Source: Alphaproteobacteria bacterium (GTDB lineage Bacteria; Pseudomonadota; Alphaproteobacteria; Micavibrionales; UBA2020). From it: a stretch of DNA of 26,655 nt. Made by a program: the position numbers and the translations under genes. The notes beneath the pieces are model-generated. The model worked only from the letters and a program-made list of their open reading frames with translations, made no database searches and was not told the DNA's origin. Location: assembly GCA_038210695.1 (NCBI GenBank), contig JBBQWK010000001.1, positions 1 through 26,655 of the forward strand, read 5' to 3'. Position 1 is the first letter of the stretch, and each line of letters begins with the position of its first letter. Positions 1-26,655 of this stretch are shown here, piece after piece.

Positions 1-2
1 CG

Positions 3-1031
3 GATAACAAGTACCTGCGCCTGCTGAACCTTGAGACACGCGTACCGTTAAAAGACTGGCCGGCCGAAAGCCTTTATATCATTTCCACACCCGGCGGCGG
101 GCTGCAGGGCATGCTCGGCTGCCGGCTGGAGCCTGACTGCCGGCTGGTGCTGGCGGAAGATGCCTGGCAGCGGGCCATTGCGCCGCTGCTGCAACACCAC
201 AAGCACATGCAGCCGGCGAAGGGCTTTGGTTTCTGGCTTGGTGTCGGTGTTGCCTGCTGCGCGCTGGTCGCCTCCATTATTTTTTATTCGCCGGTGATGC
301 TGGATGAAGTGGCAAGGGCCGTGCCGCGCAGCTGGGAAGAAACGCTTGGCACCTATTCCGCCAATGCCCTCACCGAAGGCCATGCCTGCAAGCCCAACGC
401 CATTGCCGATGCAGGGTTGCAGCGCGTATTGAAGGCGCTTGATAAACGGCACGGTGATTTTCATGTGTATGTGGCGGAGGAGGACGAAGTCAATGCCCTG
501 ACAGCGCCCGGCAATAACATGGTGATTTATTCTGCCCTGCTGAAGCTGGTGAAAGACCAGGGGCAATTAACGGCGGTGCTGGCGCATGAAACGGGCCATG
601 CCTATTACCGCCACCCGCTCCGCAGTATCGTTTCCGCCCTTGGTGCCAGAATTCTGCTGACCATCGCCACCGGCAACAGCGGCTTTGCGACCGACGCCGC
701 CAATGCCGCAGACCAGCTGGCGCAGATGGGCAGCAACCGCGCCTTCGAAGCGCAGGCGGATGCCTATGGTATGCAGGCGCTGATCCGCAACGGCATACCC
801 CCGACTTATCTTGGCGATTTTTTGAAGCTGATGCCGGACCTGATGCTGGAAAAAGAAATTCCCGAATGGTTGCTGACCCACCCCAACACCGACCACCGCC
901 TGCAGCTGATGCATGAAGAGCTGGTCAAAAACCCCCCGCACCTGCCGCCCGGGCCCGTGAAGCAGATGTTTACGGAACAGGAATGGCAGGCCTTGCGCCA
1001 TTACTGCGGCGATGCAAAACCGGCAAAATAA
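3..1031 (+). CDS. M48 family zinc metallopeptidase (5'-truncated by window edge)
   Basis: The frame of the 111..1031 ORF stays open back to position 3 (DNKYLRLLNLETRVPLKDWP...), so the gene probably starts before the window. It has a TM segment, the VNA(L)TAPG motif, HEXXH zinc motif 'LAHETGH', the distal Glu motif 'RAFEAQAD' and 'LLTHP'. Confidence 0.88.
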   Translation, partial: DNKYLRLLNLETRVPLKDWPAESLYIISTPGGGLQGMLGCRLEPDCRLVLAEDAWQRAIAPLLQHHKHMQPAKGFGFWLGVGVACCALVASIIFYSPVMLDEVARAVPRSWEETLGTYSANALTEGHACKPNAIADAGLQRVLKALDKRHGDFHVYVAEEDEVNALTAPGNNMVIYSALLKLVKDQGQLTAVLAHETGHAYYRHPLRSIVSALGARILLTIATGNSGFATDAANAADQLAQMGSNRAFEAQADAYGMQALIRNGIPPTYLGDFLKLMPDLMLEKEIPEWLLTHPNTDHRLQLMHEELVKNPPHLPPGPVKQMFTEQEWQALRHYCGDAKPAK

Positions 1032-1084
1032 TACCTGACGCAGATTGCCAAAACGGTTATATTTGCCGCAGAGGAGACCTGCCG

Positions 1085-1606
1085 ATGGCCGATGACGACC
1101 TGAAAATTGCCCTGACCGACCCGTTTGATTACGCGCGCGTGATTGATGCGCCGCGCGATGTCGTTTTCCGCGCCTGGACGGAAACGTCCGAGCTGAAAAA
1201 ATGGTGGGGACCGAAGGGCACAGAAATTCCCCATGCCGACAATGACCTGCGCCCCGGTGGCACTTTCCTCTATGCCATGAAAATGCCGGATGGCGCGGAG
1301 ATGTGGGGCAAGTGGAAATATCTTGAAGTCGTCAAGCCGGAACGGCTGGTGACGGTTGTTTCTTTCTCCGACGCCAAGGGCGGCATGACGCGCCACCCCT
1401 TTGTGCCGCAGTGGCCGCTGGAAACCTTATCGACCTTTACTTTCGACGATGAAGGCGACAAAACCCGCGTGTCCTTGAGCTGGATTCCCGTCAACGCAAC
1501 GCCGGAAGAAATTGGTGTCTTTGCCGCGGGCCACGCCGGCATGACGCAAGGCTGGGGCGGCACATTCGACCAGCTTGCCGCTTATATCGCGACGTTGAAA
1601 CGCTAG
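1085..1606 (+). CDS. SRPBCC/AHSA1-like (START-fold) ligand-binding protein
   Basis: GAGGAG RBS at 1071-1076 precedes ATG 1085, which is a better start than 983. Motifs 'APRDVVFRAWT..ELKKWWGP', 'DLRPGG', 'YLEVVKPERLV' and C-terminal 'GMTQGWGGTFDQL'. Confidence 0.88.
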   Translation: MADDDLKIALTDPFDYARVIDAPRDVVFRAWTETSELKKWWGPKGTEIPHADNDLRPGGTFLYAMKMPDGAEMWGKWKYLEVVKPERLVTVVSFSDAKGGMTRHPFVPQWPLETLSTFTFDDEGDKTRVSLSWIPVNATPEEIGVFAAGHAGMTQGWGGTFDQLAAYIATLKR

Positions 1607-1619
1607 AAGGACATTCATC

Positions 1620-2150
1620 ATGACCATCGCCCTTGTTATTATCGCTCTCATCATCGCCGGCCTTGCCGCCTATGCCTCCACCAAGCCGGATACTTTCCGC
1701 ATGGAGCGGAAAACGGTTGTGAATGCACAGCCTGAGAAAATTTTTGCCGTCTTCAGCGATTTTCATGAAGCCAAAAACTGGTCACCGTGGGAACCCCTGG
1801 ACCCGAATATCAAGACCACTTTTAGCGGCGCAGCCTCCGGCGTTGGCGCAATTTATAACTGGGAAGGCAACCGCGATGTCGGCTCCGGCCGGCAGGAAAT
1901 TTTATCGGTGGAACCCGCGCGCCGCGTCACCATCAAGATCAACTTCTATAAACCCTTCAAGGCGGAAAACACCGTGGAATACACCATGGTGCCTGTCGCC
2001 GGCGGCACGGAAGTCGGCTGGGCGATGTTCGGCGCACAGCCTTTCATGGCGAAAATTGTTGCCTTGTTTATGAACTGCGAAAAAATGATGAACGACCAGT
2101 TCGACAAAGGTCTGGCATCGCTCAAAGCCTATGTCGAGAAACAAGGTTAA
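1620..2150 (+). CDS. SRPBCC family protein (polyketide cyclase-like) with N-terminal membrane anchor
   Basis: Hydrophobic N-terminus, then 'PDTFRMERKTVVNAQPEKIF', 'WSPW', 'GVGAIYNWEGN' and 'FDKGLASLK'. AAGGA RBS upstream. Confidence 0.88.
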   Translation: MTIALVIIALIIAGLAAYASTKPDTFRMERKTVVNAQPEKIFAVFSDFHEAKNWSPWEPLDPNIKTTFSGAASGVGAIYNWEGNRDVGSGRQEILSVEPARRVTIKINFYKPFKAENTVEYTMVPVAGGTEVGWAMFGAQPFMAKIVALFMNCEKMMNDQFDKGLASLKAYVEKQG

Positions 2151-2464
2151 GCCGGGCGGCGTGCCAGCGCGGCCTTGAAGTTTTCCCAGTCGTTGAGCGC
2201 GGCATCGAGCAGCGGCAGAATATCATTGCCGCGGCCTTCTTCCCCCGCCCGCTGAATACCCGCCATGTGGGAGCCGACTTTGGGCGCACCGAACTGCAGC
2301 GTGCTGGCCTTGACCACATGGGCGATATTGGCGGCGGTTTCAAAATCATTTTCGGCGACGGCAATGCGGATGGCGTCCAGCAGGCGCTGCGTTTCGCCAA
2401 GGAATCGTGCCAGCGTGTCATCAAATCGCGGGCCGAGCGCAGATCTGGTTTCTTCCATCATCAA
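2147..2464 (-). CDS. Hpt (histidine phosphotransfer) domain protein, possibly the frameshifted C-terminus of the upstream kinase
   Basis: All-helical sequence with 'AANIAHVVKASTLQFGA', matching the Hpt H-x-x-K-G/A-S motif. It overlaps the kinase stop codon (TTGATG junction). Confidence 0.8.
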   Translation of the reverse strand: MMMEETRSALGPRFDDTLARFLGETQRLLDAIRIAVAENDFETAANIAHVVKASTLQFGAPKVGSHMAGIQRAGEEGRGNDILPLLDAALNDWENFKAALARRPA

Positions 2465-5400
2465 GGGTCAATATCGCCGAGCGCCAGCTGCATCGGTTCG
2501 ACATCGCCAAAGGCGGCGGCGAGGCCCGCACCTGAAATTTCAATGCCCTTCTTGGTCTCCGGCAGCCAGGCGTTGATGACACCGAGCAACCGGTCCTGCT
2601 GGATAGGCTTGGTGATATAATCATTCATGCCGGCGGCAATACATTTTTCGCGGTCACCCGCCAGCGCATTGGCGGTGAGGGCGATGATGGGCAGCTGGCT
2701 TTTGCTGTCGCTCATGGCGCGAATGGCACCCGTGGCTTCAAACCCGTCCATCAGCGGCATTTTGCAGTCCATCAATATCAGGTCAAATTCCTGCTCCGTC
2801 GCCAGTTTCACCGCCTCGCGCCCGTTGTTGGCGATGGTCACGGCGATGCCGCTGCGCTGCAGGAAGCTGGTGATCACTACCTGGTTGATGACGCTGTCTT
2901 CGGCCAGCAGGATGCGGGCGTTTTCAAACCACTGCAGCTCGACGCCTGCAGGTGTTGCGGCGCGGTCAAAGACTTCCTCCGCCGGCGGCAGTTCAATAGT
3001 GAAGGCGAAGGTGGAGCCTTTGCCCTCGGCACTGGTGACCTGAATAGCGCCACCCATAAGGCCGACGAGATGGCTGGAAATGGCAAGGCCAAGCCCCGTG
3101 CCGCCGTAGCGCCGGCTGATGGTTTCGTCCGCCTGGCTGAATTTGGAGAAAATGGATTCCACCTTATCCGCCGCAATGCCGATGCCGGTATCGATCACGG
3201 AGAACTTCACTTCCTGCGTGCGGCCGGTCGGCGATACTTTGAGCGTGACGGAACCGTTGCGGGTGAACTTCAGCGCGTTGGCGCAAAGGTTATTGAGGAT
3301 CTGGCGGAGGCGAAGCGGGTCGCCGTACACGAAGCCGGCGCAGCGGGAATCAAAGTCCAGAATAAAGCGCATATCGCCGGCGGTGTCGCGCTGCGGGGAT
3401 ATTTCCACCTGCAGCTGGAAAATTTCTGCCATCTGGGTGCAGAGCTTCTTCAGGTCGAAGGTATATTTTTCAAGCTCCGTCTTCCCCGCCTCGATTTTGC
3501 TGAGGTCGAGGATGTCGGTAATGATGTGCATCAGAGATTCAGCCGACTGCACCACCGTTTCGGCATAATGCCGCTGGTCGCGGTCGAGGCTGGTGCGCAG
3601 CAGCATCTGCGTCATGCCGATGACGGCGTTCATGGGCGTGCGGATTTCGTGGCTCATATCGGCAAGGAAGTTGCTTTTCGCCTGATTGGCAGAGTCCGCC
3701 GCGTCACGCGCATCGCGCAACGCGCCTTCTGCTTCCTTGCGGTCGGTAATGATTTCAGTTGCCATCAGCAAACCGCCGATAGCGCCGGTTGAATCATGCC
3801 ACGGGCGCAGATTCCAGTGCAGCCACAACGCCTTGCCGTTCGACTGCACAATGCGGTCTTCTGATTCGGACGGCGAGCCGGTGCGCAGGCATTCCAGCAA
3901 AATCTGCGTCCATCTTTCCGGCGACTTGTGAAACACCTGAAAGTGCGACATGCCGACAATATTTTCCTGCTTGATGCGGAAATCACTATACCAGCGGTCG
4001 CTGACCATCATGTAGCGCATGTCGCGGTCACACACCGCAAAGGCAACGGGGATGTGCTTGACGAAATAGCGCAGCTGGTCGCTGGAGTGGCGCAACAGGC
4101 GGCGCAAAGCCCGCTGGCGAATGCCGAAGTGCAGGCTGAGCGCGATCAGCGAGGAAATGATAAGGCCGATAATCATGATCGCGCGGGGCAGCTGCGATTG
4201 ATTTTCCATCATGTATGAACTCGTGGGTGAAATGGTAAGCTGCCATTCCTTGCTGCGCACCCTGACCGTCACCATGCTGGCGAGGGGCGCCGCCGTTTTG
4301 TCGGCCTCGCCGCCGCCGGTATATATCGGCTTTCCCTTTTCAAGAACATTGATGGCAAAATCATGGCGGTTGTCATCGGAAAAAAGACTGGTGAACATAT
4401 CGTTCAGGTTAAAGGCGGAGATGAGCATGCCGGCATATTTGTTGTCGATATATAGCGGGTTATAGGCGACGAAGCCGCGGCCGCCCTGCACCAGATCAAC
4501 AGCGTCGGTCATTTCCGGCTTGCGCGTTTCGATGGCGCGGTTAATGGCACGGCGGCGGTTCGGCTCGAAGGCGATGTAGAAATTCTTCATTTTCTTAAGC
4601 GGCTTCAGGGAAACGAGATCCTGCAGGCGCTGGTCTTTATTGGCCCAGCTTAAGGCATAAAGAACGGGATAGGCCTGAAGATATCCCGTCGCATCCTCCT
4701 CCCAGGCTTTTTCGGGCGTGCCTTTTTCTATCTCCCACCGGCTGTCCATGCGGTCAACCGCGCTGAAGAGCCCGCCAAGGTAAAGCTCGGTATTGCGCAC
4801 GATTGATTCACCCTGCGCCGCGATGCCGGCGGCAAGGTCGCGGCGGTGGTCATTTTCCGCCGCCTGTGCGAAGGAGCCCGCCATGACCAGCAGCATGCAG
4901 AACACCGGCAGCGGCAGCCATTCCACCTGCGCGATCGGCTGTTGCGCCACAACGTAGAAAAGGGCAAAGCCGATGCCAAGGAAGCCGGCGGCGGTGTGCA
5001 GCGCCATGCCCACCTTGAAGCCCCAGACATAATAATCTTCGGTGCCGGTCATATACCCCAGCAGCGCCGGCAGGACGATGGCGACCAGCAGACTGCCGCA
5101 GGTTGCAAGCGCCATGATATGCGCTTGCGTTTTGTAGCGCGCCGCCTGGCTGCATAAGCCAAGGCCCAAGCCCGCCAGAACAAAACATAATCCTGTGCCG
5201 ATCGAGAATCTGCCGGGATAGGCAGTGCGCTTGACCAGCGCAGGCTTCACGAACAGCGTATCAATGCCATAGTCTGCGCCGAACAGGTACTGCGACAAGA
5301 TGAAAAGCGCAGCCGCGGCCACAGCAACGCCGATGTACAAAGGAAACCGCCGCGTCTGGCCGCCAAGCCCGATAAATCCCGCACCCAGCATCGCGAAAAG

Positions 5401-5556
5401 CAGCGCCGTGTTGAATTTCATCGGCTCGTAATTCGAGCTTATCTGGACGATGAGGGGAATGTTCAGCAACCAGCCCGCCATAACAGTCAAGCCAAGCATC
5501 AGGGCAAGGCAGCCGGCCGTGCGGAGAATCAGCAGTACTGGGCGGCTAATTTTCAA
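2461..5556 (-). CDS. Membrane hybrid sensor histidine kinase (multi-TM N-terminus, CHASE, PAS, HisKA, HATPase_c, REC)
   Basis: Several N-terminal TM helices. CHASE-like segment 'RWEIEKGTPEKAWEEDA...GGRGFVAYNPLY', PAS 'PVAFAVCDRDMRY...HFQVF', H-box 'FLADMSHEIRTPMN', N-box 'RQILNNLCANALKFT', G1 'DTGIGI', G2 'GGTGLGL', REC 'ILLAEDS..DLILMDCKMP..KP'. TTG start after GGGGA. Confidence 0.93.
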   Translation of the reverse strand: MKISRPVLLILRTAGCLALMLGLTVMAGWLLNIPLIVQISSNYEPMKFNTALLFAMLGAGFIGLGGQTRRFPLYIGVAVAAAALFILSQYLFGADYGIDTLFVKPALVKRTAYPGRFSIGTGLCFVLAGLGLGLCSQAARYKTQAHIMALATCGSLLVAIVLPALLGYMTGTEDYYVWGFKVGMALHTAAGFLGIGFALFYVVAQQPIAQVEWLPLPVFCMLLVMAGSFAQAAENDHRRDLAAGIAAQGESIVRNTELYLGGLFSAVDRMDSRWEIEKGTPEKAWEEDATGYLQAYPVLYALSWANKDQRLQDLVSLKPLKKMKNFYIAFEPNRRRAINRAIETRKPEMTDAVDLVQGGRGFVAYNPLYIDNKYAGMLISAFNLNDMFTSLFSDDNRHDFAINVLEKGKPIYTGGGEADKTAAPLASMVTVRVRSKEWQLTISPTSSYMMENQSQLPRAIMIIGLIISSLIALSLHFGIRQRALRRLLRHSSDQLRYFVKHIPVAFAVCDRDMRYMMVSDRWYSDFRIKQENIVGMSHFQVFHKSPERWTQILLECLRTGSPSESEDRIVQSNGKALWLHWNLRPWHDSTGAIGGLLMATEIITDRKEAEGALRDARDAADSANQAKSNFLADMSHEIRTPMNAVIGMTQMLLRTSLDRDQRHYAETVVQSAESLMHIITDILDLSKIEAGKTELEKYTFDLKKLCTQMAEIFQLQVEISPQRDTAGDMRFILDFDSRCAGFVYGDPLRLRQILNNLCANALKFTRNGSVTLKVSPTGRTQEVKFSVIDTGIGIAADKVESIFSKFSQADETISRRYGGTGLGLAISSHLVGLMGGAIQVTSAEGKGSTFAFTIELPPAEEVFDRAATPAGVELQWFENARILLAEDSVINQVVITSFLQRSGIAVTIANNGREAVKLATEQEFDLILMDCKMPLMDGFEATGAIRAMSDSKSQLPIIALTANALAGDREKCIAAGMNDYITKPIQQDRLLGVINAWLPETKKGIEISGAGLAAAFGDVEPMQLALGDIDP

Positions 5557-5663
5557 AAAAGGTCCCCGAAGTTTAAGCAGGCAGACTGCGCAGGGCCGGT
5601 GGGCAGGTGTTATGGCGCAGCCCTTTTACAGGAATGCTTATGGTCTACTGTGCCTTAAACTTC

Positions 5664-5679
5664 TTACAATAATATTAAC
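5664..5679. promoter_or_regulatory. CtrA-like box (TTAC-N7-TTAAC, one mismatch) in a divergent promoter region
   Basis: Sequence TTACaataataTTAAC compared with consensus TTAA-N7-TTAAC. A TATAAT hexamer lies at 5691-5696. Confidence 0.3.
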
Positions 5680-5771
5680 GTTTATTCGGATATAATACCT
5701 TGTTGGCTTGGGTGGTCAGTCCGGCATCTGCTGTCCGCCTTTTTTGGTCCTTTTTGATGGAAATGCATCCT

Positions 5772-6200
5772 ATGTCCGACCTTACCCCTTCCCGCCTTTC
5801 AGCTCTTGTTCTTGAAGACCAGGCGCTGATGCGCGATATCATCCGCTCGCACCTGACCGCCATGGGCTTCCGCGAGATTGAAGTTGCGGCGAATGTCGGC
5901 GAAGCCGAAAAAATGATGCACCTGAAGCGCTATGATGTGGTGTTTGTCGACTGGGTGCTGCCGGGACAAAGCGGCTATTCGATGATGAAGAAATTCCGCG
6001 AAGACCGCGAATATGATGACGTCGCCTTCGTCATGGTGACCAGTCAGGCGGAAGCGCATTACATGATTGAAGCGATGAAGGCCGGCGCGACGTCTTACAT
6101 CATCAAGCCGATCATCGGCGCCGACTTTAAAGACATCGTCAGCACCGTCATCGAATGGCTCGGCAAGGCCCGCGCGCAAATCGCCAGCCGTAAGGCTTAA
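5772..6200 (+). CDS. Single-domain response regulator (CheY-like receiver)
   Basis: 'ALVLEDQ', phosphoacceptor 'VVFVDWVLP', 'VMVTSQA' and 'YIIKP'; no output domain. ATG 5772 is preferred over the ORF-track start at 5700. Confidence 0.9.
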   Translation: MSDLTPSRLSALVLEDQALMRDIIRSHLTAMGFREIEVAANVGEAEKMMHLKRYDVVFVDWVLPGQSGYSMMKKFREDREYDDVAFVMVTSQAEAHYMIEAMKAGATSYIIKPIIGADFKDIVSTVIEWLGKARAQIASRKA

Positions 6201-6201
6201 A

Positions 6202-6678
6202 TTAATTCTTCAACGACGGCGCGTTTATGCTCGCTGCAGGCTTCTGCTGCTCGACTGCTGCAGGTGCCGTTGCCTTGCCAAAAGATTTGGTGAGGGCGCG
6301 GAGGCCGGCGAGTTTTGATTTGAGGCTGGTGAATTCGGGGCCGCCGAGCAGGTCTTTGCGGTAGCGGGCGAGCAGCGTGCCATTCTCGATATCCCGCGTG
6401 ATGGCCTTTTTAGCTTCAATGTCGCGGCGCGGGGTTTTGGTGGACCAGACGCAGGAGGCGAGCGTGCCGAAGCCGAGGATGCCAACCACCCAGATGGGCG
6501 TTGCGGGGAAAGTTGCCGCCAGCATCATGCCGCCAATGAAAGTGGCGAACAGGGCGACCTTGCCGGTTTCCTCCTTGCTCATCCATTTGCCGTTACGGGC
6601 GGCCTTGCGGTATTCGGCTGCATACAGCGCCTGAATGGCGATTCGGGTTTCATCGACGGGGGAAAGCGGCTCGGCCAT
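6202..6678 (-). CDS. Hypothetical membrane protein (2 TM) with Ala/Pro/Lys-rich tail
   Basis: 158-aa ORF with an AAGGA RBS upstream and a hydrophobic hairpin at about aa 41-78. No recognisable family motif. Confidence 0.7.
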   Translation of the reverse strand: MAEPLSPVDETRIAIQALYAAEYRKAARNGKWMSKEETGKVALFATFIGGMMLAATFPATPIWVVGILGFGTLASCVWSTKTPRRDIEAKKAITRDIENGTLLARYRKDLLGGPEFTSLKSKLAGLRALTKSFGKATAPAAVEQQKPAASINAPSLKN

Positions 6679-6759
6679 GGTGCAGGGGTCCTTCTGGAGA
6701 AACAGGAAGGCATATTCCCTAACTATGAAGCAGCTGTCAACCCAAGTTTCGGAAAATAA

Positions 6760-8379
6760 TCAGCTCAACAGCAGCCGCAGCTTGGATTGCAGCTCCTTGC
6801 CGTCGAAGGGTTTGCAGATGTAATCATCCATCCCTGATTCGAGGCATTTTTCACGGTCGCCATTCAGCGCGTGGGCGGTCATGCCGATGATGGGCATGCG
6901 CGGGCGGTTGCCGTTTTTCTCGCGCTCCCGAATCGCACTGGTCGTTTCCCAGCCGTTCATTTTCGGCATCTGCACATCCATGAGAATGGCGTCGTATTTT
7001 TCCTTCTCGACCTGCGAGAGCGCGGCCTGTCCGTTGGGGGCGACATCATAGCTGTAGCCGAAATTCTCTAAAAATGTGCCGGCGACGAGGACGTTGGGGT
7101 AGTTGTCTTCCACCAGCAAAATTCTTCCAAGCGCGGTGTCGCCGGGGCCTTTGAAAACTTCTGTCGTATGTTGAAGCATATCCGGCGCACGGCCGTGCTT
7201 CAGATCCACCCGGACGGTAAAGGTGGAGCCTTTGTCTTGTGTGCTTTCAACGAGAATATCCCCGTCCATCAACTCGACCAGCTTTTTCGAAATCGAGAGG
7301 CCCAAGCCGCTGCCGCCGTATTTCCGCGTAATGGAATTATCCGCCTGCACAAATTTGTGGAAGATAGATTCCATTTGTCCCGGCGCAATGCCAATGCCCG
7401 TATCGGCTACTGCGATGGAAACACGGCTCGTGCCGTTTGCTGTAGGTACTGCATGGGCAATAATGCGGATCAGCCCGCGGTCGGTGAATTTGACGGCGTT
7501 GCCGCCAAGGTTGGCGATTACCTGTTTCAGGCGCGTCGGGTCGCCCGAATAAATCGCGCCTTGCGGCAAATGATCCTCGACCACGACTTCAAGGTCTTTC
7601 ATGCGCGCCTGAACGGAAACGATGCTGGCGACGTCCTGAATCAGCTGACTGAGGTTGAAGGGGATATTTTCCAGCTCCACCGAGCTTGCCTCGATCTTCG
7701 AAATATCCAGCAGGTCGTTGATCAGCGTCAGCATTGACTCTGCGCTTGTCTGCAGCGTTTCAATGTATTGCAGCTGCTTCGGGGTCAGCGGCCGGCTGGC
7801 GCTTAAAATTTGCGACAGGCCGAAAATAGCGTTCATCGGCGTGCGGATTTCATGGCTCATATTGGCAAGGAATTCCGATTTCGCGCGGTTGGCGGCTTGG
7901 GCCTTGTCGCGTTCGATGGTCAGCTCCTGCGCCTGCCGCTCGCTTTTTTTCAAATAGTCGCGCACCTGATACTGGCGGATGCGGTCGCGTAAGACCGCGC
8001 GGATGGCGCTGAGCAGTTCCAGCACCTGCACCGGCCGGCGGATCAGCGTCATATGCTGCAGCAAGTCCATCTTGCGTCGCATTTCCTGCGTCGGCTCCCG
8101 CGCGGGGGTGAGCAGAATAAGCGGGAAATCGGACCAGGCCGGCTGTTGGTCGATAAGCTGGCCAAGGTGGTTTTCCCGGTCGGAAAAAAGCGCCTCCTCG
8201 GTGATCAATGCGGCACCGGCGCCCTTGGTGATTTCGTAACAGACTTCGGCCATGGAATGGCAGATGTCGCAGTCAACGCCCGCGTCGCGCAGGATGCCGG
8301 CCGTGATCTGGGCATCCTTTGCGGTCGGCGCGAGAACCAGAAAGCGAAGGTCGTTTCCCTGGGCGGTTTCCACCGTCAT
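6760..8379 (-). CDS. Cytoplasmic hybrid histidine kinase (pseudo-receiver, HisKA, HATPase_c, REC), KaiC-associated
   Basis: Degenerate N-terminal receiver ('FLVLAPTAKDA', 'AALITEEAL', 'LIRRP'). H-box 'FLANMSHEIRTPMN', N-box 'RLKQVIANLGGNAVKFT', 'DTGIGI', 'GGSGLGL'. Intact C-terminal REC 'ILLVEDN..ILMDVQMP..CKP'. No TM segments. Confidence 0.93.
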   Translation of the reverse strand: MTVETAQGNDLRFLVLAPTAKDAQITAGILRDAGVDCDICHSMAEVCYEITKGAGAALITEEALFSDRENHLGQLIDQQPAWSDFPLILLTPAREPTQEMRRKMDLLQHMTLIRRPVQVLELLSAIRAVLRDRIRQYQVRDYLKKSERQAQELTIERDKAQAANRAKSEFLANMSHEIRTPMNAIFGLSQILSASRPLTPKQLQYIETLQTSAESMLTLINDLLDISKIEASSVELENIPFNLSQLIQDVASIVSVQARMKDLEVVVEDHLPQGAIYSGDPTRLKQVIANLGGNAVKFTDRGLIRIIAHAVPTANGTSRVSIAVADTGIGIAPGQMESIFHKFVQADNSITRKYGGSGLGLSISKKLVELMDGDILVESTQDKGSTFTVRVDLKHGRAPDMLQHTTEVFKGPGDTALGRILLVEDNYPNVLVAGTFLENFGYSYDVAPNGQAALSQVEKEKYDAILMDVQMPKMNGWETTSAIREREKNGNRPRMPIIGMTAHALNGDREKCLESGMDDYICKPFDGKELQSKLRLLLS

Positions 8380-8398
8380 TTGTACCGCGGCGCGTTCA

Positions 8399-9889
8399 TC
8401 ATTTATTCGCCATGACAGGCATGCCTGTCAGGACACCCTGGAACTGCGACAACGGCTCGCCCACCGTAATGCCTTTGCTGCCGATTTTGAATTCGCGGAT
8501 GCTTCTTTCATGCGGCCCGCTGCGTTTCTTGAGTATAGACACCGCCTGCCGGACTTCGCCCTGCAGCTCGAAATAACGGAACAGCACGACGGAGTCGGAA
8601 AGATAGCTGGTGTCGAGCGGTGTCTGCATCGACTGGCCGAGCAGCCCGTGCTGCGCCACCACCAAGAAAGTCACAACGCCATGATGCCCGAGGTAGGTGA
8701 GCAACTCGTGCATCTGCGACATGAGGAAGCGTTCCTCCGGCATGGCGTTGAGATAGCCGTTGAGACTGTCGATGACCACAACCTTGGCATCGGGCGCGCC
8801 GCTCTTGCCGCCGACGACCTCCCGTACCCTGTGCGCAAATTCTCCCGGCGACATTTCAGTCGGATCGACTGGCTGTAGGTGGATAAAGCCCTCGTTGATA
8901 TATTTTTCCAGTTCCATGCCGATACCCGCCGCACGGTGCAGCATGGTGGCAAGGCTTTCATCAAAGGTGAAGATGACGGCGTGTTGCCCCTGCTTTGCCG
9001 CCTCGACGGCGTATTGCATGGCGAGTGTCGACTTGCCGACGCCCGCCGGTCCCAGTAGAAGCACACTTGTGCCTTCCTCCGGCCCGCCGCCCATCAGGCG
9101 ATCAAACGGCGCAACGCCGCTTTTTAGTTGCTTTTTCACGCCTGGCACCGGTTTATCCGACGTTACGATGCGGGGGAAAATGAACACGCCGCCGGTCTGG
9201 ATGGCGAAATCATGGTAGCCGCCATGGTATTTCTGGCCACGGAATTTCTTGATGCGAATACGTCGCTTCTCCGCACCATATTCGGGGGAAAGCTGTTCAA
9301 GGTCGATCACGCCGTGCGCGATGCTTTCCAGCTGGAAATTTTCGAGCTCAGTAGTTGTCTTGTCGTCAAGAAACAGCACGGTGCAGGCGCGCGTGGTGAA
9401 GAACTTTTTCAATGCCAGAATTTGGCGGCGGAAGCGCAGCGGGCTTTGCGCCAGTAATTTCAGTTCCGACAACGAATCGAGCACGACGCGCGAGGGCTTC
9501 AATTTTTCAACTTCGGCGATAATTGCTTCGGTCGTATTACCCAGCTCGACTTCAGACGGCTGGTACATGGTGTACTGGTTTTCGGCCTGCAGCGCGTCTT
9601 CTGTCGTCAGCAGTTCGAGAATGTTGATGCCGTCCAGTGACCAGCCATGTGATTCCGCCGCCGACTGAAGCTCCGATGCGCTTTCGGACAGTGTCAGGTA
9701 GAGGACGACTTCGTTATTTTTAAGGCCTTCCATCAGGAATTGCATGGCGACGGTAGTTTTGCCAGCCCCCGGCGATCCCTGAACAAGGTACACGCGCTCC
9801 CGCGCGAATCCGCCTCCCAGAATCTGGTCGAGCTCTGCATTGCCAGTCTTTATCCTGGCGCTGGTTTGGTGGCTTGCCGGTTTTTCCAA
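8399..9889 (-). CDS. kaiC: Double-domain KaiC-like (RecA/RAD55 family) P-loop ATPase
   Basis: Two RecA-type domains: 'TGNAELDQILGGG' with Walker A 'GSPGAGKT', and 'SGVAPFDRLMGGG' with Walker A 'GPAGVGKS'. Walker B 'VVLDS'/'VVIDS', arginine-finger motifs 'KFRG'/'KKRSG'. TTG start with AAAGGA RBS. The symbol denotes family membership, not clock function. Confidence 0.92.
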   Translation of the reverse strand: MEKPASHQTSARIKTGNAELDQILGGGFARERVYLVQGSPGAGKTTVAMQFLMEGLKNNEVVLYLTLSESASELQSAAESHGWSLDGINILELLTTEDALQAENQYTMYQPSEVELGNTTEAIIAEVEKLKPSRVVLDSLSELKLLAQSPLRFRRQILALKKFFTTRACTVLFLDDKTTTELENFQLESIAHGVIDLEQLSPEYGAEKRRIRIKKFRGQKYHGGYHDFAIQTGGVFIFPRIVTSDKPVPGVKKQLKSGVAPFDRLMGGGPEEGTSVLLLGPAGVGKSTLAMQYAVEAAKQGQHAVIFTFDESLATMLHRAAGIGMELEKYINEGFIHLQPVDPTEMSPGEFAHRVREVVGGKSGAPDAKVVVIDSLNGYLNAMPEERFLMSQMHELLTYLGHHGVVTFLVVAQHGLLGQSMQTPLDTSYLSDSVVLFRYFELQGEVRQAVSILKKRSGPHERSIREFKIGSKGITVGEPLSQFQGVLTGMPVMANK

Positions 9890-9942
9890 GGATCAAATTC
9901 CTTTGCTCATAAGGGTTGTTACAAATGGCCCATAATTTCGCA

Positions 9943-9968
9943 AACGGGGTTTTTGTGAGTCCGGTTCC
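9943..9968 (-). promoter_or_regulatory. Sigma-EcfG (sigma-T/RpoE2) general stress response promoter for the kaiC-like operon
   Basis: The minus strand reads GGAAC-cggactcacaaaaaccc-CGTT (N17), an exact match to the alphaproteobacterial EcfG consensus GGAAC-N16/17-CGTT. It is correctly oriented, about 55 nt upstream of the start codon. Confidence 0.72.
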
Positions 9969-9997
9969 GTACCAAATAGCAGGTGATTGAAATCATT

Positions 9998-10027
9998 AAA
10001 AAACCGCGCCAACAAATGTTGCGCGGT
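9998..10027 (-). terminator. Rho-independent terminator of tRNA-Gly
   Basis: Hairpin ACCGCGC(C)AACA-AA-TGTTGCGCGGT followed on the minus strand by T6. Confidence 0.7.
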
Positions 10028-10048
10028 CGGGAAAAAATCGGAAGAAAT

Positions 10049-10123
<75 letters not shown>

Positions 10124-10170
10124 GTACATAAAACAGACCAAAGAATCTGGCTTCATGCGAGTGCTATAGG

Positions 10171-10198
10171 GATATGGCATTTGAACCCCTGTTGTCAA
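10171..10198 (-). promoter_or_regulatory. Putative sigma70 promoter for tRNA-Gly
   Basis: TTGACA on the minus strand (10198-10193) followed 16 nt later by CATATC, a weak alphaproteobacterial-type -10. Confidence 0.4.
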
Positions 10199-10269
10199 GA
10201 AAGGAATAGTCCTTCCAACCCGTTGATATATTTTAGCTTTTACGGCCTTATTTCAAAAACTTTGCTTGA

Positions 10270-10299
10270 TTGACATAATTTATGCGGCGGGACTAGGAT
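10270..10299 (+). promoter_or_regulatory. Putative sigma70 promoter for the 10340 ORF
   Basis: TTGACA-N18-TAGGAT, 40 nt upstream of ATG 10340. Confidence 0.5.
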
Positions 10300-10339
10300 G
10301 GCGGCAGTGTTTTCGGCCTTTAAAGATGCGGTTTAAATC

Positions 10340-10741
10340 ATGCCTGCACAATTTATCCAGTACCTGACCTTCCGCACGGCGGCCTATGTCACCGGCAATG
10401 CGCCGGGGCAGGAAGTTGCTACCTATTGGGCCTATGAAACTGCGGTCGAGAGAAAATCGGGCCGTCTGGTGCAGACCGACATTCACCAGAGCAGCCGCAC
10501 CACCGCGCCCTTCACCGATGACATGCCGGAGAAAGACGCGCTTGAGCAGCTGGCAGAGATTGATGCGAAAGCACGCGCCAAATTCCCGCTGCTGCAGGAA
10601 CCCGATAACCGTTTCTGTGGGACAGGCAGCGAATTCGCCAAGGCTATTCCCTACCGCGAGCATCAGGTTTATATCGCGGGCGTGCGGCAGGAAATGCTGA
10701 AGACGCAGGCAACACCGGCCAAGTTCAAGCTGAAGCCCTAA
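10340..10741 (+). CDS. Hypothetical protein
   Basis: 133-aa ORF with host-like codon usage, its own promoter and a downstream terminator. No family recognised. Confidence 0.75.
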   Translation: MPAQFIQYLTFRTAAYVTGNAPGQEVATYWAYETAVERKSGRLVQTDIHQSSRTTAPFTDDMPEKDALEQLAEIDAKARAKFPLLQEPDNRFCGTGSEFAKAIPYREHQVYIAGVRQEMLKTQATPAKFKLKP

Positions 10742-10756
10742 AAAATCTCAAAACAA

Positions 10757-10795
10757 GAAAAAGCCCGCCCCTTTAAAAGGGCGGGCTCTGGTTTT
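10757..10795. terminator. Bidirectional intrinsic terminator between convergent genes
   Basis: 9-bp stem AGCCCGCCC/GGGCGGGCT with an 8-nt loop, A-run on the left and GGTTTT on the right. Confidence 0.8.
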
Positions 10796-10814
10796 CCCTG
10801 TGTAAGGAGGAAAC

Positions 10815-13355
10815 TTAATTCTTCGGCACGTTGGGCCAGTTGACCTTGGCCTTGGTGTCGCGCTCCAGCGCATTGTCATTCACCGGATGGCGGTGGGTGA
10901 CTTTGTTGAATGCGTTTTTGAGCGGGTTGATGATGGTGCGGGCAAGGAAGCCCGGACGGTCAGCGGCTTCACGCAAGTCTTGCGCCCGCACATTCGGCAT
11001 CGGCGGTTCACGCAGGGGCTTGCCTGTGTTGAGGATGGCGGAGATGCGCTTCACGGTGCGCGGGTCATGCACCAGCGCCATGAAGTTTTTATGCTCCAGC
11101 GAACGCAGGTAATCTTGCGTCACCACAACACCGGGACCGGCTTTGTCGCCGCCGGTCAATACCTGCGCCACTTTGTCGGACACAATCACATCGTAGGAAG
11201 TAGCGGCGCCCTTGGCAAAGAAGCCGTCTACCGCCATGGCCAATGCCGCAGCACCGGAAGCGCCGGGCAGCGTCATGTTATGGGGGAGTTCTGGCTTATG
11301 CGTCGGCACCATTTCCAGCGCTTTCTTCTTGGCATCGGCCAGAAGGCGCGCTTTGTTCATGGTCACGCCGTCGGTATCGCGAAGGATCAGCAGATCCTTC
11401 GCTTCAAAAGCGGAGAGGCCGACTTTGGCGGTGGAAATCGTTTCGAAGACTTGCGCCACCGGCGGCATCGGGCCTTTGGGCAGGCGCTTGTTTTGCGTCG
11501 CGCGTGACATCAGCTCGGTCGAGCCACCCCAGGCGGGGAGCAGGCCGACGCCGACTTCAACGAGACCGGGGTAGGTTTCCGCATGCGCCTGCACGTGGTG
11601 GCTGTGCAGCAGAATTTCGCAGCCGCCGCCAAGGGCCTTGCCGGCCGGCGCGGAGACAACGGGGAAATTCGCGTACTTCAGGCGCTTGTATGTATCCTGA
11701 CCCGACTTCACCATTTTATCGACGACCCAGAACTGTTTCGTCTTGATGGCAAGCTCGGCAAGTTTCAGGTTCGCGCCGAGGGAGAAATCATCCGCTTCGT
11801 TGTGGATGACGAGCGCCTTGTATTTGCCGTCGCCTTTTTCAATGAGGTCGCAGGCCTTGTTGATCATCTTCATGGTGAAGAAATCGAGCGAGTTCATTTT
11901 GGAGGTGAACTCGAGGCAGATGACGCCGTCGCCGATATCCCACAGCGCCGCGCCAACTTTGCCGAGGCCGGGGATAGAGCCTGATTCTGCGATGGGCTTG
12001 CTTGCGCGTTTGATGTCGGACAGCAGCAGCACGCCTTCCGGACGGACAATGGCGGAGTAAGAGCCGTCAGCGTTCATCTGGTTCAGCTTGCCATCAACGG
12101 TTTTGTAGAAGGTTTTGCCCTGCGCCTGTTTCAGGAAGGCAGGTACTTTGTCGCCTTCGGCTTCCATGCGCTTCACAACGTAATCGGTGCCGAGTTTATC
12201 GAGCAGCTCGAAGGGGCCGTATTTCCAGTTGTAGCCGAGCTTCATGGCGGTATCGACGGAGTTGATGTCGGCCGCGATGTTGTGGGCGTGTTCTGCCGTA
12301 TAGGCAAGAGTCTGCTTCAACACAGACCAGGCGTAATCGCCGCCTTTGTCGTGGGTTTCGACGAGGGCTTTAACGCCGCCTTTTTTGGCGTTGAGGCCGG
12401 CCTGCATTTTAACTTTTTCGGAAGGGCGTTCTGCGCCCGTTTCAAGGTCAACGGCGAGCTTTTCGCGCTTGTCGTTCAGGCGGTAGAAACCGCCTTTGCC
12501 TTTACGGCCGGTGTAACCATCCGCAATCATTTTTTCAATGACGGGATAGCTTTTGTTGATTTTGACATAGCCGTCATCCGCCGGCAGTTTGGCGGTGAGG
12601 CTTTTGGAGATATGCGGCATGAGGTCAAGGCCGACGAGGTCGACGAGGCCGAAGATGCCGGTTTTCGGAATGCCCATCGGCTGGCCGACAATGCTGTCTG
12701 CTTCTTCAACCGTCAATTTGCGCGAGATTGCTTCGTTGATGGACGCTTGGATCCAGAAGGTGCCGATGCGGTTGGCGATGAAGCCCGGCGTGTCGTTGCA
12801 ATGCACGACGCCCTTGCCCATTTTTTCATCCATGAAGCGGGTGACTTCCGCAATCATTTCGGGGCTGTTGTCTTTCGACGTGATCAGCTCCAGCAGCGGC
12901 ATGTAGCGCGGCGGGTTGAAGAAGTGGGTGATGACGAAATCTTTTTTGAAGGCGTCGGTCTGGCCCGCCACGAGATCATGCAGCGGAATGGTAGAGGTGT
13001 TGGAGGCGATGATGGCGCCGGGTTTGCGGTTGGCGTCAATCTTCTGGAAGATATCAAACTTCACCTTGGGGTCCTCAAAAACCGCCTCGATGATGATGTC
13101 GCAATCCTTCAACCGGCCGATATCGTCTTCGGTGTTGCCGGGGCGGATTTTTTTGGCGTTGCGCTTGTGCATAAGCGGCGCGGGGTTGGTCTTGAACATA
13201 CGCTCGATCGCGCCTTCGGCGATTGCCGTGCGGTTCTGGGATTTGGGATCGACGCGGTCAAGAAGTTCGACCTCGATACCCGCGTTCGCGAGCTGCGCTG
13301 CGATGCCGGCGCCCATGACGCCTGCGCCGATGACTGCTGCTTTTTTAATGGCCAT
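10815..13355 (-). CDS. fadN: 3-hydroxyacyl-CoA dehydrogenase / enoyl-CoA hydratase (FadN-type) with extra C-terminal tail
   Basis: Rossmann 'VIGAGVMGAGIA', 'EAVFED', 'SNTSTI', 'HFFNPPRY', 'PGFIANRIG'. Crotonase domain 'GGGCE' and 'GLVEVGVGLLPAWGG', then 'TGKPLR'. Confidence 0.93.
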   Translation of the reverse strand: MAIKKAAVIGAGVMGAGIAAQLANAGIEVELLDRVDPKSQNRTAIAEGAIERMFKTNPAPLMHKRNAKKIRPGNTEDDIGRLKDCDIIIEAVFEDPKVKFDIFQKIDANRKPGAIIASNTSTIPLHDLVAGQTDAFKKDFVITHFFNPPRYMPLLELITSKDNSPEMIAEVTRFMDEKMGKGVVHCNDTPGFIANRIGTFWIQASINEAISRKLTVEEADSIVGQPMGIPKTGIFGLVDLVGLDLMPHISKSLTAKLPADDGYVKINKSYPVIEKMIADGYTGRKGKGGFYRLNDKREKLAVDLETGAERPSEKVKMQAGLNAKKGGVKALVETHDKGGDYAWSVLKQTLAYTAEHAHNIAADINSVDTAMKLGYNWKYGPFELLDKLGTDYVVKRMEAEGDKVPAFLKQAQGKTFYKTVDGKLNQMNADGSYSAIVRPEGVLLLSDIKRASKPIAESGSIPGLGKVGAALWDIGDGVICLEFTSKMNSLDFFTMKMINKACDLIEKGDGKYKALVIHNEADDFSLGANLKLAELAIKTKQFWVVDKMVKSGQDTYKRLKYANFPVVSAPAGKALGGGCEILLHSHHVQAHAETYPGLVEVGVGLLPAWGGSTELMSRATQNKRLPKGPMPPVAQVFETISTAKVGLSAFEAKDLLILRDTDGVTMNKARLLADAKKKALEMVPTHKPELPHNMTLPGASGAAALAMAVDGFFAKGAATSYDVIVSDKVAQVLTGGDKAGPGVVVTQDYLRSLEHKNFMALVHDPRTVKRISAILNTGKPLREPPMPNVRAQDLREAADRPGFLARTIINPLKNAFNKVTHRHPVNDNALERDTKAKVNWPNVPKN

Positions 13356-13387
13356 TTAAAGTACTCCTGAATAACGCGAACTGAAAA

Positions 13388-14563
13388 TTACGGCTTCGGC
13401 TGCGAGGGGGTGTATTTTTTGAGGACGGTCGAGATGCCCTGCCCTGCGCCGATGCACTGGGTGGAAACCGCGTATTCGCCGTCTTTGCCTTCATCATGCA
13501 GCAACTGGGCGGCTTTGCCCGTGATGCGCGCGCCGGTGGCGCCCAGCGGGTGACCGATGGCGATCGCGCCGCCGTGCTTGTTGAGCTTTTCATCATCAAT
13601 GCCGAGCTGTTTCTGGCTGGCGATGCTCTGCGCTGCAAAGGCTTCGTTCATTTCAACGATGCTGACATCTTTCATGCTGATGCCGGCTTTTGCCATGGCT
13701 TTTTCCGTTGCGGGAACGGGGCCAACGCCCATGATTTTGGGATCAAGGCCAGAGACCGCGAAGGAAGAAACTTCGGCCAGGATTTCAAGCCCGTGTTTCT
13801 TGGCAAATTCTTCGGAGCAGACGAGAACGGCGGCGGCGCCATCGGTGAGCGGCGATGACGTTGCGGCGGTGACGCTGCCGCCCTGCAGGAAGGCAGGCTT
13901 CAGCTTGGCAAGGCTTTCCGCCGTCGATTCCGGGCGGGGGCAGCTGTCTTCCGTCACGACTTTGCCGTTCGGCAGCGTGATCGGCACGATTTCCTGATCA
14001 AACTTGCCGGCTTTTTTGGCAGCGGCGGTCTTGAACTGCGATTTCAGCGAAAACGCATCTTGTTCTTCGCGCGTCACATTGAATTTCTTGGCGACGTTTT
14101 CAGCAGTTTCGCCCATGCCCATGTAGGCGCCCGGCGATTCTTTATACAGCACGGGGTTCGGCGACGGATTGAAGCCGCCCATCGGCACGCGGGACATGCT
14201 TTCGACGCCGGCGCAAATGACTGCATCCGACATGCCCATGGAAATGGCGCCAGCCGCATCGTGAATGGCCTGCATGGAGGAGCCGCAGAAACGGTTGATG
14301 GTGACCCCGCCGATTTCTTCCGGCAATCCTGCGCGCAGCACAACAAGGCGCGCCATGTTGAGGCCCTGTTCGCCTTCCGGCATGGCGCAGCCGAGTTTCA
14401 GGTCATCGACCAATTTCGGGTCAACGCCGGTTTTTTTGATAAGGCCCTGAACGGTTTGCGCCGTCAGATCATCCGCGCGCAAGCCGGCCAACTCGCCCTT
14501 AACGGCGGGGGTGAAGGGGGAGCGCACATAACCTGCGATGACTACTTTTTTGGATTCGGTCAT
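13388..14563 (-). CDS. fadA: Acetyl-CoA C-acyltransferase (thiolase)
   Basis: 'NRFCGSS' (catalytic Cys), 'NEAF', 'GHPLGATG' and 'CIGAGQG'. It lies 32 nt upstream of fadN on the same strand. Confidence 0.95.
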   Translation of the reverse strand: MTESKKVVIAGYVRSPFTPAVKGELAGLRADDLTAQTVQGLIKKTGVDPKLVDDLKLGCAMPEGEQGLNMARLVVLRAGLPEEIGGVTINRFCGSSMQAIHDAAGAISMGMSDAVICAGVESMSRVPMGGFNPSPNPVLYKESPGAYMGMGETAENVAKKFNVTREEQDAFSLKSQFKTAAAKKAGKFDQEIVPITLPNGKVVTEDSCPRPESTAESLAKLKPAFLQGGSVTAATSSPLTDGAAAVLVCSEEFAKKHGLEILAEVSSFAVSGLDPKIMGVGPVPATEKAMAKAGISMKDVSIVEMNEAFAAQSIASQKQLGIDDEKLNKHGGAIAIGHPLGATGARITGKAAQLLHDEGKDGEYAVSTQCIGAGQGISTVLKKYTPSQPKP

Positions 14564-14673
14564 TTTCTGGGCCTCGTTGTTGGACGGTTAAACCTGGCCA
14601 CACCCAATTATAGTTAGCGGCTGTCATTCCGGAGTGAAGCCCCGATAATTTTGTACCGCTTTTTATTTTCTGG

Positions 14674-14688
14674 GAACGAGTATGGAAC
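14674..14688. promoter_or_regulatory. Candidate alphaproteobacterial LexA (SOS) box
   Basis: GAAC-gagtatg-GAAC, an exact GAAC-N7-GAAC match, intergenic, about 110 nt upstream of the thiolase start. Confidence 0.35.
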
Positions 14689-14736
14689 ATTGAGGGGGGA
14701 GCGTAAAGATTGAAAATGCCCCTCGCCGACACATAC

Positions 14737-14777
14737 GAAAACGCTGCTGCCATTGATTTTCCGGCAGCAGCGTTTTC
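14737..14777 (-). terminator. Intrinsic terminator downstream of terC
   Basis: Perfect 15-bp inverted repeat GAAAACGCTGCTGCC / GGCAGCAGCGTTTTC with an 11-nt loop. Confidence 0.8.
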
Positions 14778-14822
14778 ATATTTTAAGAAGAATGTTTTAA
14801 GGCTTATGGCTAAGTGCCACCG

Positions 14823-15806
14823 TCATTCCGCGGGCTTGGCAGGCGCTTCGTTTTTGGTGCGGTGCAGCGAGAAAAGCGCGCCGCCGAGTAGCAGCCCCAA
14901 GGTGATGGCGAGGGAGAGCGCATGCGGGAAGTCATAATCCAGCGCCGCCGAGATCAGCACCTTGCCGCCAATGAACACCAGCACGAGGGCGAGGGAGTAT
15001 TTGAGGTATTTGAAGCGGTCCAGCATGGCCGACAGCGTGAAATAGAGGGAGCGCAGACCCATGATGGCGAACAAGTTGCTGGTATAAACGATAAACGGTT
15101 TCTGCGTGATGGCGAGGATAGCGGGAATGCTGTCGATCGCGAAAATCACGTCGACCACCTCCACCACCGCCAGCGCCAGCATGAGGGGCGTGAAAAAGGT
15201 GACGAGCTTGCCGTGCGCGTTTTTTTGCCGCACGGCGAATTTGCTGCCGTGCAGGTCGGGTGTCACGCGCATGTGTTTTTTGAAAAACTTTACGACCTTG
15301 TTGTCGGCCATGTCATGCGCGTCGTCTTCCTTCATCATCAGCATCTTGATGCCGGTGAAAACAAGGAAGCCCGCAAAGAAATACAATATCCAGTGGAATT
15401 TCTGCACGGCGAGTGAGCCCGCGCCGATCATCAGCCCGCGCATGAGGATGACACCGATAATGCCCCAGAACAGCACGCGGTGCTGGTACTGCTTCGGCAC
15501 CGCGAAATAACTCAACACGAGGGAGATGACGAAAATATTATCGAGCGAGAGGGAAAGTTCGACAAGGTAGCCGGTGATGAACAGCCCGGCGTCTTCCATG
15601 CCGCTGCCGCCGTCATTCACCTGCCAGATAAAGCCGCCGAACAATAAAGCGACGATGGCATAAATCACGCTGAACTTGAGGCTTTCGCGGATGGTGATGA
15701 CGTGGTCTTTTTTATTGAGAAAGCCGAGGTCAAAGCCCAGAAGAGCCAGAAACAGCCCGAAAAATGACGCCCACATCCATAATGGCGTCGCGTGACTTAA
15801 ATCCAT
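14823..15806 (-). CDS. terC: TerC/Alx family metal homeostasis membrane protein
   Basis: 'GYLVELSLSLDNIFV', 'QHRVLFWGIIG', 'VEVVDVIFAIDSIPA' and 'SNLFAIMGLRSLYF'; multiple TM helices. Confidence 0.93.
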   Translation of the reverse strand: MDLSHATPLWMWASFFGLFLALLGFDLGFLNKKDHVITIRESLKFSVIYAIVALLFGGFIWQVNDGGSGMEDAGLFITGYLVELSLSLDNIFVISLVLSYFAVPKQYQHRVLFWGIIGVILMRGLMIGAGSLAVQKFHWILYFFAGFLVFTGIKMLMMKEDDAHDMADNKVVKFFKKHMRVTPDLHGSKFAVRQKNAHGKLVTFFTPLMLALAVVEVVDVIFAIDSIPAILAITQKPFIVYTSNLFAIMGLRSLYFTLSAMLDRFKYLKYSLALVLVFIGGKVLISAALDYDFPHALSLAITLGLLLGGALFSLHRTKNEAPAKPAE

Positions 15807-15846
15807 CGCTCGTTATCCCTGCCCGGTGATTTGGTAATTTAAAAGT

Positions 15847-16386
15847 CTAGTGCATCATGCCGAAGATCGTCGCCAGCAAGGGCCAGAGGTGATCACGGAA
15901 GGTGTAGAAAATAAAGATCAGGGCGACCGGCATGCCCCACATGACGCGGTAGGGGCTGGCTTGCGAGCTGTCGATCGCGCGTGTCCAGGCGAGGCTGAGG
16001 AAAGGCAGGACGCCGGCGGCAAGAAACAGGAAGAACCCGCGCACGAACATCAGCACGACGTAATCAAAGCCCTGGTCGCCAAAGAAGCGGATGGGCGCGT
16101 TGGAGAAAAGAAGATGATCAAGGCCGGCGCTGCCGACCGACCAGTTGACGCCGCCGTGATCCAGCACGCCGACGCTGAAGACGTAGCAGGCAGCGACCGA
16201 AAGCACATAGATGAGCGCAACGGAAACCGGCGTCGGCATTTTCGCCTTGCCTTCCTTGCCCTGATTGATTTCGCCGGAGCCGGGATGCCCGCCGGCAGCG
16301 GTCATGGCCCGCGCCTTGGCAAGTTTTTCGCGGGCGCCTGTGCGCGCCGCTTTCATTTCCTTGTTTGCACCGCCGAGTCCGAACAT
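15847..16386 (-). CDS. Hypothetical membrane protein (basic N-terminus, 3-4 TM)
   Basis: ATG 16386 follows AAGGA and is preferred to GTG 16404. A Lys/Ala-rich N-terminus precedes the hydrophobic segments; 40 nt separate it from terC. Confidence 0.72.
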   Translation of the reverse strand: MFGLGGANKEMKAARTGAREKLAKARAMTAAGGHPGSGEINQGKEGKAKMPTPVSVALIYVLSVAACYVFSVGVLDHGGVNWSVGSAGLDHLLFSNAPIRFFGDQGFDYVVLMFVRGFFLFLAAGVLPFLSLAWTRAIDSSQASPYRVMWGMPVALIFIFYTFRDHLWPLLATIFGMMH

Positions 16387-16490
16387 GGCTTTTCTATCCT
16401 TCACAATAAGGCTTCACCGCCTGAAGCTATTCTAGCTTAAGGGTTAAGCGATTGAAAAGGGCAGAATAATTTACGCTTTCGGGATTTAAC

Positions 16491-17861
16491 TTACGCTTTC
16501 ACGATGTTGTCGCGGCGGGTGATGCCGGCAAGCGCATTGCGCGTGTCGACTACGAGGTCGGCTTCCTTCGCGATCATGCCATAATCAACGGCGTCATGGT
16601 CGGTGACGATGACCACCGCGTCCTGCGCAGCAATCGTGCGGGCGTCGAGCGCTACCGATTTCAGGCCATTAAAGGCGGCATGTTCGCGGATGGGGCCGAT
16701 GACGGGCACATGCGGATCGTGGAAAATGATTTCCGCCTTGCGCGCCTTCAATAGCTCCATAATGGCGAAGGCGGGGCTTTCGCGGATATCTTCGACGTTT
16801 TTCTTGTAGGCGACGCCGATGAGCATGATTTTCGCGCCGTTCAGCGATTTTGCGGCGCGGGCGTCCAGCGTTTCCGCCAGACGGTTGACGACAAAGCGCG
16901 GCATGGAAATGTTGATTTCACCGGCAAGCTCGATGAATTTCGTCGCGATGCCATATTCCCGCGCTTTCCATGTCAAATAGAATGGGTCAATGGGAATGCA
17001 GTGACCGCCAAGGCCGGGGCCCGGGTAGAAGGGCATGTAGCCGAAGGGCTTGGTTTTGGCGGCTTCAATCACTTCCCAGATATCGATGCCCATGGCGTCG
17101 TAAATGATTTTCAGTTCATTGACGAGCGCGATGTTGACGGAGCGGAACACGTTTTCGGTCAGCTTCACTGCTTCCGCCGTTTGCGTTGACGACACCGCAA
17201 CCGTTTTTGACAGGAACTGGTCGTACATGGTCTGCGCGATCTTCAGCGCGGCGGGGCCGTCGCCGCCGACAACTTTGGGAATGATGGCGGTATGGTATTT
17301 GGCATTGCCGGGGTCTTCGCGTTCCGGCGAGAAGGCGAGGTAAAAATCAACGCCGGACTTTAGCCCGCTGGCTTCTTCCAAAATCGGGCGAAGCAGATCA
17401 TGCGTCGTGCCGGGATAGGTGGTGGATTCCAGCACAATCAACTGGCCCGCACGGATATGCTTTGCGACGGCTTCCGCGGTTCTGATGACATAGGTCATGT
17501 CCGGTTCGCGGTTCTTGTTCAGCGGCGTCGGCACGCAGAGCAAAACGGCATCGCATTCGGCAAGGCGGGTGAAATCGGCGGTGGGGTGGAATTTGTTATC
17601 GCCGACAAAAGTTTTGACCTTCGCATCATCAACGCCGCCGATATAGGACTGGCCGGCCTTCAGGCGCTCGATCTTCTTCACATCGATATCAAAGCCCAAG
17701 GCCGTAAAGCCCTTGTCGCAAATGGCGCAGGCCAGCGGCAGGCCGACATAGCCAAGGCCGATGACGCCGATTTTCGCCTGCTTGGACGTATAAAGCTGGC
17801 ACAGCGCCTCCACATCAGGGGTGGTTTTGACGGTGACGGATTTCAGCGGCTGGACGGTCAT
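16491..17861 (-). CDS. Nucleotide-sugar dehydrogenase (UDP-N-acetylglucosamine 6-dehydrogenase, WbpA/TviB-like)
   Basis: 'GLGYVGLPLA', 'CVPTP', 'ESTTYPGTT', 'FSPEREDPGN', catalytic 'GPGLGGHCIPIDP' and 'GVAYKKNVEDIRESP'. ATG 17861 is preferred to TTG 17879. Confidence 0.92.
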   Translation of the reverse strand: MTVQPLKSVTVKTTPDVEALCQLYTSKQAKIGVIGLGYVGLPLACAICDKGFTALGFDIDVKKIERLKAGQSYIGGVDDAKVKTFVGDNKFHPTADFTRLAECDAVLLCVPTPLNKNREPDMTYVIRTAEAVAKHIRAGQLIVLESTTYPGTTHDLLRPILEEASGLKSGVDFYLAFSPEREDPGNAKYHTAIIPKVVGGDGPAALKIAQTMYDQFLSKTVAVSSTQTAEAVKLTENVFRSVNIALVNELKIIYDAMGIDIWEVIEAAKTKPFGYMPFYPGPGLGGHCIPIDPFYLTWKAREYGIATKFIELAGEINISMPRFVVNRLAETLDARAAKSLNGAKIMLIGVAYKKNVEDIRESPAFAIMELLKARKAEIIFHDPHVPVIGPIREHAAFNGLKSVALDARTIAAQDAVVIVTDHDAVDYGMIAKEADLVVDTRNALAGITRRDNIVKA

Positions 17862-17984
17862 GGCTTTGCCTTTGCTCAAAAAAACAGGCCATGTTTTAAC
17901 ATATTGATGAATGAAATGAAAGGGTTAATAAGGTTTGTGCATCAAGCGGTTAGCGCCGCCTGCCCTGCCTGCCCTTTGCCCCAT

Positions 17985-18020
17985 AAAAAAAACGGCGCCC
18001 GTAACGGCGCCGTTTTTTTT
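17985..18020. terminator. Bidirectional-type intrinsic terminator after the HNH-like gene
   Basis: A8-CGGCGCC-loop(6)-GGCGCCG-T8, a perfect 15-bp inverted repeat. Confidence 0.9.
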
Positions 18021-18035
18021 ACATTACCGCAGCGT

Positions 18036-19472
18036 TTAACGCTGGCGGATTTTTTTGCCGTATTCGTCGCGGACGACGGGGCCGCGCGCCGGACGGTTGT
18101 CCTGCTGCACATTCCGGTTGTCGTTGCTGTTGTTGTTGAAGCCCTTGCGGACATCGCGCTGTTCGCGGATGGCCTTGCCTTCCAGATCAAGCCGGTCGCA
18201 AACCTGCTTGAGGCTTTTTTCGATGGCGTTGAACTTGGCGTTCATCTCGAAAGCTTCTTCGAAGGGCAGCGCCTGAACATCAAAGCGCAGGTCATTCATG
18301 CGCGGGCTGCGGAAGAAGTGGGCAAATTCCCACATCGCGGCACGCTCTTTGGGGCTGTTGAGGTTATTGGCGAGGCGGTCAAACAGCGTCACCGTATAAT
18401 CCGTCATGTCCTTCACGGCGGGGCGGACCATTTTGTCGAAATGGTCGCCGGCATCGGCGCGGACGACTGCGTCGGTGAAGGCCTTGCGCAGGCTGCCCGG
18501 CGCAGATGCGTCTTCTTTATGTGCGAGCTCGACGACGGTGCCCTTGAGGCTGTCGGCCTTTTCAACAAGGTCAACGACCGTGTCAAAGACCGTTTCTATG
18601 GAGCGCAGCACGTCAATTTTGTTGAGTGTCTGGCCGAGGACATACTGGCCATGCTCGACGCGGCGGAAATCATCAATCTCGCGCACTTCAATGCCAGCGA
18701 GGCGGTGGGAGGCTTTCAGTTTCGGGCAGAGGTAGCCGTTATATTGCGCGTTGCGCTCCGGCGTCATCATCAAAATCCAGCGGCCCATGCCGGGGGAGGT
18801 GTAGCTGGCCTTCTGCAGGTCGTTCAGCTCGTTCTTGAATTCGTGGATTTTCTCCGGCAGCAGCATGAAGTTGCCGAAGAAGTTGGGGTGATACTTGGGG
18901 CCGAAGCCGGGCTGGTCGGGATCAACATCTTTCGTCTTGCCGTAGCGGCCGGAGCCGGCGCGCTCGATAATATGGTCGACGTTGAGGGAATAGAGCTCGC
19001 CATTTTCATTGGCGGGATCAAGGCCGTTCTTCATGCGGTCAACGCCCGCCTGGCAGATGCCGAGGTCCAGCAGCTCTTTTTCAAAATTGTCAGCGAGGAA
19101 GCGGATGAAGGACGGGCGCACTTCGAAGGTGTATTCGTTCTTCAGTTTCGCGTTTTCATCGGTCGTGATGCGGTTGTAGAAAACGGGGACGATGCGGAAG
19201 CCTTCGGGAATTTCCTTTAAGATCTGCTCGAACATCTTCTGGTCTTTGACGGCGTCGGCGGCGGTCTGGAAGCGGTCACGCGGGTGGTCACCCTGATGCA
19301 GGCCCTGCGCTTCGCGGCGCTTGGCAAGCACCACGCGTTCGGACAAATCTTTGCGGATATCGGCGATAAGGTCTTCAACCGAGGGCTGCTTCGGCACGGT
19401 TATATGATGGTCGAGGAAATCCTTCGACGTTGTGATTTCGGTAATCGTATCGGCGGAAACGCGTTTCCCCAT
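18036..19472 (-). CDS. Orphan protein with HNH (beta-beta-alpha-metal) endonuclease-like motif and helical C-terminal region
   Basis: GGGAG RBS and ATG 19472. Motif 'NVDHIIERAGSG...NFFGNFMLLPEKIHEFKN' carries the H, N and H residues. The CDS call is firm; the function is inferred. Confidence 0.75.
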   Translation of the reverse strand: MGKRVSADTITEITTSKDFLDHHITVPKQPSVEDLIADIRKDLSERVVLAKRREAQGLHQGDHPRDRFQTAADAVKDQKMFEQILKEIPEGFRIVPVFYNRITTDENAKLKNEYTFEVRPSFIRFLADNFEKELLDLGICQAGVDRMKNGLDPANENGELYSLNVDHIIERAGSGRYGKTKDVDPDQPGFGPKYHPNFFGNFMLLPEKIHEFKNELNDLQKASYTSPGMGRWILMMTPERNAQYNGYLCPKLKASHRLAGIEVREIDDFRRVEHGQYVLGQTLNKIDVLRSIETVFDTVVDLVEKADSLKGTVVELAHKEDASAPGSLRKAFTDAVVRADAGDHFDKMVRPAVKDMTDYTVTLFDRLANNLNSPKERAAMWEFAHFFRSPRMNDLRFDVQALPFEEAFEMNAKFNAIEKSLKQVCDRLDLEGKAIREQRDVRKGFNNNSNDNRNVQQDNRPARGPVVRDEYGKKIRQR

Positions 19473-19709
19473 CAGAATACTCCCGAGTCAGCAGCATGTT
19501 TTAGAACATGCGGACAAGATAGAATAGAACATTCGGAAAATCAAACGGTTATTTTGGAAATTAAATTACAGAAGAAGCTGTTGTTTTAGCTTTAAATTGC
19601 GCCCTGCGCAGGTTTATGTCCAACGAGCTGTAAGGTGCTTTTATACCTTGGGTTTGGCGTTTTGGCAAATGATTCGAAGGAAAACGTGAATTCGTTGGAA
19701 AACGGGATA

Positions 19710-20264
19710 CTAGACCCGAATGGAGGGTAAGTTTTGCCCTGCGCTTTGCAGCATCCGTATGAAAAGCCTGATCGCAAAAATGCCTGAAAGAAACGCGGCT
19801 GGGAACAGTATTAAAATGATGCTGACGTTAAGCTTGTGCAGGTCCTGAATCAAATCAGCATTTCTTTTAAGCGCGTCCGTGACAAGGAGTATCGAAAAGC
19901 TGACCAGATATATTGTAAGGCCGTAGGCGGCGCCCAAGATATATAAACGCTTTTTGTTATCGCGAAGGCATTGCAGCTTGCTCTCGTTTTGCCAGACTGC
20001 GAAAAGACAAAGCCCGATAAAGTTGGGTAGCAACGCAAATTTGAAACAGCAATATCCCACGAAAATTCCAAAGAATAGAAACCCTGTCACCAAGCCCATG
20101 AAGGGGTCGGAGCCGGTGGGCTCTGCAAATAGTATTTTTAGAAAATAATAAACGGGAAAGCTAACGCTGCTGAAAATTGTAGCCGCCGCCGTGCTAAAAA
20201 CAGCGGCTCCTAGAGCCAGCCATATTTTAAGTCCGAATTGGCCTTGAGGCTGTCTATTACCCAA
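19710..20264 (-). CDS. Hypothetical AT-rich membrane protein (about 4 TM)
   Basis: 184-aa hydrophobic ORF whose TTG start overlaps the lipB stop by 8 nt. Hand count of 19981-20160 gives 79/180 G+C (44%). The start is uncertain. Confidence 0.55.
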   Translation of the reverse strand: MGNRQPQGQFGLKIWLALGAAVFSTAAATIFSSVSFPVYYFLKILFAEPTGSDPFMGLVTGFLFFGIFVGYCCFKFALLPNFIGLCLFAVWQNESKLQCLRDNKKRLYILGAAYGLTIYLVSFSILLVTDALKRNADLIQDLHKLNVSIILILFPAAFLSGIFAIRLFIRMLQSAGQNLPSIRV

Positions 20265-20979
20265 ACGCCTTATCCCAATTCGCCTTCAGCGCTTTATCAA
20301 TATCGGCCATCGGAATTTTAAGGCCGAGTTTGGCGAGGGAGGTGACGCCGTGGCTGGTGATGCCGCAGGGGACGATGCCGCTGTAGTGCGATAAGTCAGG
20401 ATTCACGTTGAGGGCGACGCCGTGGAAAGTGATCCATTTGCGGACGCGAACGCCGATGGCGGCGATTTTGGCCTCAACGCCTTTGGGCTGGCCGTATTTG
20501 TGCATGTCGAGCCAGATGCCGACGCGGCCTTCGCGGCGCTCGCCGTTCACGTCGAACTCTTTCAGCGTATCAATCACCCATTGTTCAAGGTTGTTGACGT
20601 GCTGGCGCAGGTCGGGCGTGCGCTTGTTGAGGTCGAGCATGACATAGGCCACGCGCTGCCCCGGGCCGTGATAGGTGTACTGGCCGCCGCGGCCGGCGTT
20701 GTAAACGGGGAAGCGGGGGTTGAGCAGGTCTTTCTGCTCCGCGCTGGTGCCGGCGGTATAGACCGGCGGGTGTTCCAGCAGCCAGACGTATTCGGCATCC
20801 GCCTTTTCGCGGATCAGGCCGACCTTGGCTTCCATAAACGCCAAGGCGCGGTCATAGGGCACGGGGCGGTCTTCCACATGCCATTCGGGTTTCTTAAACA
20901 TCGGCTTTTTAGTTTCAATAGTTTTGGGCGCCGTTTTTGCCGCAGCAGTTTTCGGCAGCGCTGTTGAAGCGAGGGCCAT
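20257..20979 (-). CDS. lipB: Lipoyl(octanoyl) transferase
   Basis: 'WLLEHPPVYTAG', 'RGGQYTYHGPGQRVAY', 'KIAAIGVR', 'FHGVALNV' and 'IVPCGI'. Start placed at ATG 20979 but uncertain. Confidence 0.96.
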   Translation of the reverse strand: MALASTALPKTAAAKTAPKTIETKKPMFKKPEWHVEDRPVPYDRALAFMEAKVGLIREKADAEYVWLLEHPPVYTAGTSAEQKDLLNPRFPVYNAGRGGQYTYHGPGQRVAYVMLDLNKRTPDLRQHVNNLEQWVIDTLKEFDVNGERREGRVGIWLDMHKYGQPKGVEAKIAAIGVRVRKWITFHGVALNVNPDLSHYSGIVPCGITSHGVTSLAKLGLKIPMADIDKALKANWDKAFG

Positions 20980-21053
20980 TGCAATGTTACTTTCCAAAAT
21001 CAAAAATGAATTCGCATAACATATAATATGCTCAAAGCTTTTAAAAGCCCCTC

Positions 21054-21082
21054 TTGACAGCGGGAGCAGGTTTCCTTAAAAA
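21054..21082 (+). promoter_or_regulatory. Putative sigma70 promoter for the 21153 ORF
   Basis: TTGACA-N17-TAAAAA. The -10 lacks the last T, as is common in Alphaproteobacteria. Confidence 0.35.
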
Positions 21083-21152
21083 AATTATATCTTTCCCCGG
21101 CGCTTTTTGTGAATATTACAGGAATCTGTAAATAAAAACAGGCAGGAAACTT

Positions 21153-21677
21153 ATGCTGAACAAGATATTTAACAAGGCCGCCGACACCTTCGACCGTATC
21201 GAGCAGATGGTGACGCGCAAGCTTCCCGTACCCGATCTGGAAGGCACCGACAAATTCGTTCAGTTCACCGCAAAACGCGGCAAACACGGGCATTGGACCG
21301 TTTCCAGCAAGCATAACCTGAAGCAGGTCACGACCGGTCTGGAAGACGTTTCCCGCGCCTATCAGGCCGCTGTTGAAAAGCACGCCGGCCGCAAACCCTA
21401 TAGCGGCGAAGACATGGCGATGAATTTTGACACCTGCATTCTGGTGCTGAAGGACATGGAAGAATCGCTGCTGAAATACAAGGCGACTCCCGGCGGGGAA
21501 GAGCCGAAACACCATTATATGGCGGCCTACCGCCTGCTGCCAAAGCAGTTCCGCGAGGGTCTTGATGACCTTTATTTCGACCGGACGGAGAAAAAAGGCC
21601 AGATTCTACCCCCCAAAGCAGTACTGACGCCCAAACCCGTGCCCGGTGCCAACCCCGGCGCGCCCAAAAGGAACTAA
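21153..21677 (+). CDS. Hypothetical protein
   Basis: 174-aa ORF with CAGGA RBS and host-like codon usage. It begins MLNKIFNKAA and ends in a Pro/Lys-rich tail. Confidence 0.8.
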   Translation: MLNKIFNKAADTFDRIEQMVTRKLPVPDLEGTDKFVQFTAKRGKHGHWTVSSKHNLKQVTTGLEDVSRAYQAAVEKHAGRKPYSGEDMAMNFDTCILVLKDMEESLLKYKATPGGEEPKHHYMAAYRLLPKQFREGLDDLYFDRTEKKGQILPPKAVLTPKPVPGANPGAPKRN

Positions 21678-21790
21678 GGGCGCAATTAATCTAATCTCCT
21701 TGCATCGGCTATTTCTATCTGTTATTGAAATAGCGTTTCCGGAAACGATGTTCGCATTGTTTTTGGTTCTACCAGACTATGTACCAAAGT

Positions 21791-21875
21791 GCGGTCATGG
21801 CGGAATTGGTAGACGCGCAGCGTTGAGGTCGCTGTGGGGCGACCCGTGGAAGTTCGAGTCTTCTTGACCGCACCA
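21791..21875 (+). tRNA. tRNA-Leu (GAG)
   Basis: GCGGTCATGGCGGAATTGGTAGACGCGCAGCGTTGAGGTCGCTGTGGGGCGACCCGTGGAAGTTCGAGTCTTCTTGACCGCACCA: 85 nt, long variable arm, anticodon GAG, encoded CCA. Confidence 0.98.
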
Positions 21876-22015
21876 TTCTCTTCTCTTTCCTGTTCAGCGA
21901 ATGGGAATTTTTCAAATCCCCTGGCGGCATAAATCATGCTACCCTTTTTCAAGGGTTTCGGCGTTTTATCCCCTCCTCCAAACGCCCATATTTTCCGGCA
22001 GGAGCTTTTTACACC

Positions 22016-24364
22016 ATGACGCTGAAGAAAGACGCGCTTTACGAAGCGGCTCTCGAATATCACCGCAATCCGAACGGGCCCGGCAAAATTTCCATCACGC
22101 CGACGAAGTCGCTCGTCTCGCAGCGCGATCTGGCCCTGGCCTATTCGCCGGGCGTTGCCGCGCCCTGCATGGAAATTGCCGAAGACCCGCGCAAAGCCCA
22201 TGACTATACAGCCCGCGGCAACCTTGTCGCCGTCATCACCAACGGCACCGCCGTGCTGGGCCTTGGCGATATTGGCCCGCTTGCCGCCAAGCCCGTGATG
22301 GAAGGCAAAGCCGTTCTGTTTAAAAAATTCGCCGGCATCGATGCGATTGATATCGAGATTGCCGAAAACAACCCCGATAAAATTGTCGACATTATTGCCG
22401 CGCTGGAGCCAAGCTTTGGCGCCATCAACCTTGAAGACATCAAATCGCCCGAATGCTTTGAAATCGAGCGCCGGTTGAAAGAGCGCATGAAGATTCCGGT
22501 CTTCCATGACGACCAGCACGGCACCGCCATTATTGTAGGCGCGGCCTTTACCAACTGGCTGAAATACGCCAACCGCAAAATCAAGGACGTGAAACTGGTG
22601 ACGTCTGGCGCGGGCGCTGCTGCCATGGCTTGCGTCAACCTGCTGGTCGCGATCGGCCTGCCGAAAAAGAACATCATCCTCACCGACCGTGAAGGCGTGG
22701 TCTATAAAGGCCGCAACACGCATATGGATGAAGAGAAAATCCAGTTCGCGATTGATACTAAGGCGCGCAAACTTGCCGAAGTCATCAAGGACGCCGATGT
22801 ATTCCTTGGCCTGTCCGCCCCCGGCGTGCTGACCGGCGCGATGGTGAAGACCATGGCGGATGCACCGCTGATCATGGCGCTTGCGAACCCCGTACCCGAA
22901 ATCATGCCGGAAGAAGCACGCGCGGCGAAACCAAATGCCGTTGTCTGCACCGGACGCTCCGACTACACCAACCAGGTCAACAACGCCCTCTGTTTCCCAT
23001 TCATGTTCCGCGGCGCGCTGGATGTTGGCGCGACGACGATCAATGAAGAAATGAAAATCGCCTGCGTCAACGCGATTGCCGCGCTGGCGCATGAAGAACC
23101 GACGGCAGAAATTTCTGCCCTCTACGGTGACATTCCGCTGCAGTTCGGGCCGGAGTACCTGATTCCGAAACCGTTTGATTCCCGCCTGATCCTTTCCATC
23201 CCGCCCGCCGTTGCCAAAGCGGCGATGGATAGCGGCGTTGCGACGCGGCCGATAAAAGACTTCGACGTTTATCTCGACAACCTCACGAAATATGTTTTCA
23301 AATCCGGCCAGTTGATGCGGCCGATTTACACCCGCGCCGCCCGCAACCCCAAACGCATCGCCTTTGCGGAAGGGGAGGAAATGCGCGTGCTGCATGCCGC
23401 GCAAACGCTGGTCGACGACGAGCTGGCAAAACCCATTCTGATTGGCCGTGAAGACGTTATTCTGACCCGCATTAAAAAATCCGGCCTGCGCCTGACGCGC
23501 GGCGTGGACTTTGAACTGGTCAATCCTGAATCCGACCCGCGTTTCAACGACTACTGGCACACCTACCACAAATTGCTGGAGCGCAAGGGCGTGACCCCTG
23601 CCCTTGCCAAACAAATTGTCCGTACCCGCAACACCGTGATTGCGGCGCTGATGGTGAAGAAGGGCGATGCGGATGCCGTGATTGCCGGCACCATCGGCCG
23701 CTATGACCGCCACATGAAATACGTGACGGATGTACTGGGCCATGCGCCCGGCGGCGAAACCTATGCCGCCATGACGGTGATGATTTTGAACCGCGGCACG
23801 TTTTTCTTGTGCGACCCCTTCGTCAACGCCAACCCGACCGCCGAACAGCTCTGCGATATGGCGATCATGGCGGCGGCGGAAGTGCGGCGCTTTGGTATCG
23901 AGCCCAAAATTGCCCTGCTGTCGCATTCCGACTTCGGCAGCATGGACAGGCCGGATAGCGTCAAAATGCGCGAAGCCGTGCGTCTGATAAAAGCGCGCGC
24001 GCCGGGGCTGGAGGTTGAAGGCGAAATGACCGCCTCCGCCGCGCTCGATGAAGGCATCCGCAACATGATGTTCCCGAACTCGGAACTGCATGGCCAGGCA
24101 AACCTGCTGATCATGCCGAACATCGATGCCGCCAACATCACCTTCCACATGATGAAGACGCTATCGGATGGCATTGCCGTCGGCCCCCTGCTGCTGGGCA
24201 TGAACCAGCCAGCGCATATTCTGATCCCGAGCGTGACATCACGCGGTATCGTCAACGCTGCCGCCTATGCCTCCGCCACGGCAGAGACATCGGAAAAAGA
24301 AGAAGCGCCGGTAGCCGCCAAAGAGCCGAAAGCGAAAGCCAAGACCAAAAAGAAACGCGCCTGA
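22016..24364 (+). CDS. maeB: NADP-dependent malic enzyme (MaeB, malic enzyme + phosphotransacetylase-like domain)
   Basis: 'LALAYSPGVA', 'NGTAVLGLG', 'KPVMEGK', 'INLEDI', 'HDDQHGTA', 'GAGAA', 'ALANP' and 'GRSD..NQVNN'. PTA domain 'KRIAFAEGE' and 'KIALLSHSDFGS'. Confidence 0.97.
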   Translation: MTLKKDALYEAALEYHRNPNGPGKISITPTKSLVSQRDLALAYSPGVAAPCMEIAEDPRKAHDYTARGNLVAVITNGTAVLGLGDIGPLAAKPVMEGKAVLFKKFAGIDAIDIEIAENNPDKIVDIIAALEPSFGAINLEDIKSPECFEIERRLKERMKIPVFHDDQHGTAIIVGAAFTNWLKYANRKIKDVKLVTSGAGAAAMACVNLLVAIGLPKKNIILTDREGVVYKGRNTHMDEEKIQFAIDTKARKLAEVIKDADVFLGLSAPGVLTGAMVKTMADAPLIMALANPVPEIMPEEARAAKPNAVVCTGRSDYTNQVNNALCFPFMFRGALDVGATTINEEMKIACVNAIAALAHEEPTAEISALYGDIPLQFGPEYLIPKPFDSRLILSIPPAVAKAAMDSGVATRPIKDFDVYLDNLTKYVFKSGQLMRPIYTRAARNPKRIAFAEGEEMRVLHAAQTLVDDELAKPILIGREDVILTRIKKSGLRLTRGVDFELVNPESDPRFNDYWHTYHKLLERKGVTPALAKQIVRTRNTVIAALMVKKGDADAVIAGTIGRYDRHMKYVTDVLGHAPGGETYAAMTVMILNRGTFFLCDPFVNANPTAEQLCDMAIMAAAEVRRFGIEPKIALLSHSDFGSMDRPDSVKMREAVRLIKARAPGLEVEGEMTASAALDEGIRNMMFPNSELHGQANLLIMPNIDAANITFHMMKTLSDGIAVGPLLLGMNQPAHILIPSVTSRGIVNAAAYASATAETSEKEEAPVAAKEPKAKAKTKKKRA

Positions 24365-24368
24365 GATA

Positions 24369-25793
24369 ATGACCGAGGCAGACAACAACAGCCCCATCCT
24401 CGAGGAAAGCGTGCTGCCGCAGCAGCAGGCCGCGCCCGATGACGAGCATGAAGTTGGCCTGTCGGATGATTTCATCGCCGAAATTCTTGAACTGCTCGAC
24501 CAGCATTATACCGACCGCATTCAGGAGCTGTGCCGTGACCTGTCGGCGCCGGACGCTGCCGAACTCATCGTCAAGGTCGATGCGAGCCACCGCCAGCAGC
24601 TGGTCGAAATTCTCGAAGATATTCTGCTGCCGGAAACATTTTCCTACTTCGACCACCAGCTGCTGAACGAGCTGCTGGAAAATATGTCGGGGCCCTACAT
24701 TGCCTCGATCGTTAACGGCCTTGAATCGGACGATGCCATCCGCCTGATTGACGATTTGAACGAGGAACGCCGGTCCGAAATCATGCGTCATTTGTCGCGC
24801 AAAGTGCGCGCGGCGGTGGAAGAAGGCCTGACGTTCGACGAGGATTCCGCCGGCCGCCTGATGCAGCGCGAATTCGTCGCCATTCCGCAGTTCTGGACGG
24901 TGGGCAAGACGGTGGATTTTTTGCGTGCGGCATCGGACGCCATGCCGCAAAAATTCTACGATATTTTTATCGTCGATCCGCTGCATGGTTTCGTTGGCTC
25001 CGTCTCCCTCTCCCGCCTGCTCTGCGCCCAGCGCGGCGTGAAGGTGGATACGCTGGTGAACGAAGAACATGTGACCATCCCTGTGTCGATGGACAGGGAA
25101 CAAGTCGCCTTCCAGTTCCGCCGCAAGGATTTGCTTTCCGCCCCCGTGGTGGATGCGAATGACCGGCTGATTGGTATGATTACCGTGGACGACGTCGTCG
25201 ACGTCATCGATGAAGAGGCGGAAGAAGATATCCTGAAGCTCGGCGGTGTTTCCGATTCAGATATTCACCGCTCCACCTTCCTTACCGCCAAGGCGCGGTC
25301 GGGCTGGCTGGTGGTCAACCTGTTCACGGCCTTTGCGGATACTTACGTCATCAGCCTTTTTGCAGGCTCGATTGAAAAAATTGTCGCGCTTGCGGCGCTG
25401 ATGCCCATCGTTGCGTCCATGGGCGGCAACGCTGGCACGCAGACGCTGACTGTTATCATCCGCGCCCTCGCGACCAAGGAAATTTCCGCCGCCAACGTCA
25501 TGCGCGTGATTTTGAAGGAATGCATCGTCGGCTTTATCAACGGGGTTATTTTTGCGGCCATCATGTCGTGCATCGTGTTCTTCTTCTACCGCGACATTCA
25601 CCTGAGCATGGTCATGGGCGCAGCCTTGATCATGAACCTTTTCGCCGCCGGCATGGCGGGCGCGCTGGTGCCGCTGACGCTGAACAAGCTGGGATTCGAC
25701 CCCGCACCGTCATCCGCCATTTTCGTGACCACAGTGACGGACGTTGTGGGCTTTATGGCCTTCCTCGGCCTCGCAACAATATTTCTTATCTAA
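24369..25793 (+). CDS. mgtE: Magnesium transporter MgtE
   Basis: Acidic N-domain, CBS pair ('SAGRLMQREF', 'GMITVDDVVD') and TM domain 'PIVASMGGNAGTQT...DPAPSSAIFVTTVTDVVG'. Confidence 0.97.
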   Translation: MTEADNNSPILEESVLPQQQAAPDDEHEVGLSDDFIAEILELLDQHYTDRIQELCRDLSAPDAAELIVKVDASHRQQLVEILEDILLPETFSYFDHQLLNELLENMSGPYIASIVNGLESDDAIRLIDDLNEERRSEIMRHLSRKVRAAVEEGLTFDEDSAGRLMQREFVAIPQFWTVGKTVDFLRAASDAMPQKFYDIFIVDPLHGFVGSVSLSRLLCAQRGVKVDTLVNEEHVTIPVSMDREQVAFQFRRKDLLSAPVVDANDRLIGMITVDDVVDVIDEEAEEDILKLGGVSDSDIHRSTFLTAKARSGWLVVNLFTAFADTYVISLFAGSIEKIVALAALMPIVASMGGNAGTQTLTVIIRALATKEISAANVMRVILKECIVGFINGVIFAAIMSCIVFFFYRDIHLSMVMGAALIMNLFAAGMAGALVPLTLNKLGFDPAPSSAIFVTTVTDVVGFMAFLGLATIFLI

Positions 25794-25889
25794 CAAGTTG
25801 AAAATACTGCATTTATGAATCCCTAGTGGACATAATGCTGCGCTGCGGGGTATCCTTTTGCCTTCGCTCCCCGAAGGAATTTTCCCCGC

Positions 25890-26339
25890 ATGCTGCCGGC
25901 CCCGCAAACGCTGAAACAGAAAACCACCGTATTCCGGCCGCCGCTGGATACGGCGCTGCTGTTCGGCACCGCGGAAAACGGCGAAACGCTGATGCTGGCG
26001 AAAATGCTGGATGAATATCCGGAAGCCTTGAACCTGCAGGATGCGCAGGGCCAGACGCTGTTGCACCTTGCCGTTTCCTGGGCGAAGACGGAAATGGTGG
26101 ACCTGCTGCTGGCGCGCGGCGCGGATACTTCTATTCGCGACCCCCAGAACCAGAGCGCCAGCGACCTTGCCGCCCGCCTTGGCTATGAAACCATTGCAGC
26201 CATGATTTCATCGGAAAACGGCCAGCGCGCTGCCGATGCACTGCAGCAAAAACTTCGGCAGGAACGCCTGCTCTGCACCCGCGGCATTCCCTGCGCCATC
26301 AGCGCAAGGCAGGCGCCTGTGCGCTTCAAAAACGCCTAA
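25890..26339 (+). CDS. Ankyrin repeat protein
   Basis: 'QDAQGQTLLHLAVSWAKTEMVDLLLARGAD' and 'RDPQNQSASDLAARLGYETIAAMI' are ankyrin consensus repeats. Basic C-terminal tail. Confidence 0.88.
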   Translation: MLPAPQTLKQKTTVFRPPLDTALLFGTAENGETLMLAKMLDEYPEALNLQDAQGQTLLHLAVSWAKTEMVDLLLARGADTSIRDPQNQSASDLAARLGYETIAAMISSENGQRAADALQQKLRQERLLCTRGIPCAISARQAPVRFKNA

Positions 26340-26416
26340 AAATCCCCCTGTTCCCTTTGCGGCACTATCGGTATTCTAGGGCCAATCCGATTCCCTTAAT
26401 GACCGAGGCTTGACCC

Positions 26417-26655
26417 ATGAAAAGCGCCGCGCAACCGAAAGAGCATGAGATGACAACCGAATCCTATACGCCCAAGGCTCTGGATTATCCCTCGCTGCGC
26501 TTTGACCTTGGCGAGCATGCGGATGCGATACGCGACACGGTGCGCAGCTTTGCGCAGGATAAAATTGCCCCGCGCGCGGCAGACATTGACCGCAAGAATG
26601 AATTCCCGAACGAGCTCTGGCCACAATTCGGCCAGCTGGGTTTGCTGGGCATGAC
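26417..26655 (+). CDS. ivd: Acyl-CoA dehydrogenase, isovaleryl-CoA dehydrogenase-like (3'-truncated; absent from the ORF track)
   Basis: Manual translation from ATG 26417 or 26450 gives ...YPSLRFDLGEHADAIRDTVRSFAQDKIAPRAADIDRKNEFPNELWPQFGQLGLLGM, the typical IVD N-terminus. The frame runs off the window end. Confidence 0.85.
   Translation, partial: MKSAAQPKEHEMTTESYTPKALDYPSLRFDLGEHADAIRDTVRSFAQDKIAPRAADIDRKNEFPNELWPQFGQLGLLGM

Follow-up and report, generated by a model that had tools for sequence, protein, structure and literature searches.

An apparently KaiB-free pair of genes for a KaiC-like ATPase and a soluble hybrid histidine kinase with an N-terminal pseudo-receiver in a sediment alphaproteobacterium

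In cyanobacteria, the KaiC hexamer controls SasA and CikA, two histidine kinases that signal to a response regulator; a pseudo-receiver forms part of CikA. KaiC homologues are far commoner outside than inside the cyanobacteria, and their function there is poorly understood. The locus described here, from an uncultured sediment alphaproteobacterium whose closest database relatives carry the label Micavibrio, raises the question of what a KaiC-like ATPase does when its gene directly precedes that of a histidine kinase. The window referred to below is the whole 26,655-nucleotide stretch of DNA that was analyzed.

As originally predicted, a KaiC-family ATPase is followed 19 nt later by a hybrid kinase lacking transmembrane segments. 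Both open reading frames lie on the minus strand, with the KaiC-like gene (TTG start) 5' of the kinase gene (ATG start). The two frames are long and their family scores very strong, so that the pair is not a chance product. The features of the locus are as follows.

8399-9889, minus strand: KaiC-like double-domain ATPase, 496 aa (P0001; PF06745)
9173-9853, minus strand: CI-like RecA/KaiC domain (PF06745 half, Walker A)
8453-9124, minus strand: CII-like domain (PF06745 half, Walker A)
8380-8398, minus strand: intergenic spacer of 19 nt between the kaiC stop codon (TGA) and the kinase ATG
6760-8379, minus strand: soluble hybrid histidine kinase, 539 aa (P0002; Pfam domains)
8026-8346, minus strand: N-terminal pseudo-receiver, aa 12-118 (fold, conservation, KaiC linkage)
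7885-8025, minus strand: alpha-5 helix of the pseudo-receiver, aa 119-165 (full-length model, conservation)
7198-7884, minus strand: kinase core, HisKA and HATPase_c (Pfam)
6778-7122, minus strand: C-terminal canonical receiver, aa 420-534 (PF00072, E 9.2e-28)
5700-6200, plus strand: stand-alone single-domain response regulator (PF00072, E 2.9e-21)
2461-5556, minus strand: membrane CHASE-PAS hybrid histidine kinase/receiver (Pfam)
2147-2467, minus strand: Hpt domain frame immediately following the CHASE kinase (PF01627, 24.6-24.8 bits)

A scan of positions 5500-10900 returned promoter and terminator counts at shuffle expectation (4 vs 3.1; 8 vs 7.6), so operon boundaries could not be set; the sole convincing terminator was located behind the upstream fadB-like gene. 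No RNA runs with the locus sequence were found, and matches were confined to sediment and soil metagenome DNA.

The ATPase contains two PF06745 KaiC domains (Pfam; E 9.8e-74 overall, 3.9e-43 and 4.1e-30 for the two halves taken separately) and can be aligned over its whole length with KaiC chains of known structure. Its two tandem RecA-like domains each retain an intact Walker A motif (GSPGAGKT in the CI-like and GPAGVGKS in the CII-like domain, both conserved across 73 relatives), which places it in the double-domain KaiC family. Several features distinguish it from circadian KaiC. The NCBIfam circadian-KaiC cut-offs (NF006799 / TIGR02655 equivalogs) were missed, at 249 vs 408 bits and 150.7 vs 546 bits. 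The catalytic pair of the CI-like domain is Ser68-Glu69, where KaiC has Glu-Glu; among 73 family members, the first position is Ser in 64 and the second Glu in 70. As the whole subfamily lacks the first catalytic Glu of CI, this domain may hydrolyze ATP only weakly. The corresponding pair in the CII-like domain is Asp310-Glu311. The CII phosphosite motif reads D426-T-S428-Y429, Ser428 aligning with S431 of KaiC and Tyr429 with T432, so that Ser428-Tyr429 stands in place of the S431/T432 double phosphosite of circadian KaiC. Position 428 is Ser in 59/73 and Thr in 14/73 members, while Y429 and D426 are invariant (73/73); with an invariant Tyr at the T432 position, only one conserved phosphosite is left. 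The C-terminal tail is short, and the extended C-terminal coiled coil is absent. Judged by its sequence, the protein is a KaiC3-like ATPase with an S-Y phosphosite and a short tail.

The kinase comprises HisKA (aa 166-231, with H-box His176), HATPase_c (aa 279-394), and a C-terminal Response_reg domain, and H176, N290, N294, D326, G328, and G330 are near-invariant among its relatives. The highest 19-residue Kyte-Doolittle mean is only 1.12, indicating that the protein has no membrane segment. Residues 1-160 gave no Pfam match. However, the first approximately 118 residues fold as a receiver (AlphaFold2 pLDDT 88.6, five-fold beta-alpha topology); nearly all of the 50 Foldseek PDB matches listed for this N-domain were receiver domains, and a profile of its family reached the PhoB receiver (E 5e-4). 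The phosphorylation chemistry of a receiver has been lost. The Asp-Asp acidic pocket is replaced by Ala17-Pro18 (Pro in 77 of 81 members), the phospho-acceptor position is Glu61-Glu62 (at position 61, Glu in 72, Asp in 7, and Gln in 2 of the 81), and the conserved Lys-Pro is replaced by Arg115-Pro116, with R115 invariant and T91 kept. A receiver fold without this chemistry and without a Pfam match identifies the N-domain as a pseudo-receiver. The expectation that the input side of the kinase consists solely of a degenerate receiver was thus confirmed. The family signature is L-A-P-x-G-R-D, E61-E62, Q-P-x-W-S-D-[FL]-P, T91, and E-R115-P116. Helix alpha-5 (aa 119-165) carries an invariant R131-x-R133-x-R135-Q-Y motif in a cluster extending to R140, and in the full-length model a single unbroken helix (119-194) runs from alpha-5 of the pseudo-receiver into the DHp domain and through His176.

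The N-domain defines a family of about 2,000-5,000 clusters at 50% identity that is unrecognized by Pfam. Of the 78 informative loci, which come from the Acidobacteriota, Planctomycetota, Alpha-, Beta-, and Gammaproteobacteria, Gemmatimonadota, Verrucomicrobiota, and Myxococcota, 77 have a KaiC gene immediately upstream in the same orientation; the two genes mostly overlap or are separated by no more than about 30 nt. The linkage also holds in reverse. In a class sample of 201 genomes, all seven KaiC genes with at least 38% identity have an N-domain downstream (7/7), and two KaiCs at ~30% identity do not. The source genome holds only one such N-domain. The single lone N-domain kinase without an adjoining KaiC (L049) comes from a genome that also holds a full pair (L037). 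The original prediction was to be abandoned if the pair proved not to be conserved in homologue neighborhoods, and these counts show that it is kept. The pairing of KaiC and kinase is genuine and has hardly an exception across many bacterial phyla.

Within the kinases, the N-domain is always N-terminal and forms the constant part, while the remainder varies: of 81 members, 77 contain HATPase_c and 42 a C-terminal receiver, some carry PAS or GAF inserts, and Rhizobiaceae members have HWE/HisKA_2 kinase cores. About half of the kinases consist of N-domain and kinase core only. In a mirror-tree comparison, KaiC distances correlated about as well with those of the kinase core (r 0.73) as with those of the pseudo-receiver (r 0.76), so that neither part stood out as the KaiC partner. 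The genes are inherited together, and similar correlations are therefore expected.

No KaiA or KaiB match was found within the window, in line with the original prediction, and neither KaiA nor an above-cut-off KaiB was found in the source assembly (2.03 Mb, 75.6% complete). The only signal in the whole assembly was a sub-threshold KaiB match (17 bits) within a 319-aa frame of contig C14, which was dropped as below the cut-off. At 75.6% completeness, the absence of KaiB from the source genome is not proven; KaiB was absent from four of five other genomes with the KaiC-kinase pair. As far as these data allow, the system appears to be KaiB-less.

Further signaling genes surround the pair. The single-domain response regulator at 5700-6200 is convergent with the KaiC-kinase genes and is kept in a close relative (L008), in which the CHASE-PAS kinase arrangement is also found; such a nearby regulator, a feature of Pseudomonas-type modules, is not universal in 80 loci. 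The CHASE-PAS hybrid kinase may share the relay. The Hpt frame at 2147-2467, whose PF01627 match is just above the cut-off, is the sole Hpt of the cluster; it lies in a different frame from the CHASE kinase here and is fused in frame in a close relative. Two other frames were considered as conserved partners and rejected. ORF158 (6202-6678) and ORF127 (10280-10663) match no Pfam family and have no homologue in 80 related loci, the former occurring only in the closest relative.

Against this background of gene structure, folds, motifs, and strict mutual linkage between a KaiC subfamily and the N-domain, we infer a contact site, a direction of control, a relay route, and a signal. We consider it reasonably probable that the locus is a two-gene cassette of the KaiB-free KaiC-kinase kind, in which the state of KaiC serves as the kinase input via the pseudo-receiver. 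The KaiC-like protein most likely forms a hexamer that works as an ATPase and autokinase, with Ser428 as its one Ser/Thr phosphosite, and would provide the downstream-encoded kinase with its cytoplasmic input or serve as its timer. No ligand-binding sensor is apparent in the kinase, and its presumably nonphosphorylatable pseudo-receiver would be rigidly joined by the long helix to the His176 DHp bundle. Contact with the pseudo-receiver and the Arg-rich helix could let the kinase read which nucleotide or phosphorylation state KaiC is in, shifting the kinase/phosphatase balance. KaiC may, as first proposed, sense the ATP/ADP ratio and dock on the pseudo-receiver. Phosphate would then move from His176 to the Asp of the C-terminal receiver and, as the hybrid kinase has no Hpt of its own, probably to the Hpt beside the neighboring CHASE kinase and on to the stand-alone receiver at 5700-6200. 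A likely role is stress, starvation, or growth-phase signaling rather than a self-sustained clock.

We see an even chance that the pseudo-receiver represents a dedicated KaiC-docking domain family through which the state of a KaiB-free S-Y ring is sent down a continuous helix. If so, it would constitute a third, KaiB-independent route from KaiC to two-component output, present in thousands of bacteria from at least eight phyla. The cassette would be a compact, soluble two-protein case of an ATPase ring and a kinase with a dead receiver as its only input module. The linkage flags a large domain family left unnamed by annotation pipelines, and its strict two-way nature provides a precise experimental target (kinase residues 1-160; W82, R115, and R131/133/135; and Ser428 of KaiC).

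Adjacency and co-inheritance say nothing about direction, and the kinase or its receivers could regulate the KaiC-like ATPase as their output (for example, a remodelling or hub ATPase), with the pseudo-receiver merely recruiting it; the second, ligand-sensing CHASE kinase in the cluster could then supply the real input. Such reverse control is unlikely, since many of the kinases have no sensor of their own and would have nothing to sense without KaiC, KaiC is encoded first, and cyanobacterial KaiC acts upstream of SasA and CikA. The R131-x-R133-x-R135-Q-Y-x-x-R140 cluster and the Q-P-x-W-S-D-x-P loop resemble a ligand- or phosphate-binding surface, as would suit a pseudo-receiver that binds a small molecule (for example, a nucleotide second messenger at the Arg-rich helix) or dimerizes, with KaiC contacting the kinase elsewhere or sharing its regulation only. 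Precedent exists in Caulobacter ShkA, where a pseudo-receiver inside the kinase binds cyclic di-GMP, and the lone L049 kinase without an adjacent KaiC would fit this reading. However, the same genome carries the full L037 pair, linkage to one KaiC subfamily in 77/78 and 7/7 cases is hard to square with a generic ligand sensor, and the N-terminal 138 residues of the Pseudomonas putida kinase alone pull down KaiC (bioRxiv 10.1101/2022.01.26.477890). We judge a ligand-binding or dimerization module improbable.

KaiBC hourglass timers occur in purple bacteria (PDB 8DBA; PMC4794148), and the present pair might likewise be a true timer (hourglass or damped oscillator) with an unrecognized KaiB substitute, possibly the pseudo-receiver itself. 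Conservation extends to the equivalents of Ser431 and Thr426, the two Walker A motifs, and the catalytic pair of CII, and KaiC phosphorylation in Pseudomonas varies over time. We nevertheless regard a timer as very unlikely. Only one phosphosite is conserved, the T432 position being an invariant Tyr; neither KaiB nor KaiA was found; a long tail and the extended C-terminal coiled coil are missing; a sediment bacterium has no evident need of a daily clock; and the changes in Pseudomonas track culture age, not daily cues.

The kinase differs from CikA and SasA in that its pseudo-receiver sits at the N-terminus, shows a receiver fold, and is joined directly to the DHp helix, and in that the system appears to lack KaiB. 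In CikA, the pseudo-receiver is located C-terminally and contacts KaiC by way of fold-switched KaiB, while the N-domain with which SasA docks has a KaiB-like thioredoxin fold. The analogy with CikA drawn at the outset thus holds only in that both kinases possess a pseudo-receiver; position and KaiB dependence differ, and the profile search with the N-domain family retrieved ordinary receivers and not the CikA or KaiA pseudo-receivers. A specific kinship with the latter two was also rejected because both profile and fold searches returned ordinary receivers first.

With its S-Y motif and short tail, the ATPase resembles KaiC3, the commonest KaiC type outside cyanobacteria, which has Tyr at the second phosphosite in some members and poorly conserved A-loop and KaiA-contact residues (Schmelling et al. 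2017, PMC5520375). Unlike cyanobacterial KaiC3, which works with KaiB3, the subfamily described here appears to be KaiB-free, has Ser for the first CI Glu, and has a dedicated kinase partner. The KaiBC timers of Rhodobacter sphaeroides and Rhodopseudomonas palustris (8DBA/8DB3; PMC4794148) likewise contain a proteobacterial KaiC without KaiA, and the present protein is detectably similar in sequence (E 1.5e-41 to 8DB3). However, these hourglass timers need KaiB, and their KaiC carries Ser-Ser at the phosphosite and is extended at the C-terminus (568 aa), whereas the protein described here is 496 aa long with an S-Y site, and no KaiB was found for it.

On rhizobial and sphingomonad replicons (for example, Agrobacterium fabrum pAt, Sinorhizobium, Sphingobium), too, an N-domain gene immediately follows a KaiC-like gene. 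The overlap between the two is 4 nt in A. fabrum, and the N-domain occurs in 224 plasmid records. The Rhizobiaceae partners differ from the 539-aa hybrid kinase in being short HWE/HisKA_2 kinases that lack a C-terminal receiver. The Rhizobiaceae pair is annotated merely as "sensor histidine kinase" and "gvpD / ATPase domain-containing protein."

The closest parallel in organization is found in the Pseudomonas modules (P. putida KT2440 PP_3834-PP_3835 and P. protegens CHA0), which also comprise a double-domain KaiC without KaiB or KaiA, a co-oriented (hybrid) kinase, and a single-domain receiver nearby. As in those modules, the KaiC homologue adjoins a histidine kinase in the same orientation, and the arrangement is conserved in relatives. 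Word-seeded protein searches starting from the window kinase and the Agrobacterium pAt kinase returned no Pseudomonas entry, and a literature search on PP_3835 retrieved only one preprint, which describes conserved KaiC/kinase/regulator neighborhoods without KaiB (Terrettaz et al., bioRxiv 10.1101/2022.01.26.477890). There, KaiC-kinase binding was demonstrated by two-hybrid assay and co-immunoprecipitation in P. putida and P. protegens, kinase residues 1-138 being sufficient, and KaiC phosphorylation followed culture age, with a role in stress and not as a clock (bioRxiv 10.1101/2022.01.26.477890). The N-terminus of the P. putida kinase is described by the authors as a PAS domain, whereas a receiver fold is found here. 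The initial view that KaiC-like/kinase pairs are largely uncharacterized was overstated, given these published modules and binding data. As the module type, the absence of KaiB, and KaiC-kinase contact have already been published for Pseudomonas, the cassette is not a new class of system.

The original prediction of a double-domain KaiC-like ATPase followed by a soluble hybrid kinase agreed exactly with our calls in the placement of the two large ORFs.

8399-9889, minus strand: KaiC-like ORF, 496 aa, TTG start (ORF calling and Pfam PF06745)
9173-9853, minus strand: PF06745 half, E 3.9e-43 (Pfam)
8453-9124, minus strand: PF06745 half, E 4.1e-30 (Pfam)
6760-8379, minus strand: hybrid kinase ORF, 539 aa, ATG start (ORF calling and Pfam)

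The TGA stop of the kaiC-like gene is separated from the kinase ATG by 19 nt. Pfam detected PF06745 twice in the KaiC-like protein (whole-protein E 9.8e-74), and solved KaiC chains aligned with it end to end (best E 8.9e-50). Both domains retain an intact Walker A motif. The catalytic pair is Asp310-Glu311 in CII and Ser68-Glu69 in CI, where Ser is the family norm (64/73). In the phosphorylation loop, Thr423, Ser428, and Tyr429 align with KaiC T426, S431, and T432; the second position is Ser in 59 and Thr in 14 of 73 sequences, and Tyr is invariant at the third (n = 73). The protein ends four residues past the A-loop-aligned segment (tails of 4 to 24 residues in relatives) and falls far short of the scores that NCBIfam requires for circadian KaiC. 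KaiC3-like proteins are the commonest type outside cyanobacteria, and some have Tyr at the second site (Schmelling et al., PMC5520375). KaiC3-like is the best available label for the window's protein.

The kinase comprises HisKA (aa 166-231), HATPase_c (aa 279-394), and C-terminal receiver (aa 420-534) domains, with no Pfam family match in aa 1-160. Its highest 19-residue Kyte-Doolittle mean was 1.12, indicating a soluble protein. Homologues of aa 1-150 aligned well and shared marked invariant positions. An AlphaFold2 model of this N-domain, built from a homologue alignment (pLDDT 88.6), has the CheY-like five-fold beta-alpha order. Foldseek returned 236 PDB matches at E 0.001 or better, and nearly all of those listed were receiver domains. 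The family profile matched the PhoB receiver along its whole length (E 5e-4), and a language-model search placed the N-domain among response regulators; the profile search reached none of the CikA or KaiA pseudo-receivers.

Among 81 family members, the Asp-Asp pair position (Ala17-Pro18 here) has Pro in 77, the acceptor position (Glu61) is Glu in 72, Asp in 7, and Gln in 2 and is followed by invariant Glu62, and the conserved-Lys position is invariant Arg115, followed by Pro116; Thr91 is retained. The phosphorylation chemistry has been lost throughout these members. Two signatures mark the family. One is Q79-P-x-W82-S83-D84-[FL]-P86; the other, R131-x-R133-x-R135-Q136-Y137-x-x-R140, lies in helix alpha-5. 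In the full-length kinase model (pLDDT 89.2), alpha-5 forms one helix (residues 119-194) running through the phospho-accepting His176, so the pseudo-receiver is predicted to be mechanically continuous with the DHp bundle.

Conservation of the pair in homologue neighbourhoods, whose absence would have counted against the original prediction, was borne out in both directions. At least 440 confirmed relatives emerged when a single genome from each prokaryotic species was scanned with the N-domain alignment. The 80 best loci were retained; they span Acidobacteriota, Planctomycetota, Alpha-, Beta-, and Gammaproteobacteria, Gemmatimonadota, Verrucomicrobiota, Myxococcota, and others. In 77 of these 80, a same-strand KaiC gene ran up to the beginning of the N-domain gene (phmmer scores of ~440 to 890 bits if complete, lower if split across frames or cut by a contig end). 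In two of the other loci the contig does not extend upstream, which leaves one true exception. This locus, L049 (Singulisphaera MAG, 3247-4875), is the sole informative one with a pseudo-receiver kinase but no upstream KaiC. The same MAG holds a complete KaiC-kinase pair (L037), and one KaiC may therefore serve two kinases there. Conversely, 10 of 201 sampled genomes of the window's class, its own included, contained a KaiC hit with an E-value of 1e-40 or below. An N-domain came next in all seven foreign matches of at least 38% identity and after neither of two matches of ~30% identity from other KaiC clades.

In most loci a kinase-frame start codon either overlaps the stop of the KaiC gene or is at most 30 nt away. 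The commonest junction is the classic 4-nt overlap (start choice was heuristic), found as annotated in Agrobacterium fabrum pAt and also in the window's closest relative. The N-domain is single copy in the window's own genome. An exhaustive search with the family profile, covering 1.84 billion cluster representatives, detected 5,445 N-domain proteins with an E-value of 0.001 or below; 4,276 reached 1e-10 and 2,067 reached 1e-30. The domain was N-terminal in nearly all of the best 150 matches listed, and 224 plasmid or chromid records carried it, mostly from Sinorhizobium, Agrobacterium, Sphingobium, and Rhizobium. Downstream, the 81 members have HATPase_c (77), HisKA (76), and a C-terminal receiver (42), some with PAS or GAF inserts; Rhizobiaceae members have HWE/HisKA_2 cores. 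The N-domain is the constant element and the rest variable, the pattern expected of a KaiC-coupling module. No Pfam model exists for the family. Public annotation goes no further than 'sensor histidine kinase', 'ATP-binding protein', or 'response regulator' for its proteins and 'gvpD / ATPase domain-containing protein' for their KaiC partners.

The description of the system as KaiB-less is well supported for the module but unproven for the window's own genome, whose assembly (2.03 Mb, 377 contigs) is 75.6% complete; it contained no KaiA match and only a 17-bit, sub-threshold KaiB match outside the window. KaiB was absent from four of five other pair carriers (a Micavibrio-labelled MAG, Nitrospirillum amazonense, Bradyrhizobium jicamae, and Sphingobium chungbukense). 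The fifth, Asticcacaulis solisilvae (L090), encodes a genuine KaiB (98 bits) on a different contig (C10, 6744-6989), which presumably belongs to a separate KaiBC system; two KaiC systems can thus coexist.

We consider it reasonably probable, all steps taken jointly, that KaiC is the input to the kinase. The pseudo-receiver and its Arg-rich helix would read the nucleotide or Ser428-phosphorylation state of KaiC, and the continuous helix would carry that state onward, setting the kinase/phosphatase balance. Less probable alternatives are that control runs in reverse, with KaiC as the effector, that the pseudo-receiver binds a ligand while KaiC touches another part of the kinase, or that the system is a true timer with an unrecognised KaiB substitute. 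By analogy with cyanobacterial and Rhodobacter KaiC, the ATP/ADP sensing suggested in the original prediction is plausible for the protein in the window.

The cassette lies among housekeeping genes (thiolase, fadB-like gene, TerC, UDP-glucose dehydrogenase, lipoyl ligase, malic enzyme, and MgtE) and is followed by the features listed below.

6202-6678, minus strand: lineage-specific ORF, 158 aa, directly after the kinase
5700-6200, convergent: single-domain receiver, downstream of the cassette
2461-5556, minus strand: CHASE-PAS hybrid kinase, downstream of the cassette
2147-2467, minus strand: Hpt frame, directly after the CHASE-PAS kinase

The order of downstream genes is the same in the nearest relative. 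The 158-aa ORF has one hydrophobic stretch (KD19 1.77), no Pfam family, and a 160-aa counterpart in that relative (L008); it was missing from all 80 wider loci and is a lineage-specific add-on. As the KaiC-linked hybrid kinase has no Hpt of its own, a phosphorelay via the neighbouring Hpt and receiver is reasonable but unproven. The CHASE-PAS kinase stop (TGA, 2461-2463) overlaps an ATG. In L008 the Hpt is fused in frame (1136 aa, '...GDIDPVMMEET...'), and in the window it lies in another frame ('...GDIDP*' then 'MMEETRS...'), reflecting either a 1-nt error in MAG assembly or a genuine split that yields a free-standing, translationally coupled Hpt. Just downstream of the fadB-like gene lies a strong bidirectional hairpin (10760-10789; 13 pairs, 8 G-C, then a T run). 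No other intrinsic terminator in the vicinity of the cassette is convincing, and this one probably shields the kaiC operon from transcription that starts upstream. Elsewhere, a 606-aa plus-strand ORF (17400-19220) overlaps a 478-aa minus-strand ORF (18036-19472); a Pfam scan of the minus-strand ORF gave no family, and either of the two may be the gene.

The literature searched contains no statement of a receiver-fold pseudo-receiver with such a signature and strict KaiC linkage, and this under-described, putative docking domain is still worth an experiment. The type of system is already covered by work on Pseudomonas, whose genomes have no KaiB. There, KaiC-kinase binding was demonstrated by two-hybrid assay and co-immunoprecipitation, kinase residues 1-138 were enough for it, and KaiC phosphorylation tracked culture age (Terrettaz et al., bioRxiv 10.1101/2022.01.26.477890).

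What the first reader, a model, noticed from the sequence alone, without database searches (positions are those of the whole stretch)
9943..9968. Perfect sigma-EcfG general-stress promoter in front of the kaiC-like operon
Seen: GGAAC-N17-CGTT on the coding strand, about 55 nt upstream of the kaiC TTG and just past the tRNA-Gly terminator. Known: this is the consensus of the alphaproteobacterial general stress response sigma factor (EcfG/SigT/RpoE2) controlled by PhyR-NepR. A rough chance estimate (9 fixed bases, 2 spacers, about 100 positions) is near 1 in 1000. Inference: the KaiC-kinase module is an output or feedback arm of the general stress response. Its kinase is HisKA-type, not the HWE/HisKA_2 type that usually feeds PhyR, so it may be a separate branch.
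Basis: partly seen in the sequence, partly recalled or inferred. Interest (0 to 1): 0.75.

Follow-up and report, generated by a model that had tools for sequence, protein, structure and literature searches.

The report
Stress-sigma promoter before KaiC-kinase operon
A short promoter of the type read by the alphaproteobacterial general-stress sigma factor really sits in front of a clock-protein-like ATPase (KaiC) and its partner kinase. The same promoter recurs before this gene pair in distant alphaproteobacteria, yet this Micavibrio-like lineage lacks the usual PhyR-NepR switch that controls that sigma factor.

Summary
GGAAC-N17-CGTT lies at 9943-9968 on the minus strand, 53 nt before the TTG of a double-domain KaiC-like gene, with a HisKA hybrid kinase 20 nt downstream. 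It sits just past the tRNA-Gly terminator hairpin.

It is very unlikely to be chance. In this 2.03-Mb, 76%-complete MAG, 15 exact motifs lie in promoter-like positions, against 1.1 (maximum 6) for 150 permuted control motifs. They occur only with N16 or N17 spacers. They precede typical general-stress genes: CsbD, PRC-barrel, Gly-zipper lipoprotein, DUF3606, DUF1236, AhpD and an RpoH-like sigma.

GGAACC and CGTT stay invariant in the two closest orthologous loci while the spacer diverges. Exact motifs also precede orthologous kaiC-kinase pairs in 3 of 16 loci sampled across the class (0.05 expected) and in 23 of 31 loci of one PhyR-containing order.

The canonical system is not here. PhyR was not found in 81 genomes of the order, and NepR and HisKA_2 kinases were not found in 5 near-complete genomes of the genus. 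The two EcfG-like sigmas form their own clade and have no adjacent anti-sigma.

Verdict: a real EcfG-type stress promoter in a non-canonical regulatory setting. This scan found the KaiC-EcfG link before on other DNA (e1-2501808).

The parts
9943..9968 (-). ECF (EcfG-type) promoter: -35 GGAAC(C) at 9968-9964(3), 17-nt spacer, -10 (C)CGTT at 9946-9943
   Evidence: Exact match. It fits the extended in-genome consensus c-GGAAC-c ... c-CGTT built from 15 sites. N17 is the preferred spacer (11 of 15 sites). GGAACC and CGTT are invariant in the G005 and G009 orthologous loci while the spacer diverges.
9934..9938 (-). Predicted transcription start, giving a 5' UTR of about 46-50 nt
   Evidence: Inference only, from the usual 5-9 nt distance between an ECF -10 element and the start. 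No RNA run was available.
9899..9903 (-). Shine-Dalgarno AAGGA, 9 nt before the TTG start
   Evidence: Read directly from the sequence. The start is supported by the N-terminal alignment with orthologs.
8399..9889 (-). KaiC-like double-domain ATPase (496 aa), first gene of the operon
   Evidence: Pfam PF06745 KaiC, E 1e-73, two stretches. NCBIfam PRK09302 matches at 250 bits, below the equivalog cut-off of 408.
6760..8379 (-). Hybrid HisKA histidine kinase with C-terminal receiver (539 aa), 20 nt after kaiC; second gene of the operon
   Evidence: Pfam HisKA, HATPase_c and Response_reg. A homolog starts directly after kaiC in 15 of 16 loci sampled across the class.
9996..10028 (-). Intrinsic terminator of the upstream tRNA gene (hairpin 10002-10028 plus U6 at 9996-10001)
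   Evidence: Fold -15.8 kcal/mol, z -2.43. The simple terminator scan missed it because of a bulge in the stem.
10049..10123 (-). tRNA-Gly (GCC), upstream on the same strand
   Evidence: ARAGORN. Rfam tRNA, 70 bits.

Best explanation
9943-9968 is a functional promoter for an alternative ECF sigma factor of the EcfG type. It starts transcription of the kaiC-like/hybrid-kinase operon a few bases downstream of CGTT.

The sigma that reads it is most likely one or both of the genome's two EcfG-like sigmas (contig C80:1504-2073 and C77:6297-6845). Their -35-recognition helix (VGTVRSRLSRAR) closely matches that of PhyR-linked EcfGs.

The operon therefore belongs to a general-stress-type regulon, together with CsbD, PRC-barrel, Gly-zipper, DUF3606, DUF1236, AhpD and RpoH-like genes. 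The KaiC-kinase signalling module would be made, or boosted, when that sigma is active.

Shown: the motif, its genome-wide enrichment and spacer rule, the stress-type target set, and conservation before orthologous kaiC-kinase operons inside and far outside this lineage.

Inferred: which sigma binds, the start site, and stress inducibility.

In this Micavibrio-like order the sigma is not controlled by PhyR-NepR. Its genes lack an adjacent anti-sigma and carry conserved GT(C/T)ACA direct repeats upstream. One copy sits between a hybrid kinase and a divergent OmpR-type regulator. Control at the level of sigma-gene transcription by a two-component system is therefore the likeliest alternative (inference).
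For: - Exact motif at the right place and strand.
- 15 promoter-like exact sites against 1.09 +/- 1.2 (max 6) for 150 permuted control motifs.
- Promoter-like sites occur only with N16 (4) and N17 (11), and none with N14, N15 or N18.
- The first base of CGTT is tolerant (NGTT), as in the published S. melonis EcfG motif GGAAC-N17-20-GTT.
- Targets are typical general-stress genes.
- No sigma-70-like promoter was found on this strand between the tRNA and kaiC, and a terminator isolates the unit.
- GGAACC and CGTT are the invariant blocks in an alignment with the G005 (86% aa) and G009 (82% aa) loci.
- Exact motif before orthologous kaiC-kinase pairs in 3 of 16 loci sampled across the class. Permuted controls gave a mean of 0.053 and a maximum of 1 over 359 controls, and the opposite strand gave 0. 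Those three genomes have PhyR.
- 23 of 31 loci in one order carry the exact motif with very different spacers.
- The sigmas' best solved-structure match is 5uxx (E 1e-24), which I recall as the Bartonella EcfG-NepR complex (from memory). They also hit PF22029 above its cut-off.
- The region 4.2 helix is conserved with PhyR-adjacent EcfGs but not with the genome's other ECF sigma.
Against: - There are no transcript data: no RNA run holds this DNA.
- The genome is a 76%-complete MAG, and gene calls came from my own simple caller.
- Within the genus only 3 of 9 loci (own, G005, G009) have the exact motif.
- Four loci (G002, G007, G001, G011) have GGAAC-N16-TGTT. There the invariant block is TTGTTCCC, which G004 also keeps although it lacks GGAAC, so that group is ambiguous.
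- Orthologs at 61-66% identity in other Micavibrio-like or low-GC genomes have no motif.
- The EcfG-like sigmas lie outside the PhyR-linked EcfG clade and show no copy of the motif upstream of their own genes.
- GGAAC/CGTT-like promoters are also used by other ECF groups, such as mycobacterial SigE and SigH (from memory). The motif alone does not name the sigma.
Confidence: 0.8

Rival explanations
1. Chance match: the nine bases are there but no sigma factor uses them, and kaiC is transcribed from an unrecognised promoter.
For: The motif is short. 26% of window shuffles give at least one hit, and about 1 promoter-like hit per genome is expected by chance. No expression data exist.
Against: The observed-to-expected ratio is 15 to 1 in promoter-like positions. 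The site matches the extended consensus and the preferred N17 spacer. The two blocks are invariant in diverged orthologous upstream regions. The same motif recurs before orthologous operons in unrelated alphaproteobacteria.
Confidence: 0.06
2. The promoter is real but is read by a different ECF sigma of this genome (for example the one at C153:4077-4649 with a downstream putative anti-sigma, or the one on C3), not by the EcfG-like pair.
For: At least four ECF-type sigma genes exist. The EcfG-like pair is not visibly autoregulated by the motif. The C153 sigma lies 1.2 kb downstream of a motif-driven CsbD gene. Several ECF groups share GGAAC/CGTT-like elements (from memory).
Against: The C153 sigma differs from EcfGs in the -35 recognition helix, whereas the EcfG-like pair matches them. 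The target set is the classical EcfG-type one. The same promoter-operon pair occurs in PhyR/EcfG-containing genomes.
Confidence: 0.1
3. The canonical PhyR-NepR-EcfG system is present after all, hidden in the missing quarter of the MAG or too divergent to detect. The first reader's full model would then hold.
For: The MAG is 75.6% complete. NepR is tiny and hard to detect. The Pfam model was validated here on a single control genome.
Against: PhyR was not found in 81 genomes of the order, 75 of them of high quality. At a relaxed threshold, two 99%-complete genomes give only receiver-only or sigma-only matches. The best-scoring candidates there and in this MAG turned out to be an OmpR-type regulator and a CheY-like protein. 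No HisKA_2 kinase was found in 5 genomes. No conserved small ORF flanks the sigma genes. The PhyR model finds PhyR in 12 other alphaproteobacterial genomes.
Confidence: 0.04

Closest known systems
EcfG (ECF15; SigT, RpoE2)-dependent general-stress promoters of Alphaproteobacteria, e.g. Sphingomonas melonis Fr1 (PMC6599016)
   Same: GGAAC -35 and (C)GTT -10 with a 16-17 nt spacer, located within about 100 nt of the coding sequence. The regulon consists of small secreted, envelope and stress proteins (PRC-barrel, CsbD-type and others).
   Different: PhyR, NepR and HisKA_2 kinases were not found in the lineage. The sigma forms a separate clade from PhyR-adjacent EcfGs, has no adjacent anti-sigma and shows no autoregulatory copy of the motif.
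KaiB-less KaiC-like / histidine kinase / single-domain response regulator modules of environmental Pseudomonas (bioRxiv 10.1101/2022.01.26.477890)
   Same: A double-domain KaiC homolog lies in one predicted operon with a histidine kinase. Those modules are expressed in early stationary phase and contribute to osmotic and oxidative stress resistance, which fits control by a stress sigma.
   Different: The host belongs to a different class. No ECF or EcfG promoter is described there.
Methylorubrum extorquens AM1 kaiC2-kaiR2 and kaiC1 clusters (reviewed in PMC8069551)
   Same: Alphaproteobacterial non-circadian KaiC proteins tied to UV and heat resistance and to leaf colonisation.
   Different: That review treats PhyR and KaiC in separate sections, and the passages I read name no PhyR/EcfG control of kaiC. 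No paper in the searchable library holds both 'KaiC' and 'EcfG'.
Mycobacterial SigE and SigH (ECF14, ECF12) promoters
   Same: Similar GGAAC...(C)GTT architecture (from memory). SigH and SigE are the next-best solved-structure matches of the sigma.
   Different: Different phylum, anti-sigma partners (RshA, RseA) and regulon content. This is a reminder that the motif alone does not identify the sigma group.

Membership tests
EcfG-type (ECF15) promoter | -35 GGAAC and -10 CGTT (core GTT) separated by 16-17 nt | tested here: met
   Exact GGAAC-N17-CGTT at 9943-9968 on the minus strand. Published motif.
EcfG-type (ECF15) promoter | Non-coding position, correctly oriented, within about 100 nt of the start codon | tested here: met
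   53 nt before the TTG, after a terminator. The other in-genome sites lie 11-78 nt from their starts.
EcfG-type (ECF15) promoter | Belongs to a genome-wide set of like promoters in front of general-stress genes | tested here: met
   15 sites against 1.1 expected. Targets include CsbD, PRC, Gly-zipper, DUF3606, DUF1236, AhpD, an RpoH-like sigma and a single receiver.
EcfG-type (ECF15) promoter | Transcription start mapped downstream of the -10 element and dependent on the sigma | not testable with these tools
   No RNA-type run holds the stretch.
PhyR-NepR-EcfG general stress response system | EcfG sigma factor orthologous to the PhyR-linked EcfGs | tested here: inconclusive
   Two EcfG-like sigmas were found. 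In the tree they form their own clade with one other genome's sigma (support 100/97), outside the clade (93/95) that holds all 7 PhyR-adjacent EcfGs.
PhyR-NepR-EcfG general stress response system | PhyR (sigma-like domain plus receiver) anti-anti-sigma | tested here: not met
   NF006623 gave no two-domain match in the own genome, in 5 genomes of the genus or in 81 genomes of the order. The model finds PhyR in other alphaproteobacteria.
PhyR-NepR-EcfG general stress response system | NepR anti-sigma, usually encoded just upstream of ecfG | tested here: not met
   PF18557 gave no match in the own genome or in 5 genomes of the genus. No conserved small ORF lies next to the sigma genes. Sensitivity for so small a protein is limited.
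PhyR-NepR-EcfG general stress response system | HWE/HisKA_2 kinases that feed PhyR | tested here: not met
   HisKA_2 (PF07568) gave no match in 5 near-complete genomes of the genus. HWE_HK was not searched.
KaiC-like ATPase / histidine kinase module | Double KaiC (RecA-like) domain protein | tested here: met
   PF06745 at 248 bits, two stretches (13-239 and a second one).
KaiC-like ATPase / histidine kinase module | Histidine kinase gene directly downstream in the same orientation, conserved across taxa | tested here: met
   The gap here is 20 nt. A homologous kinase starts right after kaiC in 15 of 16 loci sampled across the class.
Cyanobacterial KaiABC oscillator | KaiC equivalog score; KaiA and KaiB partners | tested here: not met
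   TIGR02655 scores 151 bits against a cut-off of 546, and PRK09302 scores 250 against 408. No kaiB- or kaiA-like ORF lies next to the gene among those scanned. A genome-wide KaiB search was not done.

The most novel reading that the evidence does not exclude
In the Micavibrio-like order an EcfG-type general-stress regulon has survived complete loss, or never had acquisition, of the PhyR-NepR-HisKA_2 partner switch. The orphan EcfG-like sigma would be controlled through transcription of its own gene by an OmpR-type two-component system acting on the conserved GT(C/T)ACA direct repeats. The sigma-dependent KaiC/pseudo-receiver-kinase phosphorelay (KaiC, two hybrid kinases, Hpt and a stand-alone receiver in this window, with no DNA-binding output) would feed back on that regulator. 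The KaiC ATPase would thus supply the internal-state or time input that PhyR kinases supply elsewhere.
Probability: 0.2. Interest if true: 0.8.

Novelty: new variant of a known kind. Interest (0 to 1): 0.6.

Why it matters
The function of KaiC homologs outside cyanobacteria is an open question. A conserved stress-sigma promoter in front of the KaiC-kinase pair, seen here, in 3 of 16 loci sampled across the class and in 23 of 31 loci of one order, gives a concrete and cheap test. One would compare kaiC expression and phenotype in ecfG or phyR mutants of cultured alphaproteobacteria. It places these modules inside the general stress response.

No paper in the searchable library connects KaiC with EcfG.

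The lineage also shows that an EcfG-type regulon can run without PhyR, NepR and HisKA_2 kinases. That bears on how the alphaproteobacterial partner switch evolved and on how predatory Micavibrio-like bacteria sense stress.

Tried and rejected
- RNA evidence: no RNA holder was listed for window 8399-10130. The only holders are DNA-type sediment and soil metagenome contigs.
- Rfam on 9700-10400: only the tRNA reached threshold, and there is no cis-regulatory RNA in the leader.
- Sigma-70 scan: no hit on the minus strand upstream of kaiC.
- Literature:
  - 'KaiC' plus 'EcfG' gave 0 papers.
  - Wider term sets gave no paper linking the two.
  - 'Micavibrio' plus 'PhyR' gave one irrelevant paper.
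  - '5UXX' gave nothing useful, so the identity of that PDB entry rests on memory.
  - The Annual Review on the general stress response is not held.
  - Supplements of the S. melonis and M. extorquens regulon papers contain no KaiC or circadian entry.
- PhyR-like candidates: the best receiver matches (G001:575527-575889 and own C18:10840-11190) are an OmpR-type regulator and a CheY-like protein.
- A tiny anti-sigma next to the sigma (lead from e1-2996565): no conserved small ORF was found up- or downstream of 11 sigma loci.
- Best-hit synteny test for EcfG orthology was inconclusive. The PhyR-adjacent sigma is the best hit in only 2 of 8 PhyR-positive genomes, so I built a tree instead.

Full report
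**What is in the sequence**

On the minus strand the window reads GGAAC (9968-9964), 17 nt, then CGTT (9946-9943). This is the coding strand of a 496-aa ORF (8399-9889) that starts with TTG and is preceded by AAGGA nine bases upstream. The ORF is a double-domain KaiC-family ATPase: Pfam PF06745, E 1e-73, two stretches. It lies below the equivalog cut-offs for true circadian KaiC.

Twenty bases downstream lies a 539-aa hybrid kinase with HisKA, HATPase_c and a receiver domain.

Upstream on the same strand is tRNA-Gly(GCC) at 10049-10123. It is followed by a hairpin plus U6 run at 9996-10028 (-15.8 kcal/mol, z -2.4). The motif lies 28 nt past that terminator and 53 nt before the start codon. No sigma-70-like promoter was found on this strand in between, and no Rfam element lies in the leader.

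**Is it more than chance?**

The window alone does not decide this: 26 of 100 shuffles give at least one match. I therefore used the whole assembly, a MAG of 2.03 Mb in 377 contigs, 75.6% complete.

There are 49 exact GGAAC-N16/17-CGTT matches against about 33 expected from composition. A simple codon-usage gene caller of my own gave 2104 genes and 89% coding. With it, 16 matches are non-coding and 15 lie within 250 nt upstream of a same-strand gene. For 150 control motifs made by permuting the two blocks, the same count averaged 1.09 (sd 1.2, maximum 6).

The spacer rule is sharp. Promoter-like sites number 4 at N16 and 11 at N17, and none at N14, N15 or N18. Single-base variants show that only the first base of CGTT is tolerant: GGTT 6, TGTT 6 and AGTT 3 promoter-like sites. 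This matches the published S. melonis EcfG motif GGAAC-N17-20-GTT.

The 15 sites share an extended consensus c-GGAAC-c ... c-CGTT, which the kaiC site fits.

**What the regulon contains**

The genes behind the exact and NGTT sites (30 in all) include the following:
- CsbD
- a PRC-barrel protein
- a Gly-zipper lipoprotein
- a secreted EF-hand protein
- DUF3606 and DUF1236 proteins
- an AhpD/CMD protein
- a PLD-type enzyme
- an SLT_2 transglycosylase
- an AI-2E transporter
- a single-domain receiver
- an RpoH-like sigma factor

This is the classical content of alphaproteobacterial general-stress regulons (established knowledge; partly visible in Table 1 of PMC6599016).

**Conservation before kaiC**

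Record titles of related loci place the lineage among Micavibrio-like alphaproteobacteria.

In the genus, 9 of 14 sampled genomes have the ortholog. The two closest loci (G005, 86% aa identity; G009, 82%) carry exact GGAAC-N17-CGTT at similar distances. In the three-way alignment GGAACC and CGTT are invariant blocks while the spacer and flanks diverge.

Four further loci (G002, G007, G001, G011) carry GGAAC-N16-TGTT, an allowed variant. There, however, the invariant block is TTGTTCCC, which G004 keeps although it lacks GGAAC. That group is therefore ambiguous. Orthologs at 61-66% identity from other genera have no motif.

**Conservation far outside the lineage**

A sample of 300 genomes of the class (plus this MAG) gave 16 KaiC orthologs at 37-63% identity. 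In 15 of them a homolog of the same kinase starts right after kaiC.

Three of the 16 upstream regions carry the exact motif. Two more carry GGAAC-N16/17-GGTT, and one carries GAAAC-N17-CGTT. Over 359 permuted controls the mean was 0.053 loci and the maximum 1. The opposite strand of the same regions gave none. The three genomes with exact motifs all have PhyR.

In 31 further loci, 30 from the order of one of these genomes and one from another's, 23 carry the exact motif 57-177 nt before the aligned start, with very different spacers. The control mean was 0.14. Most of these genomes belong to one genus and are not independent.

The promoter-operon pairing is thus old and recurrent. An earlier follow-up of this scan reached the same conclusion on other DNA (e1-2501808). 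My test was run independently before I read that note.

**Which sigma, and what controls it?**

Two paralogous ECF sigmas (C80:1504-2073 and C77:6297-6845) are the EcfG-like candidates. The evidence is:
- They hit the PhyR_sigma2 model above its cut-off.
- Their best solved-structure match is 5uxx, E 1e-24. I recall this as the Bartonella EcfG-NepR complex, from memory only.
- Their region 4.2 helix matches that of PhyR-adjacent EcfGs, unlike the genome's other ECF sigma.

They are conserved at 60-97% identity in five genomes of the genus.

The canonical partners are missing:
- PhyR (NF006623) has no two-domain match in this MAG, in five genomes of the genus that are 96-99% complete, or in 81 genomes of the order, 75 of them high quality. 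The same model finds PhyR in 12 other alphaproteobacterial genomes.
- NepR and HisKA_2 kinases were not found either.

In a tree of 45 sigmas, the Micavibrio-like sigmas plus one other genome's sigma form their own clade (support 100/97). This clade lies outside the one (93/95) that holds all seven PhyR-adjacent EcfGs. One row of that tree (L075) comes from the unpublished genome G113. No conclusion depends on it.

The sigma genes have no adjacent anti-sigma or conserved small ORF and no copy of the motif upstream. Instead they carry conserved GT(C/T)ACA direct repeats. The C80 copy lies between a hybrid kinase and a divergent OmpR-type regulator. My reading is that the sigma gene is transcriptionally controlled by a two-component system. 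This is inference.

**Verdict**

The site is very probably a working ECF stress promoter for the kaiC-kinase operon (confidence about 0.8).

The assumption of a PhyR-NepR-controlled EcfG is not met in this lineage. I therefore file it as working like an EcfG promoter, but not as part of a canonical PhyR-NepR-EcfG system.

No transcript data exist for this DNA, so the start site, inducibility and any feedback role remain to be tested.

Noticed in passing
G000 contig C80:1-6981 (L002, L049); not in the window: A small general-stress island. It holds an EcfG-like sigma flanked by a hybrid kinase and a divergent OmpR-type regulator. Next come DUF883-like, CsbD-like, PRC-barrel, EF-hand and Gly-zipper genes, three of them behind GGAAC-N16/17-NGTT sites.
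   Followed up: partly
Upstream of the sigma genes: L040-L048, own C80:2074-2330 and C77:6846-7090: Conserved direct repeats GT(C/T)ACA (for example TGTCACA-N5-GTCACAAA) lie upstream of every EcfG-like sigma gene of the genus. They look like an OmpR-family binding site. No ECF motif and no anti-sigma gene are present.
   Followed up: partly
G000 contig C264:1941-3030 (L099): An RpoH-like sigma gene (regions 2, 3 and 4) sits behind GGAAC-N17-TGTT. This echoes the EcfG-to-rpoH2 cascade known in rhizobia (the rhizobial case is from memory).
   Followed up: no
L038, L031, L032, L033 (kaiC upstream in G002, G007, G001, G004): An invariant TTGTTCCC block right after the stop codon of the upstream gene forms an inverted repeat with GGAAC or GGGAA 15-17 nt before it. 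It could be a -10 variant, a protein-binding palindrome or a weak terminator.
   Followed up: no
Class-level sample: Of 20 alphaproteobacterial genomes (all at least 96% complete) that have a relative of this sigma, only 8 had a PhyR match. PhyR-less lineages with EcfG-related sigmas may be commoner among uncultured alphaproteobacteria than the literature on cultured ones suggests.
   Followed up: no
window 6679-6760, minus strand: TTGACA-N17-GAATAT lies between the kinase stop and the next ORF (6202-6678, 158 aa, no Pfam match). That ORF may therefore have its own sigma-70 promoter rather than belong to the kaiC operon.
   Followed up: no
No DNA-binding output gene is present, and no ECF motif precedes them.
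   Followed up: no
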